Source: Octopus vulgaris
Lineage: Eukaryota
DNA length: 64,000 bases
Assembly: GCA_951406725.2 (NCBI GenBank)
Contig: OX597822.1
Span: 13,826,001-13,890,000, forward strand
Reading direction: 5' to 3'
Positions within the stretch are counted from its first letter, which is position 1; the number at the start of each line of letters is the position of its first letter. Shown here piece after piece: positions 1 to 64,000 of the stretch. The notes beneath the pieces are model-generated. The model had not been told where the DNA came from. It saw only the letters and a program-made list of their open reading frames with translations, and did no database searches. Both the position numbers and the translations under genes were made by a program.

Positions 1-78
1 GTTAATTTTACGAGTGGGCTGTTCCGTTTATTTATTGGATCAACTGGATCTCTCGTCGTCACAATTGGTGGACAGCCA
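1..78 (+). mobile_element. 3' tail of tRNA-derived SINE (same family as 3625-3992), cut by window edge
   Basis: gttaattttacgag..ggctgttccgtt..ggatcaactgga..ctcgtcgtc aligns by eye to 3918-3992. Confidence 0.75.
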
Positions 79-262
79 CACTTACACATACACATACACA
101 TGTACATATAGAATTAAATACCGTATTATAAAGCTATGAATTCTTTTCTCGCCTGCAAATCTGAACGTACCTGTTCAACGCACACTACCACACGCATATA
201 CATACACATATATGTGTGAGTGTGTGTGTGTGTGTGTGTAGTTATTTCAAAATGTAACCACA

Positions 263-440
263 TGTGAATCGTTGGCGATTTTCTTCCTCCGTTTTCCCTT
301 CTTTGGGACTTTACACTATTTCCGAAGAAGAGCGTCTACTTGAAACGTTAAACCATCTTTCCTTTCCTGAGAGTCTACAAATACCTTACATGTACCACGT
401 CCTCGCGTTGTTGTTTTTTGTGTTCCTTTTTGGATTTGTT
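263..440 (+). mobile_element. PLE-type 3' terminal segment with degenerate minimal hammerhead motif (family D)
   Basis: Similar to 6153-6349 and revcomp of 57999-58172; ccgaaga-agagc..gaaacgtt-aaac at 318-353; followed by (CA)n(TA)n. Confidence 0.6.
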
Positions 441-503
<63 letters not shown>

Positions 504-505
<2 letters not shown>

Positions 506-683
506 GGTCCCGGGTTGATTCGGGGTTAACCACAGTAAATAAGGTACTCAATACATAGCAGAGTAAAATTAATTTATTATATAGAAGGAGCTTTACAGGA
601 CTAGAACTGTTTCATTCAAGAGAAATCTTCAAGATTTCTCTTGAATGAAACAGTTCTAGTCCTGTAGAAGCTCCTTCTATATA

Positions 684-689
<6 letters not shown>
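504..689. mobile_element. Short fold-back insertion of hammerhead element family H in a (TA)n array
   Basis: 504-630 nearly identical to 27048-27174; 572-689 is a palindrome centred at 630 with one 1-nt indel; (TA)n on both sides. Confidence 0.9.
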
Positions 690-731
<42 letters not shown>

Positions 732-1387
732 TATATACATGTATATATACACATACAGAGAGGGAGAGAGAAAGATAAATGTATACACATACATATACAT
801 ACATACCTATATACATTTGTTTGTGCCTTCCCGTCTGTGTAATTATTTTTGCCTGATTCTCTCGTTCAGTATATTTACATATGTAATATACTTTCCCGTC
901 AGTATTTCTGTCCGAGTTCACTAGTTCTAAATATACCATTGTATTAGTATCATGTATGTATTGTCGACCATCTGATTTATTTTAACTGTATGTATGATGA
1001 CGTGTGCGTGTGTGTGGTTATTTCTGTGTGTCCCCAAGAAGTTAAAGACACGGTATATTGTTGTATGTATACATGTTTGATAGAGCAGGCGCGTGTAAAG
1101 TTAATTAAGGTTTTGGTAATTAAAATATACATCAACATGTGCTTGCTGATGGTTGCAATTCGCTCTGGTCTCAGTACGAACCCCCTGACTTCACAGTATA
1201 CGTTCATACACACAGAAGTCAACCAGTGTTACATATGTGATCAAACAAGTTCGATTATTGATGACACGCTCTCAAGCACGCAATCAATCCTGTGGCTATA
1301 TTTTATTAAGTAATTCTGCCGAAGCAGTGCTCGCACACACGCATCATACATAGACATATCTTCACATTACAGTACACACACACATAT

Positions 1388-1434
<47 letters not shown>

Positions 1435-1720
1435 CACACATATATAAACACGCGTGCAAACACACACACACACACACACACACGCACATGTATACTTACG
1501 CTTATCTAACCCCATCACTCATTATATCAATATATGTATTTATGTGTATATACACGTACTTATGTTCATAAGCTTCCTATATATATAAGTATAAATGTAT
1601 GTATAGAATATATATATACTTATATATGTATACACACTTATATATATACATACATATAATATATATATATATTTATATATATATATATATACATATTATA
1701 TGTGTATATATATATATATA

Positions 1721-1758
<38 letters not shown>

Positions 1759-1764
1759 CATATA

Positions 1765-1796
<32 letters not shown>

Positions 1797-2600
1797 ATAT
1801 GCATACATATATATATGCATACATACATATAATGTGTCACACATAAACGGCATACAAACGTATGCACACACACACACACGCACATGTGCACACATGTTTC
1901 GCTTCCTTCCTTTCCTATAATTGTTTGTCTCTGCTTTGCTCTGCATTGTTGAATGTCACTGTGTTTCTATGCGCGTGTGTGTGTAATGTGTAACGTGTGT
2001 GTGTGTGTGTGTGTGGTCACATGTACACATATGTTGGGCTTTGTGTAACTGGTCACGTATGTGAATGTAAGGTGTTGTGTTGTGCGTGTGTGTGTGTGTG
2101 TGCATGCGCCCACGTAATGTAGAGAGAGAGTGTATGTGTGTGTGTGTGTATTTGTGTGTGTGTGTGTGTGTTTGTGTGTATGTGTGTGTGCATGCGCCCA
2201 CGTAATGTAGAGAGAGAAAGAGAGAGAGTGTATGTGTGTGCGTGTGTGTGTGTTTGTGTGTGTGTGCGTGTTTGTGTGTTTAGCAATCAGTAAGCTGACC
2301 TCGGTTGTTGACGTCCTCTCATTTATTTAATTATTGCTTCTATTTGAGACATAAGAAGACTAAATCAGTTTCAGACTTCAGCTCTATAACCAGCCAACCA
2401 GCCAGCCAACCGGCCAGTCAGTCAATCAGCCAGCCACCTAACTGGCCAGCCAGCCAACCTTGAAGTCAACCAGTTACAGCAGCAAACTGCATTAAGAAAT
2501 CTCACCAGTTAAGCATCCAGCAAACTGTTTCACTCACCAGCACCACAGCCACCTCGGCCATCATAGCTCTCACGACCATGAGCATCGCAGAACTACGACT

Positions 2601-2825
2601 ACCTATTTCTTTATTACCCACAAGGAGCTAAACACAGAGAGGACAAACAAGGACATACATAGGTATTAAGTCGATTACATCGACCCCAGTGCGTAACTGG
2701 TACTTAATTTATCGACCCCGAAAGGATGAAAGGCAAAGTCGACCTCGTCGGAATTTGAACTCACAACGTAGCGGCAGACGAAATACCGCTCAGCATTTCG
2801 TCCGGCGTGCTAACGTTTACCGCCA
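2601..2825 (-). mobile_element. tRNA-derived SINE family C (Deu/Nin-like core)
   Basis: Revcomp gives gagttcaaattcc B-box, then gtcgactttgcctttcatcctttcggggtcgataaattaagtaccag; more than 10 related copies in the window. Confidence 0.8.
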
Positions 2826-2931
2826 CCACCACCACAGTCATATCAGCAGTCCAGCTCTACCATCACCACAACTACAAAATGCTCGATCCTCTATTAGAAG
2901 ATCTCCAAAGAGACAGAGACAGAGACAGAGC

Positions 2932-3001
<70 letters not shown>

Positions 3002-3624
3002 GAGAGGGAGAGAGAGAGAAAGAAAGAGAGAGAGAGATCGTAACAGTAAACCACAAATCAGAATGTTGGAAATTTGGCTGATTAAAGAGGTTATTCACAA
3101 ACACACACACATACACACATACATACATGTAGAGGCATTTATGTGTGTGTGTGTGTGTGCGTGCGCGCGCGCACATAAATGATAGAAAATGTAATGAGAT
3201 GACATTATTTAAAGTCACTACAATTGTTTCGACACCTTTTAAAACCCGTAGTACATTAGTAAGCCGTATAATCATTGTCAAGCATTCATTTTTCTTTCTT
3301 TCTATATTTTGTATTTCGATTATAATTGTATTTTGTCCGTCTATTTATATCCATGGGTTTAGTTTTCTCTGTAAATTGCTGGAAAATGATACATAATTTT
3401 GATATGCTTTCTCGTGCTGAATGAAATGACAATAGGATCTAAGGAATGATTTATTTAAACATTCAACTGAGGAGGTGCATTTTGCACCTTGGATGGATGA
3501 TTACACAATACTTCACCAATGTACTATGGGTGGATAATGTGTCGAAACAATTATAGTGATTTTTAAATAGAAAATGTCGATCATTTCATTTTCTATCGTT
3601 TATCTATTTATATAGGCTCTACGT

Positions 3625-3992
3625 GGAGGCGCAATGGCCCAGTGATCAGGGCAGCGGACTGGCGATCGTTGGATCGCTGTTTCGATTCCCAGACCGGGCG
3701 ATGTGAGTGTTTATAGAACGGAAACAGTTAAAGCTCCACGACGCTCCGGCAGTGGGTGGTGGCGAACCCTGCTGCACTCTTTTTCTGACTCTTTCTTCGT
3801 GTTTCTGTTGTACCTGTATTTCAAGGGGCCGGCCTTGTCACATTCTGTGTCACGCTGAATCTCCCCGAGAACTACGTTAAGGGTACACGTGTCTGTGCAG
3901 TGCTCAGCCACTTGCACGTTAATTTCACGAGCAGGCTGTTCCGTTGATCGGATCAAATGGAACCCTCATCGTCGTAAACGATAGAATGCCAC
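3625..3992 (+). mobile_element. Full-length tRNA-derived SINE family A with target-site duplication
   Basis: A-box tggcccagtga, B-box gtttcgattcc; TSD ataggctctacg (3612-3623) / atagactctacg (3994-4005). Confidence 0.85.
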
Positions 3993-4691
3993 AATAGACT
4001 CTACGAACTATGGAATTCCTGCTTAATATCCATTAGTGGGTGCGTTTCCACTATATGATAACAGCAGGCAGCTAATAGCTGTGGATGAGCTTTGCATAGA
4101 TGTTTTTACTCGAATTTTATTCAATTACATACGTCCGTGTATGTGTGTATGTGGGGGGGGAGTGAGTGTATGCATGCATTCATGATGTATATATATGTAC
4201 ATCCTACTAACAACAAGAACAACAATCAAGAGCTGTACTTAGCTCATTGGTTAATATGTCAATAACAATTTGTATATGTCGCAAAGTTACATATTTGCAT
4301 AGATCTCGGCTGAACTCCGACTTCATTCTGTGTTAATAAGGGTATTTTAAAGTTCAAATACCGCAGTAAAGAGGGGGAAATCTAAATGTGTTTATGCGCG
4401 TATGTGCGTTCGCTTTTGTTTTTACACTGATATTTCCAACCTGTAGTATCTTCCTAATGCATTTTTACCTGTAGGTACATACACACACACACACACAAAC
4501 ACGTGCGCATGCATAGCGTACATATTTACATACACATATATACACAAAAAGCATTAACACACATAAACGTGCATATATGCATGTATGTAGACACAACATA
4601 CACATAGACACATGTATGTTTATGTATGTTCGTACGCGCACAAAAACAGACTCATATATATGCATGCAAGGATACACACACACAGACATAC

Positions 4692-4773
<82 letters not shown>

Positions 4774-4874
4774 CTATACACACATACACACACATATATA
4801 CATATATATATGTATATACATACATATATGGTTATATCTATGTATATAGGTACATATATATGTATGTGTATGCA

Positions 4875-4956
<82 letters not shown>

Positions 4957-5365
4957 ATATATATATGTATGTATATATATGTATATATATCTATGTATAT
5001 ATATATATATGTATATATATATATGTATAGTATTGCTTCTGCTTATCACTTATTTGACCAATGTTCTTCGTGCGGCTCTGAGCAAACGAAGCGTCAATGG
5101 AACGTCTGCTAACAAACCCAGCTCCTATCACAATCATCAACGATGAAGAAATTCCATTGTTCTGCCGTTTACATCATTTTATCACCTCATCTCAAAATTC
5201 AATTCGGAAGAACCTCTTAATTTTATTCTACACCGTTTGTATGTTCTTTGACAAATAATTGCCTTTTTCTTTCTTTCATTCCCTTATATTTTTCTTGACG
5301 TAATTATTGAGCATACAGAATACACAGACACTCACGTACACACATATATGTAAGTATGTATGTAT

Positions 5366-5472
<107 letters not shown>

Positions 5473-5982
5473 CTATGTATGTATGTTTGTAATTTTCTGA
5501 TTGTTTATACATTTGAAAGATATTTCTCCATGTTCAGTCCAGATCTTAATCTTTCTATTTCTTTCTGTTCAGAAAAGAAACGAACCATATTCTTATGTTT
5601 CTTCGGTTCAGATCAACAACGACACTGCGCTCTCTCATTATTGTTCTTTTTTATTATTATTTTTTTTTAGCTTTCTTGAATGTGGAAAGTGTTAGTACGA
5701 TTGTATTTATGGTTATTGCTGGTGTTCTACGATGTTACTTTGTCGTTCTTGTTCTGATCATTCTTGATTTATTGTTCTTATTTCAGTTTTGTTAGCTATT
5801 TATGCTTGATCCCTTTCCTTTATTACTTCTTAGTTTTCTGTATGAATTTTGGGGTCTGTTGTCTTGTTTATTTATTCATTTATTTATTTTGTTTCGGTTT
5901 TGGGAAAAAATGCAGTTTTTCAAGTTTGACGATTCGCTAGCGATATCTGTGTTAATTAGGAATGTATGTGTGTAAGTAGGCA

Positions 5983-6023
<41 letters not shown>

Positions 6024-6035
6024 GTACATATGTAC

Positions 6036-6079
<44 letters not shown>

Positions 6080-6152
6080 CACACACATATATATATATAT
6101 ATAAATGTGTGTGTATATATATGTATGTGTGTGTGTATCTGTGTGTCTGTGT

Positions 6153-6349
6153 GACCGTGTGTGTATCGTTGGCGATTTTCTTTCTCCTTTTTCCCTTCTT
6201 TGGACTTTTTCTATATTTCTGATGAAGAGCTCCGCTCGAAACGTGAAATCCTCTCTCCTTTCTTTCCTTTCCTTAGCGTCCAATAACACAGTACTTGTAC
6301 CACGTCCTCGCGTTGAGGTTTTTCTTGCTTCTTCTTGTTTGGATTGACT
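6153..6349 (+). mobile_element. PLE-type 3' terminal segment, family D
   Basis: Clear copies at 263-440 and 57999-58172 (revcomp); ends at a TA/TG microsatellite; contains a hammerhead core. Confidence 0.7.
6215..6249 (+). ncRNA. Minimal type I hammerhead-like motif (GUG triplet, probably inactive)
   Basis: attt-CTGATGA-a-gagc tcc gctc-GAAAC-GTG-aaat: helix I attt/aaat, helix II gagc/gctc, palindromic ACGT in place of helix III. Confidence 0.65.
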
Positions 6350-7299
6350 ATATGTATGTGGGTGTGTGTGTATATATACTCAGATGTACATGTGTGTCTG
6401 AGTGTGTGTGTGTGTGTATATATATACGTGTATATATATATATATATGTGTGTATGTATGTTATCTCTGTGTGTGTGCGTGCGTGCGTGTGTGTGTCTGC
6501 GTCTGTATCTCACCAATGTGTGACAAGAGAGAGAGGGAGGGAGAGAATTGTTTCCTGGTGGTAGCAAATTAATAGATTCTCCTATGAAAGGTTCTGTCCG
6601 AATATTTTCCAATTCACAATGGAGCAATTTATTCCGGTTTTAAAAGTTAAAAATATTAACTGAAGTCAGCAATAACAGCTCTGACGGGTCTAGCATTGGC
6701 CTGCATTCGTAGATATTAGTATAAAATAAGTTAAAACAATTATGAGATACATTAATTTGCCACGTAGAAGAGCAAAAATTTTGCCGTATTGGATAGAATT
6801 CTTTGTTTGAGATAAACGTTTTCTGGAGATACTGTATAAATAAATTGGAAGTTGTGAAAGACAGAAAGAAAAGAAAAAAGCCAAAAATGAAGGCGAAAAA
6901 AGGATGCTACAGTCAGTAGTCAGTGGTCAGTAGTACATAGAATAAATGACGGAATAAATCCAGTGAAGAAAAATTACTTTTAAACATTTTTTGTTCACTA
7001 ATCAGTCTTATTAAAGGACTTTGGGATGTCTTTCATTGCATTTTTTTTTTATCGTTTTTAATTTATTTTTCGTTTGGCATCAGTATCTTGGGCATTCGTC
7101 TCAGTAAAAGCCCACACTGGCTGCAATATTCTCGGTTTTCTTATGTATTCATTATCTTGTGTGCTTCCGGAACAAAATCCATTGGCGATTTATTTCCAGC
7201 GAGTTCATAATAGTAATACAGCGCCTCGATAGGTGATTGACGTTTTCCAGGGACAGGTTATAAAGATGAATCCCCTACAAATATAAACAGTTGAAGGCA

Positions 7300-7343
<44 letters not shown>

Positions 7344-7914
7344 CTGAAGACCTATTTACGCATTTATCTCTGTAAAGAAGAAAGCTAAAATAAAATTGCA
7401 TGTGATCGAATGAAAAGCTTGGGGCGGGAGATATTTTATCCATTTATATGTGTGTTTGTGTGCCTGTATGTGCTTGTGTGTTTCTGTGTATGTATGTACA
7501 TATACAGTTGTGCGAATATTTACAGGATCTTAAGATAGTCTGTATATTCTCACGTAGCATTCGCAGGCGCATGGCGCCGTGTGAACAGTGTAAGCGAACC
7601 GCACAGGGCGGCCATTTTATATACGTTTGCATCCTGTAGTTAAAGGTATGTATTACGTTTAAGGAAGTGGATAGCTAATTTGGTTTCGACACAGGGCGCT
7701 CAAAACCATGATACTCTACTGAGCGTTTGTTAACCTTAAATATTTAGATGAGTAAGAATAGAAAAAGTGAATATAATAGCTTTCCTGTCGTCTAAAAATG
7801 ACTCAAATGGCTCTCATGTGATATAATTACCAACATTTTAACGTTTTCCAATATATATACCTAATTTTTGTTTTAAGAAAAGAATCCAGCCATGAATAAT
7901 AAAAATGGCGACAA

Positions 7915-8336
7915 ATAGAGGTTGGTGGAATCATCAGAGCGTATTTCTTCCGTCTTTTAATGTTTCGAGTTCAAATCCCGCTGATTTCAATTTTGCCTTT
8001 CGTTCCTCTTGGTTGAATAAAATAAAGCGCCAGACAAGAAATGGAATTGGTGTTTTCGATAAATAATGGGATTCACGTTTCTCTTCCACTAAATATTATT
8101 GGTTTTGTGCCTAAATTAGAAGCAATGATACTAATAATTTTGGCATAAGACCAGCAATTCTGAGAGAAAAGGGCAAGCGCCAATTACATCGACCCTCAGA
8201 CTTAAATGGTACCTTAGCTTATCGACCCGGAAAGGTTTAAGGATAAAGTTGGTCACAGCAGGATTTAAACTCAGAATGTAAAGAGCCAGAACGAACGCCA
8301 CCGACCTCCTAACGATTCTGCCAGTTCACCGCGTTT

Positions 8337-8387
<51 letters not shown>

Positions 8388-8594
8388 GATTTTACATTTT
8401 GGCACAAGGCCAGCAATTTCGGGGAAGTAGGTAAGTCGATTAAATGTACCCAGTATTCAACTGGTACTTTTTTATCCACCCCGAAAGGGTGAAAGGCAAA
8501 GTCAACCTCTTCTGAATTTGAGCTCAGAACATGAAAGACGGACGAAACGCTGCTTAGCATTTTGTCCAGTGTGCTAACAATTCTGCCAGCTCGC
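7915..8594. mobile_element. Cluster of three family C SINEs (about 7915-8125 +, 8140-8332 -, 8390-8594 -)
   Basis: Each has the gagttcaaat box and the gcctttcatcc..gtcgataa core or its revcomp; separated by (AAT)n. Confidence 0.7.
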
Positions 8595-8607
8595 TCACTG
8601 CCTTTTC

Positions 8608-8728
<121 letters not shown>

Positions 8729-9002
8729 ATTCCTTTATTCGCCACACGGGTGCAATATGAAGAACATTACAAAGATGCAATTGAGTATTATGAAAATTTA
8801 TCTAGCCAGATACTTGTCTGTCAATCATTTTGTGTGCGTGTGTGTGTGTGTATTACTTTTCTTTAATTCTCTATTTTTTTCTTGTCTGGTATCTCTACCT
8901 TTCTCTTTCTATACTCGCGCCTGTGTGCAGGGGTGCGTGTTTGCATTTATCGGTGTATGTTAGCATGGATCAACCTACGCATTCGTCCTCTCATCTCATC
9001 TC

Positions 9003-9092
<90 letters not shown>

Positions 9093-9096
9093 TTAG

Positions 9097-9225
9097 TTGG
9101 AATTTACAAAACAAAACAAAAGACGAAGATAGGTGTGTAGACAACAAACGGATGTATTAGTTTAACGCTCGTGAAGTGAGAAAGTCTTTTACGTTTCGAG
9201 CCTACGCTCTTCAACAGAAATGAAT
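9097..9225 (-). mobile_element. PLE-type 3' terminal segment related to family D, with hammerhead-like motif at 9187-9222
   Basis: Revcomp: ttt-CTGTTGA-a-gagc gtag gctc-GAAAC-GTA-aaa; 3' end abuts a (CTAT)n array. Confidence 0.6.
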
Positions 9226-9820
9226 ACCTATCTATCTCTCTCTCTATCCATCTACGTGACTTTTCCATAATTCCTCTGTCCACGCCCTCTCTCCCTTTCT
9301 TTCTCTCTCTCTCTCTCTCTCTTTCACATACACACATACATATACATACACACATATGCAAGTACATACGTAAAGAGAGTAATGTTAAATTAAAATGGCT
9401 AGAGAGAGAGATGGGGGGGGGTAGAGAAAGCGGGAGGGTCACAGACAGTGATAGAGACAGGCAGAATGGCCGGACAAAGACAGAGAGAGACGGTAATAGC
9501 ATAACATACTCAAAGAGAAAATCATAAAGATATTTCAATACCCAAACATACACAAATTCATAACCTCTCATACAAAATGCACAGAAACTAGTTGATTGAA
9601 GTACATGCACGAACCTTGGTGATGGCAAAAACACACAAATTGAAACCACACTCACATGCAAACATGCATAACTACACATAAATGTAGTTAGAAATGAACA
9701 CATACATGCAGACACAATGCACTCACACACACCCACACACATATACACTGCACGGCTCTTGCAGGAACATACGCACATACATAAACGTACATACAGGCAT
9801 GCATGCATGCACACATACAT

Positions 9821-9879
<59 letters not shown>

Positions 9880-9940
9880 TATATACATATATATATATAT
9901 GCACATATATATACATACACATACATATATGCATATGTAT

Positions 9941-9973
<33 letters not shown>

Positions 9974-10829
9974 CACATGTGTATATATATATACATATAT
10001 ATGCATATATATATATATGTGTATACTCACGTGCATACTTATATGCATGCATATATTTATATACAAACAGACACACACATGTATATAGGTGTAATCATAT
10101 GTGCATAAAACGTATACGCTGAGAGACAGGCATATACGCTTACAAAATACATGGAGACATGCGCGCGCGCATACATACACGCGCAGATAACAGCATAGTG
10201 CCATAGGCAAAATAAAAAAAAATAAAAATGGGGGGAGCGAATCAAAACAAAGTAACTTGACACAAAAAATTACAAAATAAAGCAAAAAAAAAATAGAATC
10301 CAAATTCTTTTCGGTTTGGTTAGATTAAACTACACAATATACTAAGATAGAAGAAATCAGTGTAGAACCGTACTGAAAAGAGAATAATCACTACCGAAGC
10401 CCCAAACAACCAAAATCAACCAAGAAAGGATAAAAAAAAAAAAGAAGAAAGAATCAAAGAAGTAAAATCAGAAAAGGAAAATAGAGAGGAATAAAGAGCG
10501 AGTAAGAACGGCGATCAGTAACAATGAAAGGATAAGTTTTGGGTTTTTTTATTATGTTTTATTTAGCGAAAAAAAAACAAAAATGAGAAAGATGACATCA
10601 ACAATGGAATGGAACTAGGAAAGATTCCAAAAGATCAAAAGATTCCATCTTGTTTTATTCATCTTTGTTAGTTAAAGAAAATATGTTGTCTATGTACGTA
10701 TACATACATACATACATATACATACATACATACATATACATACATACATACATACATATACATACACACACACACACACATATCTATATATCTATATTTA
10801 TGTATATATGTCTATACATACATGTATTA

Positions 10830-10903
<74 letters not shown>

Positions 10904-10974
10904 ATATATATATACTTGATATATACATAGCCACATATATACATACGTATATCTCTGTGCGTGATTGTTTATAA

Positions 10975-11006
<32 letters not shown>

Positions 11007-11352
11007 GTACTATCCTTTCTTTCTCTCCTTAGCTTCTGTTATCCACTTGTGTCCATGCTGGAGCAACACCAATGCACGCGTGCACTTCATCGTTCACCTC
11101 CGCATTTGTTGTCTGAGTGCAGTGACTGCTGTCGCCGTCCTATTCCCTGCTTTGTGCAATCCTTTCTCATAGTCTCAACATTAATTCCATGTCCGTTCTC
11201 TTATTTTCCAAGAGACAAGACAGAAGACGTGTTACAATTTGAGACGCAGGCTGTTTGGAGTTCCTCGATTTCACAGGAGACGAACAAAGAGCGCCCTCTG
11301 AATGTGGCAGTCTGAGAAGACCTTTATTTGGAGCAATAATTTAGCCATTCAT

Positions 11353-11690
11353 GAAGTCGCATGGCCCAGTAGTTAGAGCATCGGGCTCACAGTCATGCAG
11401 TAGTGAGTTCGACTCCAGGTCCGGATCGTGTGTTGTATTCTTGAGCTAAACACTTTATTTTATGTTGCTTCAGTTCACTCAGCTGTAGAAATGAGTTACG
11501 AGGTCACTGGTGCCAAGCTGTATTGGCCCCTTTGCCTTTCCCTTGGATAACACTGGTTGCGCGAAGAGGGGAGGCTGGTATACGTGGGTGACTGCTGGTC
11601 TTCCATAAACAACCTTGCCCGGACTTGTGCCTCAGTGGAGAACTTTCTTTGTGCAGTTCCCTGATCTTTCATGACCGAATTGGGTCTTTT
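11353..11690 (+). mobile_element. tRNA-derived SINE family E
   Basis: tggcccagtagttagagc A-box, gagttcgactcc B-box, then ttcttgagc..acactttattt..cagttcactcagctg; related to 54103-54340 and 55100-55320. Confidence 0.7.
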
Positions 11691-12223
11691 AATTTAGGGA
11701 CTGAAGCTAAACCCTTTGGGTGTTGGAATCTTGTTCTGAATATTCTTAGGGTCTATCCAATTGTGTTCTGCAAAGTTTTGTCATTTTCAAAATATGTGCA
11801 CAAAACGTTGACTCACAACGTACTACAGCCTTGAGCTGCCGCAGTTTTCTGACTCGGCAAACTCTCCTGGCCTCGTGAATTCATGTTGTGCTATGTTGTG
11901 TTGCGTATTCATAGCGAAGCGCCTGAAACTTGCCGATATTTGAGATTTTATGATATTTCATTCAGCTCATATGTTGTGGAAGGACTTTTTATCGGTTTTT
12001 GATATCTAATGTGTATGGGTGCGTGTGTAGGCATATATATGTGCTTGTGTGTGTATGCATGTATACACACACGCACACACGCACGTACACACTCACACAC
12101 ACACACATATATATATATATATAAATAAGGATAAGATCGTTAATATATATAAATACACACTCACCTACACAGACATAAATATATACATGTGTGTGTGTGT
12201 GTAGATATCGCTAAAATATGGTT

Positions 12224-12278
<55 letters not shown>

Positions 12279-12928
12279 TTTATGTTTATATCTACATATA
12301 TATTGTGTATACACACTCACACACACAAACACACATACAGGCACATACGTTCATATATGTGTGGAATATTTGCATCTATGTGTGCGTGTGTGTGTGTATT
12401 TAAACACAGATGTACATATAATTGCATAAAAATACAGTTAATAAAAAAAAGAAAAAAACACAATGAAATAATCAATATAACCATGGAAGAGTATGATGAC
12501 AAAATCAACAAGAAAACAAACATCAGATACTATGACAGTAATAATATCATCTGGGCAAAATATCAAAATCGAAAGATCTTAAAGCGAAAGATAGCATATG
12601 CATAAGTAAATGTCCTGCCACGCTGAACATAAGAGAGAAAACGATATGTACAGATACATATATACACATTTGTGTACATGTATGTGTATGAGCCGTTTTT
12701 ATATTTGCTTGCTCACAACATGGCCAGACGTTTCAACTCTTGGTTCTACGGAGAAGACAATTTCATAGAAAAATACAAGAAAACAATGAGCAGAATTGAA
12801 TTATCTTCCCTTGTTGGAGAGAACAATAAGCTTAATATATCTATTCTACATTATTCTCCCTTTTACTAGTTTTCGTTTTGGCTTTTTTGCAGAATACTAC
12901 GATCATCCGATTAAATCATTACGTGTCT

Positions 12929-12988
<60 letters not shown>

Positions 12989-13559
12989 ATGTGTGTGTAT
13001 ATATGTGTGTGTATATATATATATATATGCGTGTATATATATATATGTGTGTGTGTATATATATGTGTGTGTGTGTATATATATGTGTGTGTTTATATAT
13101 ATATGTATATATATGTTTATATTTATACATATGCATAGACGCACACACATACACACATACACACATACATACATACAGATATACATTCAGACAAACAGAC
13201 AAACAAACAAAAACACACACACATAATGGATTCTCTAGTCGACCCAGACCTATGAGGGTCCAAGCAGTCACTATCACAACTGTTAGACTACCCACATAGT
13301 TGACTTGATTTCGATGAAGAAGCCTTTTATAGGATCACTCACACTTTTAGGAAATCCTCATACCAGAAATTAGGGAAAATGTTTGCCATGGACTTAATGA
13401 AGTTCGTATCTCAGGCTTTTCTATAAGAGTACTTGTTTGGATACTAAACTGGTGCTAATTTCACTCTGGAATTTTGCCTCTATATCTACACATGGACAAG
13501 AGTTGTGTGCATACATGCATATATACGTACATGTATGTGAGTGGGGGTATCTACCGACA

Positions 13560-13833
13560 TATCAAATGTAAGCATAACAGGCCGGATATTGTTGTTTGGG
13601 ACAGAAGGGCAAAGGTATGTACCGTCGTAGAGGTCAAATGCCCTAAAGATATAAATAATTCTTTGAAAATCAAAGAAAAAGAGGATATCTATGGACAACT
13701 GCTTCAAAACCTCCAGCTTCTGTATCAGAACTATGAATTCATATTCATTCCAATGATAATTGGAGCTCTAGGGTTTGCTAGTAAATGCTTAAAAGAGAAT
13801 CTGCACAAAAGATTTTGGAATGTAAGTTGTTGA
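13560..13833 (+). pseudogene. Restriction-like endonuclease (RLE) domain fragment of a non-LTR retrotransposon
   Basis: NRPDIVVWD..VVEVKCP..KEKEDIYGQL..IPMIIGALG matches the RPD..E..K..KY..GALG RLE signature. Confidence 0.8.
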
Positions 13834-13834
13834 A

Positions 13835-14085
13835 GGAAGATGAACAAAACACCCTTGATTCCACAGGTGAATTATTCAAACCCCAAAGTATTCCTTTCAA
13901 CGCATGGCTATTATGCTCTCCCACTTTTTCTACTCCTGATCAGAGGTGCGCATATGGTCAGCCATTAAGGGACATGCTCAGCTAGTTGAGGTCAAGAAAC
14001 TGACCAGAATATTTGCTGTATCCCATCTTTTAGACCAAGAGAAAACATGGACATCTTAACACTTCCAATCAGTTAAGATCAGAAA
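13835..14085 (-). mobile_element. 3' UTR fragment of R4/Dong-like LINE
   Basis: Revcomp similar to 39210-39460. Confidence 0.65.
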
Positions 14086-14221
14086 TAGCGCAGGCGTACT
14101 GTATTAACGCAGGCGTACTGCATCACAGCAATATGCTACATCAGGGCATTATTATCCTCCTCCTCCTCCTCCTCCTCCTCATCATCATTATTATTATTAT
14201 TATTATTTTCATCATCATCAT

Positions 14222-14417
14222 TTGTTAAACAGACTGGGCGAAATGTTTAGCGGTATTTCGTCAGCCGCTACGTTCTGAGTTCAAATTCTGCCGGGGTCAA
14301 CTTTACCTGTCATCCTTTCGAGGTCGATAACTGAAGTACCAGTTAAACACTGGGTCGATGTATTCGCCTTAACCCCTCCCTCAAAATTACTGCCCTATTG
14401 GGAATATTTGAAACCAT
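14222..14417 (+). mobile_element. SINE family C
   Basis: gttctgagttcaaattc..tcatcctttcgaggtcgataa..gtaccag. Confidence 0.75.
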
Positions 14418-14429
14418 TACTATTATCAT

Positions 14430-14712
14430 TATTAAGTGAAAGATCAGCGCATGCCATGAAAGTGACAGGATATTTTTTGAATTTCTTCCATTTTTGGAAT
14501 TCTTGGTATATGAGCTAGGTAGCAATCAGCCTCTTTTGCTATCATTCCTAGGGCACCTATGACAACATCTATTGTATTACTCTCGAGGTTCCACATTTTG
14601 CCAATTCTGTTTCAAGGTCTTTATAGTTGCTCAGTTTTGGTAGGTTTTGTAAGATACATTTATGTCGAATGGGATAGTCATGTCTATGAGGAGATATGAT
14701 TTTTGCCTGAAA
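14430..14712 (-). pseudogene. R4/Dong-like LINE 3' fragment (RLE end and terminus) between (AAT)n arrays
   Basis: [16 protein letters not shown] followed by an IGALG-like stretch; terminus tgtcactttcatggcatgcg..tcactt matches 39667-39700; (ATT)n at 14714-14830. Confidence 0.65.
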
Positions 14713-14722
14713 TTTATTATTA

Positions 14723-14831
<109 letters not shown>

Positions 14832-14961
14832 ATATTTTCTGATTAAAATCCTATTCCGCACCTACTTGATGCAAAGTTTTGCCAGGTTGAATATATATAT
14901 GCACGTGTGTTTGTATGTGTCTACTAAGCGCATAGATATATATATATGTGTGTGTGTATGC

Positions 14962-15221
<260 letters not shown>

Positions 15222-15413
15222 CGTGTGTGTGCTGTATGCAATTATGTGTGTATATACTATACTGAACAAAATTTAATCATGAATTTTATTTGCTTCAGGA
15301 AAATGCTAAGAATAATTAGAATGTATTTGAAGTTTTTATGAAACAAAAATGAAAGCAAAATGCATCTGGGGCTGTGCTGTGTTGTTGTTTTTGTTACTGT
15401 TGTTGTTATTCTT

Positions 15414-15488
<75 letters not shown>

Positions 15489-15673
15489 GTATTTGTCGAT
15501 ATCCGTGCTATTATTACTGATATTTATTTATTTTTAAAATATATATGAATAATTTAAAATGTGGAAAACTAAAGAAAGTAAAAATATACATTCACAAAAG
15601 AATATAAAAATAATTTAGAAAGTTAATACAAAGCGAACTCACAAAATTTATGACATGATGAAGTATAATAGTA

Positions 15674-15704
<31 letters not shown>

Positions 15705-15711
15705 CAATAAT

Positions 15712-15761
<50 letters not shown>

Positions 15762-15763
15762 AT

Positions 15764-16243
15764 GGTTTCACATTTTTGACACAAGACCAGCAATTTCAGA
15801 TGAGTGGGACAGTCAGTTGCATCGACCCCAGTACTCAACTGCTACTCATTTTATCGGCCCCTTAAAGGATGAATGGCAAAGTCGATCTCGGTGGAATTTG
15901 AACTCACAACGTAAAGACAGACGAAATACTGCTAGGTATTTTGTCCGGCGTGCTAACTAGTCTCCCAGCTCAATCATAATAATAATAATGATAATAATAA
16001 TAATAGTAATAACAACAACAATAATAATTATAGTTTCAAAATTTTGCCACAAGGCAGCCATTTTGGGGAAGCGGATGAGTCGATTACGTCTTTCACTGCT
16101 AGTGCTTCACTACTACTTAATTTATAGCCCCCGAAAGGATGAAAGGCAAAGTCGACCTTGGTGGAATTTGAACTCAGAACGTAGCGACGGATGAAATACC
16201 GCTAAGCGTTTCGTCCAACGTGCTAAGGATTGTGCCAGCTCAC
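15764..16243 (-). mobile_element. Two family C SINEs (about 15764-15970 and 16033-16243)
   Basis: aaaggatgaa.ggcaaagtcga..ggaatttgaactca in both copies. Confidence 0.8.
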
Positions 16244-16329
16244 CCATAACGAAGAAGAAGAAGAAGAAGAAGAAGAAGAAGAAGATCTCTGTTATCTCCT
16301 AGCCTTTTTAGTAGTATTTCTATGCCGAC

Positions 16330-16835
16330 CAGGACCACCCTGCTGTGCTGTGAAGCCCTTACAATAGAACCTGATAAATATAAAAATCAGCAAAACTCAA
16401 TCACGCAGCAAATGTAGAATCTGTAGGAAATGAGACGAAAGTATCAATCACATTCTGGATGAGTGCAGTATACTAGCACAAGAGGAGTATAAACGTAGAT
16501 ACGACTGTGAAAACATAAAAAGCGGATTGGGTTATTATTCGCAAAACAAAGGAATGGTATGAACATGGAGCATAGGCTATAATCGAAAGAGGGAATCACA
16601 AGATCGTGTGGGAATTCCCCACAAATACTGATAATTGAGATCGCTGAAATGTGGCAGCTACGTGATTCAAGCATAAAGGTTATCCCTATTGTCATCAGAG
16701 CATTGGGTTCAATACCACCCAATCTGAAAAAAAAAAAACATTTGAAAACCTTAGAAAAACCCTACAATTGTAGATCTATTGCAAAAGTCGCCATTACTTG
16801 GAACTGCACGCATATTGCGTAAAGTACTGTCTATC
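16330..16835 (+). pseudogene. Degenerate RLE LINE C-terminus (CCHC knuckle plus RLE end)
   Basis: CRICRK*DESINHILDECSILAQEEYKRR; VIPIVIRALGSIP; [17 protein letters not shown]. Confidence 0.7.
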
Positions 16836-16872
16836 TGAGATAGATAGATGGATAGACAGACAGACAGATGGG

Positions 16873-16964
<92 letters not shown>

Positions 16965-17001
16965 CATACAAATAGATAGATATACAGATAGATAGATATA
17001 C

Positions 17002-17036
<35 letters not shown>

Positions 17037-17081
17037 CATACAAATAGATAGATATACAGATGGGTAGACAGACAGACAGAC

Positions 17082-17168
<87 letters not shown>

Positions 17169-17636
17169 TGGGTAGGTAGGTAGGTAGATGGATGGATGGA
17201 TGGATAGAGTACAAAAATGACGGTAAACAGGAGCTTTATTTTGTCCTCTGGTATGCCATAGACGCCCACCCAGTTCTGCCATTTCGAAGCCGTCGTTAAA
17301 TGTTTCAGTCTTGGAAATGGTTAAGTTTTTAATAGGATTTTGTACAAATTTCCTGTCTGATTTGCCAATATTGAATGCTTAAAGGTAAAATACTTATTAA
17401 TCTACAGAATAAATACAACCGAACCCCTGCAACCACGGAAATATGGTAATCGGTTGCAAGAAAAGACACACACATATACGCAAACACACACACACATAAA
17501 TACAAACGGGTAGATAGATAGGCAAATGGATAGATAAATAGATAAAGAGAGAGAGAGGGAGAGACAGCTGGATAAATGGATGAATATAAACATGTATAAA
17601 CACGCCTATGTACATCAACACATGTAAGTATATATC

Positions 17637-17750
17637 TTTAAAGATGTATATAAGTGTGATTAAAGATGTATATAAGTGTGATTAAAGATGTATATAAGTG
17701 TGATTAAAGATGTATATAAGTGTGATTAAAGATGTACATAAGTGTGATTA
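17637..17750. repeat. 22-bp minisatellite, five copies
   Basis: aagatgtatataagtgtgatta at 17641, 17663, 17685, 17707, 17729. Confidence 0.9.
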
Positions 17751-18639
17751 CGTGTAAATCTAAATACATATGTACCTCTTTCTCTGTGTGTATGCATGCA
17801 TATTTCTATATGAGTACACACGCAAAGTAATATATGTAAATATATACATACACACACAAGCTACTACATGTGGTGTATATGTACACTCACTCACACACGC
17901 ACGTACGCACACACAAATATGTGTTTATATATGTGTATGCAAGTGTATGTTTTCAATTAAATGTTATTCCATTTTAAAAATTAATATGCATTAAGTTTTA
18001 AGTTATTAAAGAACCACGAGAAAATTCTGTCAGCAGCCAGATTTTGATTATATGAAAGACGGCCGCTGTAAAACTAAATAGAAATATTAACCTCATGAAT
18101 AATGCACCCTACCTACTTTGATCTGTAATTCTTCTATGAAATATGTTTGTATCATGCACACACACATACACACATATGAGCGGGTGTTTATATAGTAAAC
18201 GTATATTTGCGTATATCTAAATCAATCTGTATATACAATGTGTGTATATATATATATATAGGTATAGAAATATGTGTATGTATTATATGTGTGTGTGCGT
18301 GTGTCAGTGTGTCACTGGTTTTACGGGTGTGAGAGATGCAATGAAACTCTAAATCTACACAATACGCTTAAGTCGGTGGAATAACATTCCTTATTCATAG
18401 CTAACTCTCTGTGAGTCACTTCCTTGGGTTTTCCGTTTCAGCTTGTCGGGGGAGGGGTAAGGAGGGCTGCATCAGAATTCAAGAAACGCTACATGTTTTC
18501 TCAAGAACTTTTTATTTCCATTGAATCCCAGAATTCACCCGGCCAACGCTAACTTGTTGGATTCCTCTTAAATGTAACCAGCTCCCTCTACCGTCTTTGA
18601 TCTAAACGAAACAGATCTTTGAGCTATCCACATGAACAT

Positions 18640-19130
18640 TTTAACCTCTAGAAATGTAATTTATAATTTAGTAAATTCTTTTTCTTCCCATTGCTTATTC
18701 TTTCCACTAATAAAAAAAACTTTTATGAAACTTTTCTGTGCTTTAAATGAGAATGTGTTCACAAGTAGTTCTAAAGAGAATAAAACATCTCTTATTCTAA
18801 ACGATCAGCTGGCACAGACTCCCAGAGTCATAGAAATGGAAGAGAAACTTTAAATGGTACAATTTCTTTTTCAACGTGGCAGTAGCATCTCTTTTTCTAA
18901 GTGTTGAAACACATTTTGCTGCCCCAGAACCTTCATTAACAATGTTTTTTTTACCAAGATTACTGTTAAAGTCTCTTACTAACTTCATCCAGCTATTCTA
19001 ACCTTTTAAATAAATATCAAGTTACAACTATGTCTATGCCAATTATAATATATGTTTCTTCGACTTTAAATGTCTCTCTAGTGACTCAAGTTTATCAATG
19101 CATATAAAAACTAATATATCTTCGAAGTTG
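18640..19130 (-). pseudogene. Possible highly degraded LINE APE-endonuclease fragment
   Basis: LVRDFNSNLGK resembles the GDFNA motif; little other support. Confidence 0.3.
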
Positions 19131-19653
19131 TACATTGGTCTCACCGTCAGTTGTTTTAAAGCTTACTCCTTTAATCATACATACACATTTCGAAATTTTA
19201 ACCGAAGCAATAAAACATCATTCTATCGCTTCATTTAGAAATTGAAAATTAAAAAAAAAAATGCTCATAGCAATAAATATAACAATAAATCATACAGTAT
19301 GTGTACTTCAGGAAACTTCGAAATTTACTTTGCCAAAGACCCAATTCTGAGTTTTATCGCTAAAATATTGTTCTTTAAGACCGACAAATATTTTGAGCCA
19401 GTTATTCTCATCCTCTTAACGTTGACCGAACAGTGTTCTAATTTTCCTCCAGATACATTTATATTAACTTAATCTTAACTTAGTATTACCTTTCATTGTA
19501 ATCTGCTCTTGCCATCTTAATATTCTAAATGGCATCACCATTTTGCCACATCTGTTAAAGCAGCAAACTGTATACTATACATATGCGAAAGTGAATTTTG
19601 AGGTTTTCGATCGTGCGCAGAGCGTATCCTTTACAGCCATACCGTAATATATA

Positions 19654-20388
19654 CATGGTCTGATCAATAAGTATCCGGACTGTTGCTATAGTAACAAAAC
19701 TAATGCATGCAGAGTAAAGCCGCTTGGTACAAACTGATCTTGAACTCTGCTGTGTACTAAGTTTTAACGTTCTAGCTCACGCTGTCTACAGCAGTGCTTG
19801 GAAGGAAGGTGTGTGGCGCGTGATCGTCGCATTGACCATGATAGAGAAAGTTGAGCAGAGAATCTGCATCAAATTTTTCCAAAAAGCTTGGCAATACTTG
19901 CTCAGAGGCCCAGTAAACTCTTCAAAAACTTTTCATCATTCTCGATGCAATCAAGGAGATCTTGTGCAACTGAAACTCGAATGTCTTTTTGGTTAGCTGA
20001 AAGTAGTTTGGGCTCAAACGTGGCAGACTTGCATCACATACCCAGATCTTCAATGATGATGGGTTGAACTGAACCATAACTAATCTGCACAATGTCTGAT
20101 AACTTACGGATGGTGATTCCACGATTTCCATACATTTTCTGCAACTTTGCATAAGCCTCTGAGCGGATATCGCCATAACAACATTCTCTGCTATGGTCAA
20201 TGCGACGATCACTCGCTACACATCTTCCTTCCAAGCACTGTTGTAAATAGTGGAAGTGAGCTAGAACGGTAAAACTTAATGCGCATGCACAGCAAAGTTC
20301 CAGGTAAATCTTTGCCAAGCGGCTTCACTCGGCGTGCTTTAGCTTAGTTACTATGGCAACAGTCCGGATACTTATTGATCAGACCTCG
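19654..20388. mobile_element. Non-autonomous mariner derivative made of two 5' ends in inverted orientation
   Basis: ggtctgatcaataagtatccggactgttgc at both ends, inverted; inverted similarity extends about 200 bp; TA on both flanks; MIEKVEQRICIKF mariner N-terminus. Confidence 0.85.
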
Positions 20389-21052
20389 TACATTGAAATA
20401 ATCTCTGAACTTGTGCAACCATTCTGATTCTCTTTTCGACATATTCATTTTTACTGATTTTCAAGAATAATGTTGCCTTTGTTCAGTTTTATAAGTGCTG
20501 TTCTTTACTTTTATCTGGTATATTTTCTCATTCCTTATCTCATTCAAATTCATACTTTCATTTCTCATAGTTGGTCTAAGCAGGTATTTTCTTCTATTCC
20601 CCTTCTCACCCACCCCCCCATTCCATTTCATCTAATCTATTTCAACCTATAATTTATTATTGTAATTTATTATTTTTTGATTTCATGTCTTCATTTATTT
20701 CTTTATAATTTTTCACGCATCCTCCTTCCACTCATAGATTTATTCTACAATCTAACACATGATTTTTCCAAAATTAGTGACTTCATATTTCTTTACCATC
20801 ACAGAAATTTTTCATTTTATTCCCTTTTCATTTTCCCACATTTTCACACTCCATACTCATAATCTGACTGGTACTTCTATGAAAACCTCCTCCATATTTG
20901 AATTTTTTCCCCACTTATCCCACTCCTGTATTTAACTCTTTAAAATAAATTTTTTAAAAAGCTGCATTCCTTCATGGCTTTGTTCACCTTGATAAGAACG
21001 CTTACCATTATTTCTACACATTTTATCTGGTTTTTAAATATTAAATAATATA

Positions 21053-21226
21053 GGCGCAGGAGTGGCTGTGTGGTAAGTAGCTTGCTAACCAACCACATGG
21101 TTCCAGGTTCAGTCCCACTGCGTGGCATCTTAGGCATGTGTCTTCTGCTATAGCCCCGTGCCGACCAATGCCTTGTGAGTGGATTTGGTAGACGGAAACT
21201 GAAAAAAGCCTGTCGTTTATATTATA

Positions 21227-21272
<46 letters not shown>

Positions 21273-21484
21273 TTGTGTGTCTGTGTTTGTCCCCCTAGCA
21301 TTGCTTGACAACCGATGCTGGTGTGTTTACGTCCCCGTCACTTAGCGGTTCGGCAAAAGAGACCGATAGAATAAGTACTGGGCTTACAAAGAATAAGTCC
21401 CGGGGTCGATTTGCTCGACTAAAGGCGGTGCTCCAGCATGGCCGCAGTCAAATGACTGAAACAAGTAAAAGAGTAAAAGAGAGT
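21053..21484 (+). mobile_element. tRNA-derived SINE family B with internal (TA)n(TG)n
   Basis: tggctgtgtggtaag A-box, ggttcagtccc B-box, internal microsatellite, tail gaaacaagtaaaagag; several copies in the window. Confidence 0.9.
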
Positions 21485-21945
21485 ATACATATTCCCCTAA
21501 ACACCAAAATACTTGAATTTACAACAGCATTTATTATGTACGGGTGCAAAGAATTTTCATCTCCTCATTTGCATATATTCCATCTATACAACGACTTCAA
21601 TCTTTTTCTACGTCAATTATTATTATACAGGGTGGCTCCAAAATAGGTTTACAGTTATCTCGAAGGCACTTTAAATATCTTTTAAAACATTTTAATACCT
21701 TAAATTTCTATCTTACAAACTGAAAAGAGAGCTTCACAAAATTAAATAAATTAGCGGAGAATAGTGGTTTCATATTTTTTGTGATTGAGAATTATCCAAA
21801 ATTTTGACTACCTCCTTCTATCTGTACATCACTTCAAACGCACTATACAGACATGCATGCATTCATCTATCCAACCATTCATACATACACACACACATAC
21901 ATACATACACACATACATACACACACATATACATATACATATACA

Positions 21946-21979
<34 letters not shown>

Positions 21980-22244
21980 CATACATATACATACACATAT
22001 ACATACATACATACATACATACATACATACATACATACACACATACATAAATACATACATACATACATTCACACACATATACATACATACATGCATACAT
22101 ACATACATATATACATACACAAACATACATACATATAAACAATGACTTCGAACTTTCGGACTGTTAAGCCATCATCGGTCAGTCCGACAATAACTTTACA
22201 AGCCGGGACTTCGATGCCACAGACAACAATATTCTCGTTTAAGA

Positions 22245-22301
<57 letters not shown>

Positions 22302-22407
22302 TACACACACATGCATACATACATACACACATAGATAGACAGACAGATAGATAGATAGATATTTATGTGTGTGTGTATATATATAATATTTATATAATCA
22401 TGTATAT

Positions 22408-22452
<45 letters not shown>

Positions 22453-22696
22453 CGGCAGGTGGAGGGCATAGGCTGAAGAGCATCGGTATTTGGTTTTGGT
22501 GCTGGTTTACATCTTGTCTGTTTGCCGCTGTCGTGTGTGGTCCCTTTTGCATGGATGCCATCTTGAAGAAACATGAAAGGCAAACAGAATTAGATGGAAA
22601 CAGATAAAGAAAGATGAAAGACAATGCGGGAAAAAGAAACATTATTTTCTTTCGTATGCCTTCTCTCAAACTGAGTGTAGCACACACACACAGACA

Positions 22697-22731
<35 letters not shown>

Positions 22732-23003
22732 AAACAAACATACACACAAATACACGTGTATAAATACATTCACACTCACTCACACACAAACACACATATT
22801 TTATGCTTACATATACATATTTTATATATATATACACACACACAATCATAGATATATACCGACATATATGAATATATATCACTACGTATAGATGCTCACA
22901 CACAGATATATATGTATATACATATATATAAACACATATGTATATAAATATGTGTATATGTGTATATACACATATGTATATATGTATATATATATATATA
23001 TAA

Positions 23004-23077
<74 letters not shown>

Positions 23078-23078
23078 A

Positions 23079-23114
<36 letters not shown>

Positions 23115-23153
23115 GTATATATATGTATATATATATATATGTGTGTATATGTG

Positions 23154-23201
<48 letters not shown>

Positions 23202-23671
23202 ATCATGGATATATACCGACATATATGAATATATATCACTACGTATAGATGCTCACACACAGATACAAAGGCACGTGCACGCACACAGCGACACACAAGC
23301 ACGACCATGTGTGTGTGTAAGTGTATGCGGAGGGAGAAATAGTGAGAGAAAATAATGAATTTTGAATTGGAGGCATAGAAGGAAATAAGACAGATTATCA
23401 TCCTGGCTTCAAACCCCTGGTTTCATTTAAATCTCGTTTAAAGAAGATCACAGTTACCTTCTGGTGTACTGTGCTGACGGTTACAATGGACTTACACGTA
23501 AAGTGTACACACACTCACACAAACACAGACTCATACACAAACAAACGATTACACACACACATGCATAGATACGCATGCGTATACTTACATATAAAAGTTA
23601 TAAAAATTTTGAGACATATGCATATATACCTATATGCATATGTATCTATAAGCTCATTTATACACACACAG

Positions 23672-23748
<77 letters not shown>

Positions 23749-23864
23749 CATATATGTGTACGTGTGTGTATATTTACGTATATACGTTCTGTACATATTT
23801 ATGCTTTTGTTTATAAACAGATGCATATATATATACATATATATATATACACACACACACATAT

Positions 23865-23938
<74 letters not shown>

Positions 23939-24479
23939 GTAATAGTGTAATACGTATACTAAAAAGGAAAAGAAATTGAAATGGTTGATCGCTATTTTAT
24001 CTCAGTGATTGCATAGAGATACTGAACTCGTTAATCATTAATAATGGATTATCTCCCCACAGAAAATAACTGTAAATCTCTCCTACATCAAAAGATGTCG
24101 CCACGAGACAATAAAGGAGCCTTGATTTCATTTTCGACTCAGCAGAGAAAGGAGCGTGCATCTCTTTTATAGCAAACTGTAGCGTCATAAAAACGAAAGT
24201 GGAATGATAGATTTGATAAGGTAATCCTTCATTAACTGGGTCTGTAAATCAGGAGGTTGGACTACGGCGATGGAGAAAGGAAGTTGATCTTCGTTCTGCT
24301 TGATTAGGACTGATTCTTTGAGTCCAAACAGCAACAACAACCTTACAAATGGTGTTGATATGTACTGACCAGTATTGATTCTTCCTCGTTAGCGGCATAT
24401 TGAAGGAACTCTAATTTTGTTGGGTCGAGTCGCTCCCTTAACATTTGCCGCCGTTCGAACACTTGGCTTTTTCCCAACA

Positions 24480-24722
24480 GGCACAGTCGTAGCTCGGTGG
24501 TTAAGAAGCTCGCTTTACAACCACGTGATTTAGAGCTTAGTCTCACTGCGCGACACCTTAGGCAAGTCCTTCCAACCTATGACGCTTTGTCGATGGAAAC
24601 TGTACGGAAGCTTGACGGAATTTAGTTGACAGAAACTGACTGGAAGCTCGTCGTGCACACACACACACACACACACGCACACACACATACACACACATGT
24701 ATATATATATATATATACACAT

Positions 24723-24753
<31 letters not shown>

Positions 24754-25145
24754 ATAATATATACATATATGTATATATATGCATATACGCAATAGGACTG
24801 GGGAAGCACCGCCTTTTAGTTGAAGAAATTGACCCCTAAACTTATTCTTTTAAGCCTGGTGCTTATTCTATCGGTCTCTTATGCCGAACCGCTAATTTAC
24901 GAGGATGTAAACACACCAACATCGGTTGTCAAGTGATAGTGACGGGGACAAACCGACACAAACACACACATATAAATACATACAATAGGCTTCTTTCAGT
25001 TTCCACCTACCAGATCCATTCACAAGACTTTGGTTGGCCCGAGGCTATAGTAGGAGACATTTGCCCTTAGTGCAACGCAGCGGGGCTGAACCCGGAACCA
25101 TGTGGTTAGGGAGAAAGCTTCTTACCACACGCCCACGCCTGCGCC
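24480..25145. mobile_element. Family B SINE head (+, 24480-24655) and family B SINE (-, 24805-25145)
   Basis: Similarity to 21053-21484 in opposite orientations. Confidence 0.75.
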
Positions 25146-26993
25146 CTTATACAAAGTATTTTAAGAATGTTTTTTAATACAGACCCTGATAATATTTAAT
25201 GATAAAAATATAATAGGATTTTGTAAATATTGATTGGCTATGAGGGTCCGCCATAATAAGATTAAAATAAAAGATATCCACAGAAAAAAATGGTTGAGCA
25301 ACACTGATCTAAAGTTAATGCGCTGTTGTAATTTTAATTCACTTCTTTGTCTCGGTTTTGCTTGATATACTTTCACTGATTGGAGACCCCAACTAACGAA
25401 ACATGATGTGTCTATTGATTCCAGCTGAATGTTAATGATTTCAACTTACTCCATCGACGTCAAACTTTAGTTTTATTCGTTTTCCATGCCAATCTTTAAT
25501 CGCCATGACCTGACTTGATCCGCGACTAATTTCCATTCTATATCTACTGGAAATAATAAGGAGAGAAGAGGCCGGAGAGCTAGAAGAATCGTTTTACGTT
25601 CTGAGTTGAAATTCCGTGAAAATCTATTTTACCTTTCATTCTTTCGGGAGAGATGGAAAAAAACAGAAAACTAGTTGAGCATTGGGGTCGTATAAGCGAA
25701 TATCCCGCTTTCCCAAGATTTCAGACCTGCTACCTATAGTAGAAAAAAAAAAAAAAAAGAAAGGAAAAGGAGTTGTTAATTCATTTCATTTCGGCGGTAG
25801 ACATTTACTTAATACCAGCAGAACCCGTCGACATCTCACGTTTTAGAAAATATTCTTATTTTTGTTCCTATGCAAAAATGCATAAATCTTCGTAACTGTC
25901 TTTCTTCAAATTGAATATTTCGATTAGGTTTTGGATTTCTTTCTGTAGCTTAGATTGTCTTAAGTGTAACGCAATAACACACGTATGATGCTATATAGGA
26001 ATAAATAGGATAATATTATATGATCTGAATTATGCAATACAAGCAGCTCTAGGGTGAAAGCTTTATGAGTATGACAAAATGAATGTCTGTCTGTGGTGTG
26101 TTGTCAAAAAGCCCAAGGCTGCGGTTAACATCCAGGAAAAATCGCTTTACCGACGTATAGTATTAAAAATACACACAATCTATTTCAGAGCTAGGCGAAA
26201 TGAAATAACCTCAACAGTGACCGCGCGAGCTACGGATACGTATTTCACCGTTGTTGCGACTTCTCAATGTCACTTCCGAAATGAAATCGAGTCAAGCAGT
26301 CTGAAATATATAGAGATAGTGCATACAATATACACTAACTTGCAAAGGTGCCGCATCAGCGGAATAAAATTCGAACTATATAACAGAACTAGCTCTATGG
26401 TAAGAGCACTATCAATACAGCATGTTTAATATATGTATGGAATTGAAAAACCAGACGTCACAGTTTTAGTCCGGGAAACAAAATGGCCACATCCCGCCAA
26501 TTCATTGTCTTTGATTTCCATTTTATCGACGTTGATTGTACGACAGGTGTGGAAATCGCAATACAGAGAACGAAAAACAAACGTTACGATGCATATGCTG
26601 TGCTCCAGCGACTCTGATAATTTGCCAGCAACAGTTTTTTTGGAAATGATATGGGATTAATTTGCCATAGTTTTTTCGGATGCATAAAGGGGAATGTCGT
26701 TTTGTGAAGTCCCTTCGATGTTATATTTTACCTGTTATGATATACGTTTATATCACCTCTTTTTCTATAATAGAGTACGCATGTGAGTACATGCAGTTGC
26801 CTGAACGGGGTATTATTCTCACTCTTTCTCTTCCCTCTTTCTCTCTCTCTAATATATGCATATATATATATATTAATCAGCCGAAATTACTACGATGATC
26901 CGGTTCTTGACTGAAGACTGAGGGTTTCGAATGTCCTGTCCGTGTTTATTGTATCGTCTTCTAAGAGTTATACGTTCTTGTCCATTTTTCTAC

Positions 26994-27051
<58 letters not shown>

Positions 27052-27132
27052 TCCCGGGTTGATTCGGGGTTAACCACAGTAAGTAAGGTACTCAATACAT
27101 AGCAGAGTAAAATTAATTTATTATATAGAAGG

Positions 27133-27181
27133 AGCTTCTACAGGACTAGTACTGTTTCATTCAAGAGATCTTCAGGAAGCT
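27133..27181 (-). ncRNA. Type I hammerhead motif, left arm (helix II shorter by 2 nt)
   Basis: Revcomp: agcttc-CTGAAGA-tctcttgaat-GAAA-cag tactagtc ctg-TA-gaagct. Confidence 0.65.
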
Positions 27182-27523
27182 ATTTAACAAGAATTGTATT
27201 AGCATTTATACATTTAGGCAGGTTTAAAGGAGTGGTGGTGGGGGACTTTTTTGGGGGTAGGCATAGCGCAAAATATCATACTTGGGGGAGTGGTCAAGGA
27301 GTCAGTGGTAAGTTAGATGAAAGAATAGATAAATAAAAAAATAAAATAATAAAATAAAATAAAAAAATAAAATAAAAAAATAAAAAAATAAAAAATATAT
27401 ATAAAAAATATATATATAAAAATATATATATATAAAAAAAGGGGGGATAGAGTTATAGGTAAATAAGGAGATTCTCACTTATACCTATACACATATGTAT
27501 ACGTATCTACACACATATATATA

Positions 27524-27565
<42 letters not shown>

Positions 27566-27862
27566 TATATACACATATACATACATATCTACATACACAC
27601 ATACATACACCCGCCCACATATACAAATTTATACACATGCACATGCATATACCTGTCTACACATACACACACGTATATATGCATACACTCACTCCCATGC
27701 ATGCACGCATACACACATGTATATATATACACACGACCACACATACATATATACACAGAAAAATATATATTCATACGCACATACACTCATGCACACACAA
27801 CACACCTAGTTCCCTATATACACATATTTACACCTATATATACATACACCCACATACACATA

Positions 27863-27904
<42 letters not shown>

Positions 27905-28001
27905 CACGCATACATATATATACATGTGTGCACATACATACATACACATATACATACACACACACATACACATGTGTACCTATACATACCTACACATACA
28001 C

Positions 28002-28056
<55 letters not shown>

Positions 28057-28447
28057 CCAATACAGGCCCATTCCCTAATTTTAATTTTATTATCTTCATT
28101 TATTACTTTTGTTATCTTTGATCGCTAGAGCTAAGGATCCTGGCTATGGCAGCATGTCCATTTGTCTGTCTACTAGAAGGCAAGTACTCATTCCCGCACG
28201 CACACTCATTAGCACGTACATTCACCCATTCGTACACTCATACACATACACGTACGCACGCGTTATATTCATACATACAAACATCTACATACGTTCACGT
28301 ATATACACATACGTACTCGTACCTACAGATTCGTGTCTACACTTTAGGAGGCTAGTCTATACATATACACCAATAAATATACATATATATATATATACAC
28401 ATATACATACACACACACACATATACTCCTACATACAGATACATACC

Positions 28448-28501
<54 letters not shown>

Positions 28502-28898
28502 CATACATACACACACACACATATATATACACACACATACATACACATATATATACATACACAAACATATATACACACATATATATATATACACGTGTAT
28601 GGGTACGCATGTATATGTGTATGTGCGTGTATGTGTATGTATGCATATATGTATGTATGCATGTATATGTGTATGTATATATGTGTGTAAGTGTGTGCAT
28701 ATATGTATATGTAAGTATGTGTGCGTGTATGAGTACGTATGTATGCTTGCACACGTGTATATATGTGTGTGTGTGTATATATATGGATGCACGTGCGTGT
28801 GTGCACGTGTATGGGTACGCATGTATATGTGTATGTGCGTGTATGCGTATACGTGTATGTATGTATGTGTGTGCGTATATTTGTATATGTATGTGTGA

Positions 28899-28935
<37 letters not shown>

Positions 28936-29135
28936 TGGGGGTGTGTGTATGCGTATAAATGCATGTAAGTATGGATGTATGGATGTATGTATGTATGTAT
29001 ACGTATGTATGTGTTTGTGTGTATATGTATGTATGTGTGTGTATGTGTGTATATATATATATGTGTGTATATATGTTTGTGTATGTATATATATGTGTAT
29101 GTATGTGTGTGTATATATATGTGTGTGTGTGTATG

Positions 29136-29195
<60 letters not shown>

Positions 29196-29588
29196 GGTAT
29201 GTATCTGTATGTAGGAGTATATGTGTGTGTGTGTATGTATATGTGTATATATATATATATGTATATTTATTGGTGTATATGTATAGACTAGCCTCCTAAA
29301 GTGTAGACACGAATCTGTGTAGGTACGAGTACGTATGTGTATATACGTGAACGTATGTAGATGTTTGTATGTATGAATATAACGCGTGCGTACGTGTATG
29401 TGTATGAGTGTACGAATGGGTGAATGTACGTGCTAATGAGTGTGCGTGCGGGAATGAGTACTTGCCTTCTAGTAGACAGACAAATGGACATGCTGCCATA
29501 GCCAGGATCCTTAGCTCTAGCGATCAAAGATAACAAAAGTAATAAATGAAGATAATAAAATTAAAATTAGGGAATGGGCCTGTATTGG

Positions 29589-29647
<59 letters not shown>

Positions 29648-29752
29648 GTGTATGTGTAGGTATGTATAGGTACACATGTGTATGTGTGTGTGTATGTATA
29701 TGTGTACATGTATGTATGTGCACACATGTATATATATGTATGCGTGTATATG

Positions 29753-29785
<33 letters not shown>

Positions 29786-30087
29786 GTACATATGTGTATG
29801 TGGGTGTATGTATATATAGGTGTAAATATGTGTATATAGGGAACTAGGTGTGTTGTGTGTGCATGAGTGTATGTGCGTATGAATATATATTTTTCTGTGT
29901 ATATATGTATGTGTGGTCGTGTGTATATATATACATGTGTGTATGCGTGCATGCATGGGAGTGAGTGTATGCATATATACGTGTGTGTATGTGTAGACAG
30001 GTATATGCATGTGCATGTGTATAAATTTGTATATGTGGGCGGGTGTATGTATGTGTGTATGTAGATATGTATGTATATGTGTATATA

Positions 30088-30131
<44 letters not shown>

Positions 30132-30495
30132 TATATATATGTGTGTAGATACGTATACATATGTGTATAGGTATAAGTGAGAATCTCCTTATTTACCTAT
30201 AACTCTATCCCCCCTTTTTTTATATATATATATTTTTTTATATATATATTTTTTATATATATTTTTTATTTTTTATTTTTTTATTTTTTTATTTTTTTAT
30301 TTTTTTATTTTATTTTTTTATTTTATTATTTTATATTTTTTATTTATCTATTCTTTCATCTAACTTACCACTGACTCCTTGACCACTCCCCCAAGTATGA
30401 TATTTTGCGCTATGCCTACCCCCCAAAAAAGTCCCCCACCACCACTCCTTTAAACCTGCCTAAATGTATAAATGCTAATACAATTCTTGTTAAAT

Positions 30496-30546
30496 AGCTT
30501 CCTGAAGATTTCTCTTGAATGAAACAGTACTAGTCCTGTAGAAGCT
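30496..30546 (+). ncRNA. Type I hammerhead ribozyme motif, right arm; predicted cleavage after GUA (30540)
   Basis: Helix I agcttc/gaagct; CTGAAGA; weak helix II ttc/gaa with U-U at its base; GAAA; helix III cag/ctg with palindromic ACTAGT in the loop. Confidence 0.8.
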
Positions 30547-30568
30547 CCTTCTATATAATAAATTAAAA

Positions 30569-30622
<54 letters not shown>

Positions 30623-30842
30623 TACATACACACACACACGTACATATATATATATATATGTATATACACAAGTGTGTTTGCATTTCTATATAAATTTTCT
30701 AGTCATAGATAGTAGGGATGGGGGAGAAGGTATGATTAAAGGGGAGGAGGAAAGGAAAAAAGAAAAAAGAAAAAGAGGAAAAAGAAGAAAAATGTATTTA
30801 TATATCTGTCTCCTCAAATTAGTGCTCGATGAAGATAACTAT

Positions 30843-30902
<60 letters not shown>

Positions 30903-31179
30903 CGAAGGCAGTGGTGGTGGTGGTGGTGGTGGTGGTGGTGGTGGTTGGAGCAGTAGTAGATCGATTCTTTTCCTCCTATCACAACTACCACCATCGCCAC
31001 CACCACCACCACCACCGCCACTTATTCTGCCAACAATTGCCAACCACCCAACCAGCCAGTCGGCTAACAACCCCACGCTCTATATTCCTATATTCTTATA
31101 TTCCTATATTCCTGTAGACATTCAATTTCCTTGTGGTAAGTTCCATATACAGAGAACAAATATTGAAAAATATACACGG

Positions 31180-31218
<39 letters not shown>

Positions 31219-31794
31219 CGTGTGTGTGTTGTGTGTGTGCTTCTGTTTGATTTATGTTTTAACTGCTTCCACCAGATGGCGTTTTGTATTAGCGTCACGA
31301 AACTTCCACGCGATGTTATTCGACTGTTTGGGATGGTTGTTGTTGCTGCTGTTGTTGGTGGTGGTGACCAAGGTGGCATTCGTGGCGGTAGTGGAGGTGA
31401 TGGCGGCGGCGGCGGAGGTGGTGGCATTGGTGGCGATAGCAGTTGTACTGGTGGAGGTAGCACAGTGGTGCTGGTGGGGGTGGGAGTGGCGTCGGCGGTG
31501 GTGATGGTTGTCGTCGTCGCCGCGGCCGCGGTGGCATTAGTGGCGATAGCAGTGACGGTGGTGGTGGTGGTGGTGGTGGTGGTGGTAGTAGTGTTTTTTG
31601 TTGGTGTTAGCGGTGGTGGTGGTGGTGGTGGTGTTGGTGGTGGCGGCAATGATGCTTATGGGGATGCTGCCGGTGGCTACAAGACATACAAGATGTTGCT
31701 ACCAGAGAAGAGTCGTTGTTACACTCATTGGGAACTGGACGAACAAAATTACCTGCGTTCTCAATTGATACAATGTGTGTGCATAAGAGTGTGA

Positions 31795-32060
31795 TTATGT
31801 ATGCGGATGTGTGTGTGTGTGTCCGTGTGTTTATGTATGCGGATGTGTGTGTGTGTTTATGTATGCGGATGTGTGTGTGTCCGTGTCCGTGTGTTTATGT
31901 ATGCGGATGTGTGTGTGTGTTTATGTATGCGGATGTGTGTGTGTGTTTATGTATGCGGATGTGTGTGTGTCCGTGTCCGTGTGTTTATGTATGCGGATGT
32001 GTGTGTGTGTGTCCGTGTGTTTATGTATGCGGATGTGTGTGTGTGTGTGTCCGTGTCCAT
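31795..32060. repeat. Variable-unit tandem repeat ttatgtatgcgga(tg)n(tccgtg)
   Basis: About eight units visible. Confidence 0.85.
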
Positions 32061-32199
32061 GTGTGCGTATTGGGGAACAAAATTGTGTTTTGTGTGTAAA
32101 TTCATCACGTTAGCCTGTGTTAGCTAGCAATACACATGTGTATATGAATGTATGTATGTATGCATGTATGTATTATCTATGTGTGTGAATGTGTGTGTA

Positions 32200-32555
32200 T
32201 ATCATCATCATCATCGTCGTCATCGTCATCTAGCGTCCGTTTTCCATGCTGGCTTTGGTTGGACGGTTTGCACCAAACTCCAGTCTGTTTTGGCATGGTT
32301 TCGTACGGCTGGGTGCCCTTCCTAACGCCAACCACTCCGAGAGCGCAAGGCATGCTTTTACGTGTCACTGGCACGAGTGCCAATTGCGTGGCACCAATAT
32401 CTGTCGCGACTACAGTTTCACTTGGCTTGATGGGTCTGTTACTCAAGCACAGCATATTGACAAAAGTCTTGGTAATTTGTCATTGCCTACGTGAGGCCCA
32501 GCACTCGAAAGGTGCTTTTTATGTGCCACCGGCACAGGTGCCAGTTACGTAAAAC
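32200..32555 (-). mobile_element. RTE-related non-autonomous retroposon with (GAT)n tail
   Basis: Revcomp: ttggcgttaggaagggcacccagccgta.. and catggaaaacggacgcta-gatgacgatga tail, resembling RTE-derived UTR motifs. Confidence 0.6.
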
Positions 32556-33491
32556 CGACAACCGCCACCATTATGGTGGGGGGGAAATTTTTGGTAGTAG
32601 TACGCTGGCAGACTGTGGTTGATGAGAAACAGGCACCTCTTTGGCGCTAATTTTGAAACCGGTTCCAGGTTGACTAGCATTGCTTGTGGTGACCTAGCAG
32701 GGGTAAGACGTTTTTAATCTTCACTGGAATTTTTTCCCACCATACGCGTATTACCTTTGTGACAATTCTGTGGTACAGAAATATTTTAACTTCTATTTTT
32801 AGCAATGTAGGTGCTCATGTGGGATCTTCCTGTGTGTGTGTGAATTGCTCGAAATACGAGAGTAGAAAAAACAGCCAACAACTGATGAAGGATCGCTCTT
32901 TATGTTGTTTGTCTAATTTTCCATTTGTGTCTTTCGTATTTTTTGTTGTACACGTTTTGTGACGTCCTGTGCCCACATCTGCATATATATATATATACAT
33001 ACATACACACACATATATATATATATAAATATACACACACACACACTTATATATATACATATATATATATATACTTATAGATGTATGACATATACGTATG
33101 TATATATGCATATATATATATATATATTATTTACATATATATAGACACACACAGATATATGCACGTATGTATACTTATTTATGAATGTGTGTGTGTGTGC
33201 ATATATATACACACAAATTTGTGGACAGTGTATGGGTGTACGTTTTGTAGACTAGTCTTGGCCTATACGTTTATACGTGTTGCTGTCAAAATGTATGTGC
33301 CTGTGTCTTTACGTCAAATTATGCCAGCCTAGCTAGGTGCGGGTGTGTGTATGTGTGTTTACGTATGAATAAGCGTATGTGTATTGGTATATATATGCGT
33401 ATGAGTGTAGATTAGTCTACACAACCATGTACGTCATGTGTGTTGTGTTTGTGTTTATAGGGACAAGTTTATATATTTGTGTGTAAAAGCG

Positions 33492-33549
<58 letters not shown>

Positions 33550-33746
33550 GGGAAGAGAGGAAAACAGACAGAGAATCAATACATACATGTACGTGAAAAA
33601 GTATTTTGATGTGTGTGTGTATATGTATGTGTGTTTGTATGTATGTATGTATATATGAACTTGAGAGATAGCTTACGTGAATGTGTAAGAATGTGTGTAC
33701 TTACATGAAAGAAAAAGTGACGAGAAAGACAGATTGTCATTGTTTT

Positions 33747-33795
<49 letters not shown>

Positions 33796-34447
33796 GTGGA
33801 GGAAGAGTAATTGTTGTTGTAGTAGTGATGGTGGTGGTGGTGGTAGTATTAGTAGTAGTAGTAGTAATAATTGTTGTGGATGTGTGGTGGTAGCGTTGGT
33901 AGTGGCGCGGCGGTAGCGGTGGTGGTGGTGGTGGTGGTGGTGGTGGTGGTGGTGGTGGTGGTGGTGGTGGTGGCATGGTTAGTGCTCTTGGAGTTGGCTC
34001 TAGCATGTAGTGAGAGAGTCGATTGTGATGCGTGCGAAATGCACTTGCCAGTGTGTGCATAATTCCGTGACGGCATCTCCGAACCATACGCATGACTGGC
34101 GACTGCGTGCATTTGTATGAGATTGGGAAGGCATAATAAACATGCAAAATTTCAAATGCATGAACACACACACACGCATTCGTAATAAAAGTTGGAATAA
34201 TTGTCAAGAAATATTTCAAGACATGTTGAAAATATGACAATATGCAAAGATTGGATGCACAAAGCTTGATGAAAATGGCGCTCAAGCATACGCTTAAGAT
34301 CGAAATATATGCAGAAGACGATATACATTGAATTGAGTGAGGAACTTTTGTGGTCACAGGAATGAGCAATGAGAGGGAAATCTTTAAGCAGTGTTGGAGC
34401 GAATCGACAGCAGCGAACGAGTAAATATACGGGCAAAACGTTTTGAG

Positions 34448-34838
34448 TAAGGTGAGAACTCGCGGTACGAGTTTAATTCGTTCCATGACCGTGCTCGTCT
34501 TACGTTTTACTAGTTTTACAAATCAATTTTCCCCATTGAAATTAGCTAAAGTATAATTAATCCGTTCCAGCCCCCAACCCCAAACCACTCAAAAATAATT
34601 GTTTATGGGGTTTGAAATAGAAAAGTTGTAGTTACAATTAAAATGACAATTATAAATAAGAGAATGCAAAAATATGTAAACTGGTTTTATTAACTGAATT
34701 ACCTTAAAGATGGGATGGTTTGTGTGCTCGTACTGCGGATTTCTGTCCGTACTTCAAGAAGAAAATTCGCACAAGTCTCGGCTCGTACAGCAAATTACTC
34801 GTACAATTGGGGTACTCGTACTGCAAGGTTCTGCTGTA
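34448..34838. mobile_element. Tigger/pogo-like MITE
   Basis: Imperfect TIRs gagaactcgcggtacgag / ctcgtactgcaaggttct, internal ctcgta repeats, TA at both ends. Confidence 0.6.
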
Positions 34839-35894
34839 TTGTGTTTTGTTTACATGACGAAATACGATATACCCGAAGAGTGACCTCAACAATTACTTAT
34901 CGAAAACAGATAAGCAAAGAACAGATGGGAAGAGACAAAGACGGGGGTATGACGTTAAAGACGGTATCTCACAGTGTAAGATGTTTCAAATTGCTGTCTG
35001 GCAGTTAATTGTTTAGTTCAAAGAAATTTTCAAAAGCATATTTTGCTAAAAATGTATTTAGATTGGAAATTTTAAGAATTATCATAACAATACAGACGTT
35101 AATAATTGCTTTCTTTTAGTGAATTTTGCATTCTCAAAACCGTCTCTATTTTAGCAACGATACTTGTGCATCTATAACTATAAATATATTTAAATATATA
35201 ATATATGTATATATATATATATATGTGTGTGTGTCTGTGTGTGTGTGTGTGTGTGTGCATGTATGTATGTATGTGTATAAATGTATGTACGTACATATAT
35301 ACGTATTAGAGGTTTATCAATGTGAAGTAAGTGGAATGTGGTAACTACCATGCACTTTTGTAACGAACCTCTCACCTGAATAATACAGAGAGGGGAGAGA
35401 GAGAGAGGGGGAACGGAGGGAGAGAAAGAGAGAGAAAGAGTGTTTGATCGATTAGAGGCAGAAATTTTGTTATTGATCTGATCTCGTAGTTTGGCACAGT
35501 TGAATGGATACTGGAATGTCGTGTGTATATAACCAACTCTCTGTAATATATGTACAATCAATCCTAAAGCTTACGTTACGGACATATCCTTAATTAGATG
35601 TCCACCAGTGATCATAGAAATTTTCAAAAAGCTTCCGACAACCTTGTTATCTCATGCGGAGCAGTGACGCACCGTTGTTCGGGTTTCTATCTAGGGAGCA
35701 TCCGGCAATCGCAGCTAATTCCAGAAAATAAAAAAGTGTATATATTGTAATTTACTGTATGTATTCAATGCATGTATGTATGCATCTATGTATGCATGTA
35801 TGTATGCATGTATGTGTGTGTGTGTGTATGCATGTGTATGTGTGTGTATGTATTGTGAAAGTATGTATTCACATATATGCATGTATCGTGTATC

Positions 35895-35937
<43 letters not shown>

Positions 35938-35981
35938 TTCTTACATACAAATATATATCTGTATATGTGTGTATACATATG

Positions 35982-36012
<31 letters not shown>

Positions 36013-36193
36013 ATGTATGATATTCCATACATAAACACATATATGTATGTATGTGTGTGTACAACGAAGGTGTAGAACGAATCAATTTTCTACATATGTG
36101 GCATTTGCATTTTTTTGGTGCTTGTTTTCTATTAGTACCATTTTCGATGCTGATATTCTTTCATTACATAAACACGTTTGTTCATCGAGGTGT

Positions 36194-36233
<40 letters not shown>

Positions 36234-36485
36234 CACTTTATACGAAACGTCATCGAAGAAACGAAGATGGCGATGAAAGACCTGCCAACTCCAGTCAAGA
36301 CCCTTTCCGCCCAGCAAATATTTATGTGAAGGCAGAGAAGAATAGACGGACGAATGGATAGAGAGTTGTAAAGATTTGAATGTATATAAGAGGATAAATT
36401 ACTCAATACCGAAATTGAAGTGTTTGTACTTCGTTGGAGCCTGAAGTTTGATGTCCCTTAAAAAAATTAATAAAATAAGAAGTCA

Positions 36486-36516
<31 letters not shown>

Positions 36517-36685
36517 CTATGTATGTGTGTGTACACGTACCTTGAACTGTAAATTGAATAGACCATATGATCAGAGCCTGAAGATTACTTGGAGGCACAA
36601 CGCATGTTATAAAACCTGTCTGGATTCACGTCAACAATCCCGAAATTTTTTGTAGTTCTTAACTTCATATTGTGTACATTAAATG

Positions 36686-36718
<33 letters not shown>

Positions 36719-36789
36719 CATAAACACACACGCATGTATGTATGATGTTTGTGTATATGTTAAGGTTTGCTTGATCATAGAGACATGTT

Positions 36790-37000
36790 GGTTTCAAATT
36801 TTGGCACTAGGTCATTAAGTTTTCTTTTGGTGGGGTAAGTCGATTACATCCACCCCAGTGCTCCACTGGTACTTATTTTATCGACCCTGAAAGGATTACC
36901 GGTGAAGTCGGTCTCGGCGGAATTCGAACTTAAACCGTAAAGACGGATTTGATTTGCCGTTAAACATTTTTCCCGGCGCGGTAACGAATCTGCCAGCACT
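36790..37000 (-). mobile_element. SINE family C
   Basis: ctggtacttattttatcgaccc..ggcggaattcgaact..tctgccagc. Confidence 0.75.
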
Positions 37001-37804
37001 TTGCCGATGGACGCGTAGACATATTGTACGCAAAGACTAACTTCTTCTGCAGAATTTAACAAAATAGGTAAAATGAAAGAATCGCTTAGAGCATCACATG
37101 ATAATATTATATTTTGAAGTTCGTCTGAATTACAAACAAACGAAGACAAATAAAGTTTATTTATTTTAATATATATGTGAGCGTTTATATATATATAAAC
37201 ACGCACACACATACATACATGTATATCCGTACATACGTACATGTATATATCTGATATATGGGGTGTGTTTGAGCTGCTTTTTATCTGTTTATAGTCTGCT
37301 TACATTATATTCATGTACATTCCTCTAAGCTGTTTATTGAGCTCTTTAGTTCAACTCTTTAAAAAACAAAATATATACTCGTTTCTTAAGAAATATTTTT
37401 ATATAGCTCGAAGTAAACTTTATTGACGTACATTGCTGTAGATTATCTCAGCACATACACCGCAGACATAAATATATAGCCATCCAAATTAATATATAAT
37501 ATTTACACTTTGTGTCTTATGTGTCCCTTCTCGCGGGTGTTTAATAATTACAGCATTGACTCGTGTATAAGTCGCACTATTTTACACGAGATTTTAAGAG
37601 GAAAAAAAACTTGGATGCAATTTATACGTCAGACGAAGCTGAATCTACGAAGGGAACTTTGTAGCAAGATATAACACTGAATTAGCAATGCGCCCTATAC
37701 AATTATAAATATCGGTAACTGCTGGATAGTTCGGTTAAAGTGCATAACGTAAGACAAAAAAGAAACAACGATAGATACATAACATTTGATAATAATAATA
37801 ATAA

Positions 37805-37835
<31 letters not shown>

Positions 37836-37844
37836 AAACAATAA

Positions 37845-38915
37845 ATCATATTGCCTCTGGCTGCCCAGTCCTGGCTAAGAAGGAATATATTCACAGACAT
37901 GACAGAGTTGGGACCTACATACACTGGAAGCTATGCTAACACTATGGAGTAACAGCAGAAAAAAAGATGGTATAGGGACACGACAGAAAACGAGAAAGCA
38001 ACAATACTATGGGATAGGCCAATACACACAAATAGAGAAATTAAGGACAATAGGCCAGATATAGTTGTCAAAGATAATGAAGAAAAAAAATGCTTTCTAA
38101 TTGATGTATCAATACTGAAAGCTAAGGTAGTAACTCACTAACCACATAAACTCTGCTTGGAATAAGAACGATCCTGAGTCAAATCAATAATAACAATAAT
38201 TAGACCAGGCTTTGAGAACAAATTCTATCAAGTCCTCTATAGACCACACATCAAAGTCACCATTGTGCATAAAACGTGGGCAGGAAGCTGAAAGTGTTCG
38301 TCACATTATCAGTGGCTACTCAAAGTAGCATGAAGAGTGTACGGACGTCGACAGGACAAGGTCTACCCTAGGGCGTATTGGGAACTCTGCAAAAATGTCC
38401 CTTTATGTGCACCGATAATTTCTGTGGCTAAATTCCACAGGCCTTGGTTGAGAATGAGCGAATAAAGCTCATATAGGACATGGTCATTTTTACAGACAGG
38501 CATGTGGAGTATAATTGCCATGCTATTACAATTGTTTTCGGAGACACACATAAATGGGTCATGATAGATATCGCTGTTCCTGCAGACCAGAATGTTGAAA
38601 TCACCGAAAGGGTAAAGGTAGACAAATACAAGGATTAGGGGAGCCAGGTACGAGAAACACAAGACGCAACAGTCAAAGCGTCTTCTTTGTCATCAGTGCA
38701 TTCGGAACAATTCAAAAAATCTGGATGTAATACGTGAGGACTAAGGCATACCAGATATTGGTACAAATGTAAGGGTAGAACCCCTACAAAAACCAGCATT
38801 GTTTGGAACTGCAGGAAGTTTTCGCAGGGTTCTTGAAGCATGACCAGTAAAACACTTTAGTCTGTTGGCTGACACCTTCCTTCATACCCAGCAAAATAAG
38901 CTGAGAGTTTTCATT
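37845..38915 (+). pseudogene. Two degenerate R4/Dong-like LINE C-terminal fragments
   Basis: GCPVLAKKEYIHRHDRVGTYIHWKLC..ENEKATILWD..NRPDIVVKD..CFLIDVSI (37845-38118); a second decayed CCHC/RLE copy at about 38250-38840. Confidence 0.75.
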
Positions 38916-38929
38916 AAATAATAATATTG

Positions 38930-39141
38930 ATGATTTCGAATTTTGACACGAGGCCAACAATTTTGGGGAGGGGATAAGTCGAGTACATCAACCCCAGTGC
39001 TCGGCTGGTACTTATTTTATCGACCCAAGAGGATGGAAGGCAAAGTTAACCTCACGGAATTTGAATTCAGGCCGCGAGGACGGATAAAATACCGCTAAGC
39101 ACTTTGCCCGGCGTGCTAACGATTCTGCCAGCACGCCGCCT
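38930..39141 (-). mobile_element. SINE family C
   Basis: Ends gctaacgattctgccagcacgccgcc (revcomp of the tRNA head). Confidence 0.8.
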
Positions 39142-39170
39142 TAATAATAATAATACGAATATTGATGATG

Positions 39171-39209
<39 letters not shown>

Positions 39210-39212
<3 letters not shown>

Positions 39213-39700
39213 TGTACATTGTTTTGTCTTGGTATAAAAGATGGGCTACAGCAAATATTCTGCTGAATACCACAGATTTGCTTGTCAGTTGTTTGACCGT
39301 AACCAGTTGAGCATGTCCCTTAGTAGCTGACGATATTTGCATCTCTGTTCACGAGCAGAAGTAGTGGGGGAGCATCATAGCCATGTGTTGAAAAGAATTC
39401 TTGGACGTTTGGATAATTCACCTTTGGAAACATGGGTGGTTCGTTCAACATCTTTAAACAATCCTTATTCAGGGACCTTTTGAGCGGGATGGGCTACTCA
39501 ACCTGAAGAAAATTCTAACTGGGCCTCACCTGCAAGGTCATGTGCTGTTTATCTTGATATGAGATCACCATGTCGCGCACATATGGTTGTGATGCATGTG
39601 CCTGGTGTATCCTTATCAGACGGGTAGTCATGATGGGTATACTGGGCTTTGTATATTTTACCCCAGTGTCAATTTGATGGCATGCACTGGTCTCTCACTC
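39210..39700 (+). mobile_element. 5'-truncated R4/Dong-like LINE 3' UTR inside an (AAT)n array
   Basis: (AAT)n on both sides; terminus shared with the RLE fragment at 14430-14712; revcomp copies at 13835-14085, 52640-52770 and 56670-57045. Confidence 0.7.
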
Positions 39701-39736
<36 letters not shown>

Positions 39737-40005
39737 CGATTTTTTTATTTACCAAGGAGAGGATGATGAGATGAATCATTGTTACAAGAAGATAATGTCG
39801 ATGATATTAATAATAATTAATAATAAAGCAATCTGACGTTGTATGGAAAAAGTAGAGAACTCAACGGAATTATTTTTAACAAAATGTCAAAGATTCTCAC
39901 TAAAACCTCCGGGTATCAACCACAATTACACACACACAAACACAATGACTTGTACAATGAATGTGTACATATACAAACACACGTTTCATATATATATATA
40001 TATAT

Positions 40006-40108
<103 letters not shown>

Positions 40109-40124
40109 TGTATGTGTGTGTGTG

Positions 40125-40187
<63 letters not shown>

Positions 40188-40277
40188 GTACATTCATTCA
40201 TACATACATACATACATACATACATACATACACTAATTGTATCGATAGACGTGTGTATGTGTGTGTATTTATGCACG

Positions 40278-41526
40278 TATTGGGCTGTCAGATAAATTCG
40301 TTTCCATTTATTTTAATCTTTATTTTTTATCACCAATTTTAACACAAGACTCAATAATACAGTCTCCTTCATTATTCATGGTTTCTTGCCATCGTTCCAC
40401 AAGCTTGTCAAGGCCTTGATGATAGAGACCATTGGTCCTCTCTCAGAGAATTCATAGAATCACATTTACACTCCTGCGTCGTTGTTGAACAAAATACCAC
40501 GCAGGTTAATGGAGAGACCGAAAAAGGTGGTCGTCTGAAGATGCATTATCCGAAGAATACAATGAGTGCGCTAGAATTTCCTATCTGAGCTCTTGTATAG
40601 CATTTTTGGTCAAAATTAACGTCGCAGGGACGAGAGATGTCGTGTTGGAGAAGCACCTCATGTTGCGACCAAAGCTGTTTCAACCGGACTGCCTTGTCCC
40701 GCTCGTTGTATTTGTTGGACATAAGGCTTCGCATTGACCGTTTAGTTGGTTGCCAGCATTTAATATTGGATTAGCCCATTCCAGTCTTATCAAATACTAA
40801 TCATTATCTTGCGTGGATGCAGCTCTGGCTTAGTTTGAGCTGTTGCTTGCTTGTCGGAATTCAACCATTTTTCTACTGCTTCGTATTGACGTAAATACAC
40901 CATTCTCCACTGCTGGTGACGATGCGGTGAAGAAATCTTTGTATCCACAAGTAAAGTTGCGAGCAAACTGGCGGTGAAGCAGCAGCGCTGTAGTTTTGTC
41001 TATTTCCTTCAGAACGTGTGGTACCCATGCACCATACTCATCCAGTGAAACTGACAGGTAGCGGTATCACGAGAACATTCCATCTGCTTAGTCAATTCCC
41101 TAGTAGACTGGCACGGATCAACGTGAATGACTTCGTTCAGTCGATCCTTATTGAAGTGAACAGGTCGGTCGGAACGCAGAAGGTCTTTAAGGTCAAATTT
41201 CCCCTACTTGAAGCGTGGAAACCAACTCTGTGCGGTTCTTTCAGTTATAGCACTTTCTCCGTATACGGCACTAATATTTCTTGCGGCTTTGGCAACTTTG
41301 TAACATTGATTGAAAACGAAGACTACCACGTGTCAAAAATGCTCATTTTCTTTCTACTTGGCACGTTGTCGTCACATGTCCGAAACGAAGTAAAATTTTA
41401 TACAAATTTCAAAAACGATAAACAGAAGAACAGAACAAAACAAAACAATAAACATAAACCACTACAATAAAAATGGTTTTCGTGTTAATTCAAAGAAACA
41501 AATGAATTTATTTACCAAACAAAATA
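40278..41526 (-). mobile_element. Decayed full-length mariner (about 1.25 kb)
   Basis: Revcomp remnants VLLQHDISRP (HDNARPH) and YSSDNASSDDHLF (YSPDLAPSDYHLF); degenerate TIRs at both ends. Confidence 0.75.
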
Positions 41527-41587
41527 TCTTTATACAAATGCATCTTCAACAACATCCATCAAGATTCAGACCGTATGCATGTATGTA

Positions 41588-41788
41588 TTCTTTTATTTTT
41601 TTTATTTGTTTCAGTCTTTTCACTGTGGTCATGCTAGAGCACCACCTTTGGTCGAGCAAATCGACCCCAGGACATATTCTTTGGAAGCCTAGTATTTATT
41701 CTATCTGTCTCTTTTGCCGCACCGCTAAGTTACGGGGACGTAAACACACCAGCATCGGTTGTCATGCGATGCTGGGCGACAAACACAG

Positions 41789-41864
<76 letters not shown>

Positions 41865-42034
41865 ATATACACGACGGGCTTCTTTCGGTTTCCGTCTATC
41901 AAGTCCACTCACAAAGCTTTGGTCGGTCCGAGGTTATAGTAGGAAACACTTCCCCAAGGTGCCATGCAGTGGGAATGAACCCGGAACCATGTGGTTGGTA
42001 AGCAAGCTACTTACCACACAGCCACTCCTGCGCC
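41588..42034 (-). mobile_element. SINE family B
   Basis: Revcomp similar to 21053-21484. Confidence 0.9.
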
Positions 42035-42049
42035 TATGTATGTATGTAT

Positions 42050-42410
42050 AAATGTCTTAAGGATGTATCATGCGCTGGGACATAGAAATAATCGGACAGA
42101 ATACCCGATCGCGCGGTTAAACCATTGGGAGTGGAGGACTCCTAGCCTTTGTTAGGGCATCCTTCTAGGAGAAGGTAACTCAGGTAATTGGGATAACTCC
42201 GACATAAAACCTGCGGCTCAGTGGTTACCGATGATGTTGACTTGTTCTTCTTTTCGGATTATGGCTGCTGTTGCTTAGTGAGTGGGATTGACTCAGTCCA
42301 CAGCCTTTCCGCACTTAAAAAAAATCTTCTTGCACAGGCATTGCATGATAACACCATTGATTAAGCTTCGTGCAATGGCCATACTCGATAACGAGGGGGC
42401 AGCCACCATG
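42050..42410 (+). mobile_element. Non-autonomous RTE derivative (UTR-like body plus RTE 3' tail)
   Basis: Tail ttaagcttcgtgcaatggccatactcgataacgagggggcagc matches 59626-59670; ctaggagaaggtaactc resembles RTE 5' UTRs; (ATGT)n flanks. Confidence 0.65.
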
Positions 42411-43715
42411 TATGTGTGTATGTATATATATGTGTGTGTATGTATGTGTGTGTGTGTGTGTGTGTGTTTGTGTCGGCGTGTTTAAGTTTCCGTAATTTAG
42501 CGGTTCGACAAACGAGACCGATTGAACAAGTGTCGGGTTCCAAAGAATAAGTTCTGTAGACGACTGATTACACTAAAAATTCTTCAAGGCGGTGCCCCAA
42601 AATGGCCGCAGTCTAATAAATGAAACAAGAAAAAGATAAAGAACGAAACCTAAAGGAAGTCACTGCAAGGTGAAGCGGATGCGCCATCCGTCTTTAATAG
42701 GTTTTATTAGTTTCCAGTTGGAATTCTCCTACGCAACGAAACAAACATATTCCATGTAAATTTATTGACGTCCTTCTAATGGGGCATATTTGAATCCGGC
42801 GACTATTTCACGGCGGACCCATCGGATGTAAACATCGGCATAGATAATTAGTCATACATCATCTGACCAGCTCTAACGCCTGAGACATGTTTGCAACCAT
42901 TTCCGGGGAGTCGTTAGCTACTATTGCAGTAAAGCCGTTGGATTACGTCGAAGTTTCTTTTCTTGGACATTCTTAATCCTGCAGATTAATCGGGATTAAT
43001 AATTCAAGAGAGGAACTCCCAGATGTAGAAGCAAATCCAGTGAATACCGCAACAACATTTCACGTTTCTTCCTCCCGTATTGGAACCGAATGCTAAGATA
43101 TGCTTCAGAACATGTCTCTATCTCCAAAAGTTTGTTTCTCTATTTCTTTCATTTTATATATGTACGTGTGCGCGTATTTGAGTGTATGTGTCTGTGTGTC
43201 TGTGTTTCAGTATATGTACGTATATTTATATACATATAGGTAGATATATATGGAGATGTGCATGTACGTGCTTACATACATGTAGGTATATTCATATACG
43301 TAGATGTATATATATTCTTGTTTATCAATATTCTTATATATGCATACATACACACATATATACATATATAGACACATGCATATAGTACGCGTGTGTATAT
43401 ATGATATATTTGTAATCATATATAGATACAGATAGATTGATTTACAGACAGATAGATAGGTAGATAGGTAGATAAATAGATAGATAGATCGATACATACA
43501 TACATACATACATACATACATACATACATACATACATACATACGTAGACGTTTGTAACATTTAGTATACATAAGTGTATGTGTGTAAATGTATATCTTTA
43601 TACATGCTGATATATATATATATATATATATATCGTGACTTCCTCCTCTCTATTCATCTGTATATACCAATCTATACTACAGAAATCTAAAACTGTATGT
43701 TTGCGTGTGTACGTT

Positions 43716-43778
<63 letters not shown>

Positions 43779-43791
43779 TTGTGTGTACGTT

Positions 43792-43855
<64 letters not shown>

Positions 43856-44171
43856 TGTGTACGTTGGTGTGTGTGTGTGTGTTTGTGTGTGTGTTGGTGT
43901 GTGTGTGTGTTTGTGTGTGTGTTGGTGTGTGTGTGTGTGTTTGTGTGTACGTTGGTGTGTGTGTGTGTGTTGTGTGTGTGTGTGTGTGTGTGTTTGTGTG
44001 TGTGTTGGTGTGTGTGTGTGTGTTTGTACATGTGCGTGAAAGAGAAAGGGAGAGGGAAAGAGAGGAGAGAGAGGGAGAGAAAGAGTATGTGTCTTAATCA
44101 CCTGTCTGCATATTTCGATTTACTTCGCTCAATGTTTGACAGCTTGTCTAACTATCAATCAAACCCTCTTC

Positions 44172-44242
<71 letters not shown>

Positions 44243-44600
44243 ATTTCTAACGGTATATCTCTTTGTCTGTCCATTCTTCTACGCATTATTATTTTTCTGA
44301 GAATTTATGTATACACACACACGCACACACAAACACACACACATTCACAAACACACATTCACAAACACATATATATATACACAGACGCACATACATACAC
44401 CACCATCTTTATATGCATATCTATGTGTTTATGCGTACACACACATACACACACGCACATTTATTTATATATATATATATAAACACACGCACACATATAT
44501 ACACCCACATCTTTATATGCATATTTATTTGTTTATGTATATGCACAAACACACACATGCATATACAGCCACAGTTAGTTTAACCGTGGTTCTATATATT

Positions 44601-44633
<33 letters not shown>

Positions 44634-45462
44634 TTTATGCGCATGTGCTTCTGTTTAGATTTATGGTTTGAAAAGCAGAATACTTAAGTACGGAATGGAA
44701 TTATTTCTACCCCACCCCCTCCAATTTCTTTCTCCCTCTCTTTCTCTCCCAAAACATACATACATACATACATGTGTGTATATATATATATGCATACATA
44801 TGTATATATACATGTATATATATATATGTACGTATGTATGAATGTATGTATATATAGGTATGCATGTATATATGTGTGAATGTGTTTATACTTACATATA
44901 TATGTAAGTATTTATATATATACATATGCATAAATATATAAGTATATATATGTATGCATATATATACATGAAAATGTATATATATATGTATATATACAGA
45001 CATACATAAATATATATATGTATGCATGTATATATATATACATATATACATATATATATATATGTATATATATGTGTGCGTGTGTATGTATATATGCATT
45101 ATATATATATATATTTACGTGTATGGCTGTGTAAATATATGTACGTGTGGGTTTATATATACGTGTACGTGTATGTGCATATATAAAAATACGTATATAA
45201 TGTATATACAGATAGATGTGTCTATTTATGTGTGTATGCATACACACCCACACACACACATGGATTTATAGAAACAGACATACACTTACTTAAGCACAGA
45301 TATATACATGCGCGCACGCACACACGCACACATATACACACACATACACACACAGCCGCATGCACAACAGCTAGCATGGCAGATTTAAACGTTTCAACGA
45401 ACAAACTTACTTGAAATCATTAGAAATATATAAAAGAGTGAAAGAGAAAATGAAAGAATGAA

Positions 45463-45621
<159 letters not shown>

Positions 45622-45720
45622 TGGAGAAAGAGAGGGAGAGGGAGAGAGAAAGAAAGAAAGAAGGAAAGAAAGAGAAAGAAAGACTGAAACAAAGAAAGAA
45701 AGAAAGAAAGAAAGAAGGAG

Positions 45721-45812
<92 letters not shown>

Positions 45813-46504
45813 GATGTGTTCGAAATGATAAAAATGGAAACAGAAAAGACCCAATGAACAAAAAGAATGAGGAAAGAAAAATAAATGGTAAGCATAAAAT
45901 GGTTCTGAGAGTCTTTGAAACTAGGAAGCTGGTTTGTTTGAAGGAATGTGGCGCGTAATACTGCAAGTGTGAAAGTATTTATCATGGATCCCCTTGTATC
46001 TCTGCTGTTGAACGCGAGAAATATGCGATAAAGAGATATCAAACGCGCTCAACGAGAGTCAGCCATTTTTTGTACTTTTAAATAGTTGTGTTTGTGTGAG
46101 CGTGCACACATCTGTGTGATACACACACACATACAGATACACACACATACGGACACACACTCAGATGTGTGGGTGCATGGTATTTTTCGCTTAATGCGTT
46201 TCATGCACGTGTGATTGAGTTTGCATTTGCATGCGCCTGTATTTGAATAAACGTCTATCCTTTGATATACTCACACACACGCATACACACTCGCAGACGC
46301 ACACATATAACACCTATGTATGTGTGTGTATGTGTCACACATCTATTTGCATATACATTATATACTATTCTTATATATATACATAGACGTACACGTATAT
46401 ATAACTCCCTCATATGAAAATGTACAAAACTTTCTGTATGTAAATACATATTTATGTATGTGTGAATGTGTGTATGTATATATGTATATACGTACGTACG
46501 TCCG

Positions 46505-46538
<34 letters not shown>

Positions 46539-46600
46539 CGTATGTATGTATGTATGTGTGAATGTGTGTATGTATATATGTATATACGTACGTACGTCCG

Positions 46601-46634
<34 letters not shown>

Positions 46635-47212
46635 CGTATGTATGTATGTATGTATGTATGTATGTATGTATGTATGTATGTATGTATGCATGTAAATATG
46701 GGTGTGTACATGTGTATGCGAATTCGATGTATACCCATGAGATTGAAATCAAAATGTTTCGTTGCAAATATTCTTATATGCAATAAAGTGCAAAATACTA
46801 TAAAATACCTCTAACTACACGCAAAAGATGGAAGCAGGCGAGATTGCAAATGGCAATAACGAGTCTCGCACACACGCACATGCGCAGTTGCACATATGTG
46901 TATGTGTGTGTGTGTGTGTGTGTGTTGTTCCAAACGTGTTAAGCCTTGCTATGTTATCTTAAAATGAGATAAAAGCTTTTCTTTCCCATTGTATGTTGAG
47001 CAGAACACTTTAGTAACATTTCTCGTGTGTTTAGGTGTTTGTTTATCTTTCCATCCTCGCTCTCACTCTCTACATGTGTGCGTGTGTGAGTGTGGTTGTA
47101 TGTGTAAACTTACGCACACGCATACGTACAGGCGAAATACAACAATCAAATGTAAAAAAAAAAGCTGCAAACGCATAAGAAACCCTCAAAGGAGCATATA
47201 TAGAAACATAAA

Positions 47213-47247
<35 letters not shown>

Positions 47248-47918
47248 GCACACACATATATATATTCGATCTGGTGTTGAAACGAACGTAATTAACTTTG
47301 ATGTAATACTACAGTTTTCACTCTTTCTTCCGTGCTACCAGATGTATTTCCTTGTTCTACAGTTGTATGTAGCATTGTCTTTTGGGAAGATAAGATTCTA
47401 CTTGTATGTTACGCATCTGTTTCTTTTCTTTCTTTTTTTCTTGTTATTCCTTGCCTTGCTTTAGTCTCTGAGGTATTTGGTGCGTGGAATACAAGCAACG
47501 TTAAGGGGAGTTTTCTTGTCTTGTAGGTGCTGATTGCTGTTGTAATTGAAATATAAAGTTTCAAACCAAACGAGCAGGGGAGGCAGAAAGCGAGAAAGAG
47601 AGTGAATGAGAGAGGGAATTGAAAGTCCGAAAATTCAGTCCCGTGCAATTAAGCTATGATTTCAAGCACGCCATGGTTCAACGTTTCCTCTTTGCATTCC
47701 AGAGTTTGGTACGGTTAATACCAGACAATAATAAATGCAGTTCCTCCTTTAAAATATTTTAATCTTTAGCATGCTCGACAAAATCCTTAGGGGCCCTTCA
47801 TCCGTCTATGTCCTTCTGAGTTCAGGTGAAATGCAAAAAAAAAACAAATGTAAAAAAAAAGCTGCAAACGCCCAAGGAACCCCCAAAGGAACATACATAC
47901 AGATAGATAGATAGATTT

Positions 47919-47957
<39 letters not shown>

Positions 47958-48090
47958 AAAATAGTAAAGTGTGAAAAAACGACAGAAGGCTTAAATGTTA
48001 AAAAATATATATATTTGTGTCAAAATGTCTGGAGAATATTGGGAAAATTTTTTTTCCTTTCCTTAAAATGACATAACTTTAAAATTTTTA

Positions 48091-48130
48091 AAGAAATTAC
48101 CGGTTTCGCGTGTAGCTTTTCAAATTTCTT
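48091..48130 (-). ncRNA. Minimal hammerhead motif of PLE-1 left arm
   Basis: Exact revcomp of 49464-49503. Confidence 0.75.
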
Positions 48131-48266
48131 GTGACGTTATGTTTATATTGCATGGAGTTATCGTTGTGTTTATTTTCAGGAGATTTCTAAATAAGGGGAG
48201 GTATTGAGTGATTTCTTCCGGTGTAAGGGAGATAATCGCTTAAAAATTTTTCCCCCCTTTCCCTTG

Positions 48267-48674
48267 TTAATTTCTCTGTATCAGTATGTTCGGATGGTTG
48301 AGTCTGGGTTTGTACTTTTCAATGAAGAATGTTTCCTTGTTCAGTCTCATTTGTGTTGATGATCCGAAAGCACATTGGTAAAATGGGAAGATTAAAAATT
48401 GTGGCAGTAGTTGCTTTGCGCATTTCTCAATGTGCTCACTAAAAGGTATCATTCTATATTCTGGGAATGCAATCTGTTGTCGATGCAGTGTGCATCTACG
48501 CCTGAGTGATAGTCCCGTGGAACCCACGTAGTCTTGGTGGCAGCCCGAGCATTTAATGACATAAATTATGTTTTCAGAGGCACAAGTAAAGTTAGATTTG
48601 ATCTTGAATTTATGTCCCCCTTTAAAGAAGAATTCTGATCCTTCCAATAGGTTAGGACATGTTGCACAGTTCGA
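48267..48674 (-). pseudogene. PLE GIY-YIG endonuclease, 5'-truncated inverted copy
   Basis: SNCATC..FTCASENIIYVIKCSGCHQDYVGST..RCTLH..FSEH..KETFFI. Confidence 0.9.
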
Positions 48675-49279
48675 ACCCCAGAAACAAAGAAGCCTTCACT
48701 ATCATCACCCAGAATTTACCAATACTTCATAAAAACCCAAAATTAAAGGAAATTCTAAACATACACCAAATCATTAAAAGCTACAAACAGCCTAAATCAC
48801 TTAAAAAGATCCTCACAAAGGCAAAATTGTCTTCTAAAATTACGGATGCAAAAGTAAAAAAATGTGGTAGATCGAACTATGCAACATGTCCTAACCTATT
48901 GGAAGGATCAGAATTCTTCTTTAAAGAGGGACATAAATTCAAGATCAAATCTAACTTTACTTGTGCCTCTGAAAACATAATTTATGTCATTAAATGCTCG
49001 GGCTGCCACCAAGACTACGTGGGTTCCACGGGACTATCACTCAGGCGTAGATGCACACTGCATCGACAACAGATTGCATTCCCAGAATATAGAATGATAC
49101 CTTTTAGTGAGCACATTGAGAAATGCGCAAAGCAACTACTGCCACAATTTTTAATCTTCCCATTTTACCAATGTGCTTTCGGATCATCAACACAAATGAG
49201 ACTGAACAAGGAAACATTCTTCATTGAAAAGTACAAACCCAGACTCAACCATAGGAACATACTGACACAGAGAAATTAA
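48675..49279 (+). pseudogene. PLE linker, Zn-knuckle and GIY-YIG endonuclease (Neptune/Naiad-like), 5'-truncated but open
   Basis: KKCGRSNYATC knuckle; NIIY..CxxC..YVG; CCHH pattern; conserved R, E and N of GIY-YIG. Confidence 0.9.
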
Positions 49280-49463
49280 CAAGGGAAAGGGAAAAACCAT
49301 CCGAACATACTGACACAGAGAAATTAACAAGGGAAAGGGGAAAAAAATTTTTAAGCGATTATCTCCCTTACACCGGAAGAAATCACTCAATACCTCCCCT
49401 TATTTAGAAATCTCCTGAAAATAAACACAACGATAACTCCATGCAATATAAACATAACGTCAC

Positions 49464-49503
49464 AAGAAATTTGAAAAGCTACACGCGAAACCGGTAATTT
49501 CTT
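49464..49503 (+). ncRNA. Minimal type I hammerhead motif with U3-A8 core variant
   Basis: aagaaat-TTGAAAA-gc tacac gc-GAAA-CCGGTA-atttctt: 7-bp helix I, palindromic ACCGGT, GUA site. Confidence 0.78.
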
Positions 49504-49674
49504 TAAAAATTTTAAAATTATGTCATTTTAAGGAAAGGAAAAAAAATTTTTCCAATATTCTCCAGACATTTTGACACAAATATATATATTTTTTAACATT
49601 TAAGCCTTCTGTCGTTTTTTCACACTTTACTATTTTCTTATATATTCACCCACGTGCTTTACCAAACAAACTTT

Positions 49675-49719
<45 letters not shown>

Positions 49720-49767
49720 AAGCAAGTCAAGATAGAAAATGCTAAAATAATTTTATAAAGAACATTT

Positions 49768-49804
49768 CAGTACCGGTTTCGGTCATTTGAGACCTTTTCA
49801 ACTG
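49768..49804 (-). ncRNA. Minimal type I hammerhead motif of PLE-2, U3-A8 variant
   Basis: Revcomp: cag-TTGAAAA-ggtc tcaaat gacc-GAAA-CCGGTA-ctg. Confidence 0.78.
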
Positions 49805-50218
49805 TAACGATTAAATAATTAAATTTAGAAAAATTAAAAGAATAATTTTTTTAAAAGAATATTTGTATAGTGTTCAAATATAAGTGGCATTTTCCTTGTT
49901 TCTGCCTTTCTCTGTCTCTCTTGTTTACTCTTGTGGGTTCAAGGTCCATGTGAATTCTTGGTAGGGAAGAAGAAGAAGAAGAAGAAGAAGAAGAAGAAGA
50001 AGAAAAAGAGGAGGAGGAGGAGGAGGAGGGAGAAGGGGAGGAAGAATTTGGGATTGCCTTGATTGTCGTTGGTCTGTGGTGGCTAAAAGTTCCTGCTGTT
50101 CAATTCATGAAAATATTTCTATTGAAAGGTTTGTTTATAGAATTTGCGTAGGTGTTATACTAAAAAGCATTAGTGATAAAGTTAGGAAGGAGAAGGGGGA
50201 GAAGAAGAAGTAGAAGAA

Positions 50219-50273
<55 letters not shown>

Positions 50274-50403
50274 GGAGAATATGAATGCGTGGAAGTAGTG
50301 GGATGTTGGATGACTTAAAGTTGGCATGTTGTGGGTTATAGATGTGATTGGGGCTGATTTTTAATGGATTCTTAGGAATGTAATATTTGCGTGTGTATTT
50401 GTG

Positions 50404-51480
50404 TTATTGTAAAGCTGAGGTGGATATATCGTTTGTCGTAGATGCGTTCAAAAGGTGCCTGTATTTTGTAATAAAGAGAGTTTCTTTACTTATTCGTTGG
50501 CTCGAGTTTGTATCGTCCCTGAATTGGTAGAGGGGGAAAATCCTGAAGCTTGGAGTTTTGTTGTTGGCGCAAATATCTATGTGTTGGCTGAATGCTATTT
50601 TTCTGTTTTGGGGAATTTTTATCTGGCATCTGTGCAGGGCCATTCTTTTACGTAAATTATTTTTTGTTTGACCTATGTATTGCTCTTGACACCCAGAGCA
50701 GGTTAGTGTGTATATCAGGTTCTCCGAAGCACATGTGAAATTGCTTTTCACTGTGAACCGTTGTCCCTGTTTGAAGGAGAACTCTGATCCCTCAATTAGA
50801 TAATTGCATATCCCACAATTGGGTGTTCCACATTTTTTTACTGTCGGATTCTGTGTTGATGAGCGTATTCGGACTTGTGTTAGGAGACTTTTCATGGATT
50901 TAAGCTGTCTCTTGCTTTTTATGATCGTGTGTGTTTGGAGGATTAAGTTCATCCTGTGGTCTTTTTGTAGCAGGGGTATATTTTGGAGGATGGTGTCGAA
51001 GGCTTCATTGTTGAGAGGGTTGTGTGTGGAGATGTATGGTAAGGCTTTTAGTCGTAAATTTTTCTTTTGAGTTGAAGGGCACGTTGAATGCATATGTCAA
51101 TTAGTGAAGGTGGGTAGTTCCTGGTGATGAGGATATCTTTTAGTTCATGTAGTTGTGTGTCTCTGGTGTTTGCATTAGAAACTATAGTACATATCCTTTT
51201 TGCTAGATTGAAGGGGATATTCATTCTGGTGTGTCTGGGGTGGTATGAATTGAAAGGAAGATATTGCTTAGAATCCGTAGGCTTTTAGTATATATCTGTT
51301 TCTATTACATTATTAGATTTCTTAATGAGGATGTCGAGGAAGGGAAGTTGTTGCTGGCTATATTCCATCGTGAATTGGATGTTTACGTCCAGTCCATTTA
51401 AAATTGCTTGGAATTCTTTCAGTTTATATTTTCATGTCAAAGAATGAAAGTCATCTAGGTATCTCTTCCAGTTGTTTTCT
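50404..51480 (-). pseudogene. PLE reverse transcriptase/GIY-YIG ORF, disrupted
   Basis: YLDD catalytic motif; in-frame stop and frameshifts upstream of the open EN segment. Confidence 0.9.
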
Positions 51481-51774
51481 ATGTAGAGGGAGAAAGGGCT
51501 GCCATATCTTTCTAGAACCTTATATGTGTATATATATATATATTCGATCTGGTGTTGAAACGAACGTAATTGACTTTGATGTAATACCGAGATGGACTTT
51601 TATGCTTTCCAGTTTGAGAAAACAAGTACCAACTGAGCACTGGGGTCGATGTAATCCCTGACATTTTTTTTCCTTGAGTCTTGGCCCTCCTAAGGCCAGT
51701 AAGTCAGTTTCCCTGGCAAAGAAATGATCGAGATGATATTCTCCCTGCACGGGTCGCTGGTTTGGCGCAGGACC

Positions 51775-52153
51775 CAAAGCCAGTAATTTTTAGGATACGT
51801 CGATTACACCTGTATTTGACTGGTACTTTATCCTATCGACCCCGTTGGGATGAAAGGTAAAACTGAACTCAGTGGGGTTTGAACTTGAAACCTAAAGAGT
51901 CCGAAGAAATATCGCTAAATATTTTGTTCAATGGACTAACGACTCTGCCAATACGCAAGGCCAGCAATTTCGAGGGAGGGATTAAGTCGATTATATCGAC
52001 TTCAGTACTCGACTGGTAGATTATATTATCGACCCCGAAAAGGATAAACGGCAAAGTCGACCTCGGTGGAATTTGAACTCAGAAGGTAAAGATAGAGGAA
52101 ACGGCCCTGAGCCTTTTGCCCGACGTGCTAACCATTCTGCCCCCTCCCCGCCT
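51775..52153 (-). mobile_element. Two tandem family C SINEs
   Basis: Two atcgacccc..ggat.aa..g..aaa..tttgaact blocks. Confidence 0.7.
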
Positions 52154-52213
52154 TATATTGTATTATCATAAGAAATATTCGTTTATTTACATTTCTACCA
52201 CGTGAATAAGGGA

Positions 52214-52291
52214 TTTTAATATCTTTGTATTTTGTCTTCTCTTTTCAGGTGAGTACAGAAGTTACTTTTATTTCCAAATTTAGGGGTAAGT
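52214..52291 (+). promoter_or_regulatory. Candidate recursive splice site, or a 37-nt exon (52249-52285)
   Basis: ttttaat branch-like motif, pyrimidine tract, CAG|GTGAGT, then GG|GTAAGT at 52286. Confidence 0.45.
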
Positions 52292-52772
52292 TTTGATTTT
52301 ATTTTACTTTTGTTGTTTGTTTTGTATTTCCCTCACACCTTTGTCCCTTTTCTTTGATTATTTGGAAATGTGGGTCTGGGAATAGGAATGGCGTCCTCGT
52401 CCAGACGCTAAATTTAGATAACTTGCTGATTTCCCCAGCCCTTTCCTTCTACCAGTTTAGCATAATTAGATCTTAGATGACCTCCCCACCAGGATCAGCG
52501 AGGTATTTTATATACCGTACGACAACATGGTGATCCAGAAGATATATTCAAAGAAGCTGATGTTAAGCCACTGCAGAACCATCACTAAACTGCAGTGATG
52601 AAGATATCGCGAGTCCCTTACGTGCCCAGCATTAGAGGTATCCGAGATGCACATATCGTCAACCACTAAGGGACATGCTCAACTGGTTAAGGTCAAACAA
52701 CTGACAAGCCAATCTGTTGTATTGAGCAGAATATTTATACCAAGACAAAACAATGTACATGATAACATATCA

Positions 52773-52843
<71 letters not shown>

Positions 52844-52869
52844 GCCTTTGCACAGCTTCTGACGCTGGA

Positions 52870-53108
52870 GATGTACTACGGTGTCAGCTGTTCACTACCA
52901 GTGAACTAAGGTAACACCTCTTATTTTTCGAGCACCATCCGAAGTATTCGAGCTGATCCAAGCAGTGCTGTTTTCTACAAGTGCTCCACCCTTGTTCCAC
53001 GTACTTACCGAAATTTTTATTTACTGTTCCCAGGGCTCCGACAATTATTGATACTACTACCACCTTTTTCATCGACCAAAACTGCTTCACCTATCAAGCT
53101 AACCTGTC
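52870..53108 (-). pseudogene. RLE LINE 3' fragment between (ATT)n arrays
   Basis: KKVVVVSIIVGALGTV; (ATT)n on both sides. Confidence 0.7.
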
Positions 53109-53109
53109 A

Positions 53110-53209
<100 letters not shown>

Positions 53210-54102
53210 TATTGAAGTAGCAGAAAATCATTTTAGGGGATATTAAACAGTAGCGTTCATAGTTTTGTATCGTAAAAATGAGTCTGTCTCCTTTGTTATG
53301 CAGATTCATATTCGTCTCTAAAGGGTTAACGAATGTATTATATATATGCTGCACTTTTAGGCAATGTTTGCTGTTATTCACGACCGTTTATGGCAAATGT
53401 CACATGATACAAATATGGTTTTATGTTTCAGAAATGTCATCTCTGTCATTAAGCATATGCAACGATTATTGCTAAAAATAACTCTAAAACAATATTGTTT
53501 TTTTTTATTGAACGTCTGTTTTCGCACATAAATTCCAACACACGATGAAAACCAACAAAAGTTTTATTCGAAGTCTCGAGCAAACCGATTTACACCACAT
53601 CCGATGAATACAAATAATAAAACATGAAAACAGAGCATTTATATAATACATTTGTTCGTTTGTATTTTTCCATTCAAATTATGATTCTATGGAGTATCTA
53701 ACGGGGTCGAGACCGCAGCTATTAACTGAACCGTGGCTATAAGAGGCCTTGCTCGTATAATTCTTATAAAGTTGTGTCGCTGCTATAAAATTCAACCGAT
53801 ATATGGACTTTAAAGTACAAGTAATCATTTTTATGGTATATATTCAGCGTTGATATCGTTGCCAACCATTTTATGGTGGACATACAGAGCCGTGAAAATC
53901 GACAAAGATCTCGTGGTGCACATACAAGGTCACGGTATTTGTTTTCGTTTTTGCTTTTCTGTATTTTTTATATTTTTTTTCTTCGCCGTTGCCATAAATT
54001 GTGTCGGCATTAATACATTTGAACATAGAAAAATTAATGTGGTCAACAAAAATGTTTTTCCAGATCAAAACATTTTGACAAACATATATAGGACATATGT
54101 GC

Positions 54103-54340
54103 AGGTGCGTGGACCAGTGGTTAGGCTTGTGGCATTCACGATCGGGAGATTGTGCTTTCGATTCCCAGACCGGTTGTGCGCTATGTTCTAGAGAAAAACA
54201 TATGCCCCAGTCTACTCAGCTGTCAATAGGCAACCTTGCGACAGACTAACCTTCCAATCGGAGCCAATGTTAGCCTACTCGCTTACCCAATGGGATGGCA
54301 CCACACCTAAGCTAAAAGTAATGCAAACCTCATTATGACT
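54103..54340 (+). mobile_element. Degenerate tRNA SINE (family E-like)
   Basis: tggaccagtggttagg A-box, tttcgattccc B-box. Confidence 0.6.
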
Positions 54341-55099
54341 AGCGATGTATAACAACTTCGGATAGTTTGGACGATCACAATCACGTGATATAGGATAGAG
54401 AAGAATGTCACGTGATATATCATTACTTAAATTGTCGTTTTTTAAAAAGAGTTTCACTTCATGTAAAAACATTCTTTGGGTTTCCGATCGTCAAAGAAAA
54501 AAATCTTGGGTTCAAGTCTTGTAAACTAATCATTTATTTTCCTTCTTCTCCCTTTATTGTTGTTGTTCTACTTGTTTAGCTCCAAGTGGACCTTAATCAA
54601 GCAAACCTATGATCAAAGGCTTTCCAGTCATGACTATCCTGCCTTTCATGTGTGGTGGAAGAAACTCAAGACTTACATCGCCGAACGGGATTTGTCTTTG
54701 TTTTTGTTTCCTAAGACAGTGTCACAGAGATTTCCTTTGTGTTGCGATGCTTCAGTAATAAAGTTAATAGTCGAGAGGTGAGCGGAGAATTAAACCAAAT
54801 CTGATCGATTTTTAGGAAATATTTCACTACGAACCATATTTGAGATCCGATATTTTTGAGAGCAATTAGTCACGTGACTGAGGACACGTGACAAGATATT
54901 TAATTCCTAACAAAATGGATCAACGAACAAATTTTTATAGTTGAAATGAGTATTAGTTATGTGAAATGTTTTGGGTGCTCTTTAAGTAAGTGTGATTCGA
55001 GGTAGATTTAGCTGTTGTAACACGTCGAGTGACTGTGTAGAAAGATGTTCTGTCGCTGACACACCTCACATGTATATTAAATAGAATCACAAGTGTTTC

Positions 55100-55320
55100 C
55101 CGAGTGATAGGCTCATAAATCCGGTTTCCCGGATTCTTTAGAGTATATATAACCCCCACCTGGATGAGATGCCTGTCCGTTGCAGGATTACTCATTTTTG
55201 CCAGCCAGGTGGACTGGACCAACGTGAAATAAAGTGTCTTGCTCAAGAACACAACACACAGCCCGGTCTGGGAATCGAAATCACAATCTTACGATCACAA
55301 GTGCAACACCCTGATCACCA
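55100..55320 (-). mobile_element. tRNA SINE (family E-like)
   Basis: Revcomp: tttcgattcccagaccggg..ttcttgagcaagacactttatttcac. Confidence 0.65.
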
Positions 55321-55828
55321 AACCATATTCTTTATTTGTGTGGATATTGTACTTATGCGTTTGAATTCGTAATCTTCTAATGCTTTGCTCATAAAATGGT
55401 GGTAAAACTATCTCCACTTTTGATGTGGCTACGTGCCATTTCATGACATTTCAAACGTTGTTAAGTCGCATAAAATAAAATGTAGACTACATGAGCAAGG
55501 CGAAGTAATTATACATTTATATCTATATACACCTGTCACAAGGAATCCACTACTTTCTCACATTTTTGCCGGTCAGAAAGGCTGGTGATAGTACGGCTGA
55601 CATCCTCTTTGAATACTCGTAAATCGATATCAACAGGAGATAAATCAAACAGTGAGTGAGAACGGAATGCTTGGTGGATGCAATGTGAATCGAGATCATG
55701 TTACTCCGATGTATTTTCCAAGATTTGTCATGAAGTTCAGAGATTTCGTATCAACTCCCTTCTCGTGGTTTCATTTCGAATGAAGCCAAGTCATATAATT
55801 CTATTATCAAAAGCGTTCCAGCTATGTG

Positions 55829-56225
55829 CTCTTTTACTCTTTTATTCTTTTACTTGTTTCAGTCATTCAGACTGCGGCCATGCTGGAGCACCGCCTTTAA
55901 TCGAGCAACTCGACCCCGGGACTTATTCTTTTGTAAGCCCAGTACTTATTCTATCAATCTCTTTTGCCGAACCGCTAAGTAACGGGGACATAAACACACC
56001 AGCATCGGTTGTCAAGCAATGCTAGGGGGACAAACACACGCACGCATATATAAACATATATACGACGGGCTTTTTTCAGTTTCCGTCTACCAAATCCACT
56101 CACAAGGCATTGGTCGGCCCGAGGCTATAGTAGAAGACACTTGCCCAAGGTGCCACGCAGTGGGACTGAACCCGGGACCATGTGGTTGGTAAACAAGCTA
56201 CTTACCACACAGCCACTCCTGCGCC
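55829..56225 (-). mobile_element. SINE family B
   Basis: Revcomp similar to 21053-21484. Confidence 0.9.
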
Positions 56226-56456
56226 TAAATTATGTGCATGTCTCATAATTTTTTCCATAATGTATCTAGGACTACATTATCCGATGCGTCCTTCCTATTT
56301 TACGAAGACATTCCTGAGATTTGTTTTCTCTTCCTGGCAGGTCAAGCGACTGCTTACAAGCTCATTCCTTCGTTTATTCAAAATTCGACATATTATTAAG
56401 CATAATGTGAGACACCTGTACGCCAATGCTGGAGGTGTCGCTTATTCTGAACTCTT

Positions 56457-56498
<42 letters not shown>

Positions 56499-56669
56499 AC
56501 GCGCGCGAGTGTTTGTGTGTGTCGGTTTGTCTGTCTCTTTCTCTGTTTGTCTGCCTGTGTTTCTCTGTGAATTCGTGCGCATGTTCATGTTCGAACATGT
56601 ATTTGACATACCGTTTTTTGAATCACAGCCAGATACAGTCAATAATTCAGTCAACCTATATCCGTACAT

Positions 56670-57192
56670 TATTATGCCATCGAAGTGACACTGGGGTAAA
56701 ATATACGATCTGATAGGGTACACCAGGCACATGCATCACAACCGTATGTGCGTGACATGATGGTCTTATATCAAGATAAACAGCGCATGACCTTGCAGGT
56801 GGGGCCCTGAATTTTTTTCAGGTTGAGGTGTTTGAATAAGGGTTATTTAAGGATGTTGAACGAAACACCCGTGTTTCCAAGAGTGAATTGCTCAAACCTC
56901 CAAGAATCCCTCTCAGCACATGGCTATGATGCTCCCCCACTACTTCTGCTCGTGATCAGAGTGCACATATCGTCAGCCACCAAGGGACATACTCAACTGG
57001 TTACGGTCAAACACGTGACATACAAATTTGTGGTATTGAGCAGATTTCAAATTCCACCGAGGTCGACTTTCCGTTACATCCTATCGGGGTCGATATATAT
57101 GAAAACCAGCTGAGCACTGGGATCGATGTAATCGACTTACCCCCTCCCACTGCCCCCGAAATTGCTGGCCTTGGGATAAAAATTAAAACCAT
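56670..57192. mobile_element. R4/Dong-like 3' UTR (-, 56670-57045) joined to a partial family C SINE (+, 57045-57192)
   Basis: Revcomp similarity to 39260-39685, then ttcaaattccaccgaggtcgacttt. Confidence 0.7.
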
Positions 57193-57427
57193 TATTGTTG
57201 CTGTAGCTATTGCCATTGTTTTCGTTGCTTTGCTGCAACAGTTGCTGTTGTTGTCGTTGTTGTTTTTCGTTCCACCCCTCACCCCCGCCTGTCCTTATAT
57301 GTAAACCCTCGCACAAAGCGGAAGCTGACTTTGTAACACACTCCTCATGTGATACCCCTCAGGCAGATAAAATAATCATCATCATTGTCATCGTCAGCAT
57401 TATTATTATCATTATTATTATTATTAT

Positions 57428-57473
<46 letters not shown>

Positions 57474-57942
57474 TCTCATCCGTATCATGCATACATCACT
57501 TAGCTATAGTTACTCTCATTTAAAAGTCACTTTCCTCTCATTTCTCCGCCACTCCCTCTATCTACCCCCCCCTTCTCTATCTCTGTAGTTTACTCAAAAA
57601 ATTCTACGTCTCTCTCTCTCTCTCTCTCTCTCTTCCTTTATCCCCCTCTTTCCTCCACTCGATGTCATTCTCTTAGGCCATTCATCTCCCCCATATCCAT
57701 ATGTGGATTGCACCTTTATCGCCACGTCCTGTTATACTTTCGAAAGATACCGTCAATTATCAAAGAAGGAATGTTGTCTCCAGAGATAAGACGGGGTGTA
57801 AATGAAATCTATCTTTCGCTGACAGCTGCCACGTATCAGATAAAATAGATATATAGATAGACATGCTGATAGGAATGTGTATTTATATGCTTATGTATAT
57901 GAATACATAAATAGGAAAAAATATAGGTACACACACACACAC

Positions 57943-57998
<56 letters not shown>

Positions 57999-58002
<4 letters not shown>

Positions 58003-58172
58003 AATCCAAACAAGAAGAAGCAAGAAAAAACAACAATGCGAGGACGTAGAACCATGAAAGGAAAGAGGACTTCACGTTTCGAGCGGGGCTCTTCGTCAGA
58101 AACATAGGAAAAGGAAAGATCCAAAGAAGGGAAGACAGAGAAAGAAAATCGCCAACGATACACACGCGGTCA
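57999..58172 (-). mobile_element. PLE-type 3' terminal segment family D with hammerhead-like motif (58069-58103)
   Basis: Revcomp: gttt-CTGACGA-a-gagc ccc gctc-GAAAC-GTG; 3' end abuts (TA)n. Confidence 0.7.
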
Positions 58173-58253
58173 CATATTGAAAACACACACACACACACAT
58201 ACACGTATACATATGATAGATGAGTAGATAGATAGCCAGACAGACAGATAGAC

Positions 58254-58320
<67 letters not shown>

Positions 58321-59097
58321 AGGATGGATGGTATTGTTTGTAGATTAGAGAAAGAAAGTTAGGAGCGTCGACAGATATGTTTGACCCACGAAAACAGTCA
58401 GATGTTTAGATATTTACACACACTTATACCCACATGAACACAGTCACACACATACTTGTCTTTATGCATTACGTGTATCCGCATGTGTTTGTGTCAATAT
58501 CCCGTCCTATGAGTCATGTATTAATTAAGCGGATCACAACAGTTAATGAATGCAGTTCGTTGATTAGTGGTTTCGTTTAACAGAAATAACATGTGAATCA
58601 TAGCATATTTTGAGGGGCGGGTCTTTCATCACTTTACCACTCTCTCGACATCGGAACTCATCTCAAATTCTTCTGTTTAGCAAACTCATATCAAGACGTT
58701 GACGTACGCATATATTTACTTTCCTTTGACGGGAATCAGAGTCTATCACATATTTTTGCTAGGTTCTTGTTTTGTTCTTTTTGCTGTTCCGTTTGCTGAT
58801 TATCACATGCAGTGTTGGTGGCAATCGTGCCATCTCTTTATATATGAAAGACGAAGACACATGTCACTGTTTCTCCTACTGACTATTTTCGTTGTTGTAG
58901 ACAAATGATTTCGTTTCATTGCGTAAAAAGCATTTTAAAAGCCCTCAGAATCAAACATCTTCATAAAAATTGTGGAAATTTAGAAATTAAATTTTTTAAT
59001 AAATACTGTTGCTAAATTTATCCCATACTCAAACATATCCCGTGAAATAATACTGTACTGGTATGCATAAGTTTATGTATGTATGTATGTATGTATG

Positions 59098-59131
<34 letters not shown>

Positions 59132-59142
59132 TGTATGTATGT

Positions 59143-59675
59143 ATTGACCGTGGTGACCGTGGTAGTTGGAGAAGGACTGTGCTTGAGGGGACAACTACTT
59201 CTGAGAAATCTCGAGTTGCGCATAGAAAAGTAAGGAGGGATGTCAGAAAGGGCATCGCTGTTGCACTTCCAGATAGTAAGGGTCTTCCTATGATGCTGAC
59301 ATGCAGTGTCTGTGCAAGACCCTGCCTCAATAAAGCTGGATTCAAGAGTCATCTTCGTAGTCATAAAACGAGACCAATGATTGACAACCAGGCCGCTGCT
59401 GGTGGTGCTGCACACCATACTAATCATACTAATCATATGTGTCAGGCATGTGGAAGGGAGTGTAATTCGGCAGGAGGACCTAAACGACATGCAAAGGTAC
59501 ATGAAGCCCAGTTACAACTACAGCCGGCTATTGCCGGTAAAGGTTTTAGCTGCCAATTCTGTACAAGACATTGTAGATCTTTAGCTGGGCTAAAAAGTCA
59601 CATTCGATCGCAGCACCTTTAACAGTTAAGCCTCGTGCAATGACCATACTCGATAAGGAGGGGGGCAGCTATCAT
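59143..59675 (+). mobile_element. 5'-truncated RTE-like LINE 3' end encoding three C2H2 fingers
   Basis: DRGSWR motif; three Cx2Cx12Hx3-4H fingers; stop at 59622; short 3' UTR; (ATGT)n on both sides. Confidence 0.75.
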
Positions 59676-60013
59676 GTATGTATGTATGTATGTATGAATA
59701 TACACACATTTTATATATCTACTTCCTCTCTTGGCCCTTTACTCCTAATGGATTCGAGATAGGTAGGAGCGCCTTGTAATCTTTATTTTCAAACTTAGCT
59801 TTCGAGAAGAATCGATCAAAAGACGGAAATAGTTCTTTACATAACAACTCCCCATCTGACCCCCGATGATGAACTGAGTCCGTAGTGAACCAGAAAGAAT
59901 ATCGCAAAGCATTTTAAACCGACATTCTAACGATGCTAGTAACGCGCCGCTTTGTAGAGAATGTTTGCATTCACACATTCTTTAAATAAAAAAAAAGTTA
60001 GAGAAACACAACC

Positions 60014-60161
60014 GTTCTATATTTAAGAAATGAGGAATTATGTTCATTATTCATATTATTCACATTTGACGGATGTTTGTCCTCATCTTGTTAACACAGC
60101 ATTTCAGGTGTCTTGGGGGAAATTTCGAGCCTGGGTTCTCATTCCCAAGGTATTTTTTCCA

Positions 60162-60199
<38 letters not shown>

Positions 60200-60600
60200 T
60201 CACTGCTTGGAATCGAACTCGGAATATTGGGGTTAGTAGTCCGCACTCTTAACCACTACGTCATATGCTCGCGGGCAATTATGGAGTGAATTTTAGGGCT
60301 TATAAATCTGCTATTTTCCTATCCTTCCTTAATACCGATTCCCATATGCTATTCTTATCTGCACTTGGTCTGCTTAGGAGGTTGTTGTATCCTAGTATAT
60401 GTGCGGCTTCTTTTAGTTTTCGTATTTTCCAGTGGTGTTCTCTGCCTATTATTTTAACTTCATCCTACAGGGGGAGGTGGTCTCCATTTTTCCATACATG
60501 ATCAGCTATACCCGATTTATCAATATCTCCTCGTGTCAAATGTAAAAAATATAAATAATGTAAATAATGTACATAATTCCTCATCTCTTAAATATAGAAC
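60014..60600 (-). mobile_element. Penelope/Poseidon-type 3' end (PLE-3) with inverted terminal duplication and internal tRNA-like head
   Basis: 60300-60536 revcomp = TRGDIDKSGIADHVWKNGDHLPL*DEVKIIGREHHWKIRKLKEAAHI..; 60014-60070 inverted at 60535-60600; A/B boxes at 60198-60270. Confidence 0.8.
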
Positions 60601-61679
60601 AGGATAAATAAACTGATTCGCATCCTCCAAACAAAACTGATTTCGATCCCATGAAAACGTATAAAGCGTTCTATGGATTCTCTTTACGGATTAACACTTG
60701 TCATACACACACATACAATTTTGTACTAAAGTGACATGCAGCATTACACTACGAATGCAAGTCGATTCGCATACGCACACCCACCAACATATAAGCTCAC
60801 GTTAGTTAATTCACAAATCCACAAACACCAAGAGTTGACTTACACAAAAGTGATCTGTCGCTTTGTTGGCAACCGGGTTGAACTCTGCTAAGGGATAACT
60901 CAATAAATCCCTCAGAAACACATTCAGAGATGTGTGTGTGTGTGTGTGGTTGGGTCTGTTGGCTTGTGTGTACGTACGTGATGTAAAGTTTGTGTAAACG
61001 AGCTTATTCATAGATTTCATTTTTCTTTTTTTTTGTATAGTATATCTCTGAATACTCGCCTCTTATTTGATAAACTGTAGTTTCTTGTATAAATAATGAT
61101 ATAACTCTACACTAGTTGTCTTCGTTGCCCTCATGGCAAATAAAGAACCTATTTTCTTTTCTCACTTTTTGGAAACCACACATGATAAACCAATGAGGAT
61201 GTAAGGAATATGGTTTATATCAGAAAGGAAAGAAGCGAGATAAACAAAACGGAAACACACATGGAAGAACGTGTTTTGACTTTTTTATTTTTTATTTTAT
61301 ATTATTTATATTGCGTTTTTTTTTTTTACTTGTCTTTTTGTTTTTTCTTTCTTCATTCTTGTGAATATCTGGTTTGGCCTGCTTTTATCTGATCTCCCTT
61401 GCTCTGCTCTGTTTCTAATCTGGTTTCAACTGGTCTACAATGGGAGGAAACATTGTTTAGGATGCGGCGTAAAGTACACTCTGTTTATATTATAATTACC
61501 AAGATCTAAAGAAAGAAGCCGAAATGCCATTACACGCCAATGTTCTCTCCACTGCAGTAGACAACACAACACCGTATTACGCTTCGCTACACCACACAGC
61601 GAAATCATGTAACATCTCCACATAAAAGTGCTTCTATGTGGTCTCTCGGCTTCCTAGAAATAGCAAACAAATTTTCCAC

Positions 61680-61800
61680 TGTTCCATATTTGAGAGATGA
61701 GGAATTATGTACATTATTTGCATTATTTACATTTGACGGATATTTGTCCACGGGCATATGGCGTAGCGGTTAAGAGCGTGGGCTACTAACCCCAAAATTC
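61680..61800. mobile_element. PLE-3 tail (-) fused to the tRNA-like head (+)
   Basis: 61680-61749 matches 60014-60082; 61753-61800 gggcatatggcgtagcggttaagagcg.. is the revcomp of about 60221-60270. Confidence 0.75.
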
Positions 61801-62454
61801 AACACTGCTTTATTGGACATCAGGCGTTTTAATGTCACTCTCTTTCTCTCTCGCCATCTTCCTATCTATCTGTCTGCCTGCCTATCTGTCTGTCCGTCCG
61901 TCCGTCCGTCTATCTGTCTATCTATCTAACTACCTATCTATCTCCCCCTCTGTCTGTCTATCTGACTGACTGTCTGTCTGTTTCTCTCTCTCTCTCTCTA
62001 TCTGTCTACCTCTCTCTTTATGTATGAGCCTATTTCTCCTTACGTGCATGAAGAGAGGGGGATGTGTTTATGTCAATTGCGTTCAATTAGTAAATTCTAA
62101 TCTCTCTCTCTCTCTTTCCCTCTTTCTTTTTCTCTTTCTCCCTCATTCTATCTGTATGCTTGTATTTATGCGTACGCGCGTGTTTGGTTTGCCTCCAGTG
62201 CCAAAAAGTACTGTCACCAAAACAGGTTGAATATCTATTCATATTGTCATGGGTGAAACAGCTGCGCCCAATCGTCTCATTTCAGACGAGGGTCATGGCT
62301 GGAACGTCTTAGATCGTATCACTACACAACTATGACAACAGCCAAATCATCTGATAGACTGCAGGTTAAAAAAACACAACGTGGTAGTCTTTATAATGTA
62401 GATCAACTGGTTAGAAATTGCAGCCAAATCTCCCTCAAATAATCCCCTATCATA

Positions 62455-62612
62455 GGCACAGAAATGGCTGGTAAGAAGGCAGCTTCTCAACCACATGGCT
62501 CTGGGTTCAGTCCTACTGTGTGGCACCTTGGGTAAGTGTCTTCTACTATAGCCTAAGGTTGACCGAAGCCTTGTGAGTGGATTTGGTAGATGGAAACTGA
62601 AACAAGCTCGTC

Positions 62613-62676
<64 letters not shown>

Positions 62677-62897
62677 GTATGTGTGTGTTTGTAACTGTAT
62701 TTGTCCTCCCACCATCGCTTGACACCCGATATTAGTGTGTTTTGTCCCCGTAACTTAGCGTTTCGGTAAAAAGTGGACGATAGAATAAGTAATAGGCTTA
62801 CAAAGCATAAGTCCTGGTTTCGATTTGTTCGACTAAAAGGCGGTGCTCCAGCATGTCCGCAGCCAAATGACTGAAACAAGTAAAAGAATAAAAGAAT
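62455..62897 (+). mobile_element. SINE family B
   Basis: Similar to 21053-21484. Confidence 0.85.
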
Positions 62898-64000
62898 ATC
62901 ATTAAAAAAAAAGTTTGATGATAAAGTTGGCCATGGCCAGAACGCTCTTGACTATAGGGGTGTCCATCGGCGGTGACATAGTATTAAAAGACAGCAATGC
63001 CAACGGCCAAACTCTACAACAAAACGCTACATCATGCTATGTATTATCAAACCGCACCACATTGCATCTTTCCACACCGTCCCTAGGTTGCAGTACACTA
63101 CCTCGGTATATTTACACAGCACCACACCTTCTTCACCACCCCAGACCACCCTAAACCAGAACACAGAACGCACCAGCACCGCACCACAACAGCAACAGCA
63201 CCCATCACACATCATGGCTTATCGCATAACGCCTCCTCACTACATTATTGCTACCGCCATTTTCACCATCACCATCACCATCATCTACAACATACCATTC
63301 TATACTACACTACACCGCACCGTAACACCACGACTCCTCACCCTTATTACATTCAGCGCTGCCTGTAAAATATCTCAAATTTCCGATTCTATTTTGGTAA
63401 ATGGTACATTTTTAGTTTTTGGTTGGTTGTAGTGGGAGAGGAGAGAGAAGAAGAGGTGGGAGGTGGATAATGTTTGTTGTTTTGGTAAGAAGCCAGACAC
63501 AGGATAGAGAGATGAAGGTAGGAGGAGGTTAGAGAGAGAGAGAGAGGGGGAGAGAGAGAGAAAATGAGAAATCAAAAACAAAAAAGGAATAATGAAAGAA
63601 AGGAATGAAGAATGGAAGGAAGGAAAGAAAGAAGGGAGGACCGAAGAATGGAAGGTAGGAAGGAAACAGAAAGAGAGAAGGAAAGAATGGAAGAAAGAAA
63701 GAAAGAAAGGAAAGAAAGGAAAAAAGGGAAGAAGGAAGGAAAGAAAGAAAGAAAGGAATATAGAAAGAAGATGGGCGAGCGGAAAGATTTACAATTAAAG
63801 AATAGCAAGACAGGCGGTAGGGAAAGAAAGAAAGAATGAAAATAAGAAAGAAAAAGAAAGTGAACGAAAAGAAAAAATGAGGATAAGATTAAAAAGAAGT
63901 CGTGGATTAGAAGGAGAAAATGAACGAAAGAATTATTAAAATATGGCGTCAGTGGAAGGTAAATGGGTGATGTAGAGTTTAAATATAGCAGCGGAAGAAA

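Follow-up and report, generated by a model that had tools for sequence, protein, structure and literature searches.

We found that the palindrome at 27050-30566 of a 64-kb window (the whole stretch of octopus DNA that was analysed) is probably a hairpin insertion of the kind made by Penelope-like elements (PLEs), in which 5'-truncated copies of a repeated, non-coding and microsatellite-rich element lie head to head. The initial annotation had read this unit, hereafter the long unit, as a retroelement that was either retrozyme-like or a very long PLE 3' UTR. A retroelement of PLE type is upheld by its inverted truncated copies, its one-sided tail, its (TA)n target and the recurrence of the same form at 47954-49677.

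The best self-BLAST match of the window pairs 27113-28594 with 30566-29047, in agreement with the palindrome originally described as having arms of about 1.5 kb and a spacer of about 450 bp (452 nt by our measure). Global alignment of the arms, which are 1482 and 1520 nt long, gave 1480 matches, 2 substitutions and 12 indels, confirming that they had been copied faithfully apart from indels. The gaps of all 12 indels fall in the left arm. Consensus errors in the assembly may be responsible for this one-way direction. The start of the element was corrected from 27048 to 27050, which is preceded by (TA)25 ending at 27049. Base counts in the spacer (132 G and 26 C) reveal the same G/T strand bias as in the right arm, and from this match the spacer is taken as the 5' continuation of the right copy, being most likely a further 5' part of that longer copy. 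On this reading, the unit would consist of an untailed long copy (28595-30566) facing a tailed, shorter one (28594-27050), and the visible, non-tandem element (28595-30566 plus the tail) would be at least 2035 nt long. Both copies open with the same junction hexamer, which is found 47 times in the body. The features are collected in Table 1.

Table 1. Positions of the palindrome, its parts and related insertions in the 64-kb window
Feature	Position	Strand	Basis
Left arm: shorter, 5'-truncated copy, bearing the tail	27113..28594	-	self-BLAST and alignment
Right arm: longer copy, without tail	29047..30566	+	self-BLAST and alignment
Spacer, degenerate TG/TA, 452 nt; probably the 5'-most family sequence seen in the window	28595..29046	+	reading from strand bias
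Inversion junction, short self-complementary word	28589..28600	.	sequence inspection
Body block, repeat family in public runs; mirror at ~29276-29592 (+)	28053..28366	-	run contigs
Type I hammerhead-like motif; predicted cut after 30540	30496..30546	+	descriptor scan
Hammerhead-like motif with 2-nt deletion in helix II; predicted cut after 27139	27133..27181	-	descriptor scan
Left half of presumed target, (TA)25	27000..27049	.	sequence
Right half of presumed target, (TA)18	30573..30608	.	sequence
3' tail, 63 nt, left end only; stops 89 nt past predicted cut	27050..27112	-	arm alignment
Miniature copy: hairpin from the same family, inserted in (TA)n	506..689	.	alignment to terminus
Hairpin insertion of a different family, in (TA)n; codes PLE GIY-YIG endonuclease	47954..49677	.	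BLAST, Pfam, tblastn
Third family: one-armed, 5'-truncated PLE with remnants of RT thumb and GIY-YIG	49717..51548	-	Pfam, tblastn

Most of the element looks like simple repeat. Each arm contains three (TA)n arrays of 10-22 units, those of the right arm being (TA)21, (TA)22 and (TA)15. Alternation of purines and pyrimidines reaches 0.90-0.93 across 28595-29270 and 29593-30170, and about two thirds of 28595-30566 alternates in this way, the remainder being a 322-nt mixed block, a T-rich tract and a 221-nt terminus. A single strand bias is kept along the whole body. As had been stated earlier, there is no credible ORF: frames of at least 100 aa in the element gave only simple-repeat translations, and tblastn with five PLE proteins detected no coding remnant within 27050-30566 (best E=2.3). 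Neither the body block (z of +1.76) nor the terminal 281 nt (z of -0.44) showed special structure, and no tRNA gene was found, so that no SINE-type head was seen. Other degenerate TA/CA fields of the window resemble the body only generically (best 79%, for its 5' part), their longest exact matches to it being near-pure TA runs, and no older copies were therefore identified in the window.

Next, we examined the ends. Both the long unit and the miniature copy are flanked by (TA)n on both sides, with (TA)25 and (TA)18 bordering the former, which supports the proposed insertion into (TA)n. The tail is 63-66 nt long and single-ended at both loci, and that of the long unit is identical to 506-568 at 62 of 63 nt. 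This length exceeds the 30-40 nt usual for PLEs, a point against the PLE reading. The untailed right arm of the long unit ends at 30566, 26 nt beyond the predicted cut. In the miniature copy the tail is again at the left end and finishes on the same base as that of the long unit; its short end lies at cut+23, and it is devoid of the body. An independent occurrence of the terminus had been claimed for 504-689; the same terminus with the same asymmetry was indeed found at 506-689, but both of its hammerheads are truncated 5' of or within the core, leaving neither complete. The loop-3 position is A in both arms of the long unit and T in both arms of the miniature copy. Measured from the predicted cut, the four ends of these loci lie 23-89 nt beyond it, so that an RNA ending at 30540, as proposed in the initial annotation, is not the template that was inserted. 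Partial tandem (direct pLTR) copies were seen at neither of these two loci of the window. A MITE with symmetric terminal inverted repeats, or a fold-back DNA transposon, was also considered and rejected: at each of the two loci one end is 63-66 nt longer than the other, and the arms range from about 60 to 1500 nt between loci while the outer ends stay fixed.

Scanning the 64-kb window for CUGANGA...GAAA with helices I and III gave two matches, both in the element. The right motif possesses a 6-bp helix I, CUGAAGA, an extra U after A9, GAAA and GUA, with a helix III of 4 bp closed by a near-palindromic loop; its helix II is weak (3 bp over a U.U). An extra base and a palindromic loop are given as traits of PLE hammerheads in PMC4209133. 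The G10.1-C11.1 pair, called highly conserved in PLE hammerheads in the same source, is absent from helix II. An axolotl hammerhead with a U.U at the base of helix II, HHR_Amex2, is reported to cleave 22% in 1 h (PMC7229834). As modelled, the right motif qualifies as a type I hammerhead, minimal or near-minimal, with an atypical helix II. Thus, of the two type I hammerheads previously placed near the outer ends, the right one is complete, and the left one, which likewise has a 6-bp helix I, a 4-bp helix III and GUA, is damaged by a 2-nt deletion in helix II. Because of this deletion the left copy was missed by a second descriptor, written after the motifs had been seen, which kept the right copy together with three motifs in the two coding PLEs of the window and matched in 1 of 150 shuffled control windows. 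Rfam gave no match at gathering score anywhere in the window and, at E<=10 across 30300-30700, no hammerhead but only microsatellite-driven miRNA and snoRNA noise. The predicted hammerhead fold (-7.3 kcal/mol) lies 1.2 kcal/mol above the predicted minimum (-8.5 kcal/mol). When 20 nt were added downstream, a rival predicted hairpin captured helix I, and the helix III segment is predicted to self-dimerize at -15.2 kcal/mol, compared with -1.4 kcal/mol for its hairpin. The fold energies and the rival hairpin, like the missing pair and the lack of an Rfam match, count against the motifs, which may still act as ribozymes. ATGs within and after the motif reach a stop within four codons, so no frame is opened in the hammerhead or tail.

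The body proved to be repeated over one 314-bp block. Among 24 listed public runs, 20 (from 6 studies) contain 27051-28372 wholly or partly, with shares of 46-85% of 134 sampled words, many of these being small data sets. We compared contigs of four runs (X1, X7, X13 and X2) with 28053-28450; contig cover amounted to 28053-28366, repeats in 28367-28450 being skipped. Contigs matching the body block numbered 613 in X1, which is a DNA run, 101 in X7, 15 in X13 and 7 in X2. The X1 contigs comprised 284 at 99% identity or above, 196 at 95-99%, 105 at 90-95% and 28 under 90%. Two X7 contigs reached depths of 734.5 (163 nt, 4 differences) and 838.6 (28230-28351, no differences), alongside others at 3.6 and 5.1. 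The stretch 28230-28351 is degenerate CA/TA sequence inside the body block, and Markov models of the other fields of the window yielded no chance presence of its 31-mers. A second subfamily, 87-89% alike, was found in X7, X2 and X13 (25 differences in 224 nt, 27 in 251 and 14 in 111), and it also runs on into CA-rich sequence. The 314-bp body block, including its degenerate CA/TA sequence, is a repeat family. This bears out the claim that the body is repeated together with its microsatellite-like sequence, and a single-copy body, which would have spoken against the annotation, is contradicted for 28053-28366. The block is present in roughly 150 or more copies, a rough bound derived from run X1 (the summed depth of 206,589 at 28165-28178 was divided first by 31, for the overlapping words, and then by 43), in which summed contig depth does not equal copy number; long private-variant contigs of X1 have depths of 24-46. 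Alleles at 28136 and 28151 that are common to both arms of the long unit are rare in X1. None of these contigs, which cover 28053-28366, joins the body to the terminus; the two are probably linked in other copies too. In collections of metagenomes, prokaryotes and viruses, an exact search for a 25-nt terminal motif found none, as expected of an animal repeat.

Two coding PLEs lie in the same window, and tblastn with the five PLE proteins maps both. The one at 47954-49677, 17 kb from the long unit, has inverted arms in the same layout, a U3-A8 hammerhead in each arm and a 32-nt tail at one end. Its GIY-YIG domain scored below the Pfam cut-off (E=0.004) and shares 55-74% identity with four PLE proteins, among them two with a Pfam RT domain; the five longer relatives among 365 candidates are all PLE-like, and two of them list RT domain PF00078. 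The one at 49717-51548 possesses a hammerhead and a simple-repeat-rich untranslated region (UTR) of about 600 nt, and its GIY-YIG domain at 50404-51096 is above the Pfam cut-off (E=2e-5). Beyond the ribozyme core, the terminus of the long unit has no similarity to either of these PLEs. As the coding PLE at 47954-49677 shares the hairpin form, the palindrome is an ordinary product of PLE insertion in the octopus genome and not special to the family of the long unit. SINE-like repeats and the microsatellite load agree with an octopus as host.

How such a hairpin could arise is suggested by published PLE data. PLE insertions are reported to carry an inverted 5'-truncated copy and a 30-40-bp tail at either end, with a bias to (TA)n (PMC8557442), and opposite-strand hammerhead pairs have been reported for PLEs (PMC4209133). 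According to PMC11167929, an Anolis PLE protein for which a dimer is predicted both cuts the two target strands and extends them in vitro. It uses uncut RNA without need of ribozyme cleavage, and its cDNAs begin at either of two sites inside the RNA, downstream of the hammerhead, between which the tail lies. This two-site start explains why the ends are fixed at +23-26 and +89 and why the inserts extend past the cut. By analogy, a PLE reverse transcriptase-endonuclease would nick both strands of a self-complementary (TA)n, and two cDNAs would be started on element RNA that is uncut and of a single origin. One would begin 89 nt and the other 23-26 nt past the hammerhead cut site, so that the one-sided tail would be the sequence between the two start points. 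Growing inward, the cDNAs would stop at different points and join at a few self-complementary bases, the surplus 452 nt of the longer one remaining as the spacer. The microsatellite-like body would thereby move as part of the element.

The layout itself suggests that a PLE enzyme inserted the long unit; it is the layout that points to the enzyme, since no RT or EN sequence is linked to the terminus. A two-cDNA route would also fit the position of the tail, which is on the shorter arm in the long unit and on the longer arm at 47954-49677. Given our reading of the spacer, a tail on the shorter arm excludes a simple fold-back from the tail end for the long unit. The junction word fits the route weakly in the long unit because the hexamer occurs 47 times in the body, and more strongly at 47954-49677, where the word has 2 occurrences. 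Sharing of alleles between arms within an insertion indicates one source RNA or locus, although later gene conversion between arms could explain it as well.

We then asked whether the element is autonomous. We lean slightly toward a truly non-autonomous, ORF-free PLE parasite of at least 2 kb that is moved in trans by a (TA)n-targeting PLE, a reading to which we give somewhat less than an even chance. Its case is built on the stretch of 1907 nt or more that precedes the hammerhead and bears no coding trace, where the two coding PLEs have 192 and 603 nt, on the failure of tblastn to find any trace of PLE proteins in the element, and on the subfamily of about 88% likeness, which likewise continues into CA-rich sequence. 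Non-autonomous PLE derivatives such as Chlamys MRC1 are moreover described in PMC8557442, in whose supplement four short terminal motifs and one body motif of our family were absent. However, both copies are truncated, with the 5' end outside what was seen, and the terminus differs from those of the two coding PLEs beyond the ribozyme core, so that neither stands out as its partner. Another reading is only slightly less probable: the copies may be 3' ends of an ordinary autonomous PLE whose UTR grew to at least 2 kb by microsatellite expansion. Truncation at the 5' end is the rule in PLEs by the account of PMC8557442, and the neighbour at 49717-51548 carries simple repeats in its UTR. Recent Penelope insertions of Octopus vulgaris, given as 1,795,539 bp over 329 insertions in PMC13282606, average about 5.5 kb, and shrimp Penelope consensuses reach 7.6 kb (PMC3124438), lengths that leave room for long UTRs. 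RT-coding Penelopes of shrimp are reported to carry SSRs along (PMC7878876). Such a UTR, at least 1.9 kb here, would nevertheless be 3 to 10 times as long as those of the neighbours, and these 1.9 kb are free of any coding remnant.

It is improbable that only the terminal 220-290 nt are a PLE end, with the body representing another repeat or host flank acquired by read-through on one or a few occasions. The miniature copy does lack the body, there are reports of PLEs mobilizing host sequence in trans (PMC8557442), and other dispersed repeats of the window also contain internal microsatellites. But small runs contain 46-68% of the sampled words of 27051-28372, and the share of 0.68 in X2 is above the roughly 0.55 that terminal parts and the tested block could give at most. 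About 30% or more of the words from the degenerate body must thus be present in X2, where chance would supply about 19%, a weak contrast with 134 words, and the strand bias of the body is uniform throughout. Least probable is that the hairpin arose around a short PLE end by local inverted duplication, or that it is an artefact of assembly or a chimera. The single direction of the 12 indels would fit this, but the arms finish exactly where the element does and take in no host sequence, 506-689 has the same end points, public runs contain further copies of the body, and a second family (47954-49677) has the same form.

Compared with known systems, the long unit shares the inverted 5'-truncated copy, one-sided tail, (TA)n target and absence of a readable target duplication with EN+ PLEs of the Neptune/Nematis type as described in PMC8557442 and PMC4209133, and also a type I hammerhead in which A9 is followed by an extra base and loop 3 is palindromic (PMC4209133). 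It differs from them in having no ORF, at least 1.9 kb of non-coding sequence with about two thirds in purine/pyrimidine alternation, a tail of 63-66 instead of 30-40 nt, a 4-bp helix III and a weak helix II. An ORF for RT plus GIY-YIG is absent at 27050-30566, and for want of it at this locus the long unit is not filed as an autonomous PLE. Poseidon_Ac (PAc) of Anolis, by the description in PMC11167929, similarly has a tail bounded by two fixed ends downstream of the hammerhead, inserts with sequence past the cut and an AT-rich target; its ORF begins inside the hammerhead, whereas the ATGs of the long unit stop within four codons.

Animal non-LTR retrozymes, described as non-coding, type I hammerhead-bearing and presumably PLE-dependent (PMC7229834; bioRxiv 10.64898/2026.07.22.740005), resemble the long unit in these respects. 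In contrast, they form head-to-tail tandems with a consensus of 51-972 bp and circular RNA according to the latter source, and the long unit, whose ends are fixed beyond the cut, is an inverted pair measuring 2 kb or more. The term "retrozyme-like" in the initial annotation is therefore withdrawn: both loci have inverted pairs, no tandem unit with the motif was found at them, and at least 2035 nt stand against 51-972 bp. Chlamys elements of the MRC1 type are likewise non-coding, PLE-dependent and of a microsatellite-targeting clade. As reported in PMC8557442, they differ in belonging to green algae, mostly without a hammerhead and often head to tail, and in having 3' similarity to an autonomous partner, while the long unit matches neither of the two coding PLEs of the window. 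In the SSR-carrying Penelopes of penaeid shrimp (PMC7878876), repeats also move inside the element and change length later; those copies code RT, whereas simple-repeat-like DNA makes up most of the visible element here. We found no published description of the long-unit family in a search to which Repbase, Dfam and the O. vulgaris library were external, and it may be catalogued there.

Each of the individual parts is precedented. It is on the unlikely side, though well worth considering, that together they make up a non-autonomous PLE parasite of more than 2 kb with hundreds of copies, at least two subfamilies and a body consisting largely of its own target sequence. If this is true, each insertion would deliver several new (TA)14-22 arrays in a feedback loop, and a real share of apparent microsatellite DNA would be transposed while being invisible to masked repeat annotation. 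Seeding of new targets by the internal (TA)n is plausible, as each arm has three arrays of 10-22 units. Some simple-repeat DNA in the octopus genome has likely been copied from place to place and not grown in situ. The long unit provides a concrete case in which microsatellite-looking DNA is a dispersed repeat family: standard masking would call most of the element simple repeat and overlook it, and markers designed in it would be multi-locus. Were the family ORF-free, non-autonomous PLE derivatives would extend well beyond retrozyme size. Finally, three hairpins in one window make the formation of PLE inverted insertions testable, as tails on the shorter arm, fixed double ends and alleles shared within insertions can be counted genome-wide, weighing fold-back against joining of two cDNAs.

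When the two arms of the main hairpin element were compared over 27168-28461 (left) and 29180-30510 (right), the left arm was the gapped side in all 12 of the 12 arm indels. The one-way direction of these indels may reflect an assembly error or biased slippage. At position 28325, the left-arm form is the one carried by the majority of the repeat family, as judged from contigs of public sequencing runs aligned to the body block. For the indel within the hammerhead, the right-arm form is common to three of the four hammerhead copies. Near the inversion junction of the same element, a short stretch of the spacer is duplicated, and the copy further from the junction contains a 6-nt palindrome at the position corresponding to it.

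The body block also revealed differences between public runs. For 28099-28170, the haplotype of the window itself is very rare among contigs of run X1, whereas in run X13 it was recovered as an exact 72-nt contig with a depth of 38.8, compared with 77.2 where the contig carries the common form and 42.9 where it carries the diverged form. This contrast could be due to a population difference or to an over-expressed source. Two loose ends of the X1 contigs, at 28065 and 28342, have mutually reverse-complementary sequences that probably derive from a library linker and not from the genome.

Other features of the window are listed below.

Repeats and coding fragments located in the window
Feature	Position	Strand	Remarks
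Second hairpin PLE insertion	47954-49677		target (TA)n; arms of 721/774 nt
Third PLE family	49717-51548		one-armed, frameshifted
Dispersed family, ~450 bp	21050-21491, 41582-42037, 55835-56233, 62451-62898, 24805-25145
Internal duplication in spacer, ~40 nt	28593-28632 and 28804-28846
Fragment with PD-(D/E)xK-like motif	13459-13833	+	weak VRR_NUC match, below cut-off
183-codon frame	59071-59622	+	two or three C2H2-type zinc fingers

The second hairpin insertion of a Penelope-like element (PLE) encodes a GIY-YIG C-terminus including the Cx4CxxC linker motif, which is intact in the left arm, and its hammerheads are of the U3-A8 type. A 32-nt tail is borne by the longer arm. The same 6-mer opens both copies and occurs only these two times within the element. 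A (TA)n run separates this insertion from the adjoining one-armed PLE, whose UTR contains (GAA)n and (GGA)n tracts. Among the other coding fragments, the one with the PD-(D/E)xK-like motif is similar to the restriction-like endonuclease found in retrotransposons of the R2/R4 type, and the zinc-finger frame is possibly a retrotransposon C-terminus.

Self-BLAST of the window showed that copies of the dispersed family, which we take to be similar to octopus SINEs, are 66-85% alike. In at least three of them, a (CA)n/(TA)n tract lies inside the repeat, indicating that repeat-borne microsatellites are common in this window.
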